From: a virus
Direction: 5' to 3' (one strand)
Virus record (IMG/VR): IMGVR_UViG_3300025645_000061
Location: 4,429-68,428 of that record
DNA length: 64,000 nt
Shown: piece after piece, positions 1 to 64,000 of the stretch
Position numbering within the stretch: the stretch's first letter is position 1
Layout of the letters: the number at the start of each line of letters is the position of its first letter
The notes under the pieces: model-generated
Database searches by the model: none
What the model saw: only the letters and a program-made list of their open reading frames with translations
What the model was told of the DNA's origin: nothing
Translations under genes and position numbers: made by a program

Positions 1-121
1 AGTAATAAAACCTTTGATTTCCCTTACTGTCTCGGATCGTTGACGGTAAACTTATGTTAAATAATAATAATAAAAATAAGAATATACCGTGTAATAACAC
101 TGGGGGTTTCTTGGTGGGGGT

Positions 122-481
122 ATGCTCATGATGGAACTTTTAGCTATGATGTGGAAACAACTAACTCATAATACTGCACTAGCGTTTATAGCTGTTGTCC
201 TTATCTCAGGTTCTAATTCTTATGTAGCGTTAGAGTCCTCAAGAACAAACCATAACGTAGAAGCAACCAACAGAACAATGGTAGCCATTTCAGAAAGAAG
301 TGAAAGTAATAGCCAGATTCTTGCAAAAACACAAAGAGATATGTTAAACTTGCAAGAGAAATTGTTTAACAGAGATTACGAACAGGATAAGGTTATTGCT
401 CAAATTTATAGAGATATCCTTGACACAGAATCTCGTGTTAATAGACTAGAAGTACACAGTTTACAGAATAACCGAAAATAA
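122..481 (+). CDS. Membrane-anchored coiled-coil protein (holin/spanin-like candidate)
   Basis: One N-terminal hydrophobic helix (ALAFIAVVLISG) followed by a heptad-rich segment; function inferred only. Confidence 0.45.
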   Translation: MLMMELLAMMWKQLTHNTALAFIAVVLISGSNSYVALESSRTNHNVEATNRTMVAISERSESNSQILAKTQRDMLNLQEKLFNRDYEQDKVIAQIYRDILDTESRVNRLEVHSLQNNRK

Positions 482-562
482 GTAAGACTAGTCAGAAGAT
501 GCTAACCTGAACCATTAGGTTTACATAAAGGAGAAATCTTCCATTTTTATTTAAATAAATAC

Positions 563-590
563 TTGACATATAGAAAATCTGTGGTATATT
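563..590 (+). promoter_or_regulatory. sigma70-type promoter
   Basis: TTGACA-16 nt-TATATT with extended -10 TG and an AT-rich upstream tract. Confidence 0.65.
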
Positions 591-672
591 AGTACATGGA
601 TAAGGGACAGGAACGGTTTCCTGCTTATCGTCACTCGTAAAGGGTTTAGCCGATAAATTACCCGGAGGTTGT

Positions 673-897
673 ATGAATATAGTATTCAACGTAGCAAAGT
701 ATTTACTCTGCATCGGGCTTATGGCACTAACGACAGTTGGTGTATTTGTGTGGTGTGTGGTACTAGGCAGTTACGCTAGTATCTTGTTCGGTCTAACGCT
801 GATGATGATGTCAGCACTGTACGCTTATGGTACTATGAGATTAGTTACATGGTTATGGGTTCTTAAGTATGAGGACTTCATACGACCCAAAGAATAG
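673..897 (+). CDS. Small two-TM membrane protein
   Basis: GGAGG RBS; two hydrophobic helices and a charged C-terminus. Confidence 0.55.
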   Translation: MNIVFNVAKYLLCIGLMALTTVGVFVWCVVLGSYASILFGLTLMMMSALYAYGTMRLVTWLWVLKYEDFIRPKE

Positions 898-1122
898 AAG
901 TGCTAGTTATAAGAAGCACGAAAAATAGTAACAGTAGCTACCTGTATAAAAGAAGCACTAATTAAAGAGTTTCTACTTAGGTGATAGCCGGGTAGACATG
1001 GTAGTAGATTAGGATAAATGTTGCATCTTTCTTCCGCTGAGTAGCCTATGTCGCTCATCTACCGAATAAGTTAATCGACGTATGCAAACGGTCTAAGTGG
1101 TTAACAACATACACAATTATAA

Positions 1123-1197
1123 GCTCGATTAGTTAACTCGGTATAACAAGGAACTTGTAATTCTTAGTAGGCAGTTCGAATCTGTCATTGAGCACCA
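1123..1197 (+). tRNA. tRNA-Thr(UGU)
   Basis: Acceptor GCTCGAT/ATTGAGC, anticodon loop CT-TGT-AA, T-loop GTTCGAAT, encoded CCA. Confidence 0.92.
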
Positions 1198-1264
1198 AAA
1201 ATTATACCCATTCTCTCTATTTCAATATAATATAATAAAAACTTACCCAACTGGAAAACTAATA

Positions 1265-3046
1265 ATGGCAATAGCAACAGACATTGCAATTGATGGCACA
1301 GGAGCTATCTACTATAAAGGGGCTGTGCATGGTGCGGCTGGAGCCGGCTACTACACAGTAATTGAACTTCATAGATTTGTACAAGATTTAGCAGATGATG
1401 CTACTGCTGCTGGTGATGATCTTATTGATATCACAAGCACAACACCTTCCGACAGATCAACAGATAACATTATCTCTATCCTTACGGGTTACTTACTAGA
1501 TGATACTAACGGTGCTGCTACAGACCCTATTACAGAACACTTGTATGATGGTTCTATTATTGAAGCAGACGGTACTATCTATGATGGTGTCGTGGTTATT
1601 GCTGGCGAAGGTATGGATTTGCAGATTATGCAAAACGGTGCTCAACTAGCCAATGACTACTGGAATACTATTCCGGATGGTCAGACTACCCCCGGTCTCA
1701 ATAGAGATACAGCAAACGGTATCTCTCATAGATTTATGATTGAAGTGAACACTGCTGGCACACCTATTGACGGTAGACGTTTGATTGGTATGACTCGTGT
1801 TGACTTCTCTACAGACACAGTAGATGGTAAGACATTCTCAGAGTTTAAGATTAACGGTACTGCTCGTGGCAATAACGTGATGGCTCTGACTTTTGCGAAT
1901 GACTTGAATGATACGTCATCTGCTGCTGCATTCTCCACTATCGCTAACATCAAAGAAGGTTATAATCTTTTAGATGTAAACAATGATACAGTAAACGAAG
2001 CATACTACTCACAGTGGAACAGAGATTCTTACACTATTAACCAATTCTACCAGAGAATGAAGTATTTGTCTCGTGGTGCTGCGGATAACGTAGGTACTCT
2101 TTACGGTATTGATGCTAAAATCTTCCGTGGTATTACACACGAAGTAGCTCTTACTGATCTAACAACTGGTATTTGGGTTGAACCTGAAGCATTGTCTTGG
2201 GGTACAGGCGCAACTGCTGGTACTGGACAATTACTTGCTATTGATAATACTGCTAGTGGTTCTGCTACTAAGTTATGGATGCAAATCCTAACAGGTGTTG
2301 CTCCAAATGCTAACACTATTACAAGTGCTACAAACGGTGCTACAGCAACAGCCGGTACAGTTGTAGAGCGTACAATCTCTACTCCTTTTGTTGGTGTATC
2401 AACTGGTACTTCACTTATTGGTTCATATGGTTTAGGTCTAGAAACAGCAGACCTAAGTTCTACAGATAAAGTGTTCGACTTAACAAATACACAGATTACA
2501 CCACCTAACAATGTAACATTTACAGTGTCTGGTATTGTGTCTGGTGAAGATAGAGTCCTAGTTGGCCCTGATACAGGTGCTACTGCTCTTGCTGATGGTC
2601 AGTTCTTAGTAAGTACAGCTATTACAGGTGCTTCTACTTCACTTATTGTTAAAGTTGGTACAGAAACCCCCGGTACTGGTACTAACTCAGCTACTGATAC
2701 ACCTAATACTGGTACTATCCGTATCCAAGAAGATACTACAGGTATTTTCCAGCGTGTTGCTTATACTGGCTTTACAGTTGGTGCTGGTATTATGACCTTC
2801 ACTGGTATTTCTGGCCCACCTATTGCCTCTATCAACAACAAAGTGTTCATCAGTTATATTGATACACTTGCAGGGGGTACTTCTGTAGCTTACTCTTCTG
2901 TTTATGTTGCAGATAGAGATGTATTTGTAAGGGTTCGTGATTCTGGTACTGCTGGTGATGGGTTTAGTATTAAGACTTTTGAAACCAAAGGTACAGTAGG
3001 CTCAAACGGCGGATCAACATCTGCTATTAGAACCTCTGACGAATAA
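1265..3046 (+). CDS. Virion structural protein; putative major fibre/filament subunit (593 aa)
   Basis: G/T/A-rich beta protein; N-domain shared with ORF 5055, C-domain shared with ORF 3086. Confidence 0.6.
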   Translation: MAIATDIAIDGTGAIYYKGAVHGAAGAGYYTVIELHRFVQDLADDATAAGDDLIDITSTTPSDRSTDNIISILTGYLLDDTNGAATDPITEHLYDGSIIEADGTIYDGVVVIAGEGMDLQIMQNGAQLANDYWNTIPDGQTTPGLNRDTANGISHRFMIEVNTAGTPIDGRRLIGMTRVDFSTDTVDGKTFSEFKINGTARGNNVMALTFANDLNDTSSAAAFSTIANIKEGYNLLDVNNDTVNEAYYSQWNRDSYTINQFYQRMKYLSRGAADNVGTLYGIDAKIFRGITHEVALTDLTTGIWVEPEALSWGTGATAGTGQLLAIDNTASGSATKLWMQILTGVAPNANTITSATNGATATAGTVVERTISTPFVGVSTGTSLIGSYGLGLETADLSSTDKVFDLTNTQITPPNNVTFTVSGIVSGEDRVLVGPDTGATALADGQFLVSTAITGASTSLIVKVGTETPGTGTNSATDTPNTGTIRIQEDTTGIFQRVAYTGFTVGAGIMTFTGISGPPIASINNKVFISYIDTLAGGTSVAYSSVYVADRDVFVRVRDSGTAGDGFSIKTFETKGTVGSNGGSTSAIRTSDE

Positions 3047-3085
3047 TAGAGTCCTCATAGGGGTAAATTTAAGAGAGGTTAATAG

Positions 3086-4855
3086 ATGACAGTTACAGTT
3101 ACTTGGGATGGCACTAATGGTGCTGGTGGTGATGGTGTTATTGATACCGCAGATAACGTAGGTAACTGGACTGCTATTAAAATTACTTCTGGTGGTCAAG
3201 CACCAACTGCTGTAGCTGCTGATGCTGCTTATGAAGGCACTAACAATGTTACCTGTCGATCTGATAACAAACGTGTATATATGTATACAGATATTGGAGT
3301 GGGTAACGAGTTAAACTTTACAGGTGGTGGTAACGCTGAAGGGGAGTTGATCTATATTTGGGTCAACTTCCTAGCAAGCTCTCTCTTGGGAACACAAGCT
3401 GCGGGTTCATTAGGTGTTTTTCTTGAATCATCTACACCTTCCTCTACTCAATACCACTTGTGGTACTTCTATGGGGCTGATAACTACACTGGTGGTTGGA
3501 AAAGGCTTGTACTAGATCCCACTAAGACAGTATCCGCTTCAAGCGGAACAGCTATTGACCTAACATCTGTTCGTTATATTGGGGCATTTGCACAAACAGT
3601 GGCTACTGCTAAGTTCGATAACTTTGTTGTTGACCAGTGTGCGGTTGGTAAGGGTATTAAAGTTACAGGTTCCTCAACATTAGGTTTGATGGAAGAGCTT
3701 CTGGCAAATGAAGAAGCTAATAGGTATGGGGTTTTAACCGCCCTAAATGACTCAGGAACAGCGTATCAATTATCGGGTAGATTAACTCTCGGAGATAATG
3801 TTGGTGTTCTTGCTTCAAATATCACAGATGAAGATTCAAAAATCTTCCTTGCTGAACCCCTTTACTATCAAGGTGCTGTTTTGGCGGCTGCTCCGTTAAC
3901 TTATACGGGGTTGGATATTGTAGGTAATGCTACTGGAGCTACAGATGTATCTCTTGGACAGCAAGTAGGGACTACTCAAGGGCGAAACGGAATATCTATA
4001 ATAGGAAATGACACCTATACTATGGATTTGGACACTGATGATACCGCTGTGGAATCTTCCGATTTCTTCGGGTGTACCTTAGAAAATATCACTGGTACTC
4101 TAAACATAGATGGTAATCATAATTTTGATTCTGTTACGATGGTTTCATGTTCTATATTGAATGTTGCAACAGGGATGACCATCAACAACCTATCTTCTGT
4201 AAATAGTGGTCAAATTATACTTACAGGTTTGGCAGCTCTTGTTGATAGTTTGGTGGTTAACAATGTAGCAACAGTGGCTATTACCGTAGCTGATCTAGGA
4301 CAATTGACTAATTGTAGGTTTACCTCTGATGGAACAGGACATGCAGTAGATTTAGGTACAATCTCTGTAACAGACACTATGTCTTGGAATAACACCGACA
4401 CAGGTTATGCTGGTACAAATGGAGCTACAGGCAACGAGACAATTCTTGTAAATGTAGCTACAAGCCAAACGCTAACAATCAATGTAGGTAGTGGGTACTC
4501 CACACCAACGATATATAACACCGGAGCTGGTACTGTTTCTGTTGTATCTGGACAGGTGACGTTAACTATCACTGTTAGAGACATTAATGATGCTACCTTA
4601 TTAGAAAATGCAAGAGTTTATGTTACAGCAGCGGCTGGCGGCTCATTAACTGTTGGTACGGTTATTATAGATAAAGCTTTAACCAACGTTAGTGGTGTTG
4701 TAACTGACACTAGGAGTTATTCAACAGATCAACCTATTGAAGGTGTTGTACGATTTAGCACATCTCCTAATTTCTACAAGACTTCCCCGATATCTGGTAC
4801 TGTAAATAATGCCAGTGGATTATCACTAAATATACAAATGATTAAGGATGTGTAA
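3086..4855 (+). CDS. Virion structural protein; putative fibre tip/adhesin (lectin-like N-domain, beta-helix, Ig-like C-domain)
   Basis: GGWKRLVLDP...FDNFVVD jelly-roll-like segment, beta-helix-like middle, C-domain paralogous to ORF 1265. Confidence 0.55.
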   Translation: MTVTVTWDGTNGAGGDGVIDTADNVGNWTAIKITSGGQAPTAVAADAAYEGTNNVTCRSDNKRVYMYTDIGVGNELNFTGGGNAEGELIYIWVNFLASSLLGTQAAGSLGVFLESSTPSSTQYHLWYFYGADNYTGGWKRLVLDPTKTVSASSGTAIDLTSVRYIGAFAQTVATAKFDNFVVDQCAVGKGIKVTGSSTLGLMEELLANEEANRYGVLTALNDSGTAYQLSGRLTLGDNVGVLASNITDEDSKIFLAEPLYYQGAVLAAAPLTYTGLDIVGNATGATDVSLGQQVGTTQGRNGISIIGNDTYTMDLDTDDTAVESSDFFGCTLENITGTLNIDGNHNFDSVTMVSCSILNVATGMTINNLSSVNSGQIILTGLAALVDSLVVNNVATVAITVADLGQLTNCRFTSDGTGHAVDLGTISVTDTMSWNNTDTGYAGTNGATGNETILVNVATSQTLTINVGSGYSTPTIYNTGAGTVSVVSGQVTLTITVRDINDATLLENARVYVTAAAGGSLTVGTVIIDKALTNVSGVVTDTRSYSTDQPIEGVVRFSTSPNFYKTSPISGTVNNASGLSLNIQMIKDV

Positions 4856-5055
4856 TGTCGGACAGTATGGAACAAAGAAACATACTAACTCTCCACGAGG
4901 TTATTAAAGAACAAAGAACCAAAATTAATGATCTTATAATAGGGTTACAAACTACTAATAATAATATAGCTATCCTTCAGGCAGACTTACAAAATACCAA
5001 ACAGATGATTGCTGTACTTAAGGGTATAGGGATGGGGAGTACGGTGCATAATTAA
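4855..5055 (+). CDS. Small coiled-coil protein, translationally coupled within the fibre cassette
   Basis: TAATG overlaps on both sides; heptad pattern. Confidence 0.65.
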   Translation: MSDSMEQRNILTLHEVIKEQRTKINDLIIGLQTTNNNIAILQADLQNTKQMIAVLKGIGMGSTVHN

Positions 5056-6803
5056 TGGCTATCTCGATTGATTGGGGGCAGCGAATTATTAATATTCCTA
5101 GAGCTGATATGTCTCTGGTTCAATCAGTCCCCACAGAGATCAGACAGCTTAATTTAGACACATTCAGAAGAACTCTTAAAGATTTAGAAGATGATCCAGA
5201 GGGAATGCCCTTTCCAAATACACACAACCACAATACTACAGTGGAAGTAGGAGGGGTTCTTCTTTCTCGTGTTATAGAAATTATTAATGGATACAGTATT
5301 ACTTTTGAAGACGGTCAATATGCTGTTAACTTAGTTGGTGCTAATTCTAATGTAGGGGATGTTGTTAACGTAAACCAAGTATCTGTGAGGTCTGCTAATT
5401 CAGCCGGTCTACAGGATTTGTCTACATTACTTTCCTCTGCATATCAAGGTAAAGTTGTACTAGATATAATAAGAGGACAGGCGGGTACAGATGTACCTAT
5501 TGGAACCTTATTTAGTCCGAGTAATAACGCTATACAGGCTATTCAGATAGCAGATAATCAAGGTATTGATATCATAAGTGTTACTGGAGACTACACCTTT
5601 GACACTGGACACGACATAAGCAATAAGCGGGTAGAAGGTCAAAACATGACCTTGAGCACAATTATAATAGAACCGGGAGCCAATGCTTTACAGTGTGAGT
5701 TCTCTGAATGTCACTTACAAGGTACTCTTGATGGTGGGTCTACTGTAGAAAGGAGTCTAATCACTACATTAAATTATGTAGATGGCTTCCTACATGAGTG
5801 TGTTCTATCAGCAGGGTTAATTACATTAGGAAATAATGCAGTTGCTTACTTTCTACATTGTTACTCAGGTATTCCGGGGGTTGGTACTCCAACAATAGAT
5901 ATGGGGGGTACTGGACAGTCCTTGGCTATGAGAGGGTACAGTGGCGGTATACAGCTTAGAAATAAAACTGGGCCAGAGTCTGTATCTATTGATTTACAAT
6001 CTGGTAAGGTTATCTTAGAAAACACAGTTGTAGCAGGAACTATTGTTGTTAGAGGTGATGGTAAGCTAACAGATATCAATGGTAATCACTTATTCTCTGG
6101 AACATGGAATGGTGGAGTTACTATAATCAATGAAACAACCAGTATGCTTCACGACCACACCTTAGAGTCTATTGCGGGTGCAGTATGGGATGAACGCTTA
6201 ACAGGTGCTACCCACAACATCCCAACATCAGCAGGAAGAAGATTACGAGAATCCTCATCACAAGTAATCACAACAGGGACAGCGATTGGTTCAGGGACAG
6301 GCAGTAACCAGATACAATTAAACGGTGACGCAAGTACAATTGATAATGCATACGATCCCGCCTCTGTATCTATTGTTGGTGGCACTGGCTTTGGTCAATC
6401 TAGGGGAATCATACAATATGAAGGTTCTATTAAGTTAGCTACAGTAGATAGAAACTGGAAGGTAAACCCTGATAATACATCTGAATATGTTATTTTTGGA
6501 TGGGTTGGCAGAGAGCATGTAAATGAAGGTTTGGCACAAGCTGGCACTGCTAATACAATTACACTAAACTCTTTAGCTAGTTCGTCAAATGACGTTTACA
6601 TTGGTCAGCTTGTATTTATTAGATCAGGAACAGGTGACGATCAAGTGGGCAATGTTATTGCCTATGATGGGACAACTAAGATAGCAACTGTAGCTCATAA
6701 TTGGGCTGTAACACCTGATTCAACTAGCGGGTACGCTATGCTTCCTTTACAGAGTAGTAATGACTTAGTAGCAGAGGCTGTCTGGACATATACGAGGCCA
6801 TAA
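5055..6803 (+). CDS. Virion structural protein; putative fibre base/anchor subunit
   Basis: N-domain paralogous to ORF 1265; beta-helix; two tandem ~72-aa C-terminal repeats; two AVW motifs. Confidence 0.55.
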   Translation: MAISIDWGQRIINIPRADMSLVQSVPTEIRQLNLDTFRRTLKDLEDDPEGMPFPNTHNHNTTVEVGGVLLSRVIEIINGYSITFEDGQYAVNLVGANSNVGDVVNVNQVSVRSANSAGLQDLSTLLSSAYQGKVVLDIIRGQAGTDVPIGTLFSPSNNAIQAIQIADNQGIDIISVTGDYTFDTGHDISNKRVEGQNMTLSTIIIEPGANALQCEFSECHLQGTLDGGSTVERSLITTLNYVDGFLHECVLSAGLITLGNNAVAYFLHCYSGIPGVGTPTIDMGGTGQSLAMRGYSGGIQLRNKTGPESVSIDLQSGKVILENTVVAGTIVVRGDGKLTDINGNHLFSGTWNGGVTIINETTSMLHDHTLESIAGAVWDERLTGATHNIPTSAGRRLRESSSQVITTGTAIGSGTGSNQIQLNGDASTIDNAYDPASVSIVGGTGFGQSRGIIQYEGSIKLATVDRNWKVNPDNTSEYVIFGWVGREHVNEGLAQAGTANTITLNSLASSSNDVYIGQLVFIRSGTGDDQVGNVIAYDGTTKIATVAHNWAVTPDSTSGYAMLPLQSSNDLVAEAVWTYTRP

Positions 6804-6805
6804 CT

Positions 6806-7087
6806 ATGGACGCTTGGAACACCATGTTATCCACAAGTACAGCATCTTCTGGTGCTGATGCTTGGGTACATCTAAACAGTCAAGGGATTGGAGGGGGGTT
6901 TATAACTATCCCCGTATTATCTGAAATAAACATAGAAGTCTCAGGAATGGAAACTATTGCAGTTAATATTGCTGAAGAAAAGAAGATTCCTATTCTTATT
7001 AACGATAATACTATCTCAGTAAAAGACTCAGAATCAGAGATATCCGTATTTAAAAACAACACAACAATACCAATAATCAAATGCTAA
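6806..7087 (+). CDS. Hypothetical protein of the fibre cassette
   Basis: Tightly packed ORF with a repeated DAW motif. Confidence 0.55.
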   Translation: MDAWNTMLSTSTASSGADAWVHLNSQGIGGGFITIPVLSEINIEVSGMETIAVNIAEEKKIPILINDNTISVKDSESEISVFKNNTTIPIIKC

Positions 7088-7102
7088 AGGAGTATTAATT
7101 AA

Positions 7103-7480
7103 GTGGATTGGAGATATGATAATTCTACCGACTCCTTCAGTTTAGACATTGGGGAGTTTATATCAGCTAGAGGAATATTAATTGCTGACATTACTGAAGC
7201 AATCTATATGGTTAAAGCTTCTAGATCAGATACAGACTTAGCGGCTCTAGCCACACTTACCATAGGCGATGGTATTACTAAAGTTGCTGCCTCTGGAACA
7301 GAACCTGACAAACTTACTATCAAGTTTAGAGAAGCAGATTTTGGAGTAGGGTTCTTAGAAACAGATGCCCCACAATATTACACTGGAGCTGGGATTAAAA
7401 TTGCAGGGTACACAAAGTACGTTGAAATGGACTTAGCTGATAACAGGCTAGTGATAATCCCTGATTTTATACACGATTAA
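7103..7480 (+). CDS. Ig/BppU-N-like beta-sandwich adaptor (putative)
   Basis: AAGGAG RBS, GTG start; alternating beta pattern resembling fibre attachment domains (inference). Confidence 0.45.
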   Translation: MDWRYDNSTDSFSLDIGEFISARGILIADITEAIYMVKASRSDTDLAALATLTIGDGITKVAASGTEPDKLTIKFREADFGVGFLETDAPQYYTGAGIKIAGYTKYVEMDLADNRLVIIPDFIHD

Positions 7481-7500
7481 AATTAAATTAAAAATAATGC

Positions 7501-7528
7501 TTGACTTTTTTAAAAAGCATGGTATATT
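7501..7528 (+). promoter_or_regulatory. sigma70-type promoter for terL
   Basis: TTGACT-16 nt-TATATT with TG extension. Confidence 0.6.
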
Positions 7529-7554
7529 AAATACATAGTTGATGTGGAGGCACA

Positions 7555-8985
7555 ATGGCTAAGAAGCAATATGGCCCTGCATCACTAAAGCAGGAAATGT
7601 ATGTAAACTCTAATGCAACTATCACCGTTTTTGGTGGTGCTGCTGGTAGTGGCAAATCTTATATGGGTCTTATGGACTTACTTAAGTGGGTACACATGCC
7701 ATCATTTCGTGGTGTTGTTTTCAGACGTACTACTCCCCAACTTAAAGGTGTTGGTGGTATGTGGGATACAGCCCAAGAGATGTATACAGAGTTATTTCCT
7801 AAATTACAGGTAGCATCCAAAGATAGTAAAATAACGTTTCCATCTAAAGCTCAGATTATGATGAAACACATGGAACACGTTAAAGATAAATTTAACATCC
7901 AAGGATGGCAGATATCAGAAGCACTTGTAGATGAAGCTTGTCAGTTTGAAGAAGAACAGATTATGTATATCATATCTCGCCTTCGTAACACTACTGAAAA
8001 AGACTTTAAATCTCACCTTAAAATGACTTGCAACCCCGATTACGATTCTTTCTTAAGAGTATGGCTAGAGAAAGCACAATACTTAGACAAAGAGGGTTTT
8101 CCTATTGAAGAACGTTGTGGGAAGTTAGTTTATTGTGGGCAGGTATCAGGTGGTATGGAGTTTGAACAATCCCTAGAAGATTGGGAAGAAAAATACCCAA
8201 AATCTACACCTTTAACCTTTTGCTTTATTAATGCTACTTGCAAAGATAACCCTATCCTTCTTGAAATGGAACCAGATTATCTTTCTAAACTAGAAAACTT
8301 ACCTAGAGTAGAATGTGATAGGTTGTTACACGGAAACTGGTATGCTCGTGAAGAAGCATCTGGTTACTGGAAAAGAGAGTGGTGTGGAGACCCCATATCG
8401 CTATACCAAATCCCACAAGGGCTTAGAACAGTTCGTAGTTGGGATATGGCAGCTACACTACCTTCAGAGATATACCCTGACCCCGATTTTACAGTTGGTA
8501 TTAAAGGTTGTGTTGATGGGGAAGGTACAGTGTACATAATGGACGTTAAGAGGTTCAGAGAAAGACCAGCCGGAGTTATTGATAAAGTATTAGGCTCTGG
8601 TTTAACCGATGGACAGGATTGCACTATAACAATCCCGAAAGACCCCGGTGCTGCTGGCAAGGCTGCTGCTGATAATGTAACTTCTAAATGCTTTGAAGCT
8701 GGATTTACATGCAGACAGAAACAAACAAAAACAGGTAAAGATAAAAGATTTGAACCTGTAGCTGCATTAGCAGAAAACGGAATGATTAAAATAGTTAAAG
8801 GGGATTGGAATAAAATATTTCATGATGAACTTGAGGCTTTTGGATCAGGAAGAGGACACGATGATATCGTTGATGCTATAGCCGATTTAGTGCATGAACT
8901 ATGTCAAAGAACAGCAATACCAAGCTTCTCTTGTCCAGATGGACTTTTACAGACAAACCCATTTAATAACCCCTTGAGGATTTAA
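7555..8985 (+). CDS. terL: Terminase large subunit
   Basis: Walker A GGAAGSGKS, Walker B LVDE, TCNP coupling motif, nuclease SWDMA and HDDIVDA. Confidence 0.95.
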   Translation: MAKKQYGPASLKQEMYVNSNATITVFGGAAGSGKSYMGLMDLLKWVHMPSFRGVVFRRTTPQLKGVGGMWDTAQEMYTELFPKLQVASKDSKITFPSKAQIMMKHMEHVKDKFNIQGWQISEALVDEACQFEEEQIMYIISRLRNTTEKDFKSHLKMTCNPDYDSFLRVWLEKAQYLDKEGFPIEERCGKLVYCGQVSGGMEFEQSLEDWEEKYPKSTPLTFCFINATCKDNPILLEMEPDYLSKLENLPRVECDRLLHGNWYAREEASGYWKREWCGDPISLYQIPQGLRTVRSWDMAATLPSEIYPDPDFTVGIKGCVDGEGTVYIMDVKRFRERPAGVIDKVLGSGLTDGQDCTITIPKDPGAAGKAAADNVTSKCFEAGFTCRQKQTKTGKDKRFEPVAALAENGMIKIVKGDWNKIFHDELEAFGSGRGHDDIVDAIADLVHELCQRTAIPSFSCPDGLLQTNPFNNPLRI

Positions 8986-8988
8986 ACT

Positions 8989-10443
8989 TTGAGTAACAAC
9001 CCAACAGATGTAAAGCTCCTCAGTGAGGCTGCTAGGGTGGTTATGCCTGAACTAGGAAATTCCGGTTTAGCTAATCCTCTAGGACTTATTAGGGATGACT
9101 TTTATAGAGAGCTTGAATACCCTTTAGCTGCAAAAACCTTTAAGAATATGACATACCACCCTACTGTATCTTCAGCTATTACAGTTATTGAAGACACTAT
9201 TCGTAGAGTTAATTGGTCAGTTGAAGCTCCTAAAGATGCCACTCCTGAAATGAAAGTACGAACAAAGTATATTGAGTCTTGTATGCACGACATGGATAGG
9301 ACTTGGGCAGAATATATTCAAGAGTTCTTATCTATACTTATTTACGGTTTCTCCGTTAATGAGAAAGTCTGGAAAAGGCGTACAAAAAAGAATAACAAGT
9401 CTAGACATGATGATGGTTTAATCGGTTGGAAAAGATTACCTTCTAGAAGCCAAGCATCTATCAAACGTTGGGTTTGGGATGACGAAGGTAGAGACCTCAT
9501 TGGTGTTATCCAAGACCTTTCACAAGTTAAAGGTGGTAACCTTAGATATAACGTTGATGGAACCTTGATAGGTATTCCTAGATCAAAATTCTTACACTTT
9601 AGACACAATGCACAACTAGATAATCCAGAAGGAAATTCTCCACTTAAACAAGTGTTTATACCTTGGAGTTATCTAACTACTATTGAGGAATATGAAGCAG
9701 TTGGAATTAGCCGTGACATGAACGGTATGCCAATGATTAAGCTTCCCCCTGAATACATGGCAGCGAATGCCTCTGATGATAAGAAAGCTGTTTTTGAGTA
9801 TATGAAACAAGTTATCAGAAACATTAATGCTAACGAACAATCTGGATTAGTATTTCCTAAGTTTGTAGACCCTGATACTAAAGCTGATGCTTTCGAGTTT
9901 TCACTAGTTGGTACTCAAGGTAATAAGAACTACGACACTGACGCAATCATTCGTAGGTACGAACAGAAGATTCTTATGACCTTCTTAGCTGATGTACTTC
10001 TTTTAGGTCATAGTGCTGTAGGCTCTAATGCGTTAGCTTCTGAAAAGTCAAGTCTTTTAGCTGTTAAAGTTGAAGCTATCTTAGCTCAAATTGTAGACAT
10101 TATTAACACAGACTTGATACCACATACCTTCCGTATGAACGGTTGGGATGACACTATCACACCTAAACTTACTTTTGACAGTTTTGAAGATACTTCTTTA
10201 GATGAAGTCGGTAAATTGGTTCAACGTGCAGTATCTGTTGGAGCTATGTCTATTGACGAACCACTGTCTAACTACCTGAGAGACCTTATAGGGGCTTCTG
10301 ACGCTGATCCTTCAGCACCAGTGCTAATGCCCTCTGACTCTATTAGTAGTGCAGGAGAGGGTTTTAAAACGGCTGGAGAGGGTACTGCAACTTCTCCCGG
10401 TGGAAGTGATAGTTCAAGTAACAATAATGATAACGCGAGTTAA
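8989..10443 (+). CDS. Portal protein
   Basis: Follows terL; DNPEGNSPL and YGFSVNEKVW motifs typical of DUF935-type portals. Confidence 0.9.
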   Translation: MSNNPTDVKLLSEAARVVMPELGNSGLANPLGLIRDDFYRELEYPLAAKTFKNMTYHPTVSSAITVIEDTIRRVNWSVEAPKDATPEMKVRTKYIESCMHDMDRTWAEYIQEFLSILIYGFSVNEKVWKRRTKKNNKSRHDDGLIGWKRLPSRSQASIKRWVWDDEGRDLIGVIQDLSQVKGGNLRYNVDGTLIGIPRSKFLHFRHNAQLDNPEGNSPLKQVFIPWSYLTTIEEYEAVGISRDMNGMPMIKLPPEYMAANASDDKKAVFEYMKQVIRNINANEQSGLVFPKFVDPDTKADAFEFSLVGTQGNKNYDTDAIIRRYEQKILMTFLADVLLLGHSAVGSNALASEKSSLLAVKVEAILAQIVDIINTDLIPHTFRMNGWDDTITPKLTFDSFEDTSLDEVGKLVQRAVSVGAMSIDEPLSNYLRDLIGASDADPSAPVLMPSDSISSAGEGFKTAGEGTATSPGGSDSSSNNNDNAS

Positions 10444-10446
10444 CTT

Positions 10447-10929
10447 ATGACAGATATAAAAAGTGATCTACTAAAAGCTTTCACAGAATTGCTTGATAAA
10501 GCTATTGGTGATCCAAATAAAGAAGTTGAAGCTTTAGCGGTTGTTCCTGAAATTACTAAGGCTGTTGAAGTAGAACAACGGAAGGCTCTATTTATTGTTC
10601 TAGAGCCATGTGGATTAGATAACCCTGATTTACACGGGGATATTTATACCGCAGAAGAAGTTGAGAAAGCAGCAGATAACTTTAATCGTTTCTGTGGAAA
10701 AGCAAGCATTCAACATTTAGTTCAAACAGAGAAAGCTGAAATACTTGAATCTTATATTACACCTGTGAGTTTTGTACTAGATACAGGTAAAGTAATCCAG
10801 AAAGGTACATGGCTCCAAAACTGGTATTTCCCTGAGACAGAAGATGGGGAAATGTTATGGAAAGATGTTAAGGAAGGTAAATTCACCGGACTAAGTATTG
10901 GTGCTAAAGCAACTACGGAGGAACTCTAA
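10447..10929 (+). CDS. Prohead serine protease (XkdF-like)
   Basis: DLHGD, ILESYI, KGTWL and GKFTGLSIG motifs. Confidence 0.85.
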   Translation: MTDIKSDLLKAFTELLDKAIGDPNKEVEALAVVPEITKAVEVEQRKALFIVLEPCGLDNPDLHGDIYTAEEVEKAADNFNRFCGKASIQHLVQTEKAEILESYITPVSFVLDTGKVIQKGTWLQNWYFPETEDGEMLWKDVKEGKFTGLSIGAKATTEEL

Positions 10930-10930
10930 A

Positions 10931-11752
10931 TTGAGTATCACGCCTAAACGTAAACTAACAAATATAGACTTCTCTAGTGAGGGTTGCCATGTAGCTCTTG
11001 TTGATAAAGCTGCTAATGGTCATGAAGTTCTTATCATGAAAGCAGTAGAAGAAGAAATTAATAAAGCTGAAGTACAAGTTAAAATGGATGTAGTTAACTT
11101 CCTAACAACTTTCTTCAATATGTGGTCTTACGAGGCTGCTACATTGGCAGAAATATTCGGGGTAGAAACTGACTATTTTGATGAAGACTTTAAGTTTGAA
11201 GAATTTAACTCTATTGGTGCTTCTGAGGTAACACTTATGAAAGCTGCTAGTAAGGTTGAAAAGACTGAGGAATCCCTCGTCGATTATATAGGTACTCTAG
11301 AAATGGAAGACCTAAACACTCTCAAAGCTTTTGCTGAGGGATTTAATGAAAAACTACAGGAACATAGCAATATGACTGACGTTAATAAAGCTGCTGAAAT
11401 AGAAGTAATTCTTGCTAAAGCAGTAGAAGAAAAAGCAGCAGTTCAGAAGTCTCTCGATGAGGCCAATGAAAAGCTAGAAGCTATCCAAAAAGCAGAACAA
11501 GAAAAAGTATCTGTATCCTTTATTGAAAAAGCTAAAGGCTTTGGTGCAGAAACTGATGATTTAGGTCTTGCTATGGCAAGTATCTCTGCTTCAGAAGAAG
11601 GGTTGTTAGTAATTAAAGCTTTGGAAGATGCTTACACCAAGCTTAATGACACTATCGAAAAAGAAGCTGGTTTTTCAGGTGAGGCTAAAGAAGATACAGA
11701 AAGCCCTATCTTGAAAGCTATGCAAATTAAATATAAAACTAAAACAGCGTAA
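10931..11752 (+). CDS. Scaffolding/head maturation protein
   Basis: TTG start after GGAGG; HVALVDKAANG motif and coiled coil; lies between protease and decoration genes. Confidence 0.7.
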   Translation: MSITPKRKLTNIDFSSEGCHVALVDKAANGHEVLIMKAVEEEINKAEVQVKMDVVNFLTTFFNMWSYEAATLAEIFGVETDYFDEDFKFEEFNSIGASEVTLMKAASKVEKTEESLVDYIGTLEMEDLNTLKAFAEGFNEKLQEHSNMTDVNKAAEIEVILAKAVEEKAAVQKSLDEANEKLEAIQKAEQEKVSVSFIEKAKGFGAETDDLGLAMASISASEEGLLVIKALEDAYTKLNDTIEKEAGFSGEAKEDTESPILKAMQIKYKTKTA

Positions 11753-11767
11753 TCTAGGAGATATTAA

Positions 11768-12172
11768 ATGTCTGTACTCGCTACTGAAAAAGCTCGTCTG
11801 AGCAATCTTGTAAAATACGAAGAAGGTGGTCAAAACTACTTTTCTCGTGACGAAGTAACCGCTATTCTTGGTCAAACAATCAACATCGGTTCTGTACTTG
11901 GTAAAATCACTGCATCTGGCAAATATATCCTATCTGACGCTGACGCTGCAGATGGTTCTGAAGTTGCTGCTGCTGTCTGCTTGCAGAACCTTGGTACTCT
12001 TGCTGCTGATGCACAGTGTATTGTTCTGGTTCGTGATGCTGTCGTTAACCAAGAAGCTCTCGTTTGGGATGCTCTGAATGACGCTCCTGAAATCGCAATT
12101 GCTGAAGCTGAATTGGAAGCCCTCGGCATTCTGGTTCGTACTGGTCAATCCGATTATACTTTCGTAGTATAA
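11768..12172 (+). CDS. Head decoration protein (lambda gpD-like)
   Basis: GSVLGKITASGKY...ADGSE motif; directly upstream of MCP. Confidence 0.85.
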   Translation: MSVLATEKARLSNLVKYEEGGQNYFSRDEVTAILGQTINIGSVLGKITASGKYILSDADAADGSEVAAAVCLQNLGTLAADAQCIVLVRDAVVNQEALVWDALNDAPEIAIAEAELEALGILVRTGQSDYTFVV

Positions 12173-12201
12173 TTAAAATAACTAATTAAGGAAAATATTA
12201 A

Positions 12202-13233
12202 ATGTCTAATATCGTTACTCTAGGTGACTACAATAAGTTCACCGACCTTACAGATGCAATTCAGTTTGTCCCTAATAAGTGGACTCGTATTGGTGATCTT
12301 GGTCTGTTTACTCCCCGTGGTACATCTCAACTGTCCGTGACCTTTGACCGTGTAGATGGAAAATTGTCTGCTCTGGAAGCTCGTCAACGTGGTGTTAACC
12401 CTCAATATGGTTCTAACGAAATCGTTAAAACTTTCAGCTATGCAACTGCATACTTCCCAGCTAACGATAAAGTAGCTCCTGAAGATATCCAAGGTCGTCG
12501 TCGCCCCGGTGCTGCCGATCAAACAGATATGGTTACTGAAGCTGTTGCTCGTAAACTAGAAAACCTTCGTATGGCTCACGCACAAACTCGTGAATATATG
12601 GAAATGCAAGCACTGAAAGGTCTTGTTAGCTCTCCAGATGGTACTGTTTTTGCTGATCTGTACACTGACTTCGGTTTCACTCAAAAGTCTGTTGACTTCT
12701 TGCTTGGTACTGCTACTACAGACGTTGATGCTAAAATCCGTGAAATGATTCGTCATATCGAAGATAACGCATTCTCTGGTGGCTCTATCGGTGGTATCCG
12801 TGTATTGGTTTCTCAAGAATTCTTTGATAAACTGATTGGTCACGCTAACGTTCGTGAAGCCTACACTCACTACCAAGCTAACAACCAAGTTGGTGGTGGT
12901 CAAGTTCTTCGTGATGACCTTCGTCGTAGCTTTGCTCACCAAGGTGTAATCTTTGAAGAATACCGTGGTTCTATCACTAAGATGGATGGCACAGTTGAGC
13001 GTATGATTACTGCTCAAGAAGGACACGCTTTCCCTACTGGTGCTGAAGGTATGTTTGAAACATGGTTTAGCCCTGCTCACCACATGGATTATGTTAACAC
13101 TGTTGGTGAAGAAGTTTACGCATGGTCTATCCCTGCTGTAGATGGTAGCGGTATTGAGATTTACTCTCAGTCTGCTCCACTTCCTTTGTGCAAACGCCCA
13201 CAAGCTCTGGTTAAAGTTCTTACTTCTAACTAA
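12202..13233 (+). CDS. Major capsid protein (lambda gpE-like)
   Basis: TREYMEMQALKG, DLYTDFG and SQSAPLPLCKRPQAL motifs; strongly biased codon usage. Confidence 0.93.
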   Translation: MSNIVTLGDYNKFTDLTDAIQFVPNKWTRIGDLGLFTPRGTSQLSVTFDRVDGKLSALEARQRGVNPQYGSNEIVKTFSYATAYFPANDKVAPEDIQGRRRPGAADQTDMVTEAVARKLENLRMAHAQTREYMEMQALKGLVSSPDGTVFADLYTDFGFTQKSVDFLLGTATTDVDAKIREMIRHIEDNAFSGGSIGGIRVLVSQEFFDKLIGHANVREAYTHYQANNQVGGGQVLRDDLRRSFAHQGVIFEEYRGSITKMDGTVERMITAQEGHAFPTGAEGMFETWFSPAHHMDYVNTVGEEVYAWSIPAVDGSGIEIYSQSAPLPLCKRPQALVKVLTSN

Positions 13234-13247
13234 GAGTTATAAGATAC

Positions 13248-13278
13248 GGGGGGCATTAAGTTGCCCCTTTTATTTTTA
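13248..13278 (+). terminator. Intrinsic terminator after MCP
   Basis: GGGGCA-ttaagt-TGCCCC followed by a T-tract. Confidence 0.8.
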
Positions 13279-13299
13279 TGTTTTTACTAAGAGGATAAT

Positions 13300-13773
13300 A
13301 TGGCTTTTCCACAAGATAGTTTAGACCCAGCAACAAATGCTGTGGACAGAGTAAGACTCTTAGTAGGGGATGTTGATCCCGGTGATGTTGAGTTTGTAGA
13401 ACAGCTTTACATTTACTTCTTAGATAGTAATGCACAAGATGAAAACCTTTCGGCTATACAAGCTCTTAAAGCTCTTGTAGCTAAATACGCAAAGGCAATG
13501 GATGAAGTTGTAGGTGATGTACAAATCACCCTTAAACAGCGTTATGAAGGCTACAAAGACCTTCTAGATACTTACCTTAAAGACCCTGCTTTCGGATTCT
13601 TAGGGACTATTCAACCTTATGCTGGTGGATTAAGTTACTCTGAAGGAAGAACAGATCAATTAAATACAGATTTAAGAGGTGTATCATTCTCAGTTGGGTC
13701 TTCTAAAAATAGAGGACAGCTTGGTTATGATGCAGCTTACTACAAAAGTAATAATGGTTTGTTTGAAATCTGA
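13300..13773 (+). CDS. Head-tail adaptor/connector
   Basis: DRVRLLVGD motif; position after MCP. Confidence 0.75.
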   Translation: MAFPQDSLDPATNAVDRVRLLVGDVDPGDVEFVEQLYIYFLDSNAQDENLSAIQALKALVAKYAKAMDEVVGDVQITLKQRYEGYKDLLDTYLKDPAFGFLGTIQPYAGGLSYSEGRTDQLNTDLRGVSFSVGSSKNRGQLGYDAAYYKSNNGLFEI

Positions 13774-13781
13774 GGTTAAAT

Positions 13782-14294
13782 ATGCCATCAATTAGAACAA
13801 CTGTTAAAGTAAAGATGGATACTAAAAAATTTAAAAAATTTAGTAGTGCTTTTAAAAAACAAAAAGATGTAACTGTTAAAGTTGGTCATTTTGGAAGTAA
13901 GACACATGGAGAAGGCCCAGAAACAATAGCTGGTGTCTCCCTAATAAACCAACAAGGTAATAGTGAGATTCCTGCAAGACCTTATATGGAGTACGCATTA
14001 AGTAATCCTGAGTTTTTAAAGGCATATAAAAAAGCCTTAGCAAGGATAGCGGTTGGTAAGTCTACAATTACTAAAGAACTCCCAAAATTAGGTGAGATGC
14101 TAAAAGAGATTATGGTTAGAGTTATTCAATTAGCTGGCCCCGGTTTCCAACGTAACTCAGCAGCAACTGTTGCTAGAAAGGGAGCAGATACCCCTCTTAT
14201 AGAGACCTCAGAACTAATGGCTGATATTGAAAGCAAGTTAGTTAGAGATACAGGTAATAAACGTAGAACAGGGTTAAATACGGTGGCTCAATAA
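13782..14294 (+). CDS. Neck/tail completion protein (HK97 gp10-like)
   Basis: IPARPYM, NSAATVARKG and PLIET motifs. Confidence 0.75.
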   Translation: MPSIRTTVKVKMDTKKFKKFSSAFKKQKDVTVKVGHFGSKTHGEGPETIAGVSLINQQGNSEIPARPYMEYALSNPEFLKAYKKALARIAVGKSTITKELPKLGEMLKEIMVRVIQLAGPGFQRNSAATVARKGADTPLIETSELMADIESKLVRDTGNKRRTGLNTVAQ

Positions 14295-14668
14295 TGTCAA
14301 GTACCTTACCACAGTTATGTACTCTCTCAGGGCAAACTGTTGATAGAAAACGTAGAGGTGTTTCCACTTATGTAGGTGGAAGATTAGTAGATGGTACAGA
14401 CACACTTACCACAGGCTACTTTGCCTCAGTACAACCCCCTAACAGAGACCACATAAATTACATAAATCAATCCTTAGAAGGGACTAGGACTAAAGCTTGG
14501 ATATCTGTGTATTGTGAACTTAATACTTTCAGAGAAGCAGACGATAGAAACAACATAAGAGCAGATATCGTTATATTCGAAGGAAATGAATACGAAGTTC
14601 AAAGAGCAACACATAGAACTGGTAGACACTTAAACCACGATATGATATTAGCTGTGAGGTTAGATTAA
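14294..14668 (+). CDS. Head closure protein
   Basis: ASVQP and ADIVIFEGNEYEV motifs; synteny. Confidence 0.7.
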   Translation: MSSTLPQLCTLSGQTVDRKRRGVSTYVGGRLVDGTDTLTTGYFASVQPPNRDHINYINQSLEGTRTKAWISVYCELNTFREADDRNNIRADIVIFEGNEYEVQRATHRTGRHLNHDMILAVRLD

Positions 14669-15216
14669 TGGCTATAGATATTAAAGCTCTAGAAGACAGC
14701 GTACAAGCTATCCTAGAGCCTGTAGTACAGGCAATTGATGCAGCAGCTATATTAATTATAGAGCCAAATAACGGAATTGTACCTAGTACATCTTACGCCT
14801 CAATGAAGACTTTCCCACTAAGTAAAACTGGGTTCTCCATTGTAGGTGACGTAGATGATAATGGGGACATTCCAGTAAGAGCGGAATATGATATTACTTT
14901 CCAATTCTCTTCCTTTGGCCCTAACTCAAAAAACATTATATCAAATTTAAGTTTTGCTATTACGGATAATATTATTATTCACGAAAGCTTAACTTCTATA
15001 AACCTCTTCCAATTCGATTCACCGATTATTACAGATATACCTGTGTTCGAAAATACAAATTGGGAAGAGAGGAACCAATCTACAATATCATTTCACTACG
15101 CCCATGAAGAACTTGTACACGTTAGTTTAATTGAACAAGTTACTATTGATGGTCTGTACAGAGATATTGCGGATAATATTGTATTACAAACTTCCCAAAC
15201 TATAAACGCCCCTTAA
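14668..15216 (+). CDS. Tail terminator protein
   Basis: Position before sheath; size; WEER C-terminal motif. Confidence 0.65.
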   Translation: MAIDIKALEDSVQAILEPVVQAIDAAAILIIEPNNGIVPSTSYASMKTFPLSKTGFSIVGDVDDNGDIPVRAEYDITFQFSSFGPNSKNIISNLSFAITDNIIIHESLTSINLFQFDSPIITDIPVFENTNWEERNQSTISFHYAHEELVHVSLIEQVTIDGLYRDIADNIVLQTSQTINAP

Positions 15217-15228
15217 AGGACAAAATAA

Positions 15229-16560
15229 ATGAGTGATATTGAACAAATCATTGATGTACAGGTATCTCGTGAATCTACTGCGGTAACGCAAGCTGGATTT
15301 GGAGTTATGATGTTTCTTGATCTACACAAAAGGTTTAATGAAAGAGCCGCAGAATATTCTAACTTAGCAGCTATGGTTAGTGCTGGTTTTGAAGTAACAG
15401 ATAAAGCTTATCTTGCTGCTTCTGTATACTTCGGTCAACCTATTTCCCCTACTAAAATAGTCATTGGTAGACAAGCTGCTGCTGACGTACAGGTAATTAC
15501 TTATCTTGCTGCTGCTGGTGCTGGTGAAGTATACACAGTAACTATAGATGGTGGTAATGGCCCTGAGATCTTCACATACACATCTACTGGTGTTGAAACA
15601 GCAATCGTTGTTGCTGCTGGTATGGAAGCTCTAGTTAATGCCTCTGGTACTTTAGCGGTTACTCACGACGATGCTGCTGCTGATGGTACTGCTACACTTA
15701 CTCCTGATATTGCTCTAGCTCCATATACTCTTAAGCTTTCTAGTAATATTACAGACGCACTAACTACTACTGAGACTCTTACAGACGCTCTTGGGTTGGT
15801 TGATGCGGCTTCTGACTTCTACGGAATATCTACATATACTCACCTTGAAGCTGATATTCTTGAAGTCTCTGCTTATGCAAACGCTGGTAAATTTATCTAC
15901 GGATACTCAACAGCTAATGCTACGGACAAGACTACAGCCCTTACAGCTATTGGTGGTCAACTAGAAACTTTAGCCTATGACCGTTCTTTCGGTACTTGGG
16001 ATGAAGAAGCTGGTGTTGGTAATAGTGATGCTACTGAGTATCCTGAAGCTGCTTGGATGGGTGATAGGTTCCCTACTGCACCCGGATCATCTACTTGGAT
16101 GTTTAAAACTTTAAGTGGTATCTCCGTTGACAACCTTACTACTATAGAGTCCACTAACCTACGCAACAAAAGTATTAATACTTACGAAACTATTGGCGGT
16201 GTCAATATTACTCGTGAAGGTAAAGTTGCTTCTGGTGAATATATTGACGTTATTCGTGGCGTTGATTGGCTTGAATCTAGAATGGAAGAAAGAATTTATA
16301 GTAGGTTTGTAAATCTTCCTAAGATACCTTATACAAATGCTGGTATTGCAATTATCGAAGCTGAAGTTAGAGCACAATTGCAAGAAGCTATTACAGCAGG
16401 GGTTATTGATGGAGAACAAGCTATTATAGTAACTGTTCCTAAGATTTCTCAAATTAGTGTCAACGACAGAGCTAACAGAATCTTACCAGCTATTACTTTT
16501 GAAGCTAAACTTGCTGGTGCAATTCATAAAGCTACTGTACGCGGTACTGTTACAGTATAA
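15229..16560 (+). CDS. Contractile tail sheath protein (DUF3383-type)
   Basis: PGSSTWMFKTLSG, GEYIDVIRGVDWL, KIPYTNAG and LAGAIH motifs. Confidence 0.92.
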   Translation: MSDIEQIIDVQVSRESTAVTQAGFGVMMFLDLHKRFNERAAEYSNLAAMVSAGFEVTDKAYLAASVYFGQPISPTKIVIGRQAAADVQVITYLAAAGAGEVYTVTIDGGNGPEIFTYTSTGVETAIVVAAGMEALVNASGTLAVTHDDAAADGTATLTPDIALAPYTLKLSSNITDALTTTETLTDALGLVDAASDFYGISTYTHLEADILEVSAYANAGKFIYGYSTANATDKTTALTAIGGQLETLAYDRSFGTWDEEAGVGNSDATEYPEAAWMGDRFPTAPGSSTWMFKTLSGISVDNLTTIESTNLRNKSINTYETIGGVNITREGKVASGEYIDVIRGVDWLESRMEERIYSRFVNLPKIPYTNAGIAIIEAEVRAQLQEAITAGVIDGEQAIIVTVPKISQISVNDRANRILPAITFEAKLAGAIHKATVRGTVTV

Positions 16561-16672
16561 CCGATTATTGGAGGTATGCTTTTGTCCTCTCTCGCACCCT
16601 CACGGGTATAGGTATGCCTCCTGCCTAAGAGAGAGAGACATTTATACTTAATTCATAGAAGGAATAATTATT

Positions 16673-17095
16673 GTGGCAGTAAAAACATATAGCCCTAAAG
16701 ATATTACAGTTATTGTAGCTGGTACTATCATCACTGGATTTGCAGAGGATACTTTTGTTACACTTGAAAGAGATTCAGACGCATTTGTAAAAATTGTAGG
16801 TGCTGACGGTGAAGTAGCACGTTCTGCTTCTGCTGATCTATCCGGTACAATCGTCCTAACACTCTTAGGCACAAGTAATAGTAACGATATACTCTCTGCA
16901 CTTTCATCAGCAGATCAACTTTCTTTGTCTGGTGAATTCCCGGTTCTTATTAAAGATGAACTAGGTAATTCTCTACACACAGCACCTTCCGCTTGGATTC
17001 AAAAGACCGCATCCAAAGAATACGCTGCTGAAGTTGGTGATAATGAGTGGACACTACAGTGCTCTGAATTACTAGAGTTCGTAGGAAGTAACTAA
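16673..17095 (+). CDS. Tail tube protein (DUF3277-type)
   Basis: KTYSPKD, ITGFAED and GADGE motifs; follows sheath. Confidence 0.88.
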   Translation: MAVKTYSPKDITVIVAGTIITGFAEDTFVTLERDSDAFVKIVGADGEVARSASADLSGTIVLTLLGTSNSNDILSALSSADQLSLSGEFPVLIKDELGNSLHTAPSAWIQKTASKEYAAEVGDNEWTLQCSELLEFVGSN

Positions 17096-17226
17096 ATAAC
17101 ACTAAGATAATAATCTGTATAAGGGTAACAGTAAGACACCTCATACAATAAACGTTCTATTTCAGTGATATGATCCTTGGTATGATTTAAAAAGGCCAAC
17201 TTAACCTTATTTGGAGGCAAATACAT

Positions 17227-17619
17227 ATGACAACTATTATAGAAGATAAAGAAGTAACTATAGGCGAATCAGATTACAGAATACAACCTTTTCCAGCCTT
17301 TAAAGGTCTTACTATACTTAAAAAATTAACAAAAATTTTAGGCCCAAGTATGACAGCCCTAATGGGTAGTTCTGATGGAGGAGAAGTTGAAGTAGGTAGT
17401 CTTGAGAAAGCTATTGAATTGCTTGTAGAGAATTTTGATGGTGACGGAGTGGAAGCTCTTATAAAAGATTTGATAGGTTCTGTAACTAAAAACGGAAAAC
17501 CTATTCAATTTGATATTGAATTTATGGCTGACTACGGAAAACTGTTAAAGCTTGTAGCGGAAGTTGTTAAACTTAACTATGCTTCTGTTTTTCAACTAGG
17601 CGGTTTTCTCCAAGATTAG
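17227..17619 (+). CDS. Tail assembly chaperone (gpG-like)
   Basis: Between tube and tape measure; GGAGG RBS. Confidence 0.8.
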   Translation: MTTIIEDKEVTIGESDYRIQPFPAFKGLTILKKLTKILGPSMTALMGSSDGGEVEVGSLEKAIELLVENFDGDGVEALIKDLIGSVTKNGKPIQFDIEFMADYGKLLKLVAEVVKLNYASVFQLGGFLQD

Positions 17620-17837
17620 AGTCTGAGGGTAAAGAGAAATCGTCGTTACTTCTTAGAATTGAAAAGAAATCAGAATTAAACTGGTTTATTTGGAGGCCCA
17701 TTCTAGCTAAAGTTGTTACTCTAGAAGAATTAAAAACCTCGTATACAACCCAAGACTTGTATGACTTACATGAGGCTTTAGACATTAAACAGGCAATAGA
17801 AGAAGCTGCTAGTGAAAAAGCCAAAAAAGCGAAGTAA
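17577..17837 (+). CDS. -1 frame extension of tail chaperone (gpT-like)
   Basis: Start-less open frame ...WFIWRPILAKVVTLEELKTSYTTQDLYDLHEALD...; not in the ORF track. Confidence 0.75.
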   Translation, partial: LCFCFSTRRFSPRLESEGKEKSSLLLRIEKKSELNWFIWRPILAKVVTLEELKTSYTTQDLYDLHEALDIKQAIEEAASEKAKKAK

Positions 17838-17861
17838 ATATTATTAATTTAAGAGGTTTTA

Positions 17862-19517
17862 ATGTCTAAGAGTGTACAAATAGCCAGCGTCTTTACCGCT
17901 ATTGGCTTCAAAGTTAATAAGAAAGATTTAGACAAGCTTCAAAAACAATTAGTCGACCTCAAAAAACAACTAACTAAGTTACAAAGTGTTGCGAAGCTTA
18001 ATATAAACCCCAACACACAAGGACTGCAATCAGCTCGTAGAGAGCTTATGGGCATTAACAGAGAACTAGCTAAGATAAAAACTAAAGCGATCAGGGTTAA
18101 TGTTAACCGTGGTACTACAGGTAGCGGCGTTACAGGTAGTAGAGGATCAACTGCTAGAGGTGTAGCTGGTGGTGCTTTTGCGGGTAGTGCTTTATCAGAT
18201 GCAGGGCAGTTTAGTAGGGGGGCTGGGGCGGTAGGTATAGCCGCTTTTGCAGGAGCTGGTATATTCCAAACTACAGCTAAGATTGATGCTATTAAAAACG
18301 CCTTGGGTGCTGCCGCTGGTGGTGCTGAAGAAGGTGCAAAGCAATTTAAATTTCTAGAAGATACATCTGAAAGAATTGGTATTAACTTAATTGATAATGC
18401 TAGATCCTATCAAAACTTCTTAGCTGCTTCTAACGCTGTAGGTTTTAGTACAGACAATGCTCAGAAATCTTTTACCGCTACTGCAAGTGCAGCTAGAGTA
18501 TTAGGTTTGAGTGCTGCGGATACTAATGGTGCTATGAGAGCGATGACTCAGATTCTGTCTAAAGGTACAGTACAGGCTGAAGAATTGAGAGGCCAGTTAG
18601 GTGAGAGAGTTCCCGGTGCTGTAGGTATGATGGCGAAAGCTGTTGCTGAGATGCAAGGGAAAACTGAAGTTACCGTACAAGAACTAGGTAAGATGTTAGA
18701 ACAAGGGGAAATCATCTCTAAAGATGTTATGCCTTTCTTCTCTAAACAATTACTTAAAATGGCAACTGCCCACGGAGCATTAGAACATGCTCAAAAGACT
18801 CCACTAGCTAACTTAGAAAGAATGAGGAATTCTTTTGTTAAGTTTCAGGATGCTATTGGTAGATCAAACTTTGTTTTTGAATTATCTTTATTGTTTCAAC
18901 AACTATCAACTGGCATGAAAGAATCTACTAAAGAGGGTACTATTCTTGGGGCTGCGCTGGGTATTCTGATGAATGTGTTCCAAGCAATAGCTGGGATACT
19001 AACAGCATTTCCGGGTTGGCTTAAAGCCCTCTTTGTGATTTGGGGGGCGTTGATGATACCCCTGTTAATTCCTTTATTGGCTATAGCCGCAGTATTACTT
19101 TTAATTGATGACTTTATTAGTCACATGCAAGGTAAAGGTGGTTTCTTTACTGATCTATTAGGTGAGGATGGGTTCTTTAAATTCATTGATAGATTTAAGT
19201 CTGAAATGGAAGGTATTGCTGATGCTTTTTGGGATAGGTGGATAGAAAATCTTACTTGGATTCCAAGAAAAGGAGCTAAGATAGGTCTAGCCGCAATTAG
19301 TGCAATAGCCAACCCTAAACAAGCTTATGATAAAGTCCAAGAATTCAGAGCTAATAGGGAGGCAACTGAAAGGGGTCTTACTTTATTAGTACCTGAGCAA
19401 GGCCCACCAGAGGACACTAGAACAATTTTCCCTGTTGGTGGAAGCCCTGTTGAAGTAATCATCTCCACAACAGAAGAATTGTCTGCTACCGTTAAAAAAT
19501 ATGATAGAGGAGGTTAG
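17862..19517 (+). CDS. Tape measure protein
   Basis: QILSKGTVQAEELRGQLGERVPGA tape-measure domain; TM segment. Confidence 0.92.
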   Translation: MSKSVQIASVFTAIGFKVNKKDLDKLQKQLVDLKKQLTKLQSVAKLNINPNTQGLQSARRELMGINRELAKIKTKAIRVNVNRGTTGSGVTGSRGSTARGVAGGAFAGSALSDAGQFSRGAGAVGIAAFAGAGIFQTTAKIDAIKNALGAAAGGAEEGAKQFKFLEDTSERIGINLIDNARSYQNFLAASNAVGFSTDNAQKSFTATASAARVLGLSAADTNGAMRAMTQILSKGTVQAEELRGQLGERVPGAVGMMAKAVAEMQGKTEVTVQELGKMLEQGEIISKDVMPFFSKQLLKMATAHGALEHAQKTPLANLERMRNSFVKFQDAIGRSNFVFELSLLFQQLSTGMKESTKEGTILGAALGILMNVFQAIAGILTAFPGWLKALFVIWGALMIPLLIPLLAIAAVLLLIDDFISHMQGKGGFFTDLLGEDGFFKFIDRFKSEMEGIADAFWDRWIENLTWIPRKGAKIGLAAISAIANPKQAYDKVQEFRANREATERGLTLLVPEQGPPEDTRTIFPVGGSPVEVIISTTEELSATVKKYDRGG

Positions 19518-19519
19518 TC

Positions 19520-20143
19520 TTGGCTGACTTAAGACAGACACTAAACAGACACTCTTTCTTAGAAAGATCAGATGGTGTAAAGCTATACTTCGATGCAGTT
19601 ACTCGTAGAACCGATGCTAAAACTGCAAGAGTATCAAATCATCCAGTAGAGAATGGGTTTATTATTTCCGACCATGTACTTGTTGAGAACACTAAGTTGA
19701 GTGTAGAGGGGATTATTAGTAATGCTAATAACTCCCTTCTTAACAGAGCGGTGGGTATTATAAGTGACCAAGAATCAGCTAGACAATTCTTGAACGAAGT
19801 TTTTAATGCTAGAAAAGTAGTCACTTTAGTAACTCCAGAAGAAATTTATGATAATTTGATTATAACTTCCCTACAATTTACTAAAGATAAACCTACCAGA
19901 CAAGAAATTAACTTCTCTTTGAGGTTAGAAGAGATTAGAACAGTGGTTTCTAAAACTGCACTTGTCTCTGCTAAGACAGTGGACGAGAGTATACTAGAAG
20001 CTATCCAAAATGAAAATAAATCTGGTAAAGTTACTACTAGTACAGTAACAGGAGATGTAACTGCGCTGAAAAGAGCTGCAACAACTTTACGAGAAGGTCT
20101 TCAAGTTGAAAGATTTTTAGACAATTTACTTGGGAGACCTTAA
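19520..20143 (+). CDS. Baseplate/tube initiator (Dit-like)
   Basis: HPVENGFIISDHV and YDNLIITSL motifs. Confidence 0.75.
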   Translation: MADLRQTLNRHSFLERSDGVKLYFDAVTRRTDAKTARVSNHPVENGFIISDHVLVENTKLSVEGIISNANNSLLNRAVGIISDQESARQFLNEVFNARKVVTLVTPEEIYDNLIITSLQFTKDKPTRQEINFSLRLEEIRTVVSKTALVSAKTVDESILEAIQNENKSGKVTTSTVTGDVTALKRAATTLREGLQVERFLDNLLGRP

Positions 20144-20152
20144 GGGATACTT

Positions 20153-20491
20153 ATGGCACTAGAAATAGAATTAAACCCAATAGCTTTTAACACTTTCTCT
20201 GTCACTCTAGACGATGAAAACTATGTATTCCAAACTATATGGAGCAGTAGAGGAGATTTTGGAGGTACTTGGAGACTTAATATTCTAAACGGACAAGAAG
20301 AACCTATAGTACGCGGTTTAGCCCTGTACCCAAACAGGGTTCTTAATGGCGAATATTTTTATAATAGATCACCAAAAGGTTTCTTGGTGGTTACAAACGA
20401 CAGTCCCGATAGACCAACCTTCGAGTCACTAGGCTCTACTTTGAGGCTTTTCTATATAACTGAGGAGGAACTTCATGGGGGTTTTGTATAA
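20153..20491 (+). CDS. Baseplate-associated virion protein
   Basis: Synteny; FSVTLD and LFYITEEE pattern. Confidence 0.65.
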   Translation: MALEIELNPIAFNTFSVTLDDENYVFQTIWSSRGDFGGTWRLNILNGQEEPIVRGLALYPNRVLNGEYFYNRSPKGFLVVTNDSPDRPTFESLGSTLRLFYITEEELHGGFV

Positions 20492-21395
20492 CAGAAGGTA
20501 CAGTCTGCTTATTGGTGAGACTAAAGCACAAGGGGTCTTAGTTACTACTGAACCCTTAGAAAGTGATACAGCCTCTGTCAACAATAATGTACTTAATATT
20601 GAATTTTCTATCACTAAATCTTATAAAGCTGATGCTAAAAACACAGCTAGGATTACAATTTATAACCTATCAAATGAAAGTATAGATAAGATTGTAAAAG
20701 ATAATAAAGTTATACTAAAAGCTGGGTATGAGTTCGACGGGATTAGACCTATATTTTTAGGTCAAGTTGAAAACGTTTCCTCAGAAGTTCATGGAGAAGT
20801 TGTAAAGACAATAATCAATTGTATAGACGGCTATACTACGATTAGAGAAGGCTTTACAGCAGAAACGTTCAGCCCCACGACTACAGTAGAAACTATACTA
20901 AGAACCATAATTACTCAAGACCTTGGGTTTGCTAATCCAAGAATGAATAACGGTAAGTTAGGCCCAAACACAGGATTAGCTAAGATTTATCAAGGTGGTT
21001 CTGCTAAGGTAGGGGATAGTGCTGAGATAGTATCAAGAATTTGTTCAGATAACTTCCTTACATGGAATATACGAGATGGGGAAGTGTTTGTATACCCTGT
21101 AGATGGTTCAACAGGGATAGAGGTTCCATTAATTAGTGCAGATTCTGGTATGTTAGGAACCCCCCGTAGAGCACAGGACAATTCTAACAAAGCTAAAGAC
21201 TCAAAAGAATTAAAAGATATTGTTAAGGTAAAAGTTTTACTCCAAGGAGTTTATAATGTCGGGGATTTAGTTAAAGTTGAATCTCTGTTTACTAATGGAT
21301 TATACAGGATCAGCAAACTAACACACAAAGGGTCTTATGATGGTACTGATTGGGTAACTGATTTGGAACTATCAGAGGGAGTTAAAGTATTATGA
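20475..21395 (+). CDS. Baseplate hub protein
   Basis: ITIYNLS, LKAGY, IFLGQ, GMLGTP and HKGS...W motifs. Confidence 0.8.
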   Translation: MGVLYNRRYSLLIGETKAQGVLVTTEPLESDTASVNNNVLNIEFSITKSYKADAKNTARITIYNLSNESIDKIVKDNKVILKAGYEFDGIRPIFLGQVENVSSEVHGEVVKTIINCIDGYTTIREGFTAETFSPTTTVETILRTIITQDLGFANPRMNNGKLGPNTGLAKIYQGGSAKVGDSAEIVSRICSDNFLTWNIRDGEVFVYPVDGSTGIEVPLISADSGMLGTPRRAQDNSNKAKDSKELKDIVKVKVLLQGVYNVGDLVKVESLFTNGLYRISKLTHKGSYDGTDWVTDLELSEGVKVL

Positions 21396-22129
21396 CAGCA
21401 ACCTTTACAGAAGCAGTAGATAGTCACATAAATTCAGCACTATCTCTCTTAAGTACGGCTATTCCTGCCAAGATTTTAGCATACAACCCTTCTACACAAA
21501 AAGCAGTAGTAAAACCTCTAGTCGAAGTTCTACTAAAAGATAACAGACAGATACCTTATCCAGAACTAGAAGATGTTCCAGTAGTATTTCCTAGTACAAG
21601 TAACTCTATGTTATCTTTTCCTATTAATATTAATGATACCGTGTTACTTATTTTCAGCCAAAGGTCTATTGATACTTGGTTAGTTTCTAATAGTACGGAA
21701 ACAGTAAACCCACAAGACTTTAGAAAGCATGATTACTCAGATGCAATCGCCATTCCGGGGTTGTATAGTTTTCCAAGAGCACCTAACGATCCCCTGAAAA
21801 GAACCTTAGTCCACGATACAGATGACCTTGCTATTACACATAACATAGGAGGCTCTACTGAGAACGAGATAAGACTTAAAGCAGACGGTTCAATTAGAAT
21901 GAGTGCAGGAGCTAACACTAAACTTACTTTAAACTTAGATGGGTCTGTTGTATTAGACGCTCCAACATCACTAACTGTTACAGCACCCGTAACAACTTGG
22001 ATAGGAGATATCAATCAACAGGGAACATTCACAAGCGATACTGATGTAGTTGCAAACGGTACTAGCTTAGATACGCACACTCATGGTGGAGTAACAACTG
22101 GTGGTGGTAGCACAGGAGCACCAAATTAA
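21392..22129 (+). CDS. Baseplate central spike (Gp138-N / gpV type)
   Basis: DVPVVFP and RKHDYSDAIAIPG motifs; C-terminal HTHGG iron-binding apex. Confidence 0.88.
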   Translation: MTATFTEAVDSHINSALSLLSTAIPAKILAYNPSTQKAVVKPLVEVLLKDNRQIPYPELEDVPVVFPSTSNSMLSFPININDTVLLIFSQRSIDTWLVSNSTETVNPQDFRKHDYSDAIAIPGLYSFPRAPNDPLKRTLVHDTDDLAITHNIGGSTENEIRLKADGSIRMSAGANTKLTLNLDGSVVLDAPTSLTVTAPVTTWIGDINQQGTFTSDTDVVANGTSLDTHTHGGVTTGGGSTGAPN

Positions 22130-22495
22130 ATGTCAGATTACGGTGATATAAAATTACATTCTGTATCTCATGATATCTTTGTGGAAGGCAATGAACTAGC
22201 TATTATCTTAGACACCACAAACGCTATTGTACAAAGGCTGACAATAAAACTTCAGTTTTTTAAAGGTGAGTGGTTTTTAAATAAATTATTCGGTATTCCA
22301 TATAATCAATCAGTGTTTGTTAAGGGTGCTACTAAAGCTCAAGTAGATTCTATCTTTAGATCACAAATAATAAACACTGAAGGGGTTGAAGAGATAATTA
22401 GTTTTAACTCAACATTTGATGCAGCTACTAGAAATTATTCAGTTGGTTTTTCTTGTAGAGCTGTCACAGGTGATACATTAGTTTTGGAGATATAA
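22130..22495 (+). CDS. Sheath initiator / gp25-like baseplate protein
   Basis: LQFFKGEWFLN..FGIPY motif. Confidence 0.78.
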   Translation: MSDYGDIKLHSVSHDIFVEGNELAIILDTTNAIVQRLTIKLQFFKGEWFLNKLFGIPYNQSVFVKGATKAQVDSIFRSQIINTEGVEEIISFNSTFDAATRNYSVGFSCRAVTGDTLVLEI

Positions 22496-23911
22496 GTGGC
22501 AGGATTAACAGGTACAGGTCTTAGCATTAAAAGGCTTCAAGACATTAGAGATGAAATAACCACCAGACTTACAGGTTTCTTTGGGGAAGGAATTAATACC
22601 ACAGAAGATTCTGTATTTGGACAAGTTAGAGATTCTGTAGCACCCGGAGAGTCCTCAGTTTGGGAGCAGCTTCAAATAGTATATGATTCTCAGTTTCCTT
22701 CAAGAGCAGAAGGACAACAACTAGATGATAACTGTGCAATTGTAGGTGTATTCAGAGGTTCAAATACTCCCACACTAGTAACTGCGTCAATAACAGGTGC
22801 TAATAATTCAACGATCCCTATAGGGTACACCGTTGCTATAAATACTACTCAAGAAGAATTTGTAGTTTTAGGTCAGAACGAAATGAATAATGGTGCAGTT
22901 ACTGCTGCATTAATAAGCGTAGACACTATTACAAACTCAACAACTTACACAGTAACTATTGACAGTATTGCAGCTACTTATAATTCTGATGCAAGTGCAA
23001 CTGAAGCTGAGATTGTTGCTGGATTAATTGCAGCAATACCAATTGCAATTCCTTCTGTTACTGCGGTTTCTACTATCAACTCAAACGAAATTCAAATAGC
23101 CTCAATAGATGAAACATCATCTAAAGAAATACTAATTGATACCAATATTTCTTTTGTACATGTAACTTCCAGAGTCCCTATGAAGTCTAAAAACTTTGGG
23201 CCTATACTTGCTCCTGCAAACCAGTTGATTGATATAAAAACTTTTATATCAGGAGTAACGAGTGCTACTAATGTTGAAGCTGGAGTGTTAGGTACTATTG
23301 AAGAGACTGACACTATATTAAGAGAGAGAAGGGATTCTGAACTTTCTAAAACAGCGTCTACAGGGGTTAACGCTATAGCAGCTAGAATCAATTTAGTGGA
23401 TGATGTAAGGTCAACTGTTGTATTAGAGAACTATACAGATTCAGTTGATGGTAACGGATTAACCCCACATAGTATACAGGCTATCGTAGATGGTGGACTT
23501 GATGCAGATATTGCAGCGGCTATCTTTGATTCTAAACCTGTCGGAACAGACATGAATGGTGCTGAATCTGTAGCTGTAGTTGACTCAATGGGTATCTCGA
23601 GAAATGTACTCTTTGATAGACCAACTTTAGTTCCTATCTACATTGAGGTAACATTAACTAAGTTTGGTACTTATCCTAGTAATGGTGATACTCAAATTAA
23701 AGAGAGCCTTGTTCAATTTGGATTAGATAATTTATTTGCGGGGGATGATGTAATTACTTCTAGACTGTATACACCAGTCAACTCAATACAAGGGCATCAG
23801 GTAGATAGCTTGTTTATTAGCACTAGTGTTAGTCCAACAGTTTCTACTCCGATTACTATAACATTGACTCAGTTGGCTCAAATTAGTCTAGTTAATATTA
23901 CGATTGTATAA
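22496..23911 (+). CDS. Baseplate wedge J-like protein
   Basis: AEGQQLD, EETDTILRER and PHSIQAIVDGG motifs. Confidence 0.88.
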   Translation: MAGLTGTGLSIKRLQDIRDEITTRLTGFFGEGINTTEDSVFGQVRDSVAPGESSVWEQLQIVYDSQFPSRAEGQQLDDNCAIVGVFRGSNTPTLVTASITGANNSTIPIGYTVAINTTQEEFVVLGQNEMNNGAVTAALISVDTITNSTTYTVTIDSIAATYNSDASATEAEIVAGLIAAIPIAIPSVTAVSTINSNEIQIASIDETSSKEILIDTNISFVHVTSRVPMKSKNFGPILAPANQLIDIKTFISGVTSATNVEAGVLGTIEETDTILRERRDSELSKTASTGVNAIAARINLVDDVRSTVVLENYTDSVDGNGLTPHSIQAIVDGGLDADIAAAIFDSKPVGTDMNGAESVAVVDSMGISRNVLFDRPTLVPIYIEVTLTKFGTYPSNGDTQIKESLVQFGLDNLFAGDDVITSRLYTPVNSIQGHQVDSLFISTSVSPTVSTPITITLTQLAQISLVNITIV

Positions 23912-24621
23912 TGACTATTTTAGATCATAAAGTAATTTATAGAGGAAGGTTATTAGAGCAGTACAAAAGCTCTATTAACCTTATAGGTTTAATTGATGCT
24001 TTAATAGAAGGACAAGGAGATTTAGAGTTTGTTCTTGACCAACTCTTAAACGAGAGAAGTATCAACACAGCTATTGGAGCACAACTTGATATAATTGGGG
24101 AAATTGTAGGACAGTCTAGAACTATTCTAGATGTAACTGGTTTAGAATTCTTTGGTTATGATGGAGCTGCTGGTGACATTGATGGTTATGGGACTTTAGA
24201 AGACCCAACTATTGGTGCTAGATACCGCAGTGGTACAGAAGAAACTGGAACTTTTAGAGAGCTTGGTGATGCTGAATACAGGCTCTTTATAAAAAGTAAA
24301 GTATATAAAAACGTAGGCTCCCTTACTACGGAGAATTTAATTGAAGCTTTAACCTTTGTATTTGGTGAAAGCTCATTTGTAGGTATTACCGAGAATGGGA
24401 ACCACAATGTAAGCCTTACCTTGGTTGCAGATGTTCCGGTTTCTACAGCACAACTCTTAGTCACTAATGATGCACTGCCTAGACCAGCAGGGGTGTCTTA
24501 CTTAGTTTCATTCTTATCTGGTGATGGATTAGTGTTTGCATTCGAAACCTTCCCATTAGGTTCAACTTACGGCACTGTAACTAACCCCACAATTGGTGGC
24601 ACATTTACTGAGTTAGTTTAA
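23911..24621 (+). CDS. Baseplate wedge protein (DUF2612-like)
   Basis: TAIGAQLDIIGEIVG and LPRPAGV motifs. Confidence 0.85.
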   Translation: MTILDHKVIYRGRLLEQYKSSINLIGLIDALIEGQGDLEFVLDQLLNERSINTAIGAQLDIIGEIVGQSRTILDVTGLEFFGYDGAAGDIDGYGTLEDPTIGARYRSGTEETGTFRELGDAEYRLFIKSKVYKNVGSLTTENLIEALTFVFGESSFVGITENGNHNVSLTLVADVPVSTAQLLVTNDALPRPAGVSYLVSFLSGDGLVFAFETFPLGSTYGTVTNPTIGGTFTELV

Positions 24622-24635
24622 AATTAGGAATAAAT

Positions 24636-25898
24636 ATGACTAGAACAACAACTGTTGACAATATATGGGCCTCTGGTGGCTCAGTAGTTGACCCCGGTAC
24701 TGCTAAAGTTAATTCAGGGTGGGCAGCAGAAATACCCGCTCTTGAAACACAGAACTTTTGGCAAAACAGAGTGGATAAGCTTCTACAAGATATAGAAATA
24801 CATGGTATTATGCAGTATAGTTCTGTTACAGTGTACGGAATTGGTTCTTGGGTAACTGCTTCTGACAATGAAATTTATAAATCTATTACCTCAAGTAATT
24901 CTGGTAATGATCCAGTATCTTCTCCTGTCAATTGGACACCATTTTCTACTATTGTTGCTGTACAAAACGCTACGGAGTCCGTTAAAGGGATTGTAGAGTT
25001 ATCAAGTTTAGCAGAAACCCAAGTAGGCACAGACGCTACTAGAGCTGTTTCTCCTAAGAACCTTAAAGATGCTCTCCCACAACTTATACCGGATGCTAGT
25101 ACAGCTACAAAAGGTAAAGTTGAATTAGCAAGTAATGCAGAAACCCAAACAGGTGCAGATGCAGTAAGAGCTGTAACTCCTGCTGGTTTGTTTAGTGTAA
25201 CTGCTACAGAAACCAGAGCGGGTCTTGTAGAAAGAGCTACAGATGCTGAAGCACTAGCTGGATCAGATACAATCAGGTATATAAGTCCTAAGCAGTTTGT
25301 AGATAATGTAGATACTCTTGTACCTTCTGCATCTACAACCCTTAAAGGAAAAGTTGAATTAGCTACAGCTACAGAAGTCAGAGTAGGTACAGACGCTACT
25401 AGAGCAGTTACCCCTGCTACAATGGGTTCATTCATGACAGGTTGGATTTTCCCCTTCCCAGCTACAGTAGCCCCTACTGGGTTCGTTGAGGCTAAAGGTC
25501 AATTGCTGTCAAGAACAACTTATGCAGAATTGTGGACATGGGTACAAGTTAATATGAGAGTTGTTACAGAGGCTCAATGGGCTGGAGTTGATTCTGGTAC
25601 ATACTCTAGCGGAGACTTATCAACTACATTTAGACTGCCTGAGTTAAGAGGTGAATTTATCCGTGGTTGGGATAATAGCCGTGGTGTGGATTCTGGTCGT
25701 GTTGTTGGTACTACACAGACCGATGAATTCCAATCTCACAATCACAGTGTAACAGCTAGTAAGTGGATTGGGGGATATACCGATGATGGTGGAGCACCAG
25801 ATCAACGTACTACACAACAAACTTTCAACACTGCATCAACAGGTAGTACCGAAACAAGACCTCGTAACGTTGCAATGATGTTCTGCATTAAAGTATAA
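24636..25898 (+). CDS. Tail fibre with four T4 gp34/gp12-type repeats and a collar domain
   Basis: 4x A(T/S)xxxxGxVExxxxxExxxGxDxxRxxxP; collar LLSRTTYAELW and FRLPELRGEFIRGWD; ETRPRNVA tip. Confidence 0.9.
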   Translation: MTRTTTVDNIWASGGSVVDPGTAKVNSGWAAEIPALETQNFWQNRVDKLLQDIEIHGIMQYSSVTVYGIGSWVTASDNEIYKSITSSNSGNDPVSSPVNWTPFSTIVAVQNATESVKGIVELSSLAETQVGTDATRAVSPKNLKDALPQLIPDASTATKGKVELASNAETQTGADAVRAVTPAGLFSVTATETRAGLVERATDAEALAGSDTIRYISPKQFVDNVDTLVPSASTTLKGKVELATATEVRVGTDATRAVTPATMGSFMTGWIFPFPATVAPTGFVEAKGQLLSRTTYAELWTWVQVNMRVVTEAQWAGVDSGTYSSGDLSTTFRLPELRGEFIRGWDNSRGVDSGRVVGTTQTDEFQSHNHSVTASKWIGGYTDDGGAPDQRTTQQTFNTASTGSTETRPRNVAMMFCIKV

Positions 25899-25911
25899 GG
25901 AAGAGAAGTGA

Positions 25912-27555
25912 ATGACTAGACAAGTTTATAACGATACATGGGCTTCTGGCGGGGCTATAGTCGATCCCGGTGCTATTAAATATACTGTTGGTTGGATTGT
26001 AGAGGCTCCACCCCTTGAACATGCTAACTACTGGCAGGGTAGAACAGATGAAATGCTGCAACACCTTGAACGTAATGGTATAGCAACTTTTGATGCAACA
26101 TCAGTTTATGAGTTAGGGGGTTATGCAAGAGAAGGTACAGTCACTTACAGGTCTTTGGTTGTAACTAACACAGGTAATTTACCTTCTACAAGTCCTGCAC
26201 AGTGGGTTCAAGCTTTCCTTATTCCCGGTAATAACTTAAGTGATTTAGCTGATGCACCTACAGCAAGAACAAACTTAGGTGTTGATGTAGCAGGGACAAT
26301 TAACTATGTCCACCCCAACCATTCTGGAGATGTAACCTCTGTAGCTGATGGTGCTACCACTATTTCCTCTAATGTAGTAACTAATACTAAGCTTGCTGAT
26401 ATGGCAACAAACACCATTAAAGGTCGTATTGGGGCTGGTACAAATGATCCACAAGACCTTACTGGTGCTAATGTAAGAACTATTATCAATGTTGAGGATG
26501 GTTCTACTGCTGACCAAACAGGGGCAGAGATTAAGGTTGCATATGAAGGTGAAGCAAACACTAATGCGTTTACCGATGCAGAACAAACAAAGTTAACTGG
26601 AATAGAAACAGGTGCTACCGCTGACCAGACTAAGGTAGATATTGATGCCTTGGAAATTGATGCAGGGACTTTGGATGACTTAGACAGCATTCAGTTCTTA
26701 CGGTCTGATGTTGATGATACGATGACTGGTGAGTTAATATTTGAGAGAGGTAGTGATTCTTTTCTTCTCTCAAAAGATTGCACTACCACTACCCACCAAA
26801 TTAAAGAGTTATATACAGAAACAGGAACAAAGTACAATGTGCGACCTTATCCTCTTGGTGTTGCAGCTTCCACAAAAGACTTCGGCTACGATTTCACTAA
26901 CACTCGATGGTTCTTTGATGAATCCCCGTATGTAGGTGCTAACGCTGTACTAGATGCTGGTGATCTTGGTGTAACTGTACAAGGTTATGATGCTCAAACA
27001 TCTAAGACGGATGTAGCTGAAGCACGAACTGCTGACATAGTTCTCAATGACACTTTTGCTATAGAGTTCGGCACATTAGGCGCAGAGAGTAGGCTTTACT
27101 CAAACGGTACTAACACTTATTGGAACATGATAGGTGCTGCTAACGATCTGTACATTCAAAGTGTAACAGTAAATAAGTTCTTATTCGATGGTTCTCTAGG
27201 TGACTTCCATGCTGACGGTGATGTAATCGCTTCATCTACTTCAGTTGGTTCTGATAGAAAGATTAAGAAAGATATACGTCCTATTGAAGATGCCTCTAGT
27301 AAGTTAGATAGTTTAGTAGGTGTTCAGTACAACCTTAAAAAGTCTGGTAAAGCAGACGCAGGACTTATTGCTCAAGATGTACAGAGTGTTCTACCTGAAG
27401 CAGTTAAAGAAGTTGCTTTCTTAGATGGTGAAGAAGGTGAAACTTACCTTTCACTTAACTACAACGCTGTCATAGGTTTGTTAGTAGCTGGTTTCCAAGA
27501 AGAAAAAGCTAAACGGATAAATCTTGAAGAACGTTTGAGTAAACTGGAGGAATAA
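25912..27555 (+). CDS. Long tail fibre with C-terminal intramolecular chaperone (peptidase S74)
   Basis: N-terminus paralogous to ORF 24636 (WASGG..VDPG); SDRKIKKDI cleavage site and GLIAQDVQSVLPEAV. Confidence 0.9.
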   Translation: MTRQVYNDTWASGGAIVDPGAIKYTVGWIVEAPPLEHANYWQGRTDEMLQHLERNGIATFDATSVYELGGYAREGTVTYRSLVVTNTGNLPSTSPAQWVQAFLIPGNNLSDLADAPTARTNLGVDVAGTINYVHPNHSGDVTSVADGATTISSNVVTNTKLADMATNTIKGRIGAGTNDPQDLTGANVRTIINVEDGSTADQTGAEIKVAYEGEANTNAFTDAEQTKLTGIETGATADQTKVDIDALEIDAGTLDDLDSIQFLRSDVDDTMTGELIFERGSDSFLLSKDCTTTTHQIKELYTETGTKYNVRPYPLGVAASTKDFGYDFTNTRWFFDESPYVGANAVLDAGDLGVTVQGYDAQTSKTDVAEARTADIVLNDTFAIEFGTLGAESRLYSNGTNTYWNMIGAANDLYIQSVTVNKFLFDGSLGDFHADGDVIASSTSVGSDRKIKKDIRPIEDASSKLDSLVGVQYNLKKSGKADAGLIAQDVQSVLPEAVKEVAFLDGEEGETYLSLNYNAVIGLLVAGFQEEKAKRINLEERLSKLEE

Positions 27556-27556
27556 T

Positions 27557-28147
27557 ATGTCAATTGTTGCATCAGGACAAGTGTCAATACAAGATTTAGT
27601 AACTGAGTTTGGGGGTACTGCCCCTCATAATTTAAGTGAGTATTACCGTGGGGGAGCTTATGTAGATGATATCACTAATAATAATAGTGTGCCTCTGTCT
27701 GGAGAAATACAACTAAAGGACTTCTATGGGGCTGGTAATGTAATTACCTACACTGTAACAGAGGCATATGAACTCCAAGCGGGTATTATGTCTGCTACGG
27801 GGTATTGGACTGCTAATAAGGTGGTAAACGTTTATAATAGAGCAGAGTTTTCTACATCATTTACTACTACCAAAGGTTCAAGAACACCAACTACATTATT
27901 CGGAGTAACAGTGCAAGGGCTTTACTATACTTATAATGTAAAAGCCCCCAACGATTTCTTTCAAGTGATTCTTCAAGGGACTAGAGCTAAAACTTTCTTT
28001 GAGTCTGCTACTCCTCAAGGGGCTGCAACTCTCCTCACTTCAGCTTGCGATCACGCCTACTTTGAGAGTTCCACTATTTACAGTTGGCTTCAAACCAAAC
28101 CGGGAGCTTGGGATGGTTCTGGGACAAGAACAGTCACAATACTCTAA
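27557..28147 (+). CDS. Putative fibre-tip adhesin
   Basis: SGQVSIQDLVTEFGG...LSEYYRGG...SGEIQLKDFYG N-domain typical of proteins following S74 fibres. Confidence 0.65.
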   Translation: MSIVASGQVSIQDLVTEFGGTAPHNLSEYYRGGAYVDDITNNNSVPLSGEIQLKDFYGAGNVITYTVTEAYELQAGIMSATGYWTANKVVNVYNRAEFSTSFTTTKGSRTPTTLFGVTVQGLYYTYNVKAPNDFFQVILQGTRAKTFFESATPQGAATLLTSACDHAYFESSTIYSWLQTKPGAWDGSGTRTVTIL

Positions 28148-28163
28148 CTAATAAGGTAAAATT

Positions 28164-28520
28164 ATGCACATAAATTACACGTTTAAGGTTAACGCATTCT
28201 CTGTAGAGAAGGGAGTTATTAGTGTTACATACCTTCCAGTTGATCTTTCGCTGGAATTGAAACCGAAACACCACACGCAATTAGGTATAGATAAGCAGAT
28301 TATGATAGACTACTCTACAGGAGTTATTACTTCAGATGAGTTTAAGAGTCTTGTCCGTAAAGCTATTGTAGATGCTGATGGGCAACCTCAACACGAGTGG
28401 AACGAAACTCTCGCTGCTAGAACATTAACTGTTCCCCCTGAAGTAGAGGGAATGTTGGGTTTTGAGTGGCCTACGGTTACTGAAGCTGAGTCAAGTAATA
28501 TATCCCCGGAGGTGATGTAA
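28164..28520 (+). CDS. Hypothetical protein (tail module)
   Basis: ORF with AAGGT RBS. Confidence 0.6.
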   Translation: MHINYTFKVNAFSVEKGVISVTYLPVDLSLELKPKHHTQLGIDKQIMIDYSTGVITSDEFKSLVRKAIVDADGQPQHEWNETLAARTLTVPPEVEGMLGFEWPTVTEAESSNISPEVM

Positions 28521-28521
28521 C

Positions 28522-29058
28522 ATGGCTGATTGGAGATTCTTATCGAACTATAGCCTTCATAGTAATAATCAAGATTTGATGATTTCACATTGTAAACCTA
28601 AGTTTGGAGATGCCTTTAGCCCAGTAGTAAGCCCTTTAACAATACCAACTCAGGTGGTTTCTGTTAACTGGTGTGTAAGTGGTACAGTTAAGTGGTACTC
28701 AGCCGATATGACTTTTATAGCAGAGTATGGGGCTGGAGTGAAGATGACAGTACCAGACCCTTCTCATGTAGCTATGGGTCAGGTGGTTCTAGTAGCTTCA
28801 TCTGATGATGTAGAATACTACTGCTTGCGAGGGTTAAAACAATTCTACACTGGAGACATAATAAATCTAAAACCAAACCAAGAAGTAGAGATACCTCTCA
28901 TTCCTTCTAGCGGTCTTTTTGTAAGTGAAGGAAGCATCATAACTTCTAGTAAGGAACACAATAAAGGAGCTTTGTTAAATAATCTCGCTCAAAAAACAAG
29001 CCTAACCTTTAAAGGTGGGGAAGCGGGTGCAATGGTAGCTTCATTTAATAACCTATGA
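28522..29058 (+). CDS. Hypothetical protein, double-cupin-like beta pattern
   Basis: WCVSGTV and FVSEGSI strand motifs; fold is inference. Confidence 0.5.
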   Translation: MADWRFLSNYSLHSNNQDLMISHCKPKFGDAFSPVVSPLTIPTQVVSVNWCVSGTVKWYSADMTFIAEYGAGVKMTVPDPSHVAMGQVVLVASSDDVEYYCLRGLKQFYTGDIINLKPNQEVEIPLIPSSGLFVSEGSIITSSKEHNKGALLNNLAQKTSLTFKGGEAGAMVASFNNL

Positions 29059-29345
29059 AACCTTTAGTCTGGAAGGAGGAATGGATAACTCGCAACTTCG
29101 AAGATGGAAGACCCCCACCTAAAACCCTTAAAAGAGTTATAGATGGTGTCCCTTTTACTTTTGAATGTAGCCGGTGTCATTATATAACTTCTGAAGGTAA
29201 GAAAGCTTATATAGTGACTTGGTGGTGGGGGCCAGATTTGCATACCTTCAAACACGTTGCTATTGGAAGTAAGAAATCTATATATCCTAACATAGAGCGA
29301 GAAGTCAGAGTAGGTAAATACTTAGCTAGAAAGAACAATAGATAG
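29055..29345 (+). CDS. Hypothetical protein
   Basis: ATGA-coupled ORF. Confidence 0.5.
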   Translation: MKPLVWKEEWITRNFEDGRPPPKTLKRVIDGVPFTFECSRCHYITSEGKKAYIVTWWWGPDLHTFKHVAIGSKKSIYPNIEREVRVGKYLARKNNR

Positions 29346-29365
29346 CTTTATATTGAGAGGTAACT

Positions 29366-29950
29366 GTGAAAGAACTTGTAATATTAGTACATGGGTTTAA
29401 TGTGTGGGATGGAGGAATATCAACAGTGGGGAAACTAAGACCTTTCTTTGCTGAAGAAAGATACCCGTATATTATGATTGACTATGGAACTTTTGATATA
29501 GTAAAAACCTATCTCAAAAATAAGAAGGTGGCAAAGGAATTAGCTACTGCTTGTGAAAATGCAAAGCTTAGTGGATATGAAGTTATAGTTGTTGGACATT
29601 CTAATGGGTGTACAATTATAGATATAGCTTCTAAGGAGTTTAACGCACCAATTAAGAAAGCGGTATACATCAACCCTGCACTGAATAAAGATAAAGAGAG
29701 AAGCCCTACTGTCGGTTCTATAGATGTTTGGCACTCTCCTTCAGATAAGCCTGTTAAATGGGCAAAGCTCTTACCTTTCCATCCTTGGGGAGAAATGGGA
29801 GCTACTGGTTATATCGGTGAAGACCCTAAGATTGTTAACTACAACAAAGAAGATATGAAGTTGTCAAGTTCAGAACATAGTGATATGTTTAGCACAGAGC
29901 TTTTACCCTTCTATGGAAGACTAGTTGTTAAAACTGCACAACAACAATAA
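29366..29950 (+). CDS. Alpha/beta hydrolase (lipase/esterase-like)
   Basis: LVHGF oxyanion motif, GHSNG nucleophile elbow, SDKPV and EHSD. Confidence 0.85.
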   Translation: MKELVILVHGFNVWDGGISTVGKLRPFFAEERYPYIMIDYGTFDIVKTYLKNKKVAKELATACENAKLSGYEVIVVGHSNGCTIIDIASKEFNAPIKKAVYINPALNKDKERSPTVGSIDVWHSPSDKPVKWAKLLPFHPWGEMGATGYIGEDPKIVNYNKEDMKLSSSEHSDMFSTELLPFYGRLVVKTAQQQ

Positions 29951-29971
29951 AAAGAAACCAGTACCCCCTTT

Positions 29972-30005
29972 AACCACCTATGGAGAAATCTGTAGGTGGT
30001 TTTTT
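29972..30005 (+). terminator. Intrinsic terminator ending the late operon
   Basis: AACCACCTATGGA-GAAA-TCTGTAGGTGGTT plus T-tract. Confidence 0.85.
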
Positions 30006-30060
30006 GTCCTTGGTTATATACTCAAACGGTTTTTAGTTTAAAAGGTTATAAAAATAAAGC

Positions 30061-30088
30061 TTGCAATTTTGTAAATGTGTGCTATATT
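30061..30088 (+). promoter_or_regulatory. sigma70-type promoter of the replication module
   Basis: TTGCAA-16 nt-TATATT with TG extension. Confidence 0.6.
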
Positions 30089-30115
30089 AAATGAACTTAA
30101 CAAAAGCGAGATTTT

Positions 30116-30292
30116 ATGTATACCTTATTAATGATTTTTGTATTAGGGAATACTACTACAGGAGCCTTGTATGTAGTTGATAAGTGTGCTACATTAGAAG
30201 AAATAAGAATATTTGAGAGTGAAGTTGCAACCTCCTCTGGAGCTGTATACTTAACATGCTATAAATCTCAAACAAAAGGGGATATAACTTAA
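30116..30292 (+). CDS. Small hypothetical protein (58 aa, hydrophobic N-terminus)
   Basis: Read by eye (MYTLLMIFVLG...); stop overlaps the next ATG. Confidence 0.5.
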   Translation: MYTLLMIFVLGNTTTGALYVVDKCATLEEIRIFESEVATSSGAVYLTCYKSQTKGDIT

Positions 30293-30558
30293 TGGATAAA
30301 ATAAAGATTGACTTATCAAGAGAAGAGGCAGTATTAGTATCAGCCTTACTAGGACATATAAATGTTGGCAAAGGTACATACAACACTTATACTCTTGTTA
30401 ATAAACTTGTAGAAGTTTTTGAAATATGTGATGATGAACTTTCAGAAGAATATGATTGTTTTCATTTTGTTCCAAGAGAAATTACAACTAGCCTTGACAT
30501 TAATAACAGACATACTATAGACTTGATGAATATGGAAATCATCTACAGAAAAGGGTAA
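30292..30558 (+). CDS. Hypothetical protein
   Basis: ORF track, AGGGG RBS. Confidence 0.6.
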   Translation: MDKIKIDLSREEAVLVSALLGHINVGKGTYNTYTLVNKLVEVFEICDDELSEEYDCFHFVPREITTSLDINNRHTIDLMNMEIIYRKG

Positions 30559-30561
30559 ATT

Positions 30562-30999
30562 ATGGCAGGACAACAAGGGAGATTCTTTAGACCAAAGCCA
30601 AAAGCTTTGAAGGGTACGCCATATGATTCCATGACAGAAAAAAGATTACATGAAGGAGCATTAAAGACTTGCACTTTCCACTCTGTTAAGATACCATACC
30701 ACATAGAACATCAATATGAGCCTGACTTCATTGTTAAGGTTGGTGATAAGATCATTTATATTGAAGTTAAGGGTTATTTCCAAGATAGAAGTGAGACTCA
30801 GAAGTACAATTGGGTAAAGAAAGCTTTAAAGCCTATGGAAGAACTTGTATTTGTGTTTGAGAAACCAGATAAACCCATGCACTTTCAAGCTAAAAGGAAG
30901 GATGGGACTAAGATGACACACAGAGAATGGTGTGTTAAACAAGGTTTCAGAGTATTTAGTGAAGAAAATGCTGGACAAATTATGGAGGAACCTGTATAA
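30562..30999 (+). CDS. Endonuclease I-like Holliday junction resolvase (T7 gp3 family)
   Basis: YDSMTE, YEPDF and YIEVKGYF motifs. Confidence 0.85.
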   Translation: MAGQQGRFFRPKPKALKGTPYDSMTEKRLHEGALKTCTFHSVKIPYHIEHQYEPDFIVKVGDKIIYIEVKGYFQDRSETQKYNWVKKALKPMEELVFVFEKPDKPMHFQAKRKDGTKMTHREWCVKQGFRVFSEENAGQIMEEPV

Positions 31000-31202
31000 T
31001 GGCAAAAATAGATATACGAGAAATTGATGAAGATGAAGAAATTACAGAGATTTACTTTACAGATGATGAATATTTGAGTATACTAGAGTCTAACGTATTC
31101 TATGTACATTCAGATGGTAAGAAGATTCCAATATTCCTAGAGTCCATACCTAATATGATTGTAGCTCTTGAACATGCTAAAGCCATATGGGAGGAGCATT
31201 AG
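30999..31202 (+). CDS. Small acidic protein, paralog of 47700..47903
   Basis: MAxxDIR...IxFxD...IxALxxA..W shared pattern. Confidence 0.6.
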   Translation: MAKIDIREIDEDEEITEIYFTDDEYLSILESNVFYVHSDGKKIPIFLESIPNMIVALEHAKAIWEEH

Positions 31203-31393
31203 TGAGTGATTACAGGGTATTCATGAAGACCTTAAAGGGTCGTACAAGGGTTATAGCTCTTACAGGGTGTGGTACTATAGAGGACACTATGCAGTACGTT
31301 AAAGAACACAGGAAAGACCTAGAAGACGCTATAGGAGCACCATTAAAAGCTAAATCACCAGTGCTAATTGAGATTGTTGGTGGTAAGAGTTAA
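31202..31393 (+). CDS. Hypothetical protein
   Basis: GTG start after GGAGG. Confidence 0.55.
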   Translation: MSDYRVFMKTLKGRTRVIALTGCGTIEDTMQYVKEHRKDLEDAIGAPLKAKSPVLIEIVGGKS

Positions 31394-31588
31394 AAAGACT
31401 TTTAATAACTTGAGGATATCAGGTTGTTTAAAGAAGACCTTAATAATCATGAGGTTATTGGGGAAAAAGAGAGTAGAAGAAGAGTAGACCCATAAACTAC
31501 TGAAGCTTATTGCTTACTAGGGTAGATAAGAGGGTGTTAATCAGGAATCTATTAAGAAATCTAACAGGAAAATGAGAGGTATTTTTAT

Positions 31589-32239
31589 ATGACTAATACA
31601 GCAAAGATTGAACTAGCAAAAGAACAACCAGTAATGGGTACACACGGGCAAGGTGTTAAGTTTAAAATTACAAACGCTACTGTGATGTATGTAAAGAATG
31701 TAGGTTATGGCGCACTTAAGTTTGGTGAAAAGGAGGTTGAAGATAAACCTTGGGTTAATCATCAATACGAAATGGACATTCTAATTTCTCCAGAGATTAA
31801 GAAAGTTCTTCGTGAAGCTCACAAACCAACTAGTATCAAAGAGTTTACAGCAGAGGAGTTCAAAAAAACCTTTAAGATTGATCCCCCTTTTGAATCTGAT
31901 GAATATATTGTTACTAAGTTCTATAAAGAAGCTTATTGGAAAAGTGGCTCTAGTAAGGGTGACGTAGCTCCTAGAATTGACTTTAAAAAGATGGGAACAG
32001 GAGAAGACCTTAAGGAAGTCGGTATTGGTAATGGTTCGGTTGCAAGCTTCCTTGTTGAAGTTAAGCCTTACAAAAATGACTTTGGTACAGGAACTTCTGC
32101 ACGACTAGGTTCAGTGTATGTAACTGATCTGGTTCCTTATGCAGTTGGTGGTAGTAACGATGACGCAGAGTTCGGCATGACTGCTCCTCCAGAAGAAAAA
32201 TCCTCTGGTGGTGATGATGACGAGTGGGATGATGCGTAA
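31589..32239 (+). CDS. Single-stranded DNA-binding protein (T7 gp2.5-like)
   Basis: IGNGS motif, acidic aromatic tail DDDEWDDA, replication context. Confidence 0.75.
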   Translation: MTNTAKIELAKEQPVMGTHGQGVKFKITNATVMYVKNVGYGALKFGEKEVEDKPWVNHQYEMDILISPEIKKVLREAHKPTSIKEFTAEEFKKTFKIDPPFESDEYIVTKFYKEAYWKSGSSKGDVAPRIDFKKMGTGEDLKEVGIGNGSVASFLVEVKPYKNDFGTGTSARLGSVYVTDLVPYAVGGSNDDAEFGMTAPPEEKSSGGDDDEWDDA

Positions 32240-32257
32240 GACATAGAGTAAAAACGG

Positions 32258-32298
32258 AAACCCTACATAAGGTATATACTTTGTGTGGGGTTTTCTTT
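32258..32298 (+). terminator. Intrinsic terminator after SSB
   Basis: AAACCCTACATAAG...CTTTGTGTGGGGTTTT hairpin. Confidence 0.7.
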
Positions 32299-32319
32299 CC
32301 TATAAAATAAGGTAATTAC

Positions 32320-33297
32320 ATGAATAAAATATATGATCCCGAATATGGGTTCTTTGATGCTGATCCAATTGTTTACAGAGCTGGCTTTTCTTCACAAAAG
32401 ACTAAGTATTTCTATAGAGACCAAAAGGGAGAGATAGTAAGCCCCTTGATTTCTTCTGCAAAAGAAGCTAAAGTCTGGTTACAAGATCAGGAAGAGTTCG
32501 ATCTGGATGTATCTCAATATACTAGAGAGAAAACTATAGAACATCTTTCTGAGGCAAAAGCACTAAAGAAACTAGATGATATTATTAAAGAATACCGTAA
32601 AATGGCTGGGCCTAGTGTTAAACACTTTAAAGGTTTCTTAACTCCATCAGGGGATAAGCACAAAGCTATTAAAGGTATTGAAGATGAATACCAAATGTCA
32701 AGGATTAACACTCCTAAACCAAAACACCATGAAGCCTTGAAAGCATATGCAGCTTCTAAAGATTTTATTATCACAAGTCCACTTGGATTTGAAGCTGATG
32801 AATTACTTATTCACAATGCTGAACAAAAAGGTGCTAATGGTGTAGTAATAAGTATTGACAAAGATATGTGTATAGCGGAAGATACATGGGTTATTCATGT
32901 CCAGAAAGATGGTTCAGGAAAACCAGTGTGGAATACCTCTCTAGGACATTTAGAGTTATATCAAAAAGGGACTGACGTTAAAGGAGTAGGTGGAGGTTTT
33001 AAGTTTTTAGCTTACCAAGCTGTAGCTGGAGATAGAAGCGATCATTACTTTGGAATCAAAGGAGTTGGTGCGGTCACAGTAGTAAACCTTATTAAGGACT
33101 GTGAGACCCACTCAGAGGTCGTAGAAGCCTGTTTAGAGCTGTATACGGATACCTTTGGTGAATCGTATAGCTTTACCTCTTGGGACGGTCAGGAGATGAT
33201 TAAGACCCCTCTGGAGATGCTTCAGATGCACTTCTTATTACCTTATATGGACAGAGGCCCAAAAGACCCCGGTTTTGATATTATGAAGTATTTATAA
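32320..33297 (+). CDS. 5'-3' exonuclease (T7 gp6/FEN family)
   Basis: DAD, EADE, SIDKD and GDRSDHYFGIKGVG motifs. Confidence 0.88.
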   Translation: MNKIYDPEYGFFDADPIVYRAGFSSQKTKYFYRDQKGEIVSPLISSAKEAKVWLQDQEEFDLDVSQYTREKTIEHLSEAKALKKLDDIIKEYRKMAGPSVKHFKGFLTPSGDKHKAIKGIEDEYQMSRINTPKPKHHEALKAYAASKDFIITSPLGFEADELLIHNAEQKGANGVVISIDKDMCIAEDTWVIHVQKDGSGKPVWNTSLGHLELYQKGTDVKGVGGGFKFLAYQAVAGDRSDHYFGIKGVGAVTVVNLIKDCETHSEVVEACLELYTDTFGESYSFTSWDGQEMIKTPLEMLQMHFLLPYMDRGPKDPGFDIMKYL

Positions 33298-33321
33298 TGG
33301 AGATAACACAGGAGTATCTAT

Positions 33322-35202
33322 TTGAGAGTTAATACTAATAAACAAGAGCTAGAAGATGGAGTTGTAATTGATAAAGACTTTGCCTGTATCTTAAAGGGGT
33401 GTGAAAGCTCCGATGCAGGAAGCCTCTGGAAACATTCAGATGGTAGAGTTAATTATCATTGCTTCTCCTGTGGAGGTAAGATATACTCAGTTGATCCAGA
33501 TACAATGGAGCGTAAACAAACAGATAAATATGTGGAGGAAGAAATAAATATGGAGGACGTAGATGTAATCACGAAGGAATTCGACAGTGACAGTTTGAAA
33601 ACTCGTAGGATCAAGAAAGAAATTGTAGAAATGTATGAAGTGAAAGTAGGCTATGATGACAATGGTAATCAGGATGCTCACTTCTACCCTACAAAGGTTG
33701 AAGGGAAGACAGTTGGGTACTCTAAAAGAGAAACATATCAAGAGTGGGATAAGAAGGTACAAAAGAAGCCTGAACTACTTGGTGTTATGAAAAAATTCTC
33801 TACAGTAGGTTATGCTAAGACAGATGTAGACTTGTTTGGGCAACACTTATACCCAGCAGTTAGAGGTTCTAATGGTTTCAAGACCAGAATATTAGTTACA
33901 GAAGGTCAAGAAGATGCTCTAGCTGGTTGTGCTATGATAGCTCATAAGGGTAAGAATATAGAACACTACCCTTTTGTGTCTGTTGTAGGAGGTACTGAAG
34001 GCGGTATTAGGAACCTTAAATCTAACCTTAAATATGTATCAACCTTCGATGAAATATACTTATGTGTCGATAATGATGATGCAGGAAAGAAATTCGAAGA
34101 GGAAGCTTGTAAAGTTCTTCCTGTAGGCAAGGTAAAGATTGTAAGAGTTAATCCTAAATATGGTAAGGATTTCAGTGACCTATGGAATAAAGACTCTGCT
34201 TCTGAACGTGAAAGAGGCTGTGATATGTTCTGGAATAGCCTCTGGAATGCTGAATCTTATAGTCCAGCAGGGATTAAATCTTTATCTGAAGGTTGGGAAG
34301 ACTATATCCACCGTGGTGAAGACCCACTAATTCCTTTTCCAGATAGCTTTGGAGACCTTAATGCGGCTACTTGTGGAGGTTATGGAGCTGATGGAGAGAT
34401 TATTAATATCGCTGCACCATCTTCAGTAGGGAAGTCTTTATTCACTAAGGAAATGATTTATACAGCACTAAAAACTACAGAGCGTGTTATCGGTGTTATC
34501 TCTCTTGAAGAAACCTTACCAGAGTTTCTAGAGGGCATGTTGAGTATTCATATGAGTACACAGCTTAATGAGATTCCTTTTGATGAACGTGATAGAGTTA
34601 CTGAACGTGCTAAGTTTGATGAACTTCTAGCTATCAATAATGAAGGTGGAGCTGACCGTATACACTTCTTAGATGATCCCGGTGCTTGTAAGGGTGAAGA
34701 CGATTTATGGGATAAAGTTGATTTCTTGATTAAAGGGTTAGATTGTTCCATCATAGTGCTTGATCCAGTTACACTAGCCTTATCATTGGGACTAGATGAA
34801 GACGAGTATAACGCTACACTGGTTAAGAAGGTTAAGCGTCATAAACTTGCTTGGATTAATGTACACCACGTTCGTAAGAATGGTGGAGGCGGTACAGCTA
34901 ACTCTGAGGGTGCTGATTTAGCAGAAGAAGATATTAAAGGGTCTGGTTCACACTTCCAGACAGGAATGATTAATATCATATTAACTCGTAATAAGGTTCA
35001 TGATAATCAAATTGTTAAGAATACCACTAAGATTAAAATGCCTAAATGTAGAAGGCATGGAAAGAACACTGGTGTTGTAGGTTACGCATTCTATAATGGA
35101 GATACTGGTAGGTTAGAAAAAGGTATAGACCCTTCTGATATACTTGAAATGGAAGCAAGTAATGTTAACAATGAAGATGAAGCTGAATGGGAGGTAAAGT
35201 GA
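33322..35202 (+). CDS. Primase-helicase (T7 gp4-like)
   Basis: Zn finger C..C/CFSC, TOPRIM TEGQED and DNDDAG, helicase APSSVGKS, SLEE and DIKGSG. Confidence 0.92.
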   Translation: MRVNTNKQELEDGVVIDKDFACILKGCESSDAGSLWKHSDGRVNYHCFSCGGKIYSVDPDTMERKQTDKYVEEEINMEDVDVITKEFDSDSLKTRRIKKEIVEMYEVKVGYDDNGNQDAHFYPTKVEGKTVGYSKRETYQEWDKKVQKKPELLGVMKKFSTVGYAKTDVDLFGQHLYPAVRGSNGFKTRILVTEGQEDALAGCAMIAHKGKNIEHYPFVSVVGGTEGGIRNLKSNLKYVSTFDEIYLCVDNDDAGKKFEEEACKVLPVGKVKIVRVNPKYGKDFSDLWNKDSASERERGCDMFWNSLWNAESYSPAGIKSLSEGWEDYIHRGEDPLIPFPDSFGDLNAATCGGYGADGEIINIAAPSSVGKSLFTKEMIYTALKTTERVIGVISLEETLPEFLEGMLSIHMSTQLNEIPFDERDRVTERAKFDELLAINNEGGADRIHFLDDPGACKGEDDLWDKVDFLIKGLDCSIIVLDPVTLALSLGLDEDEYNATLVKKVKRHKLAWINVHHVRKNGGGGTANSEGADLAEEDIKGSGSHFQTGMINIILTRNKVHDNQIVKNTTKIKMPKCRRHGKNTGVVGYAFYNGDTGRLEKGIDPSDILEMEASNVNNEDEAEWEVK

Positions 35203-35705
35203 TGTCTTTCGTGGAGGTAGAATTAACTGAGGAGATGAAGACTAAAGCTAGAGGTTTAGCTACTGAACTTGGAAAGTTAAATAATAGTATTACCAGTGGG
35301 GATGGAAATCTTGCAGGTTTTTACGGAGAGGTTGCAGTTGCGTATTACTTCTCTAAAAAGGGCTGTGAAGTTTCCCACTCTAATACTTATGACTATGATT
35401 TAATAGTTGATGGAAAAACTATTGATGTTAAAACCAAGCGTTGCAAATCACCACCAAAACCTACTTATGATTGTTCGGTAGCTAACTTTAACACAACCCA
35501 AAAATGTGACTACTATCTGTTTACTAGGGTTATGAATGATACCGTGTACCTTCTTGGGAACATCCACAAGGAAAGATTTAGGACTGAGAGTGTTTTTCAT
35601 AAGAAAGGGGAAACAGATTCTAATATTGTAGGAGGTAAACCTTTTAGGTTTCATGCAGATTGTTGGAATATCCGTATAGACCAATTAAAAACCTTTAATA
35701 AGTAG
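35202..35705 (+). CDS. PD-(D/E)xK-fold nuclease-like protein
   Basis: GEVA...YDL...IDVKT motif. Confidence 0.6.
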   Translation: MSFVEVELTEEMKTKARGLATELGKLNNSITSGDGNLAGFYGEVAVAYYFSKKGCEVSHSNTYDYDLIVDGKTIDVKTKRCKSPPKPTYDCSVANFNTTQKCDYYLFTRVMNDTVYLLGNIHKERFRTESVFHKKGETDSNIVGGKPFRFHADCWNIRIDQLKTFNK

Positions 35706-35767
35706 TTGACTTTGAACTGGAGGTGTCTTATGATGCTTCCAGTTTATTTTTATAGGAGGATATTAAA

Positions 35768-36409
35768 TTGAACATTAAAGAACAAAAACTAGCAGCGGAT
35801 ATCATTCTGGAAAAGCTAGAGTTAGCAGACCCACATGCAATATTAGCTGGTGGTGCCCCAAGAGATTGGTATATGGGTAAAGAGTGTAACGATTTAGATT
35901 TCTATGTTTACTTGAACCCTAAGAACACTACAGAAACTAATTTCCACCAGCTACAAGGTGTTCTTGCACAAATAGGAATATTGGATTTAGAGAATATCTC
36001 TTATGAAAGTATGACCGATGAAAAGGGTGCATACTCTTGTATGGAACATCTTAGGACTGTACTTGAGGGAACATATTACATAGATGAAGATACCCCCGTT
36101 AAGGTTCAAGTGATGATTATGTATTCTCCTACTTTCGATTGTGTAGTGGATAAGATGGGATGTTCATTATCTCGTATCTGGTATAAAAACGGTAAGATCA
36201 CTCCTACTTTTGATTTTCTCTTTACTTTAGAGCATAAGATAATGTATTATGTAGATGATATGACTTTTAAAGAGACTTATGCAATTAAGATGAAAGATAG
36301 ATTTAAAGATTATAGGTTTAAACCTTACAAGTCTTTCGAGAAGGATTATGAGAGAGTGTCGATTCAGTATTACATGGCATTCCTAACTAACGGTATTACA
36401 GGAGGTTAA
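35768..36409 (+). CDS. Nucleotidyltransferase (CCA/poly(A) polymerase head-like)
   Basis: AGGAPRD...DLDF catalytic motif. Confidence 0.8.
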   Translation: MNIKEQKLAADIILEKLELADPHAILAGGAPRDWYMGKECNDLDFYVYLNPKNTTETNFHQLQGVLAQIGILDLENISYESMTDEKGAYSCMEHLRTVLEGTYYIDEDTPVKVQVMIMYSPTFDCVVDKMGCSLSRIWYKNGKITPTFDFLFTLEHKIMYYVDDMTFKETYAIKMKDRFKDYRFKPYKSFEKDYERVSIQYYMAFLTNGITGG

Positions 36410-36410
36410 T

Positions 36411-36585
36411 ATGATTAGAGTTCAAATTAATGGTGTCTGGTTTACATCAGATTACTTTGTTTGTTACTCACGGTATATTCTCGAAGGGTATAGAAGTATT
36501 TGATAATTTAATCGATGAAGTGTGGACAACTGATTCTTTTAGTAGTAAAGTAACACACTCTAAACTTAAGATTGTTAAACTGTAG
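36411..36585 (+). pseudogene. Small gene split by a 4-bp TGTT duplication
   Basis: GGAGG-ATG MIRVQINGVWFTSDYFV; deleting one TGTT (36458-36465) restores THGIFSKG...KIVKL*. Confidence 0.5.
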
Positions 36586-36597
36586 GAGAGATTAAAT

Positions 36598-37119
36598 ATG
36601 ACAATAGCAAGGGAAAAAGGTATAAAGTACAAAGTAGGTTGTTTAATTGAAGCTGCCCAAAAGGGAGAGGTTTACTTCATAGCACACCAATGCAATTGTT
36701 TCAATGCAATGGGAGCTGGTATTGCACCTTTAATTGCTAAAGCTTTCCCTGCTGCTCAAGAAGTAGACAATGAAACAATTAAGGGTGATATCAGAAAACT
36801 TGGACACTTTACTCACGCTTTAACTTGTGAGGAAGAAAACGAAGACCGGAACGGGTATACTCCAGAGGTTTATAACCTATACGGACAGTACGCTCCCTCT
36901 TCAAAAACAACTGCCACTGACTACCTTTGCCTTAGACAGGCTCTTAGGGGAATGGCCTTTAGCATCACAGGGTATCAAATGAAAGTTGGTTTACCTAAAA
37001 TTGGTGCTGGACTTGGTGGTGGTGATTGGAGTATAATCTCTAAAATCATCGAGGAAGAACTTGGTGAGTTTGATGTAACAATCTATGTACTTGATGAAAA
37101 GGAGATTCCTAGTGCGTAA
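36598..37119 (+). CDS. Macro domain ADP-ribose hydrolase
   Basis: AHQCNCFNAMGAGIA, NLYGQ and LPKIGAGLGGGDW motifs. Confidence 0.9.
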   Translation: MTIAREKGIKYKVGCLIEAAQKGEVYFIAHQCNCFNAMGAGIAPLIAKAFPAAQEVDNETIKGDIRKLGHFTHALTCEEENEDRNGYTPEVYNLYGQYAPSSKTTATDYLCLRQALRGMAFSITGYQMKVGLPKIGAGLGGGDWSIISKIIEEELGEFDVTIYVLDEKEIPSA

Positions 37120-37216
37120 ATTAGATCGTAAATATATTCCAGCGGCTATTGCTAAAGCTGCAAGTAGGTGGTATACTACTTACATCAATAAAGTATAACA
37201 ATAGGGGACTGATAAT

Positions 37217-37411
37217 ATGGAAGAAGCAACTTGGGAAGTAACAGAAAACGATAGAATTATAGCTAGGGATGGGGTAGAGTTGCAATTTAGGTCTTTGAAC
37301 ATTGAAGAATTTATCAACAATGAAGTAGAAGTTATTGCATCACTACACGCTCAAACTAGGTTTCTACAGAATACACTTAATAGTATGATAGAGGAGAAAG
37401 TTACTTTATGA
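37217..37411 (+). CDS. Hypothetical protein
   Basis: AGGGG RBS; coupled to the polymerase gene. Confidence 0.55.
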   Translation: MEEATWEVTENDRIIARDGVELQFRSLNIEEFINNEVEVIASLHAQTRFLQNTLNSMIEEKVTL

Positions 37412-39675
37412 TTGTCGATTTCAAAAACAGTATTGTAGTATTTGATACAGAAGCAGATAATTTACTTCTAAAGGTAAAGAATATGTGGTGTATCTATATT
37501 ATTGATGTTGAGACAAGGAAGGGTTATCTCTTCCATGACTACCCTGAATTCGATAATGAGGTTGTCACTGATGAAGGAAAAGAGTACACTATCCCTGTTC
37601 GTACTGGAACTCTGAAGGAAGGAGCTATATCCTTATACAAAGCTAAAAAGATTATTGCTCATAATATACTTGGGTATGATTTGTTTTTATTGAATATGTT
37701 CTTTCCTCAGTTTAAGGTTGACAAAGCTTTACCTAAATGTTGGGACACACTTATTCAATCTAAGGTTCAGCAGTATGACAGGAGACCTGTTAAAGGTTAC
37801 AAGGGTATTCACGGTTTAGAAGTTTGGGGTGGTAGGCTCGGACATAAGAAACCTAAAGTTACTGATTGGTCATTTATTGATGCTTTCAAACTTCACAGGT
37901 GTATTGTGGATGTGGGTATTAACCTTGAAGTTTACCTTAAACTTGAGAAGGACAAAGAGTTAGCTTGGATACACAAGAAGGTTGACTTTACAGAGGGTCT
38001 TATTCATGACCATACATACAGGTTTAACGCTACTTATCAAGAGCTTAGAGGTTCTGCCTTTGATTCTGAATCTGCAAGAGATTGTGTGGTTGAACTTGAT
38101 AAATTTATTGAAGACCTCAATTATGAACTTGAGCCTTTACTTCCTCCAACTATTAAGATAGTATCGCAGAAATGTACTTGGGAGGTTGTAGGTAAAGCTT
38201 TAGGTTGGACAAAATGGCCTCAAACTAAGAAAGAGTTTAGAGAACGTCTTGGGGTTGTCAAGGAGTACGATCTAAAACCGGCTGCTAAACCTACTACTAA
38301 GTTAACAGTAGCTACAGGGAATTACTCAGCTAAGTTAGCAGAATACTTCGATATAGACCCTAAGAGTGCTAAAACTACTAGGGTGGTTGATGGAGCTTTT
38401 AGTAAGGTAGCTTTCATACCCTCTAAGATGACTCAGGTTGAGGTTGTGAAGGATTACCTTCTTAAGTTTTGTGAGTGGGTTCCTACAGAGTATAACTACA
38501 AGAAGGATAAAGATGGTAAATTTGAAAGGGACGACAACTACAATCTTATAAAGACTTCTCCAAAGCTTACTGAGGACAGTTATGCTAGTATAAAAGGGGG
38601 TATTGGTAAAAGTATTGCAGAGTATAACTCTTACAACCACCGTAGACGCTTCCTTGAGAACAGTAAGGATGATGAAAAAGGTTTATTGAATTTGGTCAGG
38701 GAAGATGGTAGAATACCTTGTGGGATAAATGTCTTTGGTACAGCTACAGGGCGTAGTTCTCAATATGGTTGGGTAAATGCTCCCGGCCCCGGTGCTCTAT
38801 ATGGTAAACAGATTCGTAAGTTGATTGTTGCACCAGAAGGGCGTATACTTGTTGGGGCTGATATGAAGTCTGCACAGTTGAGTATTGCAGGGTATTATGC
38901 TAGGAACAAAGAGTACCTAGATGCTGTCCTAGATGGTCAAGAGTTTAAACTAGATGACAGTGGTAATGAGGTCATGCACCCAACTACAGGGAAACCTTGG
39001 TATGTTGGTGAGTCTGGACACTGTGTTAATGCTAGGGCTTTTGGATTAGTTACTGATGAACAATGGAAAAGAGCTGTAGAAACTCAAGATCAAGAGTTAA
39101 TTGAGTGGATCGGTACTCAAAGGAAATTATCTAAAGGTGGAAGTTTTGCTACTATCTTTGGGGCATCAGGTAAGAAGGTTGCAACTACGTTAGGTATTCC
39201 TGAGAAGAAGGGTAATGCCGCTAGAGAGAAGTTCCTTGGGGATATTGGTCTTGATGAACCTATTGAGATACTTGCCCAAATGACTAAAGAGAAAGTTCAT
39301 GGTGCAGGAGCTTTCATAGAATTACCTTTTGGGTATTGGGCATGGTGTAAATCACCACACAAATACTTTAACTACTTAGATCAGGGTACAGAAGCTGCTT
39401 GTCAGAAGGTAGCAGTTAACTACTTTGAACAGGAGTATAGAGCTAGAGGATTAGATTGTTATAAAATACTTGACGTTCATGATGAATTCATGGTAGAATC
39501 TGATCTAGGATGTAAGCATGAGGTAGGAGCATTAATGTGTGAAAGCTACAAGTTTGCTTCTGATGAATGTTTTGAGTGGCACAAAAAGCACAGTAGGTAT
39601 TTCAAGAATTTAGAATTCCCGTTCAATTTGGATGGTGGCTATAAGTTAGGGAAGAACTATTACGAGGTACATTGA
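37408..39675 (+). CDS. Family A DNA polymerase with 3'-5' exonuclease (T7 gp5-like)
   Basis: Exo FDTEAD and HNILGYD; TATGR; motif A ADMKSAQ; motif B RKLSKGGSFATIFG; motif C VHDE. Confidence 0.95.
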   Translation: MIVDFKNSIVVFDTEADNLLLKVKNMWCIYIIDVETRKGYLFHDYPEFDNEVVTDEGKEYTIPVRTGTLKEGAISLYKAKKIIAHNILGYDLFLLNMFFPQFKVDKALPKCWDTLIQSKVQQYDRRPVKGYKGIHGLEVWGGRLGHKKPKVTDWSFIDAFKLHRCIVDVGINLEVYLKLEKDKELAWIHKKVDFTEGLIHDHTYRFNATYQELRGSAFDSESARDCVVELDKFIEDLNYELEPLLPPTIKIVSQKCTWEVVGKALGWTKWPQTKKEFRERLGVVKEYDLKPAAKPTTKLTVATGNYSAKLAEYFDIDPKSAKTTRVVDGAFSKVAFIPSKMTQVEVVKDYLLKFCEWVPTEYNYKKDKDGKFERDDNYNLIKTSPKLTEDSYASIKGGIGKSIAEYNSYNHRRRFLENSKDDEKGLLNLVREDGRIPCGINVFGTATGRSSQYGWVNAPGPGALYGKQIRKLIVAPEGRILVGADMKSAQLSIAGYYARNKEYLDAVLDGQEFKLDDSGNEVMHPTTGKPWYVGESGHCVNARAFGLVTDEQWKRAVETQDQELIEWIGTQRKLSKGGSFATIFGASGKKVATTLGIPEKKGNAAREKFLGDIGLDEPIEILAQMTKEKVHGAGAFIELPFGYWAWCKSPHKYFNYLDQGTEAACQKVAVNYFEQEYRARGLDCYKILDVHDEFMVESDLGCKHEVGALMCESYKFASDECFEWHKKHSRYFKNLEFPFNLDGGYKLGKNYYEVH

Positions 39676-39700
39676 TAATAACAACAATTAGGGAGGTTTT

Positions 39701-40324
39701 ATGCAAAGAAAAATGAGTGATAGTTATATGGAGCATATTAAAGATAATCCTGTACAGATATATTGTGTAGAGAAATCAACTAGAGAAATACACATTAATT
39801 TAAACACAGAGATTACTGAGCCATATCAGTATGGAGACTTAAACCAAAACTTACGAAGTCTTTCTGGAGAAGACGTAGTTTACTTGCACATTAATTCTCC
39901 CGGTGGTAGACTTGACTCTACCTTAGAATTGATACATAACATACAACAATGTAAAGCTGAAGTAGTTGGTTGTCTAGGAGCAGAAGCTAACTCAGCAGGA
40001 GGTATGATCTTTTTAGTATGTGATTCTTGGGAGATTCACGATCTTAGTACAATGATGGTTCATATAGCCTCTGGAGGAGCCACTGGAACCCTTCCGAACA
40101 TGGTTAATAGTACCGACCACCTAAGAGAGTTATCAGCAAGAGTCTTTGAGAAATTCTATAAAGGGTTTTTATCTGATGAAGAAATTGAAGACTTTATGAA
40201 GGGAAAACCAGATATGTACCTATTTGCAGAAGAAATTGCAGAAAGATTACAGTATTTACAAGAACACCGTATTGAATTAATAGAAAGAGCACAGGAGGAA
40301 TTTGAAAATGCAGACGATGAATAA
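39701..40324 (+). CDS. ClpP-like protease
   Basis: HINSPGG, ANSAG (catalytic Ser) and MMVH motifs. Confidence 0.85.
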   Translation: MQRKMSDSYMEHIKDNPVQIYCVEKSTREIHINLNTEITEPYQYGDLNQNLRSLSGEDVVYLHINSPGGRLDSTLELIHNIQQCKAEVVGCLGAEANSAGGMIFLVCDSWEIHDLSTMMVHIASGGATGTLPNMVNSTDHLRELSARVFEKFYKGFLSDEEIEDFMKGKPDMYLFAEEIAERLQYLQEHRIELIERAQEEFENADDE

Positions 40325-40541
40325 AACTTTAGCACTACAATTACAACAAATCACAGGGATTGACCAGCAGGATGTTTTATCTAGAAAAATCCAATGGGCT
40401 AGTCTGTCAACTAGACGTTCTGAATTTCTATCTAATTTAGAGAAGGCTTTACTCCGTGATGGTTTTGTAGTAGGCACTAAAAAACGTAGTAAGGCTTATA
40501 GTGATTCTGTAGTAGCTTACGACAAAAAAGTTAATAGTTGA
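40317..40541 (+). CDS. Hypothetical protein
   Basis: Coupled ORF; start codon uncertain. Confidence 0.5.
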   Translation: MNKTLALQLQQITGIDQQDVLSRKIQWASLSTRRSEFLSNLEKALLRDGFVVGTKKRSKAYSDSVVAYDKKVNS

Positions 40542-40554
40542 ATAGGAGGTATTA

Positions 40555-41553
40555 ATGAATTTAGCTTATAGAGATCATAAAATTATGAAACTACACAATT
40601 TAGGGTATAGTAGCCGTAGGATTGCTCTAGAATTGTTTAATAAAGAATCTATGAAGAGTACAGTAAATGATGTTCTTGCACGATATAGGAACAAAGGGTT
40701 ACTTACCACAAAAGGAGAAGACCTAGCTAAAGTGGATTTAGGAGGCTTTAAGATTGTAACTTCTAAAACTTCTAAAGAGGGTTGCTCTCATATGGTTCTT
40801 CCTGACAAACAAGTAAGGGCGGATACCCCTAAAGAGTTCCTTAATTGGATTGGGAAGTACATCGTTGATCGTAAACCTGATGTAATTATTGACCTTGGGG
40901 ATTTTGCTGACATGGCTTCTTTGAGTTCTTACGATAAAGGTAAGAAATCCGCAGAGGGTAAACGAGTAAATGAAGATATTAAAGGTGCTATAGCTGGTAT
41001 GAGAGTTATGCTTAAGCCTTTATATGACTTACAACAACAGGAGGTAAAAGATTATGGACGAATCAAGTACAAACCTCGGATGGTTCTTACCCTCGGTAAT
41101 CATGAGGATCGTATTACCCGACACGTTAATGCAAATCCAGAGCTTGACGGATACCTATCTACCGATAGTTTGCGTTATAGTGACTTTGGTTGGGAAGTAA
41201 TTCCGTTCCTACAGCCTGAGATTATTAACGGAGTAGGGTATGTCCACTTTGCAGCTAACCCTTTCTCTGGAAAACCTTATGGCGGTAGTGCCTTGAATAT
41301 ACTCCAGAAAGTAGGTACAAGCATGACAGTGGGTCATAAACAAACCTTGGATATTGCAACACGAAATCTTCCTACTACAGGACAACAACAGTGGTTTCTT
41401 TGTGCAGGAGCGTGTTATACTCACGATGAACACTATAAAGGCCCACAAGGTAATCATCACTGGCGTGGAGTTATTGTAAAACATAATGTTTGTAATGGTG
41501 GCTACTCTCCAATGTTTGTAGACCTAGACTACCTTAAAAAGAAATTCGGTTAA
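40555..41553 (+). CDS. Calcineurin-like metallophosphoesterase with N-terminal HTH
   Basis: LPDKQ, LGDFAD, LGNHE and VGHKQ motifs; GYSSRRIA HTH. Confidence 0.85.
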   Translation: MNLAYRDHKIMKLHNLGYSSRRIALELFNKESMKSTVNDVLARYRNKGLLTTKGEDLAKVDLGGFKIVTSKTSKEGCSHMVLPDKQVRADTPKEFLNWIGKYIVDRKPDVIIDLGDFADMASLSSYDKGKKSAEGKRVNEDIKGAIAGMRVMLKPLYDLQQQEVKDYGRIKYKPRMVLTLGNHEDRITRHVNANPELDGYLSTDSLRYSDFGWEVIPFLQPEIINGVGYVHFAANPFSGKPYGGSALNILQKVGTSMTVGHKQTLDIATRNLPTTGQQQWFLCAGACYTHDEHYKGPQGNHHWRGVIVKHNVCNGGYSPMFVDLDYLKKKFG

Positions 41554-41571
41554 TAAAAGGATAAATAATTT

Positions 41572-41904
41572 ATGTCAGAATTTAAGTTACCAAGTAGGTT
41601 GTCCCTGTCTGATGTAGCAATGCTGGATGTTTGTGTTGGAGGGTCTTGTGCAGACCTTCCTTTCGAACAGCTTCTAGATATTGCTTATGAGCATGGACTA
41701 AACGTTAAACAATCTTATAAGATTGAAAAGGGTCTTCATCGTAACCTACAGAATAAAGTTATTAATGGAGAATATATTATTGCTGAAGAACGTCTTGATG
41801 ACGCTTGGATCAAATCAGGTAATGCAACTATTGAAGCTATAACAATATGTAGTGGTGATTATGGTATGCGGGATGAATTAAATAGAATGAGAGGGAGGAT
41901 ATAA
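41572..41904 (+). CDS. Conserved phage hypothetical protein
   Basis: ORF with AAGGA RBS. Confidence 0.65.
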   Translation: MSEFKLPSRLSLSDVAMLDVCVGGSCADLPFEQLLDIAYEHGLNVKQSYKIEKGLHRNLQNKVINGEYIIAEERLDDAWIKSGNATIEAITICSGDYGMRDELNRMRGRI

Positions 41905-42072
41905 GAATGAAAAAGAGTCCAGTAAAAACAACAAACATAGCGGTTATAAGTTTCTTATCAGTAGCACTTTTATTTTCAGCAGACCAGACAGGTCGAGAGT
42001 GGGATTTAATTGATTCCTTGATTGGTTACATGGATGCAAAAACCCAGCAAATTGAACAAGGAGCTAATAACA

Positions 42073-44283
42073 TTGAGCAGTAAAATAGCATCAGACTTAA
42101 AATATTACTCAGATTACTCACAGTACATTGACACAGAGAATAGAGCAGAAAATTGGGATGACTCCGTTGATAGAATCATGGACATGCACCTAGTTAAATA
42201 TGAAGATAAGATGACACCAGAACTAGAGAAGCTAATGAGCTTCGTATCAAAGTCTTATAAGATTAGAGAGCTTCTAGGTTCACAAAGAGCCTTACAATTT
42301 GGTGGAGACCCTATCCTTCAACACCACTCTAAGATTTACAATTGTCTTAGTTCTTTTGCAGACCGTAATAACTTCTTCCAAGAGGCTATGTACTGGTTAC
42401 TAAGTGGTTGTGGAATTGGTTTTAGTGTACAGTATTGTCACAATGACCTAATACCTAATATTCAACTCAGAACTAAAGGTGTTAAAACTTTTACTCCTGA
42501 AGACTCTATTGAGGGTTGGGCAGATTGCTTTGGAGTGCTAAGTAGCTCTTATACTACAGATGATCCTACATTTAAAGAGTATCAGGGTTATCGTATTGAC
42601 TTTGATCTAAGTAAGATTCGACCAAAAGGAGCTAAGATTTCAGGGGGATTTAAGGCTCCCGGCCCTAATGGTTTACGAGATAGCTTACAGAAGTGTCAGG
42701 AGCTTCTAGATAACGCTGTAAAGGACGGTGAAGCTAAGTTTAGACCAATACTAGTCTATGACTTTGTAATGCACATGAGCGATGCTGTGCTGTCTGGTGG
42801 GGTGCGTAGAAGTGCAACCATTTGTATCTTCTCACCAACTGACACAGAAATGCTTAATGCTAAAACAGGTAACTGGTTTGTAGATAATCCTCAACGAGGT
42901 AGGTCAAATAACTCAGTAGCTCTTGTTAGATCGAAGACTACTAAAGAAGATTTTGAGAGAATCTATAAGTCTGTTAAGGAATTTGGAGAACCCGGTTTCT
43001 TGTTTACAGACCACGAAGATTACCTTTATAATCCTTGTGTAGAGATTGGAATGTACCCTCGTACTGAAGATGGTCGTTCAGGTTGGCAAGGTTGTAACTT
43101 GACAGAAGGTAACGGGGTAATGTGTACTACTCCTGAAGCTTTCTATCGTATCTGTAAAGCTTCTGCTATTATGGGAACCTTACAAGCTGGTTACACAGAC
43201 TTTAAGTATGTTGCTAAAGAGTCTAAAGAAATCTTTGAACGTGAAGCTTTGATTGGGTGTTCATTTACAGGTTGGACTAATAATCCTGATGTTATGTTTA
43301 CTCCTGAAGTACAGCGTAAAGGTGCTGAAATTGTTAAGAAGTGGAATAAAATTGTTGCTGACCTTATAGGTATTAATCAAGCAGCCAGAACCACTTGTAC
43401 AAAGCCCAGCGGTAATGCTTCAGTTATCTTAGGTAGAGATTTTTCTTGTGCTTCTGGTATTCACGGAGAACATGCTCCACGGTACTTTAGACATATGCAA
43501 ATGAATAAGGACGATGATGTAGCACAATTGTTTGCTGAGTTCAACCCTGAAGCTGTAGAAGATTCTGTATGGTCTGCTAGTGGGACTGATTGGGTTTTCG
43601 CTATACCAGTTGTAGCTAAACCAGATAGCTTGTTTAAGAAAGATTTGCTTGGTGTTAAACAGTTAGAACTTGTTAAACTTACTCAACAGAACTGGGTTGA
43701 ATTTGGGACTAACGTTGATTTATGTGTGAAGCCCACAGTAAGGCATAACGTATCTAATACTATTCAAGTTGAGGATTGGGAAGAGGTTAGAGAATACTTG
43801 TGGGAGAATCGTCATAGCTTTGCTGGTGTAAGTTTGCTATCAGTAAGTGGTGACAAAGACTACAAGCAAGCCCCTTTTGTGGAGGTATTTACTTCACAAC
43901 AATTACTTGACAAGTATGGTGATGCTTCTTTACTTGCTAGTGGCCTTATCATAGATGGACTACACGCTTTCAATAACGACCTTTGGGATGCTGTAGACGC
44001 TGTTATGGGTCTTGGTGACTTCTCTGAAGAGAGCCATGTTAACCTTCTCAAGAAGGATTGGATCAGGAGAGCTAAACAATTCTCTTCTAGATATATGAAT
44101 GATGATCTAAAATTAACTGGTTATTGTTTGAAAGATGTGTATAATCTTCATAAATGGTTAAAGGTTACTAGAGACCTAGTAGATATTGATTGGACTAAAG
44201 CTGATCTTAAACCTAAATACACAGATGTAGATACATTAGGTTCAGTAGCCTGTGCAGGAGGACAATGCGAGTTACCTTGGTAA
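42073..44283 (+). CDS. nrdJ: Class II (adenosylcobalamin-dependent) monomeric ribonucleotide reductase
   Basis: SGGVRRSA, NPCVEI, GCNL and TCTKPSGN motifs, C-terminal CAGGQC; no small-subunit gene adjacent; TTG start after AAGGAG. Confidence 0.9.
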   Translation: MSSKIASDLKYYSDYSQYIDTENRAENWDDSVDRIMDMHLVKYEDKMTPELEKLMSFVSKSYKIRELLGSQRALQFGGDPILQHHSKIYNCLSSFADRNNFFQEAMYWLLSGCGIGFSVQYCHNDLIPNIQLRTKGVKTFTPEDSIEGWADCFGVLSSSYTTDDPTFKEYQGYRIDFDLSKIRPKGAKISGGFKAPGPNGLRDSLQKCQELLDNAVKDGEAKFRPILVYDFVMHMSDAVLSGGVRRSATICIFSPTDTEMLNAKTGNWFVDNPQRGRSNNSVALVRSKTTKEDFERIYKSVKEFGEPGFLFTDHEDYLYNPCVEIGMYPRTEDGRSGWQGCNLTEGNGVMCTTPEAFYRICKASAIMGTLQAGYTDFKYVAKESKEIFEREALIGCSFTGWTNNPDVMFTPEVQRKGAEIVKKWNKIVADLIGINQAARTTCTKPSGNASVILGRDFSCASGIHGEHAPRYFRHMQMNKDDDVAQLFAEFNPEAVEDSVWSASGTDWVFAIPVVAKPDSLFKKDLLGVKQLELVKLTQQNWVEFGTNVDLCVKPTVRHNVSNTIQVEDWEEVREYLWENRHSFAGVSLLSVSGDKDYKQAPFVEVFTSQQLLDKYGDASLLASGLIIDGLHAFNNDLWDAVDAVMGLGDFSEESHVNLLKKDWIRRAKQFSSRYMNDDLKLTGYCLKDVYNLHKWLKVTRDLVDIDWTKADLKPKYTDVDTLGSVACAGGQCELPW

Positions 44284-44373
44284 ATATATATATATATAAG
44301 TGTTGACAAAGAACCCTATATGAGCGATAGTGGCTTGTATGGGGTTTTTTACTTTTAACAGGAGAAGCTAAAT

Positions 44374-45021
44374 ATGAATAGTAAAATAGTATTACTAAAT
44401 GGCCCAGCAGAGTGTGGTAAGAATAGGGTCACAGCAGCTACCACAAAACTCTTACACACAGTTGATCGACGCTGTAAGGATAAACTCTTTAAGCTTGTTC
44501 AGGAATTGTTCTGTGTATCTGAAGAAAGGTTTTGGGAGATTTATAATGATCGTGAGATTAAGGAAACCCCTTTACCCGACTTTATGTTGTCAGGGATTGA
44601 GTTGGCACAATTGCAAAGTATTACTGGAATTCCTGTAAATAAAATGTATACTTTGTACAACAACAAAATCTCTATATCTATTAGGGAAGCAATGATTTAT
44701 GTATCTGAAATTATCTGTAAGCCAGCTTTTGGGGAGGATTATTTCGGGGTTGCTAGAGCTAACACTATACAGGATAATGAATGGGCTATAGATGATTCGT
44801 GTGGTTTTGATGATGAAATCAAGCCTACCATTGACAAGCTTGGTCAGGAGAATATATTATTGATCCGTATCAAAGGTAGAGGGGACTTCAATAATGATAG
44901 TCGTAGTTTTATTTCTGATGGTATTGTGGATTACACTGTAGACATTTATAACAGTTCTACCGAAGAAGCCTACATGAATTCTATGTTGGAACTAATTACT
45001 AATTTTTACACAGGAGTTTAG
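44374..45021 (+). CDS. P-loop dNMP kinase-like protein
   Basis: LNGPAECGK and IDDSCGF motifs. Confidence 0.7.
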   Translation: MNSKIVLLNGPAECGKNRVTAATTKLLHTVDRRCKDKLFKLVQELFCVSEERFWEIYNDREIKETPLPDFMLSGIELAQLQSITGIPVNKMYTLYNNKISISIREAMIYVSEIICKPAFGEDYFGVARANTIQDNEWAIDDSCGFDDEIKPTIDKLGQENILLIRIKGRGDFNNDSRSFISDGIVDYTVDIYNSSTEEAYMNSMLELITNFYTGV

Positions 45022-45022
45022 A

Positions 45023-45538
45023 ATGTTTACTCAAGATGAACTTAAAAAGTTACTAACTTACGATAGAGACTCTGGGGAGTTACGTTGGAATGGGACTAGG
45101 CGAGGAGTCATTGGTAGAAATTCAATAGCAGGGGGTGAGTTTGTTGGGAAGGTGAATAAGAAAACATATTACAGGCTTCAAATAAAAGGTTACAACTTTT
45201 TTTCTCATAGAGTTATATGGTTTATGGAAACCGGAAATTGGCCCGAAGAAATAGATCACATAAACGGGGATGGTACGGATAATAGTTGGGGAAATTTAAG
45301 GGAAGTTTCTAGGAAAGAAAACCTCAGAAATAAGAAGCTTTATACGGTCAATTCTAGTGGAGTTTCTGGAGTATGCTTTAACAATCTTATCTGTAAATGG
45401 AGAGCGTATATACAAGTTTTAGGTAAGCAAAAACATCTTGGACTCTTTGTTAATAAAGAGGACGCTGTTACTGCTAGGAGGATTGCAGAAATTAAATACG
45501 GCTACCATGTAAATCATGGACAGGATAGACCTTTATGA
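45023..45538 (+). mobile_element. Free-standing HNH homing endonuclease with AP2 domain
   Basis: HRVIW, IDHINGDGTDN...NL, SGVSGV...KWRAYI...HLGLF motifs. Confidence 0.88.
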
Positions 45539-45828
45539 TGTACCTTACGGCTTTTTGTTTATCGTTTATCTCTATATTTATGAAAGGGTTCTGTCAACAG
45601 AATATGATCCACCGCAGAAGAGGACTTATGCTCCCATCTAGTTGGGTATTGTCTATAGCAGAATTATTCATAGCCGGAATATTTGTAACTAACTTCTTGA
45701 CAGCAACTTTATTGGGGAGTATTATCCTTGCATTGGTTATCGGAACCGGAGGAGGTTTAGGTTGTATATGTAGCCTTGACGCTCACGATTGGGTAACTAA
45801 GAAGATTTATAAATGGCATCTTAAATAG
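45538..45828 (+). CDS. Three-TM membrane protein
   Basis: Hydrophobic helices, GTGGGLGC motif. Confidence 0.6.
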   Translation: MYLTAFCLSFISIFMKGFCQQNMIHRRRGLMLPSSWVLSIAELFIAGIFVTNFLTATLLGSIILALVIGTGGGLGCICSLDAHDWVTKKIYKWHLK

Positions 45829-45924
45829 GGGGAAATTATTATGTGGGGTATTACTATAGCAATAGTGTTCATAATTTTAGTTGTTTGGGGTTGTATTAAA
45901 TAATAAATAAGGAGATATTATTTT

Positions 45925-46674
45925 ATGTCAAGAAAAAACCGAGGTCAGAGAAATACTCGTAAAGAAAAGAAAGAAAGCGAAACGGTATATTCCCCTACAG
46001 AGAAATTTGTAGTTAAATACAAAAGGGATGTACCGCCAATTAAACCTATGAATAAAAAGCAGGAAGATTATATGTATTCAATTAATTGCAATCCCTTGAC
46101 AATTGCAACTGGATATGCTGGTACTTCCAAAACGTACTTACCAACAGCTATAGCTTGTGATATGTTGAAGTTAGGAAGTATTGAGAAAATTATCTTGACA
46201 AGACCTAATGTGTCTGAGAGTAAAAGTTTGGGGTTTTTCTCTGGAGATTTAAACTCTAAGATGAAAAATTGGTTACTTCCTGTCCTAGATGTTATGGTTG
46301 AACGATTAGGAACTGGTATGGTAGACTACTGCATTGGAAAAGGACAGATTGAGTTTGTACCAATGGAAGTTATTAAAGGACGATCATTCAATAATTCCTT
46401 TGTAATTGCTGATGAAGCAGAAGACCTTACATATCAAGAGGTTAAGAAGGTTATCACTCGTTTGGGGCTAGATTCTAAATTGGTTCTTGCAGGAGATATC
46501 ACTCAGAAAGACCTTAGAGGTAAAAGTGGGTTAGCTATTGCACTTAATATGGCTAAAAGTAATGAAAACTTAGGCTGTGGATGGGTTGACTTTAATGAGC
46601 CATATGATATAGTGCGTTCTGAAACGGTCAAGAAGTGGATTCTTGGATTTAATAAATATGAGAGGGGTGATTGA
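45925..46674 (+). CDS. phoH: PhoH-like ATPase
   Basis: GYAGTSKT, LGFFSG, KGRSF, DEAED, TRLG, GDITQKD and DIVRS motifs. Confidence 0.93.
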   Translation: MSRKNRGQRNTRKEKKESETVYSPTEKFVVKYKRDVPPIKPMNKKQEDYMYSINCNPLTIATGYAGTSKTYLPTAIACDMLKLGSIEKIILTRPNVSESKSLGFFSGDLNSKMKNWLLPVLDVMVERLGTGMVDYCIGKGQIEFVPMEVIKGRSFNNSFVIADEAEDLTYQEVKKVITRLGLDSKLVLAGDITQKDLRGKSGLAIALNMAKSNENLGCGWVDFNEPYDIVRSETVKKWILGFNKYERGD

Positions 46675-46675
46675 T

Positions 46676-47287
46676 ATGAAATTAGGTGTACATAAGTGTC
46701 ATCCAGATGCAAAGATGCCCTTCTATGCAACAGAGGGTTCAGCTTGTTTCGATATTGCTGTAGTCCTTGATACAGATGTTGCTGTAATGGAACCCGGACA
46801 AACCGTGGTGTTTGGTACAGGGCTTAAGCTGGACATTCCAAAGGGTTATCAACTAAAGCTCCACGTTCGATCCAGTACAGGGATTAAGAAGAGTCTTATG
46901 CTGGCTAATGTCACTGGTATTATTGATAGTGACTATGTAGAAGAACTTAAAGTGGCTCTGTATAATCGTAGTGGAGGTGATGTACACGTTATCTCTGGTG
47001 CTGTATTAGCTCAAGCAGAGCTACAACCTGTGATTCAGTGTGATTTTGAGGAGCTTGAGTATGCTCCTTTACAGAAGACTTCTCGTAATGGGGGGATTGG
47101 TTCTACAGATACTGAAGAAAACCCTTGGAATATCAATACAGGAGTTCAACCTGTTAAAGATAACCAGATTGTTGAAGTTGTTTTTGCTAATGGAGATATT
47201 GCTAAGAATCTTACAGCTTTAAATTGGTATTGGGGTGCTGATGTTGTTCTTGATGATAAGATTGTTAAGTGGAGGTGTCCAAAGTGA
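46676..47287 (+). CDS. dut: Trimeric dUTPase with extra C-terminal domain
   Basis: SACFD, RSST, GIIDSDY and RNGGIGST motifs, then ~55 extra aa. Confidence 0.9.
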   Translation: MKLGVHKCHPDAKMPFYATEGSACFDIAVVLDTDVAVMEPGQTVVFGTGLKLDIPKGYQLKLHVRSSTGIKKSLMLANVTGIIDSDYVEELKVALYNRSGGDVHVISGAVLAQAELQPVIQCDFEELEYAPLQKTSRNGGIGSTDTEENPWNINTGVQPVKDNQIVEVVFANGDIAKNLTALNWYWGADVVLDDKIVKWRCPK

Positions 47288-47697
47288 ATAACCACAGTAC
47301 TAATATACTCTACATGGATTTAGCTAAAAGAGTTGCACAAGAATCTTACTGTGTACGTCAGAAGGTTGGTGCAGTTATCGTTACTGAATCTGGTGGATTA
47401 TATTTAGGCTTTAATGGTACACCTTCTGGATATGCTAATGTTTGTGAGTTGCCAGATGGAACCACAGACCCTATGGTTATTCATGCAGAAGAGAATGCTT
47501 TAGCTAAGATGTTAAGAGAGGGGGTATCAGCTAATGGGTCTGTAGTTTATATAACATTAAGCCCTTGCAATGAGTGTACGAAGATGCTACACTCCATAGG
47601 AGTAAGGGATATATACTATGGTTCTGCATATAAATATACAAGTCACTTTGACAACTATATAAACCTTGGTATGAAATTTCACTGGATGGGAGAATAA
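47284..47697 (+). CDS. dCMP deaminase
   Basis: KVGAVI, GFNG, HAEENA and SPCNEC motifs. Confidence 0.9.
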   Translation: MNNHSTNILYMDLAKRVAQESYCVRQKVGAVIVTESGGLYLGFNGTPSGYANVCELPDGTTDPMVIHAEENALAKMLREGVSANGSVVYITLSPCNECTKMLHSIGVRDIYYGSAYKYTSHFDNYINLGMKFHWMGE

Positions 47698-47699
47698 AT

Positions 47700-47903
47700 A
47701 TGGCAGATTATGATATTAGACAAGATGATGGAAGTGTAATTGATAAGATTATCTTTGCAGACGGTAACGAGTCTGGTGCTACTTACATTAGATTAGACTC
47801 TGACGGAGATATAGAGCTTAATGATAGCTATATTAAATCTTCAGATTTAACACTCTATATCAAAGCCTTACAAAAGGCTCAATCTCTTGGGTGGGGGACA
47901 TAA
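47700..47903 (+). CDS. Small acidic protein, paralog of 30999..31202
   Basis: Shared pattern noted for 30999..31202. Confidence 0.6.
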   Translation: MADYDIRQDDGSVIDKIIFADGNESGATYIRLDSDGDIELNDSYIKSSDLTLYIKALQKAQSLGWGT

Positions 47904-47905
47904 AT

Positions 47906-48172
47906 ATGATTATAGAATTATCAGATGAATTTAGAATTGATAGAGATAAGTATAACCACACTCTAGAAGTCTATAAAGAAGTTACAAACAATAAAACCAA
48001 AGAAGTTAATATAAAATGGGTTATTGTTGGTCATTATGCAACTTTAGAGCAGTGTATTAATTCTGCTTCTAGTTATAAGGTACTCAATGAGAACACTCAA
48101 TTGAAATTTGAAGAGTATTTGAAACTACTTAATGTACATAATGAAGTCTTCTATAAGAAGGTTAGTGTATGA
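47906..48172 (+). CDS. Hypothetical protein
   Basis: ORF; GHYATLEQC motif. Confidence 0.6.
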   Translation: MIIELSDEFRIDRDKYNHTLEVYKEVTNNKTKEVNIKWVIVGHYATLEQCINSASSYKVLNENTQLKFEEYLKLLNVHNEVFYKKVSV

Positions 48173-49101
48173 TTTCAGCTAAGATTATAGCGGATTCTAT
48201 TAGTGAATATGGAGACCGAATAACTACATTTGAGTTAGAATACCCACGTTTTATTCATGGTGAGTTGATGACACATAGGTTGTTCAGTCGTAATGCTGCA
48301 TCAAGTAGAGCTATCCCAATTAATAAGATGATGGATCAGGTCTTGACAGCACCAGCTATGCCTGTAGAATGGGGTCTTAATAAGTCTGGTATGCAAGCAG
48401 AGGAGAAGCATAAGTCTACTTCAACCTGTGAATGGGCTTGGAAACAGGCTGCTGAAAGGGCAGTTGTGAGTGCTAGAGAACTACAAGGCTTAGGTCTACA
48501 CAAGCAGATTGTCAATCGTGTACTGGAACCCTTCCAGCTAATGAAGACGATTGTTACAGCTACTGAGTTTGATAACTTCTGGTGGTTACGTTGTCACCCT
48601 GCTGCACAACCTGAGATTCATGTACTTGCAGATAAGATGTATGAGTTATATACTCAAAACGAACCTAATATTCTTAAGCCGGGAGAATGGCATGTACCTT
48701 ATGTTTCTGTCGAGTGGTGTGCTGGGGGTTCAGGGATTATATACGGCAGGGAGGGACTAACAAGCTTAACACTAGAGGAAGCCCAAAAGATTTCAGCTTC
48801 ATGTTGCGCTCAAGTATCGTATCGTTTACTGGATTGGTCATTAACTAAAGCTGTTAAGATTTTTGATATGCTAGTTACCATGACACCAGTACATGCGAGT
48901 CCTTTTGAACATATTGCTACACCAATGCACTTTATAAGTGTGTACCGTATGCTTGATCGTGATATGGGGCAAGATGGAGAGGTTTGGGAAAGAGGGATTA
49001 CTCACTTAGGTAAGTCTGGATATTTTTGGAGCGGGAATTTAAAAGGCTTCATTCAATACAGACAATTGCTTGACAACAATACCTGTTGGAAGTACAGTTA
49101 A
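48169..49101 (+). CDS. thyX: Flavin-dependent thymidylate synthase
   Basis: THRLFSRNAASSRAI signature, HKQIVNR and HASPFEH motifs. Confidence 0.9.
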   Translation: MISAKIIADSISEYGDRITTFELEYPRFIHGELMTHRLFSRNAASSRAIPINKMMDQVLTAPAMPVEWGLNKSGMQAEEKHKSTSTCEWAWKQAAERAVVSARELQGLGLHKQIVNRVLEPFQLMKTIVTATEFDNFWWLRCHPAAQPEIHVLADKMYELYTQNEPNILKPGEWHVPYVSVEWCAGGSGIIYGREGLTSLTLEEAQKISASCCAQVSYRLLDWSLTKAVKIFDMLVTMTPVHASPFEHIATPMHFISVYRMLDRDMGQDGEVWERGITHLGKSGYFWSGNLKGFIQYRQLLDNNTCWKYS

Positions 49102-49271
49102 GGACTAAATCGAATTTTAGTTAAGGACTAAATCGAATTTTAGTTAAGGACTAAAAGGGATTTTAGTTAAGGACTAAAAGGGATTTTAGTTAAGGACTAA
49201 AAGGGATTTTAGTTAAGGACTAAAAGGGATTTTAGTTAAGGACTAAAAGGGATTTTAGTTAAGGACTAAAT
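49096..49271. repeat. Tandem 23-bp array I (7 units plus partial)
   Basis: AGTTAAGGACTAAATCGAATTTT x2, AGTTAAGGACTAAAAGGGATTTT x5; starts at 49096, 49119 ... 49257. Confidence 0.97.
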
Positions 49272-49437
49272 AGAAATAAGTCTACAAGGATACTATGTAG
49301 GTTTATAAAATTAAGTCTACCAAAATTGGGAGAGAAATATGAACCACCCACAAGTCTCCCCAACGTAAGCTAAGTTGATATTGGAGATAATCTATCACAC
49401 ATATGTAGTGAATGCAAACTGATTATAGGAGGTTAAA

Positions 49438-49800
49438 ATGAAGGTTGAAAGTAAAGAGGTAAGAGTACCCGTGGAGGTATTAACAGAGTTTTTCCTGAAT
49501 CACGGAGAACCTCATAAAACAAATATAGAGTATCAAATTTTTGTTAACCCTTTAGAAGATGATCGTCAAGTGACAGTTAAAGAAATATTCATTAATAGTG
49601 ATGGTGAGTCTGAAGAAGATATCATACTTTGTATTCCTGTTGCTTGTGTTGAGGTGTTTACAAATGTTCTCCTAAAGTATGCAAGAAATGAAACACCTAA
49701 AGATTTTGCACTAGAAAGGGAAACAAAAGAAATGTTAATCAGTAATAAGGTATACTGTTTCGGTTGTATAGAATCTTTTATACCAGAGGAGGAATACTGA
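49438..49800 (+). CDS. Hypothetical acidic protein
   Basis: AGGAGG RBS. Confidence 0.6.
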   Translation: MKVESKEVRVPVEVLTEFFLNHGEPHKTNIEYQIFVNPLEDDRQVTVKEIFINSDGESEEDIILCIPVACVEVFTNVLLKYARNETPKDFALERETKEMLISNKVYCFGCIESFIPEEEY

Positions 49801-50015
49801 TGGAAGAACTAGATATAAATAAACGCCATGAGGAATTTATACTTGATGTAATTAATTCTTCAAAAGTAAAAAAAGTAACTTGCAAAATAATAGGGGAGCA
49901 TACCCCTAAAATTGAAGGTTTTAGAAAGACTAAAATTGTTATTGCAGGGGTAGTGTTCTTTGTGGTATCATTTGAAGATATAACAGATTTTTATACTGAG
50001 GATGCTTTACAATAA
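49800..50015 (+). CDS. Hypothetical protein
   Basis: TGATG coupling, GGAGG RBS. Confidence 0.55.
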   Translation: MEELDINKRHEEFILDVINSSKVKKVTCKIIGEHTPKIEGFRKTKIVIAGVVFFVVSFEDITDFYTEDALQ

Positions 50016-50037
50016 ACATATAAAGGAGTTATAAAGT

Positions 50038-50262
50038 ATGTCACCAAATGAATTCCTAGAAAAACACGAAGAAGTTATAGCTGCTGTAGAGGCACGTTGT
50101 AAAGCTGACGGTGTAGACTGTAGGGTGATTGATAAGGTTAGAGCAAGTAATTACAGAGAAACGTGGTTTATCATTGACATGGAAATTTATAAAGTGTTTA
50201 ATAATGGTCAAACAACTAACCATGAATACCTTGGAGTATACTCAAATGGACAACACTACTAA
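50038..50262 (+). CDS. Hypothetical protein
   Basis: AAGGAG RBS. Confidence 0.55.
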   Translation: MSPNEFLEKHEEVIAAVEARCKADGVDCRVIDKVRASNYRETWFIIDMEIYKVFNNGQTTNHEYLGVYSNGQHY

Positions 50263-50383
50263 AAAGAAAGATAGGAACTTTGTACATAAGCACATGGAAC
50301 GTTTTAACAAACCAAAAACCCATAAGGACAATAAGAACGATTACAAACGTAAACCTAAACATAAGGAAATAGAGGAGGAGTGA
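50246..50383 (+). CDS. Small basic ArfA-like protein
   Basis: RNFVHKHMERFNKPKTHKDNKNDYKRKPKHK; GGAG RBS. Confidence 0.55.
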   Translation: MDNTTKKKDRNFVHKHMERFNKPKTHKDNKNDYKRKPKHKEIEEE

Positions 50384-50593
50384 TGTTACAAGCACTAACA
50401 ACATGGATAAACACAGACAATTTTAAATTAGTATTTTACTCTATTGAGTTTATAACAATGTCTGCAATTATAACTAACGCAATACACCAGTGGTAACTTT
50501 TAAGATATAATAATAATAATGAAAATAAAGGTTGATTAGCTCTACAGGTTGTATATAATAGCTACAACTTAAACAAACGAGAGGCTTTAAAAC

Positions 50594-52615
50594 ATGATCC
50601 CGAATCAAACAGGTGTTCAAGCAGTAGTATCCGGTAACATGGAAACTGCACAGGCTAAAATTAAAATGAGCAGTCATATGGTTGACCTTCTTTCTAGTCG
50701 TGTTTACACAGATAAGATTTCTGCTGTTATTCGTGAGTTATCCTGTAATGCTTGTGATGCACAGGTTGCAGCTAACGTAACTACACCCATTGAAGTTCAC
50801 TTACCCACTCGTTTTGAGCCTTACTTTGAGGTTAAAGATAACGGTACTGGTTTGTGCCATGAAGATGTTATGGATTTGTATGTAACATATGGTGCTTCTA
50901 CTAAGCAAGAATCTAATGATGCTGTAGGTTTCATGGGTATTGGTTCTAAGTCTCCATTCAGTTATGTAGATGCCTTCACAACAACATCTAACTTCAAGGG
51001 TGTTAAACGTGTGTACAGTGTGTATAAGAACAAGGGTATTCCAGAGGTAGTATTGCTTTCTACAGAAGACACTACTGAATCTAACGGTTTAGCAGTTAAA
51101 GTTTCTGTCAAAGAAGGAGATATCTATAACTTTGAAGTTAGTGCTAGGAAAATTTACTTCTTCTTTAACGTAGCACCTACTTGTAACTTTACTCTTGATT
51201 CTCTCAAAGATAAGATTGATGTAGACACTAGTGAGTTTTCTACATACCCTAATGATTACAGTTCAGAAATTAAAGCTGTTATGGGTCAAGTTGCATATGC
51301 AGTACCTGACAGTGACTCCCTTCGGAAACTGCAAACATTAGTTAAGAAGCGTAACCTTGTTATCAAGTTTAACATCGGTGAGGTACAACCCGCAGCCAGT
51401 AGAGAACATCTGTCTAATGATGAAAATACAAGCAAGAACCTTGAAGCTAAACTGGACAGAATATATACAGTTTATAAACAAGAGATTCTAGATAAATCTC
51501 AAGAGTTTGATACAGTACGAGAAGCTTATGCGTATCTTACAAACGCTCTTGGTTCAAACAAAGCTAACCTTGAGCTAAATTATGGTGGTAAAAGTTATGA
51601 AGATTGGAACAAAAGTATTGAAACTGCTATTGATTCTATCAATAATACTTTTACAGGTACAATGTACGAGAGGGATTCTGGTTGGGGAAGTAAATCTTGC
51701 AATATGAATACAGTTATTTATGCACCTAGCTTAATACTAGGAAGTCATACCAATAATATTTCCTTCTTAATTAAAGACCTTAAATCCGGTGGGGTTGGAG
51801 CTTACAAAAGTGCAATGCCGAAAGGTACTAGTGGGTTTGTTGTTGACAATCGGAAAGAAGCAGAAGATATTTGTAAGCAGTTGATTTTTAATGTTAATAG
51901 TGTTACCTTCTATAAAGCTTCTGAGATTCATAAACCAATTAAGTCAGTTAAAAGTAACCCTGTTATTAAAGTTATTAAGAAGCAGGAAGGTGGTAGAGCT
52001 TATACTTCTACGCTAGAGATTGACCTTAAGAGTATAAACAAAATAGCTGTGTATGTTTCTGCTAATAGAAACGGTTACAATGACCATAACGGGAATTACC
52101 ACAGTAACTTACATGATGTATTTTCCCTTGTTACTGCTGGTATATACTCTTCTATATTTGTTGTACCTAAATCAGTGTTGAAGAAAATCCACAATGTTAA
52201 CCTACGAGAGCTTTCACCAAAGCTTACTGAAAGCAAGGTAACTAAAGCAATGATCCGTAATAAAGCTTTAGGAAGGTTTAACACTTATAAGCTTGACAAA
52301 GAGTTGTATCGAGTGTTTAGCTCCTCAGAAGAAATTACACCACAATACAAAAGGGTTAATAGGGAAGCTAGTATTAGGTATGATAGAACTTTAGATGTAC
52401 AATGTGATAGAATTATGGAATTTGTTACTTTTCACTCTAAAACTCAGAAGTTGATTAACAGGGTTTGTGGGTATACTGGTAACTTAGCTTCTGTTAAGGA
52501 TAAACTTACTAACAAGTATAAGTTTTTGGAAAACTTTTCAACTACTGATACAGAATCTATAAAGTATGTTAAGTGTTTAGTTAAAGCACAAGATTCAGGT
52601 GAATTTAATACTTGA
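50594..52615 (+). CDS. rIIA: rIIA-like protein (GHKL ATPase)
   Basis: AVIRELSCNACDA, DNGTGL, YGASTK and GIGSKSPF motifs. Confidence 0.9.
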   Translation: MIPNQTGVQAVVSGNMETAQAKIKMSSHMVDLLSSRVYTDKISAVIRELSCNACDAQVAANVTTPIEVHLPTRFEPYFEVKDNGTGLCHEDVMDLYVTYGASTKQESNDAVGFMGIGSKSPFSYVDAFTTTSNFKGVKRVYSVYKNKGIPEVVLLSTEDTTESNGLAVKVSVKEGDIYNFEVSARKIYFFFNVAPTCNFTLDSLKDKIDVDTSEFSTYPNDYSSEIKAVMGQVAYAVPDSDSLRKLQTLVKKRNLVIKFNIGEVQPAASREHLSNDENTSKNLEAKLDRIYTVYKQEILDKSQEFDTVREAYAYLTNALGSNKANLELNYGGKSYEDWNKSIETAIDSINNTFTGTMYERDSGWGSKSCNMNTVIYAPSLILGSHTNNISFLIKDLKSGGVGAYKSAMPKGTSGFVVDNRKEAEDICKQLIFNVNSVTFYKASEIHKPIKSVKSNPVIKVIKKQEGGRAYTSTLEIDLKSINKIAVYVSANRNGYNDHNGNYHSNLHDVFSLVTAGIYSSIFVVPKSVLKKIHNVNLRELSPKLTESKVTKAMIRNKALGRFNTYKLDKELYRVFSSSEEITPQYKRVNREASIRYDRTLDVQCDRIMEFVTFHSKTQKLINRVCGYTGNLASVKDKLTNKYKFLENFSTTDTESIKYVKCLVKAQDSGEFNT

Positions 52616-52669
52616 CACAAGGTTTAACAACAAGTAATATAACTTTAAATTAATTGAGAGGATATAAAT

Positions 52670-54073
52670 ATGAGTACAAATAATGTTGGTTGTTTAAGTG
52701 AAGCCCAAAAAGAAGATATCTATGCTCTGTGGGAAGAGGGCGGTGTAACTAAAACACATCTAGCAGCTCAGTTTGATGTTTCTACACGAACCATTGGTAG
52801 GGTTATTGATTCTTTTGAAGAGGAAGAAGAATATTCGAACTCTGAAGAAGTCGAATCAGAGCTTTACGATCCACTTAAACTCAATTGTAAAGCACTTGGG
52901 TATAAGGTGGGTGACTTGTTTAAATACAAAGAGGGTATAGATGAATATGATATGACTTTTGAACCTGATTCTATTCTTTCATTATCTAGTGATGATGGTT
53001 CTATCCTCCCTTTGTTTGTAGAGGAGGGTTATCCTACGGAGATGGAACACTATGAGTACCTGAGCTTTGTAACCCCTTGTGAAGAAGTTCTTGAAGACAC
53101 AAATGAAACCTTTTGTGAAGATGCTGAATACCAGTTTGAGGAATATGTTGAAGTAACTAATTTAGGTCATGTGTACACTAATTACAATGCTCTCGCTGAT
53201 AAGCTTAATTTGAAAGGCTTTAAATCTGGTGAAAAACCAACAAAAGGGGGAGTTTATGTTGTACTCGCGGCAACTCCACACCCTGATACAGGGTTAATTG
53301 TATACGTTATTGAGTCCTTGTCAGGAGAACAGTATATGATTTCGGGGAATGGTTTATCTTCTCATAAAGGAACAGAAGGGAAATATACTTTAATCCCCGG
53401 CAGTATTATCGTAATTCAGTATAAAGGTGAGGTATACACTGTAGATGCTTCTCATGGTTCCTTTGATGCAATCGTAAACTATTGTAGTCAAGGTTGGTAT
53501 GATTCTGCTGTAAACTTAGCTCAACCTATCAAGGCTATCACAGAGTTCACCAAAGGCGATGTAACAGTCTCTAACGGTCATGTGATGTATATGGGTGATG
53601 AAGTTAATGATGGACTAGCTCTGGCTATCTTACGTCTTATGGAAGAAGGTGACGAAGGATTTAAGAAGCTTGTAGCTTTCTTGGGTAAAGTTAAAAAGAA
53701 CCCTTCTTATAAGTCTCGTATGGAATTGTTTGGGTTTATTAAGGCTGCTGACATTGAGATTACCGACTCTGGTGACTTGATTTGTTGGAAAGGTATTAAG
53801 GATGATTGGACAGACTGTTATTCAGGTTCTATTGATAACTCAATTGGTGCTATCGTTACAATGGAACGTACAGACGTTAACGATGACTCTAACCAAACCT
53901 GTAGTGCTGGGCTACACTGTTGTGCTAAGAGCTACTTAGATTCCTTCTATGGATCACGAGTGGTCAAGGTGTTGGTTAACCCTGAAGACGTTGTATCAAT
54001 TCCCACAGACTACAATGATGCTAAGATGCGAACCTGTAAGTATGTAGTTATTGAGGAAGTTACAGAGCTTTAA
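52670..54073 (+). CDS. rIIB: rIIB-like protein with N-terminal HTH and insertions
   Basis: NPS, TCSAGLH and VVSIPTDYNDAKMRTCKY motifs. Confidence 0.9.
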   Translation: MSTNNVGCLSEAQKEDIYALWEEGGVTKTHLAAQFDVSTRTIGRVIDSFEEEEEYSNSEEVESELYDPLKLNCKALGYKVGDLFKYKEGIDEYDMTFEPDSILSLSSDDGSILPLFVEEGYPTEMEHYEYLSFVTPCEEVLEDTNETFCEDAEYQFEEYVEVTNLGHVYTNYNALADKLNLKGFKSGEKPTKGGVYVVLAATPHPDTGLIVYVIESLSGEQYMISGNGLSSHKGTEGKYTLIPGSIIVIQYKGEVYTVDASHGSFDAIVNYCSQGWYDSAVNLAQPIKAITEFTKGDVTVSNGHVMYMGDEVNDGLALAILRLMEEGDEGFKKLVAFLGKVKKNPSYKSRMELFGFIKAADIEITDSGDLICWKGIKDDWTDCYSGSIDNSIGAIVTMERTDVNDDSNQTCSAGLHCCAKSYLDSFYGSRVVKVLVNPEDVVSIPTDYNDAKMRTCKYVVIEEVTEL

Positions 54074-54152
54074 ATAATATGAGAAAACGGGTTGACATAG
54101 GGCAGGGAAGCCCCTATCATTGCCTTATTGAAATCAAACGAGAGGAATTAAT

Positions 54153-54446
54153 ATGTTAGATAAAGCTGTTGTACTAGAGAGAGCAATCCGTTGGAGAGCA
54201 ATAGCAATGGTAGCCGTCCTCAACAAAGAGAGTGGAGCTGGAGATACAGCCTTCGCAAATGGAAGTGCTTATATTGATGTTCTTAACGTACCTTGGAATA
54301 AACAAGAGGGAGTCTTGACAAGAGAAAGTATTCAACTGTATGCTGATGGGCTAGCAACTAAGTTTATACTTGAAAGTGGAAATAACTTGATGCAATTTCT
54401 AGATGATAATGTTAAACTTGAAGTCCTAGAGATTGTTACACAATAA
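54153..54446 (+). CDS. Hypothetical protein
   Basis: GAGGA RBS; upstream TTGACA-17-TATCAT promoter at 54092. Confidence 0.6.
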   Translation: MLDKAVVLERAIRWRAIAMVAVLNKESGAGDTAFANGSAYIDVLNVPWNKQEGVLTRESIQLYADGLATKFILESGNNLMQFLDDNVKLEVLEIVTQ

Positions 54447-54522
54447 ATAACAAGGATACGCTGTGTTGAAATCTGGATAAGCTGTAGTCCAGAGCGTGAG
54501 AGCACATACAGTGCCTAATTAA

Positions 54523-54600
54523 GGGCTGGAAGCTTAACAGGTTATAAGCAGTCCCCTCATAAGGGAAAGATAGGGAGTTCAAGTCTCTCACGGCCCACCA
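54523..54600 (+). tRNA. tRNA(CAU), Ile2- or Met-type
   Basis: Acceptor GGGCTG/CGGCCC, loop CT-CAT-AA, T-loop GTTCAAGT, encoded CCA. Confidence 0.85.
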
Positions 54601-54619
54601 AATTTAAGGAGAAAGATTG

Positions 54620-55039
54620 ATGACTAGAATTAATTTAATTGATCCAGAAGAACTTCACGACCAGCATCTTGTAGCGGAATATCGTGAGTTATTCATGGTG
54701 GGTTCTTCTTTACAAAGATCGCTTAAATCACCAAATTGGAACTTGGCAAAAATTCCAAAATCCTTCACGCTCAATAAAGGTCACGTTTCTTTCTTTTACG
54801 ACAAAGGTCGATATCTGTCTAAGAGGTATAAACTCTTGATTAAGGAGATGAAAAATAGAGGCATGAATCCCGATCCAGATAGAGTATTTAAACGTGAACA
54901 ATGGCCCGATGAATTTTATCTAGATTGGGTTGCGTCCGACCACGATAAAGATATCATTCGTGAGAGGATACAAGAGAAAATTGATATGAAACCTAACTGG
55001 TATAAAAAAACGGTGGTTACGAGTATGGCTACAATTTAA
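54620..55039 (+). CDS. denV: Pyrimidine dimer DNA glycosylase (T4 endonuclease V)
   Basis: MTRINL, DQHLVAEYREL and GHVSFFYDK motifs. Confidence 0.93.
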   Translation: MTRINLIDPEELHDQHLVAEYRELFMVGSSLQRSLKSPNWNLAKIPKSFTLNKGHVSFFYDKGRYLSKRYKLLIKEMKNRGMNPDPDRVFKREQWPDEFYLDWVASDHDKDIIRERIQEKIDMKPNWYKKTVVTSMATI

Positions 55040-55053
55040 TGGAGTACCTTGTA

Positions 55054-55950
55054 ATGGACAGTAAGATAGCTTTTGTATTTCCCGGTCAAGGTTCACAGAA
55101 GATAGGGATGCTATCAGCGTTAGCAGAGAAGTTTGATATAGTAACTTCTACCTTTGCAGATGCGTCAGATGTTTTAGGGTATGACCTTTGGGATTTAGCT
55201 CAAAACGGTACTCAAGAAGACATTACTAAGACTGAGTATACTCAACCCTTACTACTTACAGTTAGCGTAGTAATGTGGAGAGTTTGGATTCAAGAGGGAG
55301 GTACAAAACCCGCTTTCATGTTAGGTCATAGTATGGGAGAATGGTCTGCTCTAGTTTGTGCCGGTGTGGTTGAATTTAAGGATGCTGTTCGTCTAGTGCG
55401 TAATCGTGGTGCTTATATGCAGGAAATTGGGGAAGGTGCTATGGCTGCTGTTATTGGTTTAGACAGTGATACAGTTAAGTCTATTTGTGCTGATGCTTGC
55501 CAAGGTGAAGAAGTTACTGCTGTAAATTTTAATTCTCCCGGTCAGGTAGTTATTGCAGGAAAATATTTAGCTGTAGAAAGGGCTATTAAGGGTTGTAAAG
55601 AAGCTGGAGCTAAACGTATTTTTCATTTACCCGTAAGTGCTCCATTTCATACAAACCTTATGCAACCAGTAGCAGATAGATTAACAGTGGACATTATGAG
55701 TACAAAGTTTTATAATCCAGAAATACCAGTTGTACACAATGTCAACGCCCAAACTGAGGATGACCCTGAACGCATCAAACAGTTGATGATAGAACAAATA
55801 TGTAGTCCTGTTCTTTGGGTTGACTGTGTGAAGACATTAACTTATAATGGTGTTACCTCCATAGTTGAATGTGGTGCTGGAAGGGTACTTAGTAGGCTTT
55901 GTAAACGTATTGATAGTACGTTAGAGATATACCAAATTAAGGGAGTATAG
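55054..55950 (+). CDS. fabD: Malonyl-CoA:ACP transacylase
   Basis: FVFPGQGSQ, TQP, GHSMGE, NFNSPGQVVIAG, VSAPFH and VECGAG motifs. Confidence 0.95.
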   Translation: MDSKIAFVFPGQGSQKIGMLSALAEKFDIVTSTFADASDVLGYDLWDLAQNGTQEDITKTEYTQPLLLTVSVVMWRVWIQEGGTKPAFMLGHSMGEWSALVCAGVVEFKDAVRLVRNRGAYMQEIGEGAMAAVIGLDSDTVKSICADACQGEEVTAVNFNSPGQVVIAGKYLAVERAIKGCKEAGAKRIFHLPVSAPFHTNLMQPVADRLTVDIMSTKFYNPEIPVVHNVNAQTEDDPERIKQLMIEQICSPVLWVDCVKTLTYNGVTSIVECGAGRVLSRLCKRIDSTLEIYQIKGV

Positions 55951-56016
55951 TGTAAGGGATTAACACAGGGGTCTTCTAAACCCTTAATCTAGGTTCGAAT
56001 CCTAGTATTCCCGCCA
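55941..56016 (+). tRNA. tRNA-Arg(UCU)
   Basis: Acceptor GGGAGTA/TATTCCC, loop CT-TCT-AA, T-loop GTTCGAAT, encoded CCA. Confidence 0.9.
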
Positions 56017-56089
56017 AACAAATAAAGCTTGACATAAACATTTAACTTAGTTAATATACTCAAACGTTAAACAAATAGAGGTATTAAGA

Positions 56090-56632
56090 ATGTACGGAAA
56101 TGATTACAACAGTAACTTCGGAACATTTTTCATCATATCCATTATTATCTTGATGATATTAAGTGGGTTAAGTTATAGGGCAGAAGCGTATTGTAAGCCT
56201 GTAGAGGCTCTTAGTGATAAACAGGTACAAACACTCTACCAATCCTATAACTACGGTGTAAGGTATGATATGGGGCTTACACTGGCAGCTATAGCTTGGA
56301 AGGAGTCTAACGCTGGTCTTTACCCTATTAATATTAGTGATCCCTCTTTTGGAGTACACCATATCCTTTTGACAACAGCCATGAAACGTTCTAATACAAA
56401 AGACACCAGTTATCACAAGAATATGTTAGCTTCAAGTTTATTAGCTCATGATGTTAGTGCTTCTTATGCCATTAAAGAAATTAAATATTGGTTTAAATAT
56501 CATAAAGGTGATTGGTTTAAGGTTTGGTCTTCATATAATGCTGGATTTAATATAAAAGCTGGTGTAAAGTATGCTGAGAGTATACAAAAGAAAGTTAATC
56601 TTATTAAAAGATGTCTAATAGCAGGAGGTTAA
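56090..56632 (+). CDS. Lytic transglycosylase (SLT fold) with N-terminal signal/anchor helix
   Basis: AIAWKES, SFGVHHI and SSYNAG motifs; own promoter TTGACA-17-TAATAT at 56029. Confidence 0.8.
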   Translation: MYGNDYNSNFGTFFIISIIILMILSGLSYRAEAYCKPVEALSDKQVQTLYQSYNYGVRYDMGLTLAAIAWKESNAGLYPINISDPSFGVHHILLTTAMKRSNTKDTSYHKNMLASSLLAHDVSASYAIKEIKYWFKYHKGDWFKVWSSYNAGFNIKAGVKYAESIQKKVNLIKRCLIAGG

Positions 56633-56930
56633 TCATGAAGTTCATTATAAGGTTTATTGATTATATAAGAATTAAGTGGACAATCAGAAAAATTAGAGCT
56701 AAGTTGGTAACTATATCTAAAGCTAATAGGGAGACCTCTGAAGATGATGCAGTTCAACGATGACATAGAAGCAGAAGAACACCTTATATCTTGTGGGTTT
56801 ACTAAGAAACAAGATAAGAAAGAAAATAAAAAGAAAAGATTGTTATTCAAAGATAACATGGGTAATATTATGGAAATCAGAAAGGGACAAGTGTTTTTTG
56901 ATATTAAACTTTAAAACTAGGAGCACCATT

Positions 56931-57080
56931 ATGAAAGTTGTAGACTTTAAGACACAGAAACAAACAACATTTGCAACTAGGCACAAAGAACATATTAGTC
57001 GGAAGACTAAGAAAGCTGCTAAAGAGCTTCGTACTTACCGTAAGAATAGGCACGAGTGGTGGAATCTCTATATAGACTAG
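56931..57080 (+). CDS. Small basic protein, paralog of 60787..60918
   Basis: AGGAG RBS; KKAAKELRTYRKNRHEWWNLYID. Confidence 0.6.
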   Translation: MKVVDFKTQKQTTFATRHKEHISRKTKKAAKELRTYRKNRHEWWNLYID

Positions 57081-57093
57081 CGGGGGGTATTAT

Positions 57094-57387
57094 ATGTACT
57101 ACAAAGAAGCAACAATAGTAATTGATGAATTTGATGGAGTAGACCTAAAGGTTTTCCAAGAGTATCCTATGGGGTCTGGTAATGTGTCCTTATACATTGA
57201 TGGGGGAAAGTATACAAGTGGTTATGAGAACGTTCTACGAGGTCTAGAGCACTGTTACCTAATATACTTGATGATGAATGGAACACAGATGCCTATACCA
57301 GCTAAAGCTTTCCTTGATAAACACATTAAGGATGCACTAGATTCATCAGATATTAATTATCTTAAAAATAAAGCTTGCATTAAATAA
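57094..57387 (+). CDS. Hypothetical protein
   Basis: ORF track. Confidence 0.55.
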   Translation: MYYKEATIVIDEFDGVDLKVFQEYPMGSGNVSLYIDGGKYTSGYENVLRGLEHCYLIYLMMNGTQMPIPAKAFLDKHIKDALDSSDINYLKNKACIK

Positions 57388-57466
57388 CCAAAGGTCTATA
57401 CTGTGTATACAAACTTAAAGAGAGAAGGGAATTGTTTCGGTTCCCTTAACAATAGAGGAAGATATT

Positions 57467-57811
57467 ATGAGTAACCAAGATAAAGTATCAGTAAAACGTA
57501 ACTTAATCAAAGACTTAGTAGAAAGCACTAAGGGTCGTACTTTCCAAGTAACACACTTTCGTAAGACTCCAAAGCTTAATAAGGCTACTGGTGAGATGGA
57601 AACTATGTCTACTATGGACTGTCGTACAGGCGTTACAAAGCACCTTAAAGGTGGCGAGAGCACCATCAAGCATGTAGAAGACCTTATCGGTGTTTGTAAG
57701 ATGGAGCGTAATGCTCTTGGTCGATTTGAAGAAGGCCAGTACCGCTCATTTAGTGCTGATCTTGTTACAGAGGTTAAGTTCCAAGGTGTTACTTACAATT
57801 TTTCAGAGTAA
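57467..57811 (+). CDS. Hypothetical SH3/Sm-like beta-barrel protein
   Basis: GVTKHLKGG...YRSF pattern; GAGGA RBS. Confidence 0.6.
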   Translation: MSNQDKVSVKRNLIKDLVESTKGRTFQVTHFRKTPKLNKATGEMETMSTMDCRTGVTKHLKGGESTIKHVEDLIGVCKMERNALGRFEEGQYRSFSADLVTEVKFQGVTYNFSE

Positions 57812-57816
57812 ACATA

Positions 57817-57990
57817 ATGGAATCTACTATATTGTCTAAAGAGCAAATGTATGCTCTGAGAATTGGAGGGTTAGTGTTTGTGAATTCCCTTGAAGAATCT
57901 AAAGAGGTTGAAAGGTTAACCTCTATCGGGGGAACTCGCAGAACTGCACAAATGACTAATGATGAATTTAATCGCTTGGAGAGGAAATAA
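57817..57990 (+). CDS. Small hypothetical protein (57 aa)
   Basis: Read by eye (MESTILSKEQ...); fills the gap exactly. Confidence 0.5.
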   Translation: MESTILSKEQMYALRIGGLVFVNSLEESKEVERLTSIGGTRRTAQMTNDEFNRLERK

Positions 57991-57992
57991 AC

Positions 57993-58208
57993 ATGGCTAC
58001 AGTATGCCCTATAAAGAAAGAAGATGGCTCTGCAAACCTAGATTACACTGTAACAGATGATTACTTGTTATCAGAGCACAGTTATGGAGCTAATTATAAA
58101 AACACTTGTATTGTAAAGTGTGCTAGGCTTGAGGACGCTGTTAATTTTCTAAAAGTGTTGTATACTCAACACGAGAATGTTATTACTTTAAACATTAAAG
58201 AGGGGTAA
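57993..58208 (+). CDS. Hypothetical protein
   Basis: GAGGA RBS. Confidence 0.55.
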   Translation: MATVCPIKKEDGSANLDYTVTDDYLLSEHSYGANYKNTCIVKCARLEDAVNFLKVLYTQHENVITLNIKEG

Positions 58209-58212
58209 TATT

Positions 58213-58419
58213 ATGGAGACAACTATATATTGGGCACAACAGCTTATAAGCCTTCAGGAGGACTTTAAACATAAGAATTATGATACCTCTTTGGGGTTTG
58301 CTGAGGTCTGTTGTAGGGCAGCTCTAGGGGCTGCTAAAGGTGGTCATGAAAGTATATCTGAAGAAATATTAGACCTTAGGGATTTAGCTTTGAAAGAACA
58401 CCAAGTAAGGAGTATATAG
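58213..58419 (+). CDS. Hypothetical protein
   Basis: GAGGGG RBS. Confidence 0.55.
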   Translation: METTIYWAQQLISLQEDFKHKNYDTSLGFAEVCCRAALGAAKGGHESISEEILDLRDLALKEHQVRSI

Positions 58420-58577
58420 TTATGATTATAGAATGTCATTGGTGCGAAAGACCTATTCTTCCTACGGTGGAGGCTTGATTAGTAAAGGGACAATTACAGC
58501 GTTAAAACGTTTGCAACCCTAAAGGAATGGAAAAGCTTGTTATAGGTATGTGTGGCATCTTGAGGAAATTTGATATG

Positions 58578-58787
58578 GGACTAAAACGAATTTTAGTTTA
58601 GGACTAAAACGAATTTTAGTTTAGGACTAAAACGAATTTTAGTTTAGGACTAAAACGAATTTTAGTTTAGGACCAAATCGAATTTTAGTTTAGGACCAAA
58701 TCGAATTTTAGTTTAGGACCAAATCGAATTTTAGTTTAGGACCAAATCGAATTTTAGTTTAGGACCAAATCGAATTTTAGTTTAGGA
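58578..58787. repeat. Tandem 23-bp array II (9 units), same family as array I
   Basis: GGACTAAAACGAATTTTAGTTTA x4 then GGACCAAATCGAATTTTAGTTTA x5. Confidence 0.97.
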
Positions 58788-58817
58788 GGGCTTACCCTGA
58801 CAAACTTAAAAACTGTA

Positions 58818-58834
58818 TGCACCAAAACAGTGCG
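58818..58834. promoter_or_regulatory. NtrC-type enhancer box
   Basis: TGCACCAAAACAGTGCG vs consensus TGCACY-N5-GGTGCA. Confidence 0.5.
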
Positions 58835-58836
58835 TA

Positions 58837-58855
58837 GCTAATGATAATGATTATC
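58837..58855. promoter_or_regulatory. Fur box
   Basis: GCTAATGATAATGATTATC, 17/19 match to GATAATGATAATCATTATC. Confidence 0.7.
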
Positions 58856-58861
58856 ACTCGC

Positions 58862-58897
58862 TGTGGATAACTTGTGGCAAGGATAACCTGTGGATAA
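58862..58897 (-). promoter_or_regulatory. Two perfect DnaA boxes plus degenerate copies between them
   Basis: TGTGGATAA (= TTATCCACA) at 58862-58870 and 58889-58897. Confidence 0.75.
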
Positions 58898-58938
58898 CTC
58901 ATTTGTCAAGTGTATAGAAAAATAAAGTTATACCCTTG

Positions 58939-58957
58939 AATGATAATCAATCGCATT
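58939..58957. promoter_or_regulatory. Second Fur-like box
   Basis: AATGATAATCAATCGCATT, 16/19 match to AATGATAATCATTATCATT. Confidence 0.45.
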
Positions 58958-59205
58958 ACCCAAAAGTCGCCCGCTCTCCCTCCGGGGTCGTTCGATAACT
59001 TATTATAACTTATTAAAAAACAAAAAACAACCCTTTATTTCATTTATTTTTATTTTATTTCAATAATACACTAAAAAACCCTGTAAGGCCCAGAATCCCT
59101 TTCTAAGCTATTTAAGCCTTAAGTGATACAATCGCATTACCCATACCCGTGGAATGGCTTAGATCGCATTCTATGAGGTCAAATATACCGAATATTTGTT
59201 AAAGC

Positions 59206-59222
59206 TTGGCATGATAAGTGCA
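59206..59222 (+). promoter_or_regulatory. sigma54 -24/-12 element
   Basis: TTGGCATGATAAGTGCA (GG-N10-GC). Confidence 0.6.
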
Positions 59223-59373
59223 TATGGTCAAGAGTGGGTCGTTAATCCATTATATCAAAAAATTAAACAAAAAACAACCCATAAATAAAAATAAATTAAA
59301 TTATATAAAAGCTTGACGTTTTCTATAGAGTTGATATAATGACTACACACACAAACAAAAGAGAGCGTTTAAA

Positions 59374-59556
59374 ATGGCAAACTGGCATACCGAAACAATG
59401 GCAAAAATGAAAAACCTTTCTATTGAATCATTATATTACATTTATGATGATGCAAACAAAGCTGCCGAAATAGGCGAGAAAATAGGGAATCCAAAATCAG
59501 GACAATACCGGGATGAAGCCCATTATGCCGCAATGGAAATAAAGGCCCGGAAATAA
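59374..59556 (+). CDS. Pre-early small protein
   Basis: Own promoter and GAGAG RBS. Confidence 0.7.
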   Translation: MANWHTETMAKMKNLSIESLYYIYDDANKAAEIGEKIGNPKSGQYRDEAHYAAMEIKARK

Positions 59557-59629
59557 ACCTAAAATAAACCTTGCAAAGGATTGTGAGGTTGATACAATGA
59601 CTACACACACACAAAAGAGAGCATTTAAA

Positions 59630-59836
59630 ATGTTAATTTTCAACTATCCGAGTAAAAAAGTTTTAAAAGAAAATGTCGGTCAACCTCTTGACTTTATAGA
59701 AACTAGCATTTTTGGAAATGAATACTTGACAGACGGATTTTTAACTGGTGCGAATCGCCCGCATATAACTGGAATAGGTCGTGAGTTTTTTGCGAATGTT
59801 ACAATGGAAAACGGGCTAATTAAATCGGTAAAATAA
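59630..59836 (+). CDS. Pre-early small protein (FNYPSKKVLKE...ETSIFGNEY)
   Basis: Own promoter; start corrected to the ATG after the RBS. Confidence 0.7.
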   Translation: MLIFNYPSKKVLKENVGQPLDFIETSIFGNEYLTDGFLTGANRPHITGIGREFFANVTMENGLIKSVK

Positions 59837-59909
59837 ACCTAAAATAAACCTTGCAAAGGATTGTGAGGTTGATATAATGACTACACACACACAAAAGAGA
59901 GCGTTTAAA

Positions 59910-60104
59910 ATGAAAATGAGAGCCACACACCAAAAAACCGGGCAAGTTTTATACTTTCAAAAAGAAAACAGTGAACTTGCTTTTCCAGCTTTTCGTAAAT
60001 TTCTAGAGTCTAATTTTCCAGAAATTGATTCTGTAAAAAGCTTGACAATGGCAAACAATTTTAGAGTCTATTCTGTAGTTAAAAATTATGGTCGGAGCTG
60101 GTAA
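59910..60104 (+). CDS. Pre-early small protein
   Basis: Own promoter; start corrected. Confidence 0.65.
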   Translation: MKMRATHQKTGQVLYFQKENSELAFPAFRKFLESNFPEIDSVKSLTMANNFRVYSVVKNYGRSW

Positions 60105-60105
60105 A

Positions 60106-60303
60106 ATGAAAAAGCACTTGACAATGACAGGTATCAATGCTGGAAAAACTTATTGCTCAGAAGAGAGAAATTCTCTTGACAGGTATTGCCATTTACCGTA
60201 TGTAGCAAAACCTTTGATTTGGGCTAAAATAAATATAACTTGCAAAGGTTGTATTGATATGTTAGAAAGCACCTATGAAGAAGAACAGCTTGAATTGTTT
60301 TAA
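60106..60303 (+). CDS. Small Zn-binding protein (H/C...CH...CKGC)
   Basis: GGAG RBS; Cys/His pattern. Confidence 0.6.
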   Translation: MKKHLTMTGINAGKTYCSEERNSLDRYCHLPYVAKPLIWAKINITCKGCIDMLESTYEEEQLELF

Positions 60304-60411
60304 ATAAACCTAAAATAAACCTTGCAAAGGATTGTGAGGGTTGCTATAATGACTACACACAAAGCGAATCGAAACGGTTCGTTTCAATACACACAAAAGA
60401 GAGTAAAAAAA

Positions 60412-60708
60412 ATGTTAACTTCTACCAGTTTACAACACAAAAAAGTTAAATTAAATATTATTCGCGCTATGCATAAATCAATGAATCAAAACGTAGCGCA
60501 TGTAAGAAACAAAAAAGGCGAGGCATTTATTGCGGTACGATACGACCACACAAACGATTCTTTTGAGTTTACAAATAGAGCTGGTAAAAATTTAGCTAAT
60601 ATGATTGGGACAGCTTATATTATCAAAAGCTATGACGAAAAAATAGCAAGTGTTTTTTATCCAGAATACAAACCTTGCCGATTGAAAAGAACATATGACA
60701 TTTTCTAA
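60412..60708 (+). CDS. Pre-early hypothetical protein
   Basis: Own promoter; start corrected. Confidence 0.65.
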   Translation: MLTSTSLQHKKVKLNIIRAMHKSMNQNVAHVRNKKGEAFIAVRYDHTNDSFEFTNRAGKNLANMIGTAYIIKSYDEKIASVFYPEYKPCRLKRTYDIF

Positions 60709-60786
60709 AATAAACTAAAAAAGCCCTTGCAATAATTGTAAGGGTTGCTATAATGACTACACACAAACCCAAAAGAGAATTTAAAA

Positions 60787-60918
60787 ATGGAAATTGTAAA
60801 AATTATTAAAAGCGTAAAAACCTTAAAACCGAAAATGACTACCACCGATAAAAAAGCCATTAAGGAATTTAGAAATATCCGAAAAAATAGGCATAATAAA
60901 TGGTTGACAATAGACTAA
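60787..60918 (+). CDS. Small basic protein (43 aa), paralog of 56931..57080
   Basis: Own promoter; KKAIKEFRNIRKNRHNKWLTID. Confidence 0.65.
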   Translation: MEIVKIIKSVKTLKPKMTTTDKKAIKEFRNIRKNRHNKWLTID

Positions 60919-60973
60919 ATTTTATTGTAAAATATAAGTAACAAATTAAATTTTTCTTAAAAAGGTAAAAATT

Positions 60974-61135
60974 ATGAAATACTTTTTGTATGTAATTCTA
61001 GCAAGTGTAATATTCGCCTCTTTGATCGGCTGTGAAAATGGTGGAAGAGTCTCACATACTTACAAAGTGTGCCATATCCCACCGGGAGAAAAACTTGACG
61101 TTTGCAATTACCACGTTTACGAAGAAATACTTTAA
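60974..61135 (+). CDS. Small lipoprotein (53 aa)
   Basis: MKYFLYVILASVIFASLIG-C lipobox; AAGGT RBS; below the ORF track cutoff. Confidence 0.7.
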   Translation: MKYFLYVILASVIFASLIGCENGGRVSHTYKVCHIPPGEKLDVCNYHVYEEIL

Positions 61136-61249
61136 ACTAAAAATAAACTAAAAATAAACCTTGCAATAATTGTAAGGGTTGCTATAATGACTACACACAA
61201 AGCGAATCGAAACGGTTCGTTTCAATACACACAAAAGAGAGCGTTTAAA

Positions 61250-61999
61250 ATGTCAAAATCTCAAAATGTCAAACCTATTAAAATTTCAGGTTGTTATAGT
61301 GGAGCGGGTAAAAAATTCAATAAATTCGCTATAAGCTTAAAAGGTAATTCAAAAACAAATTGTCCTACCACCACAAGCGAAAAAGACACTTGCCCGGATA
61401 CTTGCCCATTAAAAGACTCGGGTTGTTATGCGAAATATAGCTTTTTGGGTAATTACTGGAAAAAATTATCTAATGGCGAGGTGAAAAACTCATTTGATTT
61501 TGCGGGTTTAATTAGTGCTATTCGCAAACTTCCAAAGGGCGCAATCTGGCGACATAATCAAGCCGGTGATTTGGTACACAATAGCGGCATAATCGACGTT
61601 AAAAGCCTGACATCTATTGTTAAAGCAAACAAAGGAAAAAGAGGTTTCACTTATACGCACCATTTAGCAACTCCGGAAAACGCTCTGACGGTCGATCTAA
61701 GCAACGAAAAAGGTTTTACAGTCAATTGGTCCAGTAATAACTTAGAAGAGGCTGACGACCTGTTTAATCGCGAAATAGGGCCAGTGGTAACACTATTACC
61801 TGTTGGGGCTGATAAAGTAACAATGACACCACTAGGGAATAAGGTTGTAAAATGTCCGGCTGATAAAGCTAAAAATATCACCTGTGCTAGTTGTCAATTA
61901 TGCGCGATACCTGACAGGGATTATATTATCGGTTTTGAAGCCCACGGATCAGCAAAAAAGAAAGTGAGTTTAATTGCAGCAAAGGAAATAACTGTATAA
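61250..61999 (+). CDS. Cys-rich putative Fe-S protein (gp88-like / radical-SAM-like)
   Basis: TCPDTCP...GCYA, RHNQAGD, YTH and CPA...TCASCQLC...HG motifs. Confidence 0.7.
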   Translation: MSKSQNVKPIKISGCYSGAGKKFNKFAISLKGNSKTNCPTTTSEKDTCPDTCPLKDSGCYAKYSFLGNYWKKLSNGEVKNSFDFAGLISAIRKLPKGAIWRHNQAGDLVHNSGIIDVKSLTSIVKANKGKRGFTYTHHLATPENALTVDLSNEKGFTVNWSSNNLEEADDLFNREIGPVVTLLPVGADKVTMTPLGNKVVKCPADKAKNITCASCQLCAIPDRDYIIGFEAHGSAKKKVSLIAAKEITV

Positions 62000-62086
62000 C
62001 GTTATATAGAACGTTTTAAGGGGTTTTGTGGTTAACTGATACAATCACAAAGCCCCTTGGGTTTTAACAGCTTAGAAGCAAAATTT

Positions 62087-62108
62087 AGCCTCTTAAATGG
62101 GGCTTTTT
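62087..62108 (+). terminator. Intrinsic terminator
   Basis: AGCCTC-ttaaat-GGGGCT plus T-tract. Confidence 0.65.
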
Positions 62109-62264
62109 GGTGTCTGTGTTCCCCACTTTGGTAGGTATGTTTAGGTTCTAGGGGGTTAGCCATTTCAAGCCCCAATTGCTTTCTAAGCCTATCCAAATTT
62201 TCCCCTTATGATTCTACCTATTACCCTACAAAGTGCTTTAAATCGCATTCTACGAGGTCTAAAG

Positions 62265-62637
62265 TTGGCATGATTCTTGCAACACACAAACCCTTATAAG
62301 GCCCAAATAACCCTGCAAATATCGTGCCAAGTTTTGTGAGTTTCTATGGAAGATTATGTGAGTTTCTATGGAAGATTATGTGAGTTTCTATGCAAATATC
62401 GTGCCAAGTTTTTATAAGGGTTTTATGGGGGTTTTTGGCACACTTATTGCATATGCAAATTCCATGCCAAGTTTTTATAAGGGTTTTATGGGGGTTTTTG
62501 GCACACTTATTGCATATGCAAATTCCATGCCAAGTTTTTATAAGGGTTTTTGGCACACTTATTGCATATGCAAATTCCATGCCAAGTTTTTATAAGGGTT
62601 TTTGGCACACTTATTGCATATGCAAATTCCATGCCAA
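62265..62637. repeat. Tandem array of 11 consensus sigma54 -24/-12 elements
   Basis: + sites at 62265, 62435, 62498, 62550, 62602; - sites at 62314, 62391, 62454, 62517, 62569, 62621; all TTGGCA(C/T)(A/G)-N4-TTGCA. Confidence 0.85.
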
Positions 62638-62846
62638 GTCAAATCTTATCCAGCTCCGGTGTCTTGAATTTCGGTCTCTTACGTTCCCGCTGATGTGTCT
62701 ATTATAACCCCATTCAATAACAAAAAACAACCCCTTATATGAAATAAATAAAAATAAATAAATGCAAATAAATGCAAATAAACCCTTGCAAAGCTTTTAA
62801 AAGTTGTTATAATGACTATACACACAAACAAAGAGAGTATAAGAAA

Positions 62847-63065
62847 ATGACTAAAATCGAGATGCGTTTAAATGGTTACATTTACACTCAGGCCGCTATA
62901 TTACGAGAAAGTGCAGGAGACGTTAATTTACAGTCTCTTACAGAATTGACGGCATCCTATATTGCCTACATGCGTAAAGCCGGCGCTACAGTAGAAGAGG
63001 TCAATCGGTCATGGGTAAGAACCTGCGATATGTTCAACGTTCAAGGATACGGAAACAAGGGATAA
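62847..63065 (+). CDS. Pre-early small protein
   Basis: Own promoter; start corrected to the ATG after GAGAG. Confidence 0.65.
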   Translation: MTKIEMRLNGYIYTQAAILRESAGDVNLQSLTELTASYIAYMRKAGATVEEVNRSWVRTCDMFNVQGYGNKG

Positions 63066-63090
63066 AATAAACTAAAAATAAACCTTGACA

Positions 63091-63145
63091 AAGCCCCTTG
63101 ATTGGTATGGAATCGAAAGGTTCCTTTCTGATAGGGGGCTTTTTT
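63091..63145 (+). terminator. Long hairpin terminator with nested GAAA stem-loop
   Basis: AAGCCCC...GGAATC-GAAA-GGTTCC...GGGGCTTTTTT. Confidence 0.7.
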
Positions 63146-63358
63146 ATTGTCTAGTGAATGGAACATTCGTTGCCATTGTTGTTAATAGTAGCTTTATAGA
63201 GGCCGTCAATCCATTGTATCACAATTAGGAAGACCCTTACAACCCCTTATATGAAATAAATAAAAATAAATAAATGCAAATAAATGCAAATAAACCCTTG
63301 CAAAGCTTTTAAAAGTTGCTATAATGACTACACACACACAGAAACGAGAGTTAAGAAA

Positions 63359-63568
63359 ATGGACAACCTAGAAAAACTCAACAAATGTAAAGCTTCTCTT
63401 GAGAGTCACATTGAACGCGGTAACAGCAAGAATCAGGTGAGAAGCTGGGTATTAATCGACAAGTACCACGCCCTGAAAGAAACCGCACAAGAGGAACAGA
63501 CATGGGTAGGTTGGTGTGTTGAGCGGAACTTTTCAACCTACCATGATGCGTACGACTATTGGGCTTAA
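63359..63568 (+). CDS. Pre-early small protein
   Basis: Own promoter; start corrected. Confidence 0.65.
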   Translation: MDNLEKLNKCKASLESHIERGNSKNQVRSWVLIDKYHALKETAQEEQTWVGWCVERNFSTYHDAYDYWA

Positions 63569-63588
63569 CACACCCAAGGCCATAATAC

Positions 63589-63610
63589 AACCCCTTGATT
63601 GGGGTTTTTT
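63589..63610 (+). terminator. Intrinsic terminator
   Basis: AACCCC-ttgatt-GGGGTT plus T-tract. Confidence 0.7.
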
Positions 63611-63937
63611 ATTGTCTGTTGTTAATGGTAGCTTTATAGAGGCCGTCAATCCATTGTATCACAATTAGGAAGACCCAACAACCCCTTATATGAAATAAAT
63701 AAAAATAATTATATGTTGACATTGTGTTGAGGATGTGGTTATAACTTATCATGAATCTACAGCTATTTGTATCTTCTAGATTCGTTTCTAAGCCCTTACA
63801 AATAAACCCTTATAGGTTTATGCAGTTTACTTTGGAATGCCTTAGAAAGTGTTACAGGGTGTTGTGGAGGGGGTGTGGTAGGGGTGCTAGATATTTTAAA
63901 ATCATGGAAAGGCTCCGGGGGGTATATGGGGTTGGTT

Positions 63938-64000
63938 AAACACATAGGATATAGAGAATGCTTTGTAGAAACACATAGGATATAGAGAATGCTTTGTAGA
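63938..64000. repeat. 31-bp tandem repeat running off the window edge
   Basis: AAACACATAGGATATAGAGAATGCTTTGTAG at 63938 and 63969. Confidence 0.9.

Follow-up and report, generated by a model that had tools for sequence, protein, structure and literature searches.

A portable phage gene cassette upstream of terL as a candidate virion appendage of the Syn5 horn and knob kind

The window analysed here (64,000 nucleotides from a 68-kb viral record) carries six consecutive genes just upstream of the gene for the large terminase subunit (terL), which raises the question of what their products might build together. A preliminary description had divided the three large proteins into shared and unique domains, as A-B, X-B and A-Y, and had proposed that they form a self-polymerising filament on the virion, with the first protein as shaft, the second as tip and the third as anchor. 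Its reading frames and coordinates (593, 589, 66, 582, 93 and 125 aa, followed by terL) proved exact. We give an even chance to a different reading, in which these genes make up a portable, self-contained cassette for a virion appendage, of the kind represented by genes 53–55 (horn and knob) of cyanophage Syn5.

Gene layout and the large proteins

The cassette lies on the plus strand throughout. It begins with ORF1265 (1265..3046, 593 aa), which encodes the conserved, all-β, multidomain core protein, followed by ORF3086 (3086..4855, 589 aa), a mosaic “X-B” protein, a conserved fourth member of 66 aa (4855..5055) and ORF5055 (5055..6803, 582 aa), a tailspike-type “A-Y” protein. Two small ORFs of 93 aa (6806..7087; no significant Pfam or PHROG family match) and 125 aa (7103..7480; no Pfam or PHROG family match) complete the set, which ends just upstream of terL (7555..8985; Pfam Terminase_6N and Terminase_6C; phrog_979, E 1.7e-166). 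A Mu-type portal gene lies downstream of terL, and a complete contractile-tail module, with hub, wedge and two canonical fibres, is found at 15–27.5 kb. The described layout, with the operon upstream of terL and apart from a two-fibre tail module, was thus borne out. No further copies of A or B were found elsewhere in the 68-kb record. Small membrane-type proteins, for which we infer a role in lysis, are encoded just upstream of the cassette.

ORF1265 has 3,728 homologs (54–96% identity among the 120 listed, nearly all of them full length), and no Pfam, PHROG or PDB-sequence match. The AF2 model has a mean pLDDT of 80.9 and a pTM of 0.69, the latter suggesting a compact protein. Near the N-terminus, residues 31–82 (1355..1510) form an “A-like” motif of helix, acidic loop and strand, with the helix at 32–44 and a disordered stretch at 45–66 in the model. 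Residues 289–369 (2129..2371) form a small β-barrel, and residues 415–593 (2507..3043) a C-terminal β-sandwich (“B-like”, 415–444 and 532–593) with a barrel inserted at 445–531; the sandwich could conceivably be of the CnaB type known from Gram-positive sortase pilins. The barrels bear a weak resemblance to tail-tip proteins. Invariant polar residues are numerous, including His, Asp, Arg and Asn, and could instead be the mark of an enzyme.

The mosaic nature of ORF3086 is evident from its N-terminal (1–370) and C-terminal (345–588) parts, each of which is found separately in other proteins (1,182 representative matches). The protein has no Pfam or PHROG match. Its C-terminal domain “B” (residues 489–589, 4550..4852) is conserved and gave Ig-like hints, all of them sub-threshold. 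When domain presence was scored in the 52 loci with at least 6 kb of downstream sequence, this domain was found in 43, and the rarer N-terminal part in only 10. Neither ORF1265 nor ORF3086 gave any tblastn match in cultured phages.

The body of ORF5055 is a right-handed parallel β-helix, the tailspike fold. It follows a conserved N-domain “A” (residues 1–113, 5055..5393), which is present in 50 of the 52 scored loci, as opposed to 30 for the middle of the protein. Residues 404–563 (6264..6743) form, by secondary structure, two repeated β domains at a variable distal end, of which residues 496–564 show a weak match to a protein annotated as baseplate in Ochrobactrum phage vB_OspM_OC. The closest resemblance of ORF5055 is to a baseplate-anchored tail fibre, gp015 of Agrobacterium phage 7-7-1 (PDB 9rkv). 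There is no sequence similarity between ORF5055 and this fibre or the tailspike of cyanophage Pam1 (PDB 7eea); unlike in these, the ORF5055 N-domain belongs to the gp55 family rather than to a known baseplate anchor, and its gene is not part of the tail module.

Terminal similarity among the three large proteins

With BLASTP, the three large proteins showed no resemblance to one another (best E 0.83, 0.37 and 0.11), and whole-length hhalign did not detect the proposed sharing (probability 3% and 0.8%). It was recovered only with domain-restricted profiles, with hits judged against local nulls. Under these conditions, residues 31–82 of ORF1265 aligned with residues 33–86 of ORF5055 with scores of 21.4–28.0 (P 3e-4 to 3.5e-3; probability 9–38%); over all comparisons of this pair, P ranged from 3e-4 to 8e-3. 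The match was the reciprocal best among 20 and 40 foreign segments, and segments from outside the partner's N-terminal region scored no higher than 15.4. What stands of the proposed common N-domain is therefore a position-specific top match of ≈50 residues, not the whole domain, and one to which BLASTP is blind: the “A” of ORF1265 is a motif of that length merged into a larger domain, rather than a socket domain of its own. Adding Syn5-type sequences to the profile lowered the score to 21.4 and then to 18.7. This weak likeness, which drops as profiles are broadened, counts against the appendage reading.

The C-terminal match was seen only when the insert in ORF1265 (445–531, 87 residues as defined by AF2) was masked. 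The remaining segments, 415–444 and 532–592, then aligned end to end with residues 489–584 of ORF3086 over 80–83 columns, corresponding to a sandwich of ≈95 residues, with scores of 29.6, 25.4 and 26.5 (P 7e-5 to 4e-4; probability 35–62%). All eight mask variants scored at least 22.6, compared to 15.9 or less for 28 null constructs. The penultimate residue is Asp in 191 of 192 ORF1265-family tails and in 124 of 155 ORF3086-type tails. Against an insert-bearing ORF3086-type subfamily, however, the alignment was not significant (12.5 and 12.9). By profile comparison, ORF1265 and ORF3086 thus probably share their C-terminal domain, as had been claimed, although the likeness escapes BLASTP and fails with the insert-bearing subfamily.

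We considered the possibility that these similarities are due to chance or composition, and that the cassette merely contains three neighbouring but unrelated fibre-like genes. The noise-level BLASTP and whole-length results would fit this explanation, as would the loss of signal with several profile variants and hhalign probabilities that never rose above 62%. However, both domain pairs stood clear of their local nulls as the reciprocal best among the segments tested, the penultimate Asp is common to both families, and the same design is found in Syn5-type cassettes (see below). We therefore regard a chance origin as extremely improbable.

Conservation and mobility of the cassette

The cassette was found in 310 viral loci, and 80 of these were retained for comparison. 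Gene order was conserved in the 80, and the B domain, where present, is always encoded shortly ahead of the gene for the A domain. Together with the presence of A and B in most of the scored loci, this upholds the proposal that the three proteins form one unit. A single natural fusion (P0391), in which an ORF1265-like protein is joined to an ORF3086-like one, is also in favour of a unit. In 23 of 55 loci, the X-B gene is separated from the A-Y gene by a single small ORF, which in 22 of the 23 is homologous to the 66-aa protein (jackhmmer, E 2.5e-13 or better), including that of a CPR locus (L089). The carrier phages have unrelated head and tail genes: their terminase, portal and capsid families differ, the terL of the window could be detected in just 5 of the 80 loci, and a sheath gene was present in one of five records and missing from a 95%-complete genome. 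In phages, the cassette is located among head and packaging genes. In some of them, tail and lysis genes precede it.

The whole cassette was also found on Patescibacteria chromosomes, beside genes for TatC, DnaJ and a Mur ligase. On these contigs, the genes for X-B, the small protein and A-Y come after that for the ORF1265 homolog, and in L089 the next gene downstream is that for TatC. The homolog is larger than ORF1265 of the window (713–959 aa) and contains extra copies of the barrel. The A domain has been kept nearly identical (E 7e-61). No virion genes were found near the cassette, and none of the 10 neighbours tested was a phage hallmark. Since the cassette is complete on these chromosomes, the conserved partners of its proteins must lie inside it. 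An anchor on a capsid would leave the retention of the A domain unexplained in cells that have no capsid, an observation that speaks against a virion appendage.

This setting might point to a complex that operates away from the virion. Such a complex might be released at lysis or displayed on the cell surface, for example as a free glycan-degrading or adhesive assembly; the membrane-type proteins upstream of the cassette in the window and the numerous positions of ORF1265 at which His, Asp, Arg or Asn is invariant are also in its favour. We nevertheless consider it very improbable: head and packaging genes surround the cassette in phages, none of the three large proteins has an N-terminus that resembles a signal peptide (by eye), and gp53, gp54 and gp58 of Syn5 are annotated as structural proteins.

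Relation to Syn5 and models of the complex

The N-domain of ORF5055 is homologous to gp55 of Syn5. The HMM match had an E of 8.4e-8, and hhalign gave 95.7% and, in a second run, 98.5% (P 3.4e-15, 90 columns). Gp55 has been tentatively assigned to the capsid knobs of Syn5, at 4.7 Å and without an atomic model (Gipson et al. 2014). The Syn5 cassette (genes 53–58) resembles that of the window in several respects. It lies directly upstream of terL, includes small accessory ORFs, and has a similar three-protein design, in which gp53 and gp55 have a common N-terminus (84%) and gp53 and gp54, which we take to be the horn proteins, a common extreme C-terminus (80% for the C-tails). In both types, variation spares the C-terminus of the middle protein and the N-terminus of the third; in the 29 Syn5-type loci, conservation was limited to these ends of gp54 and gp55. 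Proteins 1 and 2 end in a common tag that is specific to each cassette type, with a penultimate Asp in that of the window and R-x-Y-x-N-P in that of Syn5. The A-B, X-B and A-Y design is probably real; the statistics are better for its recurrence in gp53, gp54 and gp55.

There are also differences. Gp55 has just 156 aa, while ORF5055 carries a full tailspike body, and Syn5 is a T7-like podovirus while the phage of the window is a myovirus. No homology could be detected between ORF1265 and gp53 or between ORF3086 and gp54, which leaves a sequence link between the two types in only one of the three large proteins and counts against the appendage reading. By sequence methods, the gp53 family (27 sequences) matched the ORF1265 family with a probability of 0.3%, and a scan of the 68-kb record with the gp53-family HMM gave no match with an E of 0.1 or lower. 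The C-terminus of gp54 was colinear with that of ORF3086 over 80 columns; this match was weak (P 0.0078, probability 5%), and the end motifs differ.

A location on the head, as originally suggested, is plausible, given the homology of the ORF5055 N-domain to a protein assigned to knobs and the shared position upstream of terL. An accessory set of tail fibres or tailspikes, with ORF1265 as a baseplate or neck adaptor for two extra receptor-binding spikes, would place the complex elsewhere. Branched tailspike complexes are found in CBA120- or G7C-type phages. The resemblance of ORF5055 to the 9rkv fibre, its baseplate-like C-terminal repeat, the tail-tip likeness of the ORF1265 barrels and the position after tail and lysis genes in some phages are all consistent with such a set. 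We consider it fairly unlikely, since the tail module of the phage already has a hub, a wedge and two fibres, the cassette co-occurs with unrelated tail types and also occurs in tail-less cells, and gp55, the sole experimentally placed homolog, was assigned to the capsid. Multi-tailspike systems, such as TSP1-4 of CBA120, gp63.1 and gp66 of G7C and the K1-5/SP6 adaptor, also join spikes with exchangeable bodies via conserved terminal docking domains. However, these domains are exclusively N-terminal and fix the spikes to the baseplate or tail, whereas in the cassette one spike has a conserved C-terminal domain and there is a large conserved core protein. No family match to the domains of these systems was found for the cassette proteins.

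In the appendage reading, ORF1265, a strongly conserved all-β protein with one copy each of A and B, would act as the common core. A and B would be adaptor modules that unite the three large proteins in one complex, with the 66-aa protein as a small fourth part. ORF3086 would contribute an exchangeable N-terminal body on its conserved C-terminal domain of ≈100 residues, and ORF5055 an exchangeable tailspike-type β-helix behind its conserved N-domain of ≈95–113 residues. The bodies X and Y would face outwards as swappable glycan-binding or glycan-cleaving parts, and the conserved flanks would allow recombination to exchange them. Attachment to the capsid rather than the baseplate is probable by analogy with Syn5. 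The analysis shows the set of genes with its conservation and mobility, the tailspike fold of ORF5055 and the homology of A to gp55; the touching surfaces, the stoichiometry and the position on the virion are what we infer.

The filament originally proposed, in which B plugs into A, ORF1265 polymerises head to tail and X-B and A-Y sit at the ends, would resemble the Syn5 horn on the head. We consider it unlikely. The “A” of ORF1265 is not a separate domain and the model suggests a compact protein. The roles of tip (X-B) and anchor (A-Y) look reversed. A variable tailspike body such as Y in ORF5055 does not resemble an anchor at the base. The excess expression expected for a major subunit is not in evidence for ORF1265, because no terminator follows its gene. 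The pilus analogy also failed: a regular-expression scan found no LPXTG or pilin motif in the three large proteins, and the cassette proteins differ from sortase and chaperone-usher systems in having no signal peptide, sortase or usher. The suggested parallel to flagellotropic phages has no basis in the sequence.

The Syn5 horn, known since 2007, has to our knowledge been given neither a mechanism nor a function. Through one solid homology, that of the gp55-type domain, and the three-protein design, this structure is now connected to a very abundant, unannotated gene set that has metagenomic homologs in the thousands and belongs to no Pfam or PHROG family. We found no account of the shared-ends design or of the spread of the family in the literature, although the primary Syn5 papers may contain one. 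Horn-type assembly, that is, which conserved ends bind what, becomes testable, as does the reason for the transfer of the cassette among unrelated phages and to the chromosomes of Patescibacteria. If the bodies are capsid-borne glycan binders or depolymerases, many aquatic phages may possess a second host-recognition system, carried on the head and overlooked by current annotation.

In a broader version of the design, the matched N-terminal socket and extreme C-terminal plug would serve phages generally as a code by which head appendages assemble themselves. Protein 1, represented by ORF1265 in the window and by gp53 in Syn5, would carry both and polymerise head to tail into a horn or filament, X-B and A-Y would close its two ends with swappable functional bodies, and the ultra-small Patescibacteria would build the same structure on their cells without a virion. 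We consider this decidedly unlikely.

The cassette and its surroundings

The six ORFs of the cassette (1265–7480, + strand) are all co-oriented and encode proteins of 593, 589, 66, 582, 93 and 125 aa. Pfam and PHROG scans placed terL and then a Mu-type portal gene directly 3' of them. The source record, a viral contig of 68.4 kb, has a CheckV completeness of 76%; its genes at 12–27.5 kb encode a major head protein, sheath, tape measure, hub, wedge and two canonical tail fibres. The TerL protein shares ~47% identity with its counterpart in Pakpunavirus-like Pseudomonas myoviruses. In the one relative inspected, Pseudomonas phage vB_PseuGesM_254, a tRNA array without the cassette operon lies upstream of terL, so that the operon is an extra module, as the preliminary description had maintained. 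A tRNA-Thr gene (anticodon TGT; 1123–1197, + strand) is found directly upstream of ORF1265.

Two small proteins with hydrophobic stretches are encoded just upstream of the cassette (122–481 and 673–897, + strand), the first with an additional coiled-coil-like tail; from their sequences, they may be spanin- or holin-like lysis proteins. Promoter-like sites were no more frequent than expected by chance (18 against 20.4), and seven terminator-like sites all fell inside ORFs, with none between genes. Upstream of the window, an ORF on the minus strand of the full viral record (G000:C1:1431–1757) encodes repeated copies of a 13-residue peptide, suggesting that the DNA there is a tandem repeat with units of ~39 bp.

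The ORF1265 family is very large and strongly conserved, with many invariant polar residues. ORF1265 itself is all-β and apparently compact in its AF2 model (pTM 0.69), with weak structural matches at the domain level and a C-terminal sandwich (residues 415–444 and 532–593) interrupted by a small barrel (residues 445–531). ORF3086 is a mosaic, whose N-terminal and C-terminal parts are found separately in other proteins. The model of ORF5055 has two repeated β domains by secondary structure (residues 404–563; 6264–6743, + strand), and its residues 496–564 are 38% identical (E 6e-6) to a “baseplate structural protein” of Ochrobactrum phage vB_OspM_OC.

None of the six proteins matched a Pfam or PHROG family, except for a sub-threshold match of the 93-aa ORF (6806–7087) to CoV_NSP15_N, the coronavirus NSP15 N-terminal oligomerisation domain (E 9e-5; 23 bits, with the cut-off at 27), which is probably due to chance. 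Lenient family scans of the terminal domains and of small proteins consisting only of A (the conserved N-domain of ORF5055) or only of B (the conserved C-terminal domain of ORF3086) gave no usable match, and PDB-sequence profile searches with three profiles (A1, A2 and A3) returned 0 matches at E 1 or better. ORF1265 thus had no family or PDB match in the Pfam, PHROG and PDB-sequence profile searches. In the ESM Atlas, it reached a best score of 0.75, which was no match, and no Atlas structures were obtained; ORF3086 matched only unnamed viral clusters. In a tblastn search of cultured phages, ORF1265 and ORF3086 had no match, and ORF5055 had a single weak one.

Probable shared termini of the three large proteins

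BLASTP detected no similarity among the three large proteins (best E 0.11–0.83), and whole-length profile comparison of the large cassette proteins gave nothing significant. The top, non-significant whole-length match between ORF1265 and ORF3086 was already that between the two extreme C-termini.

A shared N-terminal domain had been proposed for ORF1265 and ORF5055. Using domain-restricted profiles, the alignment was recovered every time, pairing residues 31–82 of ORF1265 with residues 33–86 of ORF5055 (scores 21.4–28.0), but it was limited to a motif of ~50 residues. In tests with 20 and later 40 foreign segments of 100 residues, each partner was the other's best match; segments without overlap to the partner's N-terminal region scored no higher than 15.4. 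The alignment probabilities were 9–38%, and the ORF1265 score was lowered once sequences of the type found in cyanophage Syn5 were merged into the profile. The local order of elements is the same in both AF2 models: strands, a helix (residues 32–44 or 34–45), a loop and a strand. The relationship is probably real, but remote, and restricted to the ~50-residue motif.

The C-terminal domain proposed to be shared by ORF1265 and ORF3086 emerged when the barrel insert was masked: the ORF1265 sandwich then aligned end to end with ORF3086 residues 489–584 (scores 29.6, 25.4 and 26.5; probabilities 35–62%). All eight mask variants scored at least 22.6, compared to at most 15.9 for 28 nulls. The length distribution of ORF3086-type C-domains is bimodal, and 21 of 140 carry an insert of 74–86 residues in the same loop as the 87-residue barrel of ORF1265; these inserts are not detectably related to that of ORF1265. 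When this insert-bearing subfamily was used as a bridge, no significant score was reached in the unmasked (16.4), insert against insert (16.1) or masked against masked (12.5 and 12.9) comparisons. The C-terminal match is therefore fragile. An Asp occupies the penultimate position in 191 of 192 members of the ORF1265 family, as it does in 124 of 155 ORF3086-type proteins; this independent positional feature agrees with a C-terminal relationship. From these sequence comparisons, the relationship is probably real but remote.

The Syn5-type cassettes

The Syn5 horn cassette is itself already known. Genes 53–58 of Syn5 immediately precede terL, and three of their products, gp53, gp54 and gp58, carry structural-protein annotations; the horn is reportedly made of gp53 and gp54. 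Syn5 gp55 is clearly homologous to the N-domain of ORF5055, whereas sequence methods detect no relationship of gp53 and gp54 to ORF1265 and ORF3086, and single sequences of gp53, gp54, gp57 and gp58 gave nothing significant against the cassette family profiles.

Across 29 Syn5-type loci, conservation is confined to the C-terminus in gp54-type proteins and to the N-terminus in gp55-type proteins. The N-terminus of gp53 matched that of gp55 (84%, P 7.5e-6) and its other end the extreme C-terminus of gp54 (80%, P 1.4e-5), ending in R-x-Y-x-N-P. These loci thus have the same design as the cassette in the window, despite the lack of detectable sequence relationship for gp53 and gp54. Because the shared-ends pattern recurs in this second cassette family, the description of the three large proteins as A-B, X-B and A-Y is firmer than the statistics from the window suggest.

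In the literature outside the primary Syn5 papers, we found no paper tying the abundant ORF1265/ORF3086/ORF5055 family to Syn5 via gp55, and no description of a shared-ends design recurring in both cassette types, of matched C-terminal tags or of a 66-aa fourth cassette member.

Distribution of the cassette and a proposed arrangement

Out of 310 viral loci, 80 were kept, 52 of which had enough downstream sequence for A and B to be counted. In the 80 loci, an ORF1265 homolog is encoded first and a protein with B at its C-terminus second; a homolog of the 66-aa protein often comes next, before a protein that begins with A. A was present in 50 and B in 43 of the 52 loci, while the bodies between them were mostly different. 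The cassette adjoins terL in the window and in locus L063, follows the capsid and connector genes in L036 and L067, and follows tail genes in L013; the phages that carry it differ in terminase, portal and capsid families and in tail type. A scan of prokaryote genomes yielded 11 loci, including seven in Patescibacteria MAGs. In L089 and L090, a full cassette is surrounded by cellular genes, and in L089 TatC follows it immediately. L086 is a region that resembles a prophage, and L084 is a phage contig. Since the same set occurs in unrelated phages and in cellular contexts, the conserved pieces travel together, independent of any particular virion.

In the most economical mechanism, A and B would serve as adaptor modules that join three proteins into one appendage; ORF1265 would form its core, and the variable bodies would face outward. 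The preliminary description had gone further, with ORF1265 polymerising into a filament through plug-and-socket ends. Such a polymer is possible, and the co-varying C-terminal tags look as would be expected of plugs for a common socket. Complex prediction with full-length ORF1265 and ORF5055 residues 1–115, run without controls, gave scores of 0.81, 0.00 and 0.00, with the median below the mark, a result that weighs neither way on binding. The accompanying proposal that the tailspike-bearing protein anchors the base is unlikely.

For the adaptor arrangement, a location of the cassette products on the head is favoured because of the gp55 homology and the position by terL. In Gipson et al. 2014, gp55 and gp58 are tentatively placed in knobs on the capsid hexamers. 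The retention of A in Patescibacteria, which have no capsid, argues that its partner would lie within the cassette, and makes it less likely that A is simply an anchor to the capsid.

In many cassettes, the A-domain protein has just 166–200 aa, consisting of A and a short tail, like Syn5 gp55, and the tailspike body is therefore optional. Short A-domain proteins are encoded in L067 (13684–14184), L007 (15303–15803), L032 (15297–15899) and L063 (9429–9953). In L086 (8101–12835), on a closed Thermodesulfobacteriota chromosome, the order is permuted: an X-B gene precedes the ORF1265 homolog, which is followed by an ORF of 133 aa and an A-only protein of 187 aa. The surrounding prophage-like region contains a tail tube gene.

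One metagenome protein, P0391 (1137 aa), fuses an ORF1265-like part (residues 1–552), which ends before the last strands of the ORF1265 C-domain, to a full ORF3086-type protein (residues 569–1136); as a single sequence from a single contig, it is possibly an assembly or frameshift artefact. The ORF1265 homologs on the Patescibacteria MAG contigs L087–L090, L092 and L093 are enlarged (713–959 aa): they contain between two and four copies of a small barrel (model positions ~285–346) and an insertion of ~160–300 residues after position ~260.

What the first reader, a model, noticed from the sequence alone, without database searches (positions are those of the whole stretch)
62265..62637. Phased array of 11 consensus sigma54 promoter elements with no gene: candidate DNA sponge or clamp for RpoN holoenzyme
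Seen: the repeat unit is TTGGCACACTTATTGCA-TA-TGCAAATTCCATGCCAA, i.e. two convergent matches to the sigma54 consensus TGGCAC(G/A)-N4-TTGC(A/T), repeated 4 times. Three more single sites are present (TTGGCATGATTCTTGCA once; TTGGCACGATATTTGCA twice on the - strand). Four different N4 spacers (CTTA, GAAT, ATTC, ATAT) occur while the -24 and -12 blocks are kept, which argues for selection on the motif rather than simple slippage. Unit periods are 63, 52 and 52 bp (about 6, 5 and 5 helical turns). Known: sigma54-RNAP forms stable closed complexes that stay unopened without an activator ATPase. Inference: head-to-head sites 2 bp apart cannot both work as productive promoters. The array may titrate host sigma54 (flagellar, nitrogen and Psp regulons), especially after genome replication, or serve as a protein-bound brake or ratchet during DNA entry. 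I know of no described phage sigma54 decoy array.
Basis: partly seen in the sequence, partly recalled or inferred. Interest (0 to 1): 0.9.

Follow-up and report, generated by a model that had tools for sequence, protein, structure and literature searches.

The report
Sigma-54 docking-site array in phage
An uncultured aquatic phage packs eleven perfect binding sites for the bacterial sigma-54 RNA polymerase into 372 gene-free bases, a mirror-paired design that recurs in many unrelated phages, so phages probably capture or use this host enzyme in a way not yet described.

Summary
All 11 exact matches to TGGCAYR-N4-TTGCW in the 68,428-bp viral record lie in window 62266-62636: 3 single sites and 4 mirror-image pairs ("dyads") at periods of 63, 52 and 52 bp.

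The motif behaves like a sigma-54 site:
- The box spacing is rigid.
- The weakly conserved positions follow the sigma-54 consensus.
- The spacers show no hairpin complementarity.

Two relatives of this phage keep the boxes with different spacers.

The dyad is close to virus-specific. It occurs in 16 viral stretches against 0 for a reversed control. Among 185,579 prokaryote genomes there is 1 hit, and that hit is itself a viral contig. A relaxed form occurs in at least 119 viral stretches, some as tandem arrays.

The 372-bp array holds as many perfect sites as a whole 3-Mb bacterial genome, which has 8-15. No sigma-54 or activator gene was found in 5 of 5 viral records.

Binding by sigma-54 polymerase is inferred, not shown. 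A decoy role and poised promoters remain about equally likely. This scan has noted similar arrays on other phage DNA. My four literature searches found no paper describing them.

The parts
62087..62104 (+). Intrinsic-terminator-like hairpin that closes the upstream + strand gene block (the DUF7227 gene, 61187-61999)
   Evidence: stem AGCCTC...GGGGCT followed by a T run; Pfam DUF7227
62143..62265 (.). Conserved non-coding cassette-boundary module (CTTTCTAAGC ... ATCGCATTCTAYGAGGTC) that leads into site A. A paralogue lies at 59090-59206.
   Evidence: Alignment A1. 91-95% identical in L030 and L033.
62266..62281 (+). Single sigma-54-type site A, TGGCATGATTCTTGCA
   Evidence: Conserved in L030 and L033 and in the paralogous module of L030.
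62314..62329 (-). Single sigma-54-type site B1, TGGCACGATATTTGCA, pointing left
62335..62392 (.). 22-bp tandem repeat (2.6 copies) derived from the left flank of site B
   Evidence: (family D4)
62391..62406 (-). Single sigma-54-type site B2, identical to B1
62436..62469 (.). Dyad 1: + half TGGCACACTTATTGCA and - half TGGCATGGAATTTGCA. The two -12 boxes are 2 bp apart (offset 18).
62499..62532 (.). Dyad 2, 63 bp after dyad 1. The spacer carries an extra 11-bp unit, TTTTATGGGGG.
62551..62584 (.). Dyad 3 (period 52)
62603..62636 (.). Dyad 4 (period 52)
62786..62813 (+). Strong sigma-70-type promoter (TTGCAA-16-TATAAT with TG) of the next small gene (62847-63065), 150 bp after the last dyad
   Evidence: RNA contigs cover 62839-63045 in 2 of 2 RNA runs.
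59207..59222 (+). One-mismatch copy of site A (TGGCATGATAAGTGCA) in the paralogous cassette boundary. It is a perfect site in relative L030.

Best explanation
The array is a set of real, selected docking sites for the host's sigma-54 RNA polymerase holoenzyme. There are three single sites and four mirror-image dyads. Each dyad can hold one enzyme in either direction, so about seven enzymes could be bound per genome copy.

Sigma-54 holoenzyme binds such sites as a stable closed complex and cannot start without an AAA+ activator. This phage encodes no such activator. Every nearby gene has its own sigma-70 promoter. Six of the eleven sites point away from all genes. I therefore read the array as a capture device. 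It holds host sigma-54 polymerase on phage DNA, and the load grows as the genome replicates. This would draw the enzyme away from the few (about 10-15) consensus sites of the host chromosome.

Shown here: the motif, its rigidity, its selection in relatives, its near-restriction to viruses, and the site arithmetic. Inferred: that sigma-54 holoenzyme is the binder, that the complexes stay closed, and that the host's sigma-54 regulon is weakened.
For: - 11 of 11 exact sites in the record lie in 372 bp; the control gave 0. 0 of 100 shuffles reach the observed count.
- Rigid two-part geometry. In 16 sequences (183 kb), TGGCA-Nk-TTGCW occurs 88 times at k=6 and 0-3 times at every other k from 2 to 11.
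- The unconstrained positions match the sigma-54 consensus as I recall it (YTGGCACGr-N3-TTGCW). Position 6 is C in 43 and T in 40 of 83, never A or G. Position 7 is a purine in 78 of 83. Position 8 is a purine in 65 of 83. Position 0 is T in 52 of 83.
- There is no hairpin selection. In 112 distinct dyads the N4 spacers agree at a mean of 1.09 of 4 positions, which is the chance level.
- Relatives keep the boxes while the spacers differ. L030 (89% nucleotide identity) has 4 sites, and L032 (neighbouring protein 74% identical) has 2 dyads.
- The dyad form occurs in 16 viral stretches against 0 for the reversed control. In 596 billion bases of prokaryote genomes there is 1 hit, and it is the same contig as the viral locus L012.
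- Four 2.9-3.0 Mb genomes of the sampled class hold only 8, 12, 15 and 14 exact sites each.
- No PF00158 activator and no PF04552 sigma-54 gene in 5 of 5 viral records.
- The four dyad units are near-identical. Unrelated phages keep arrays of 3-4 diverged dyads: L088/L105, L066 and L038. That is what selection on site number would give.
- In E. coli, sigma-54 sits on its sites in vivo as inactive holoenzyme, and the authors raise a decoy role for orphan sites (PMC4591121, sections 10 and 20 read).
Against: - Nothing here shows binding.
- The host is only inferred. The phage FabD is 79% identical to proteins named Porticoccus. I could not test that lineage for rpoN: the best FabD match among 400 sampled genomes was 55%.
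- In 48 of 48 non-redundant other loci that carry a terminase large subunit gene, the dyad lies upstream of that gene. Of the 12 loci whose gene maps I printed, four (L056, L021, L060, L067) place it between divergent gene blocks. That is a promoter-like position.
- Among single sites in intergenic DNA, 48 of 78 point towards the next gene (using a crude ORF caller).
- An RNA contig covers 62178-62338 in 1 of 2 metatranscriptome runs, so part of the region may be transcribed.
- The strict 18-bp offset of the two halves is not needed for a simple decoy and hints at a symmetric binder. Among pairs not selected by my search pattern, 6 of 8 had offset 18.
I did not check it.
Confidence: 0.35

Rival explanations
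1. The sites are true enhancer-dependent sigma-54 promoters held poised as closed complexes. A host activator, or an unrecognised phage-encoded one acting from solution, fires them. The + halves then add a second, conditional mode of expression for the downstream small genes. The - halves make leftward non-coding or antisense RNA. The dyad is a compact two-way promoter, and the tandem copies raise output.
For: - The dyad lies upstream of the terminase gene in 48 of 48 non-redundant other loci that carry one. Four of 12 printed gene maps show it at a divergent junction.
- 48 of 78 intergenic single sites are co-directional with the next gene.
- RNA contig over 62178-62338 in run X12.
- An NtrC-like half-matching site at 58826-58842 lies about 380 bp upstream of the one-mismatch site at 59207, which is perfect in L030.
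- A T-run-rich spacer lies between the dyads, seen directly in the sequence. I recall that such bent DNA upstream of sigma-54 promoters can replace IHF.
Against: - No activator gene in 5 of 5 viral records.
- I recognised no activator site in or beside the array, by eye only.
- Every neighbouring gene already has a strong sigma-70 promoter.
- All annotated genes in the window are on the + strand, so 6 of 11 sites have no gene to serve.
- With the crude ORF caller, dyads with two flanking genes sit between same-strand genes in 24, divergent genes in 9 and convergent genes in 7 of 40 loci.
- Logan contigs cannot show RNA starts or strand.
Confidence: 0.3
2. The sites are bound by another protein, not by sigma-54. 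This would be a symmetric (dimeric or tetrameric) DNA-binding protein, phage-encoded or from the host, that recognises TKGCA pentamers one helical turn apart. The array would then be an operator or iteron set, and the likeness to the sigma-54 consensus would be convergence.
For: - The offset between the halves is rigid: 106 pairs at 18, 7 at 19, and 1 each at 17, 20 and 22 (offset 18 is partly fixed by the search).
- The dyad is absent from 185,579 prokaryote genomes apart from one viral contig, as expected for a phage-specific binder.
- 30 loci share a small DUF5681-type protein next to the hub.
Against: - The same 16-mer rule holds in loci of 30-65% G+C. It also holds in an inovirus-like contig carrying a Zot-family gene (L012), in terminase-linked hubs, and in this phage, where the terminase gene is more than 50 kb away.
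- No protein family is common to all loci by BLAST.
- Many sites occur singly and not as dyads.
- The degenerate positions follow the sigma-54 consensus.
Confidence: 0.15
3. The array is part of a replication origin or a packaging or genome-end signal. Repeated inverted sites would organise an initiator or terminase, or RNA polymerase would prime or activate replication there.
For: - In relative L032 the two dyads flank three perfect DnaA boxes within a non-coding hub of about 1 kb.
- The window has DnaA boxes at 58862 and 58889.
- Many contigs end within about 1 kb of a dyad hub, and the hub lies upstream of the terminase genes.
- The record itself ends in tandem repeats 1.4 kb after the array.
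Against: - DnaA boxes lie near the sigma-54-type sites only in this lineage: none within 1.5 kb of the sites in 13 of 13 unrelated loci.
- In the window they lie 3.4 kb from the array.
- Unrelated initiators or terminases would not share one recognition sequence.
- There is no GC-skew turn in the window.
- Contig ends at repeats are expected from assembly alone.
Confidence: 0.08

Closest known systems
Bacterial enhancer-dependent sigma-54 (RpoN) promoters such as glnAp2 and pspA (names and consensus recalled)
   Same: The -24 GG and -12 GC boxes are exactly 10 bp apart. The extended consensus YTGGCAYR-N4-TTGCW is met at all 11 sites.
   Different: Bacterial promoters are single, lie 20-100 bp ahead of a gene, and have activator sites about 100-150 bp upstream. 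Here there are 11 sites in 372 bp, 8 of them in face-to-face pairs. No gene lies behind 6 of them, and no activator gene or recognised activator site was found. The paired form was found in 1 contig of 185,579 prokaryote genomes, and that contig is viral.
Orphan and intragenic sigma-54 binding sites of Escherichia coli (Bonocora et al. 2015, PMC4591121; abstract and sections 10 and 20 read)
   Same: Sites are occupied by transcriptionally inactive holoenzyme with no obvious gene to serve. The authors list a decoy role as possible.
   Different: Those sites are dispersed single sites inside host genes (135 mapped). They are not tandem arrays, dyads or phage-borne sites. The same paper found no roadblock effect on transcription passing through, which argues against an insulator role here.
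Transcription-factor decoy arrays (tandem decoy sites in yeast, PMC3322331; decoy sites for response regulators, PMC8599769; search listing and start of abstract only) and the DnaA-titrating datA locus (recalled)
   Same: Clustered high-affinity sites without a regulated gene that lower the free pool of a DNA-binding factor.
   Different: None of them targets a sigma factor holoenzyme, and none is carried by a phage against its host.
Terminase small-subunit recognition arrays (lambda cosB R sites, SPP1 pac boxes; recalled) and origin iterons
   Same: Several repeated sites of about 16 bp in both orientations in a gene-free stretch. In other phages they lie just upstream of the terminase genes.
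   Different: Those sequences are specific to each phage. Here one rule is shared by unrelated viruses of 30-65% G+C. In this window the terminase gene (7555-8985) is far from the array.

Membership tests
Sigma-54 (-24/-12) promoter | GG and GC doublets exactly 10 bp apart within TGGCA-N6-TTGC | tested here: met
   11 of 11 sites. In 183 kb of window plus related loci, 88 matches at k=6 against 0-3 at any other spacing.
Sigma-54 (-24/-12) promoter | Extended consensus at the weakly conserved positions (Y before TGG, C/T then purine-purine after TGGCA, W after TTGC; consensus recalled from Barrios et al. 1999, not read here) | tested here: met
   position 6 is a pyrimidine in 83 of 83, position 7 a purine in 78 of 83, position 8 a purine in 65 of 83, position 0 is T in 52 of 83. 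About 26 of the 83 sites had position 6 fixed by my search pattern.
Sigma-54 (-24/-12) promoter | Bound by RpoN holoenzyme | not testable with these tools
This is an inference from sequence only.
Sigma-54 (-24/-12) promoter | An AAA+ enhancer-binding activator and its upstream binding sites | tested here: not met
   PF00158 found in 0 of 5 viral records, including this one. I saw no recognised activator site in 62105-62786 by eye. A host activator acting from solution or from an unrecognised site is not excluded.
Sigma-54 (-24/-12) promoter | A transcript that starts about 12 nt downstream of the GC and a gene to express | tested here: inconclusive
   RNA contigs cannot show starts or strand. 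One RNA contig spans 62178-62338. Six of 11 sites face a direction without any ORF that has family support.
Sigma-54 (-24/-12) promoter | The host encodes rpoN | tested here: inconclusive
   The host is only inferred (FabD 79% identical to Porticoccus-named proteins), and no genome of that lineage was among the 400 sampled. The one dyad-bearing contig binned with a bacterial MAG (L025) lies in a genome that has rpoN.
Transcription-factor decoy (titration) array | Many high-affinity sites with no regulated gene, in numbers comparable to or above the genomic targets | tested here: met
   11 exact sites per phage genome against 8-15 in each of 4 bacterial genomes of 2.9-3.0 Mb. No gene lies in the array.
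Transcription-factor decoy (titration) array | A measurable drop in target-gene expression when the array is present | not testable with these tools
   Needs reporter assays.
Replication origin with iterons | DnaA boxes or an initiator gene and an AT-rich unwinding element next to the repeats | tested here: inconclusive
   In the window the DnaA boxes are 3.4 kb away (58862 and 58889). In relative L032 three boxes lie between the two dyads. None lies within 1.5 kb of the sites in 13 of 13 unrelated loci.
Terminase recognition (pac/cos) site | Lies next to or inside the terminase small-subunit gene | tested here: not met
   In this record the terminase large subunit is at window 7555-8985, more than 50 kb from the array. 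Adjacency does hold in other phages: the dyad is upstream in 48 of 48, and within 3 kb in 35 of 48.

The most novel reading that the evidence does not exclude
Phages carry DNA 'sponges' for the host's sigma-54 RNA polymerase. The face-to-face dyad, two -12 boxes sharing an AT-rich core, is found almost only in viruses. It would act as a trap that locks the enzyme in a closed complex. As the genome replicates, this would shut down sigma-54-dependent host programmes such as membrane-stress (Psp) and RNA-repair (Rtc) responses, flagella and pili, and nitrogen control. It would be the first counter-measure against a sigma factor that is made of DNA and not protein, and it would be shared by at least 119 stretches of viral contigs.
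Probability: 0.3. Interest if true: 0.9.

Novelty: new variant of a known kind. Interest (0 to 1): 0.74.

Why it matters
Sigma-54 is the one bacterial sigma factor that binds DNA stably without transcribing. Its role in phage infection is almost unstudied.

This work points to a conserved phage design built from its binding site. The design is near virus-specific and occurs in viruses from 30 to 65% G+C. It implies one of two things:
- a new host-takeover tactic, titration of a holoenzyme by DNA; or
- an unrecognised phage transcription programme that needs an activator nobody has identified.

Both are directly testable with a short synthetic array. This window is a very clean case: 11 perfect sites, no gene, and as many sites as a whole host-sized genome.

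Tried and rejected
Searches and analyses that led nowhere, or that count against my reading:

- megablast of 62000-62900 against the 50,697 isolate phage records: no match.
- Relatives by the DUF7227 protein in viral contigs: 0 confirmed of 6 pattern matches.
- The same search in metagenome contigs gave 6 loci. Three carry sites (L030 4, L032 5, L033 1 at its end). L031 stops before the array position. The two distant loci L034 and L035 (43-45% identity) have none.
- The cassette-boundary motif found 4 viral loci, and 0 of 4 had sigma-54-type sites.
- RNA structure: the 166 nt left of the array fold no better than shuffles on either strand (z = +0.69 and +0.50). Rfam gave nothing meaningful in 58000-64000.
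- Roadblock or insulator role: set aside, because in E. coli intragenic sigma-54 complexes do not affect transcription passing through (PMC4591121, section 20).
- Helical phasing: over 103 same-strand neighbour distances in other phages, the Rayleigh test was strongest at a 13-bp period (R 0.47). At 10.5 bp it was weaker (R 0.27). The distances are not independent because related arrays are included, so I make no phasing claim.
- Gene context with my crude ORF caller was noisy: 45 of 97 dyads overlapped some ORF of 60 aa or more.
- A shared neighbouring protein: no family is common to all loci.
- Host test: 400 sampled genomes gave a best FabD identity of 55%, so I had no handle on the inferred host lineage. 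Four genomes in that sample are flagged unpublished (G045, G314, G302, G147).
- Read laying: there is no RNA contig over 62412-62813 or 62010-62143. Higher summed word depth over the array in two DNA runs is not a copy number.
Its -35 matches only 3 of 6.
- Rfam, Pfam and PHROGs gave no support for a gene or a known RNA in the array.
- Literature: four searches found no paper on phage sigma-54 site arrays or decoys. PMC8744999 (passages read) links rpoN to FelixO1 resistance, but through glutamine starvation and RpoS, so it is not relevant here.
- Supplementary files were not opened.

Full report
**What is there.** The window is bases 4429-68428 of a 68,428-bp linear viral record rated 76% complete.
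- It is a tailed phage. It has a terminase large subunit at 7555-8985, a Mu-type portal at 8989-10443 and a tape measure protein at 17862-19517.
- Its major capsid protein is about 40% identical to those of Rheinheimera, Acidithiobacillus and Limnohabitans phages.
- It carries a primase-helicase, a family A DNA polymerase and ThyX.
- All ORFs of 150 aa or more with family support are on the + strand.
- From about 59.3 kb the genome becomes a string of small genes, each with its own strong sigma-70-type promoter and terminator.
- The finding lies in an 850-bp gene-free stretch. On its left is the terminator of a DUF7227 gene (61187-61999; terminator 62087-62104). On its right is the promoter of the next small gene (62786-62813; gene 62847-63065).

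**The observation.** Searches confirm every detail.
- There are three single sites: A on the + strand, and B1 and B2 on the - strand.
- There are four copies of a 34-bp dyad in which two sites face each other with their -12 boxes 2 bp apart. The periods are 63, 52 and 52 bp.
- All 11 exact matches to TGGCAYR-N4-TTGCW in the record are here. The reversed pattern gives none.
- With one mismatch allowed there are 12 matches, against a mean of 1.64 in 100 shuffles (maximum 5).
- The twelfth match (59207) sits in a paralogous copy of the conserved boundary module that also carries site A.
- The dyad units are 97-100% identical. The copy number therefore reflects recent duplication, and only four half-site sequences are independent within the window.
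- The 63-bp unit differs from the 52-bp unit by one 11-bp repeat.
- The ORFs that overlap the array are repeat translations without family support.

**Is it a sigma-54-type site?** Three tests say the motif behaves like one.
- The spacing between the two boxes is rigid. In 183 kb (the window plus 15 loci), TGGCA-Nk-TTGCW occurs 88 times at k=6 and 0-3 times at each other k from 2 to 11. Reversed controls give 0-2.
- Positions that my pattern left free follow the weaker preferences of the sigma-54 consensus as I recall it. There is a pyrimidine after TGGCA (83 of 83; about 26 of these were fixed by the search). It is followed by a purine (78 of 83) and another purine (65 of 83). T precedes TGG in 52 of 83.
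- The variable spacers of the two halves are not complementary. The mean is 1.09 of 4 positions in 112 distinct dyads. Selection therefore acts on double-stranded protein-binding sequence and not on a hairpin.

**Relatives.** A metagenome scaffold 89% identical over 59001-62078 (L030) keeps site A, has a different - site next to it, and then ends. It also has a perfect site where the window has the one-mismatch copy.

A more distant relative (L032; DUF7227 protein 74% identical) has the same layout of small-gene cassettes followed by a non-coding hub of about 1 kb. That hub holds two dyads with four new spacer sequences. All four fit TGGCAYR-N4-TTGCW, and the dyads flank three perfect DnaA boxes.

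That test is therefore passed.

**Recurrence.**
- The strict dyad (central TTGCATATGCAA) occurs in 16 stretches of viral contigs, about 13 of them distinct, all with different spacers. The same pattern read backwards occurs in none.
- In one genome each of 185,579 prokaryote species it occurs once. That contig is the same 7,682-bp inovirus-like contig found among the viral records. It was binned into a Burkholderiaceae MAG that does encode sigma-54.
This gives 112 distinct dyads in 97 loci of 30-65% G+C.
- Unrelated phages carry tandem arrays like this one. L088/L105 has three dyads 54 bp apart plus two single sites. L066 has four dyads in 190 bp at 59% G+C. L038, L056 and L067 are further examples. 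In these arrays the boxes are kept while the spacers and the sequence between dyads have diverged.
- Same-strand neighbour distances elsewhere cluster at 49-56 bp (33 of 103) and 61-67 bp (17 of 103). The window's 52 and 63 are therefore typical.
- In five other viral records the sites are also confined to one short region, with controls at 0.

**Site arithmetic.** Four bacterial genomes of 2.9-3.0 Mb hold 8, 12, 15 and 14 exact sites, dispersed. Two of the 8 in one genome are the viral contig. One copy of this phage therefore roughly doubles a cell's stock of consensus sites.

**Who could read them.** No sigma-54 DNA-binding domain and no AAA+ activator domain was found in this record or in four others (0 of 5 for each). 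The host is unknown. The phage's FabD is 79% identical to proteins named Porticoccus, which points to a gammaproteobacterial host. I could not test that lineage for rpoN.

**Context in other phages.**
- Clustering the ORFs of 124 loci showed that 71 carry a terminase large subunit gene within the flank.
- In 48 of 48 non-redundant cases the dyad is upstream of that gene. It is within 3 kb in 35 of 48.
- Of the 12 loci whose gene maps I printed, four (L056, L021, L060, L067) place the dyad between divergent gene blocks.
- These terminases are related to one another (median pairwise identity 49%), so the cases are not independent.
- The position is nevertheless promoter-like, and it is the main argument for the promoter rival.
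- In this window the array is not at such a junction, and the terminase gene is more than 50 kb away in the record.

**Expression.** Contigs of two metatranscriptome runs cover the small genes at 62839-63045 and 63346-63537. In one run a contig also covers 62178-62338, which includes sites A and B1. Contigs show neither starts nor strand. The missing cover over the repeat core is not evidence.

**Weighing the explanations.**
- I put the reading that host sigma-54 holoenzyme binds these sites at about 0.7. One rule is shared by viruses of very different composition and gene content, and it matches the sigma-54 consensus even at its weak positions. That is hard to explain by a phage-specific protein.
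- What the binding is for is open.
- For this window I slightly favour capture (decoy). The reasons are that no gene needs the sites, more than half of them point away from any gene, each neighbouring gene has a sigma-70 promoter, no activator is encoded, and the copy number was recently amplified.
- In E. coli such complexes sit inactive in vivo, and a decoy role has been proposed for orphan sites (PMC4591121).
- Poised, activator-dependent two-way promoters are nearly as likely, given the promoter-like position of dyads in other phages.
- A symmetric non-sigma binder is kept alive by the rigid 18-bp offset and by the absence of the dyad from bacterial genomes.
- An origin or packaging role is supported only by the DnaA boxes in this lineage.

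**Novelty.** Four full-text searches found no description of phage sigma-54 site arrays, dyads or decoys. Supplements were not available. Earlier notes of this scan describe similar arrays in other uncultured phages. I re-derived the count of the paired form (at least 119 stretches).
- the contrast between viral and prokaryote collections;
- the reversed-pattern control;
- the baseline of sites per bacterial genome;
- the spacing and hairpin tests;
- the two relatives of this phage;
- the position of the dyads upstream of the terminase gene.

Noticed in passing
window 58826-58960: A gene-free stretch packs an NtrC-like half-matching site (TGCACC-N5-AGTGCG), a near-perfect Fur-box-like palindrome, two perfect DnaA boxes (58862 and 58889) and a degenerate third. 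In relative L032 three perfect DnaA boxes lie between two sigma-54-type dyads. This phage lineage may collect binding sites for several host regulators, or this may be its origin.
   Followed up: partly
window 58578-58787: Tandem array of a 23-bp unit with a TTTTAGT...ACTAAAA dyad, in two blocks of variants, directly before the DnaA/Fur region (seen).
   Followed up: no
viral loci L009-L142: In 48 of 48 non-redundant loci that carry a terminase large subunit gene, the sigma-54-type dyad lies upstream of it, within 3 kb in 35. It often lies next to a DUF5681-type small protein that is shared by 30 loci. Many short contigs end within about 1 kb of the dyad.
   Followed up: partly
flanks (+/-250 bp) of dyads in 88 viral loci: Runs of six or more G (or C) occur beside the dyads in 39 of 88 loci, against 4 of 88 control stretches at least 1.5 kb away. 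GGGGAGGG-type words occur in 15 against 0. In L088 and L056 the run abuts a TTGAC box. The controls are mostly coding DNA, so part of this may simply be an intergenic-versus-coding difference.
   Followed up: partly
window 60339-61227 and 62725-63677: Contigs of two DNA runs join across these stretches (skips of 887 and 951 bases) at the repeated promoter units. Strains in the sampled waters therefore differ by gain or loss of small-gene cassettes.
   Followed up: no
window 55039-55950: A phage-borne malonyl-CoA:ACP transacylase (FabD) is 79% identical to proteins named Porticoccus, a likely host clue. Another viral copy is 98% identical.
   Followed up: partly
L036 1-126 (start of the record) and window 63938-64000: Both ends of the viral record stop inside tandem repeats: a 9-bp unit repeated about 14 times at the left end, and a 31-bp unit repeated twice at the right end. 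The assembly probably broke at repeats.
   Followed up: no
window 62178-62338: A 161-nt contig of a metatranscriptome run covers this non-coding stretch at the left edge of the array. Neither strand of the adjacent stretch 62140-62305 folds better than shuffles.
   Followed up: partly
L012 = L025 (7,682-bp contig): An inovirus-like contig (Zot-family assembly ATPase) carries one perfect dyad in an AT-rich island just after that gene. It was binned into a Burkholderiaceae MAG that encodes sigma-54.
   Followed up: partly
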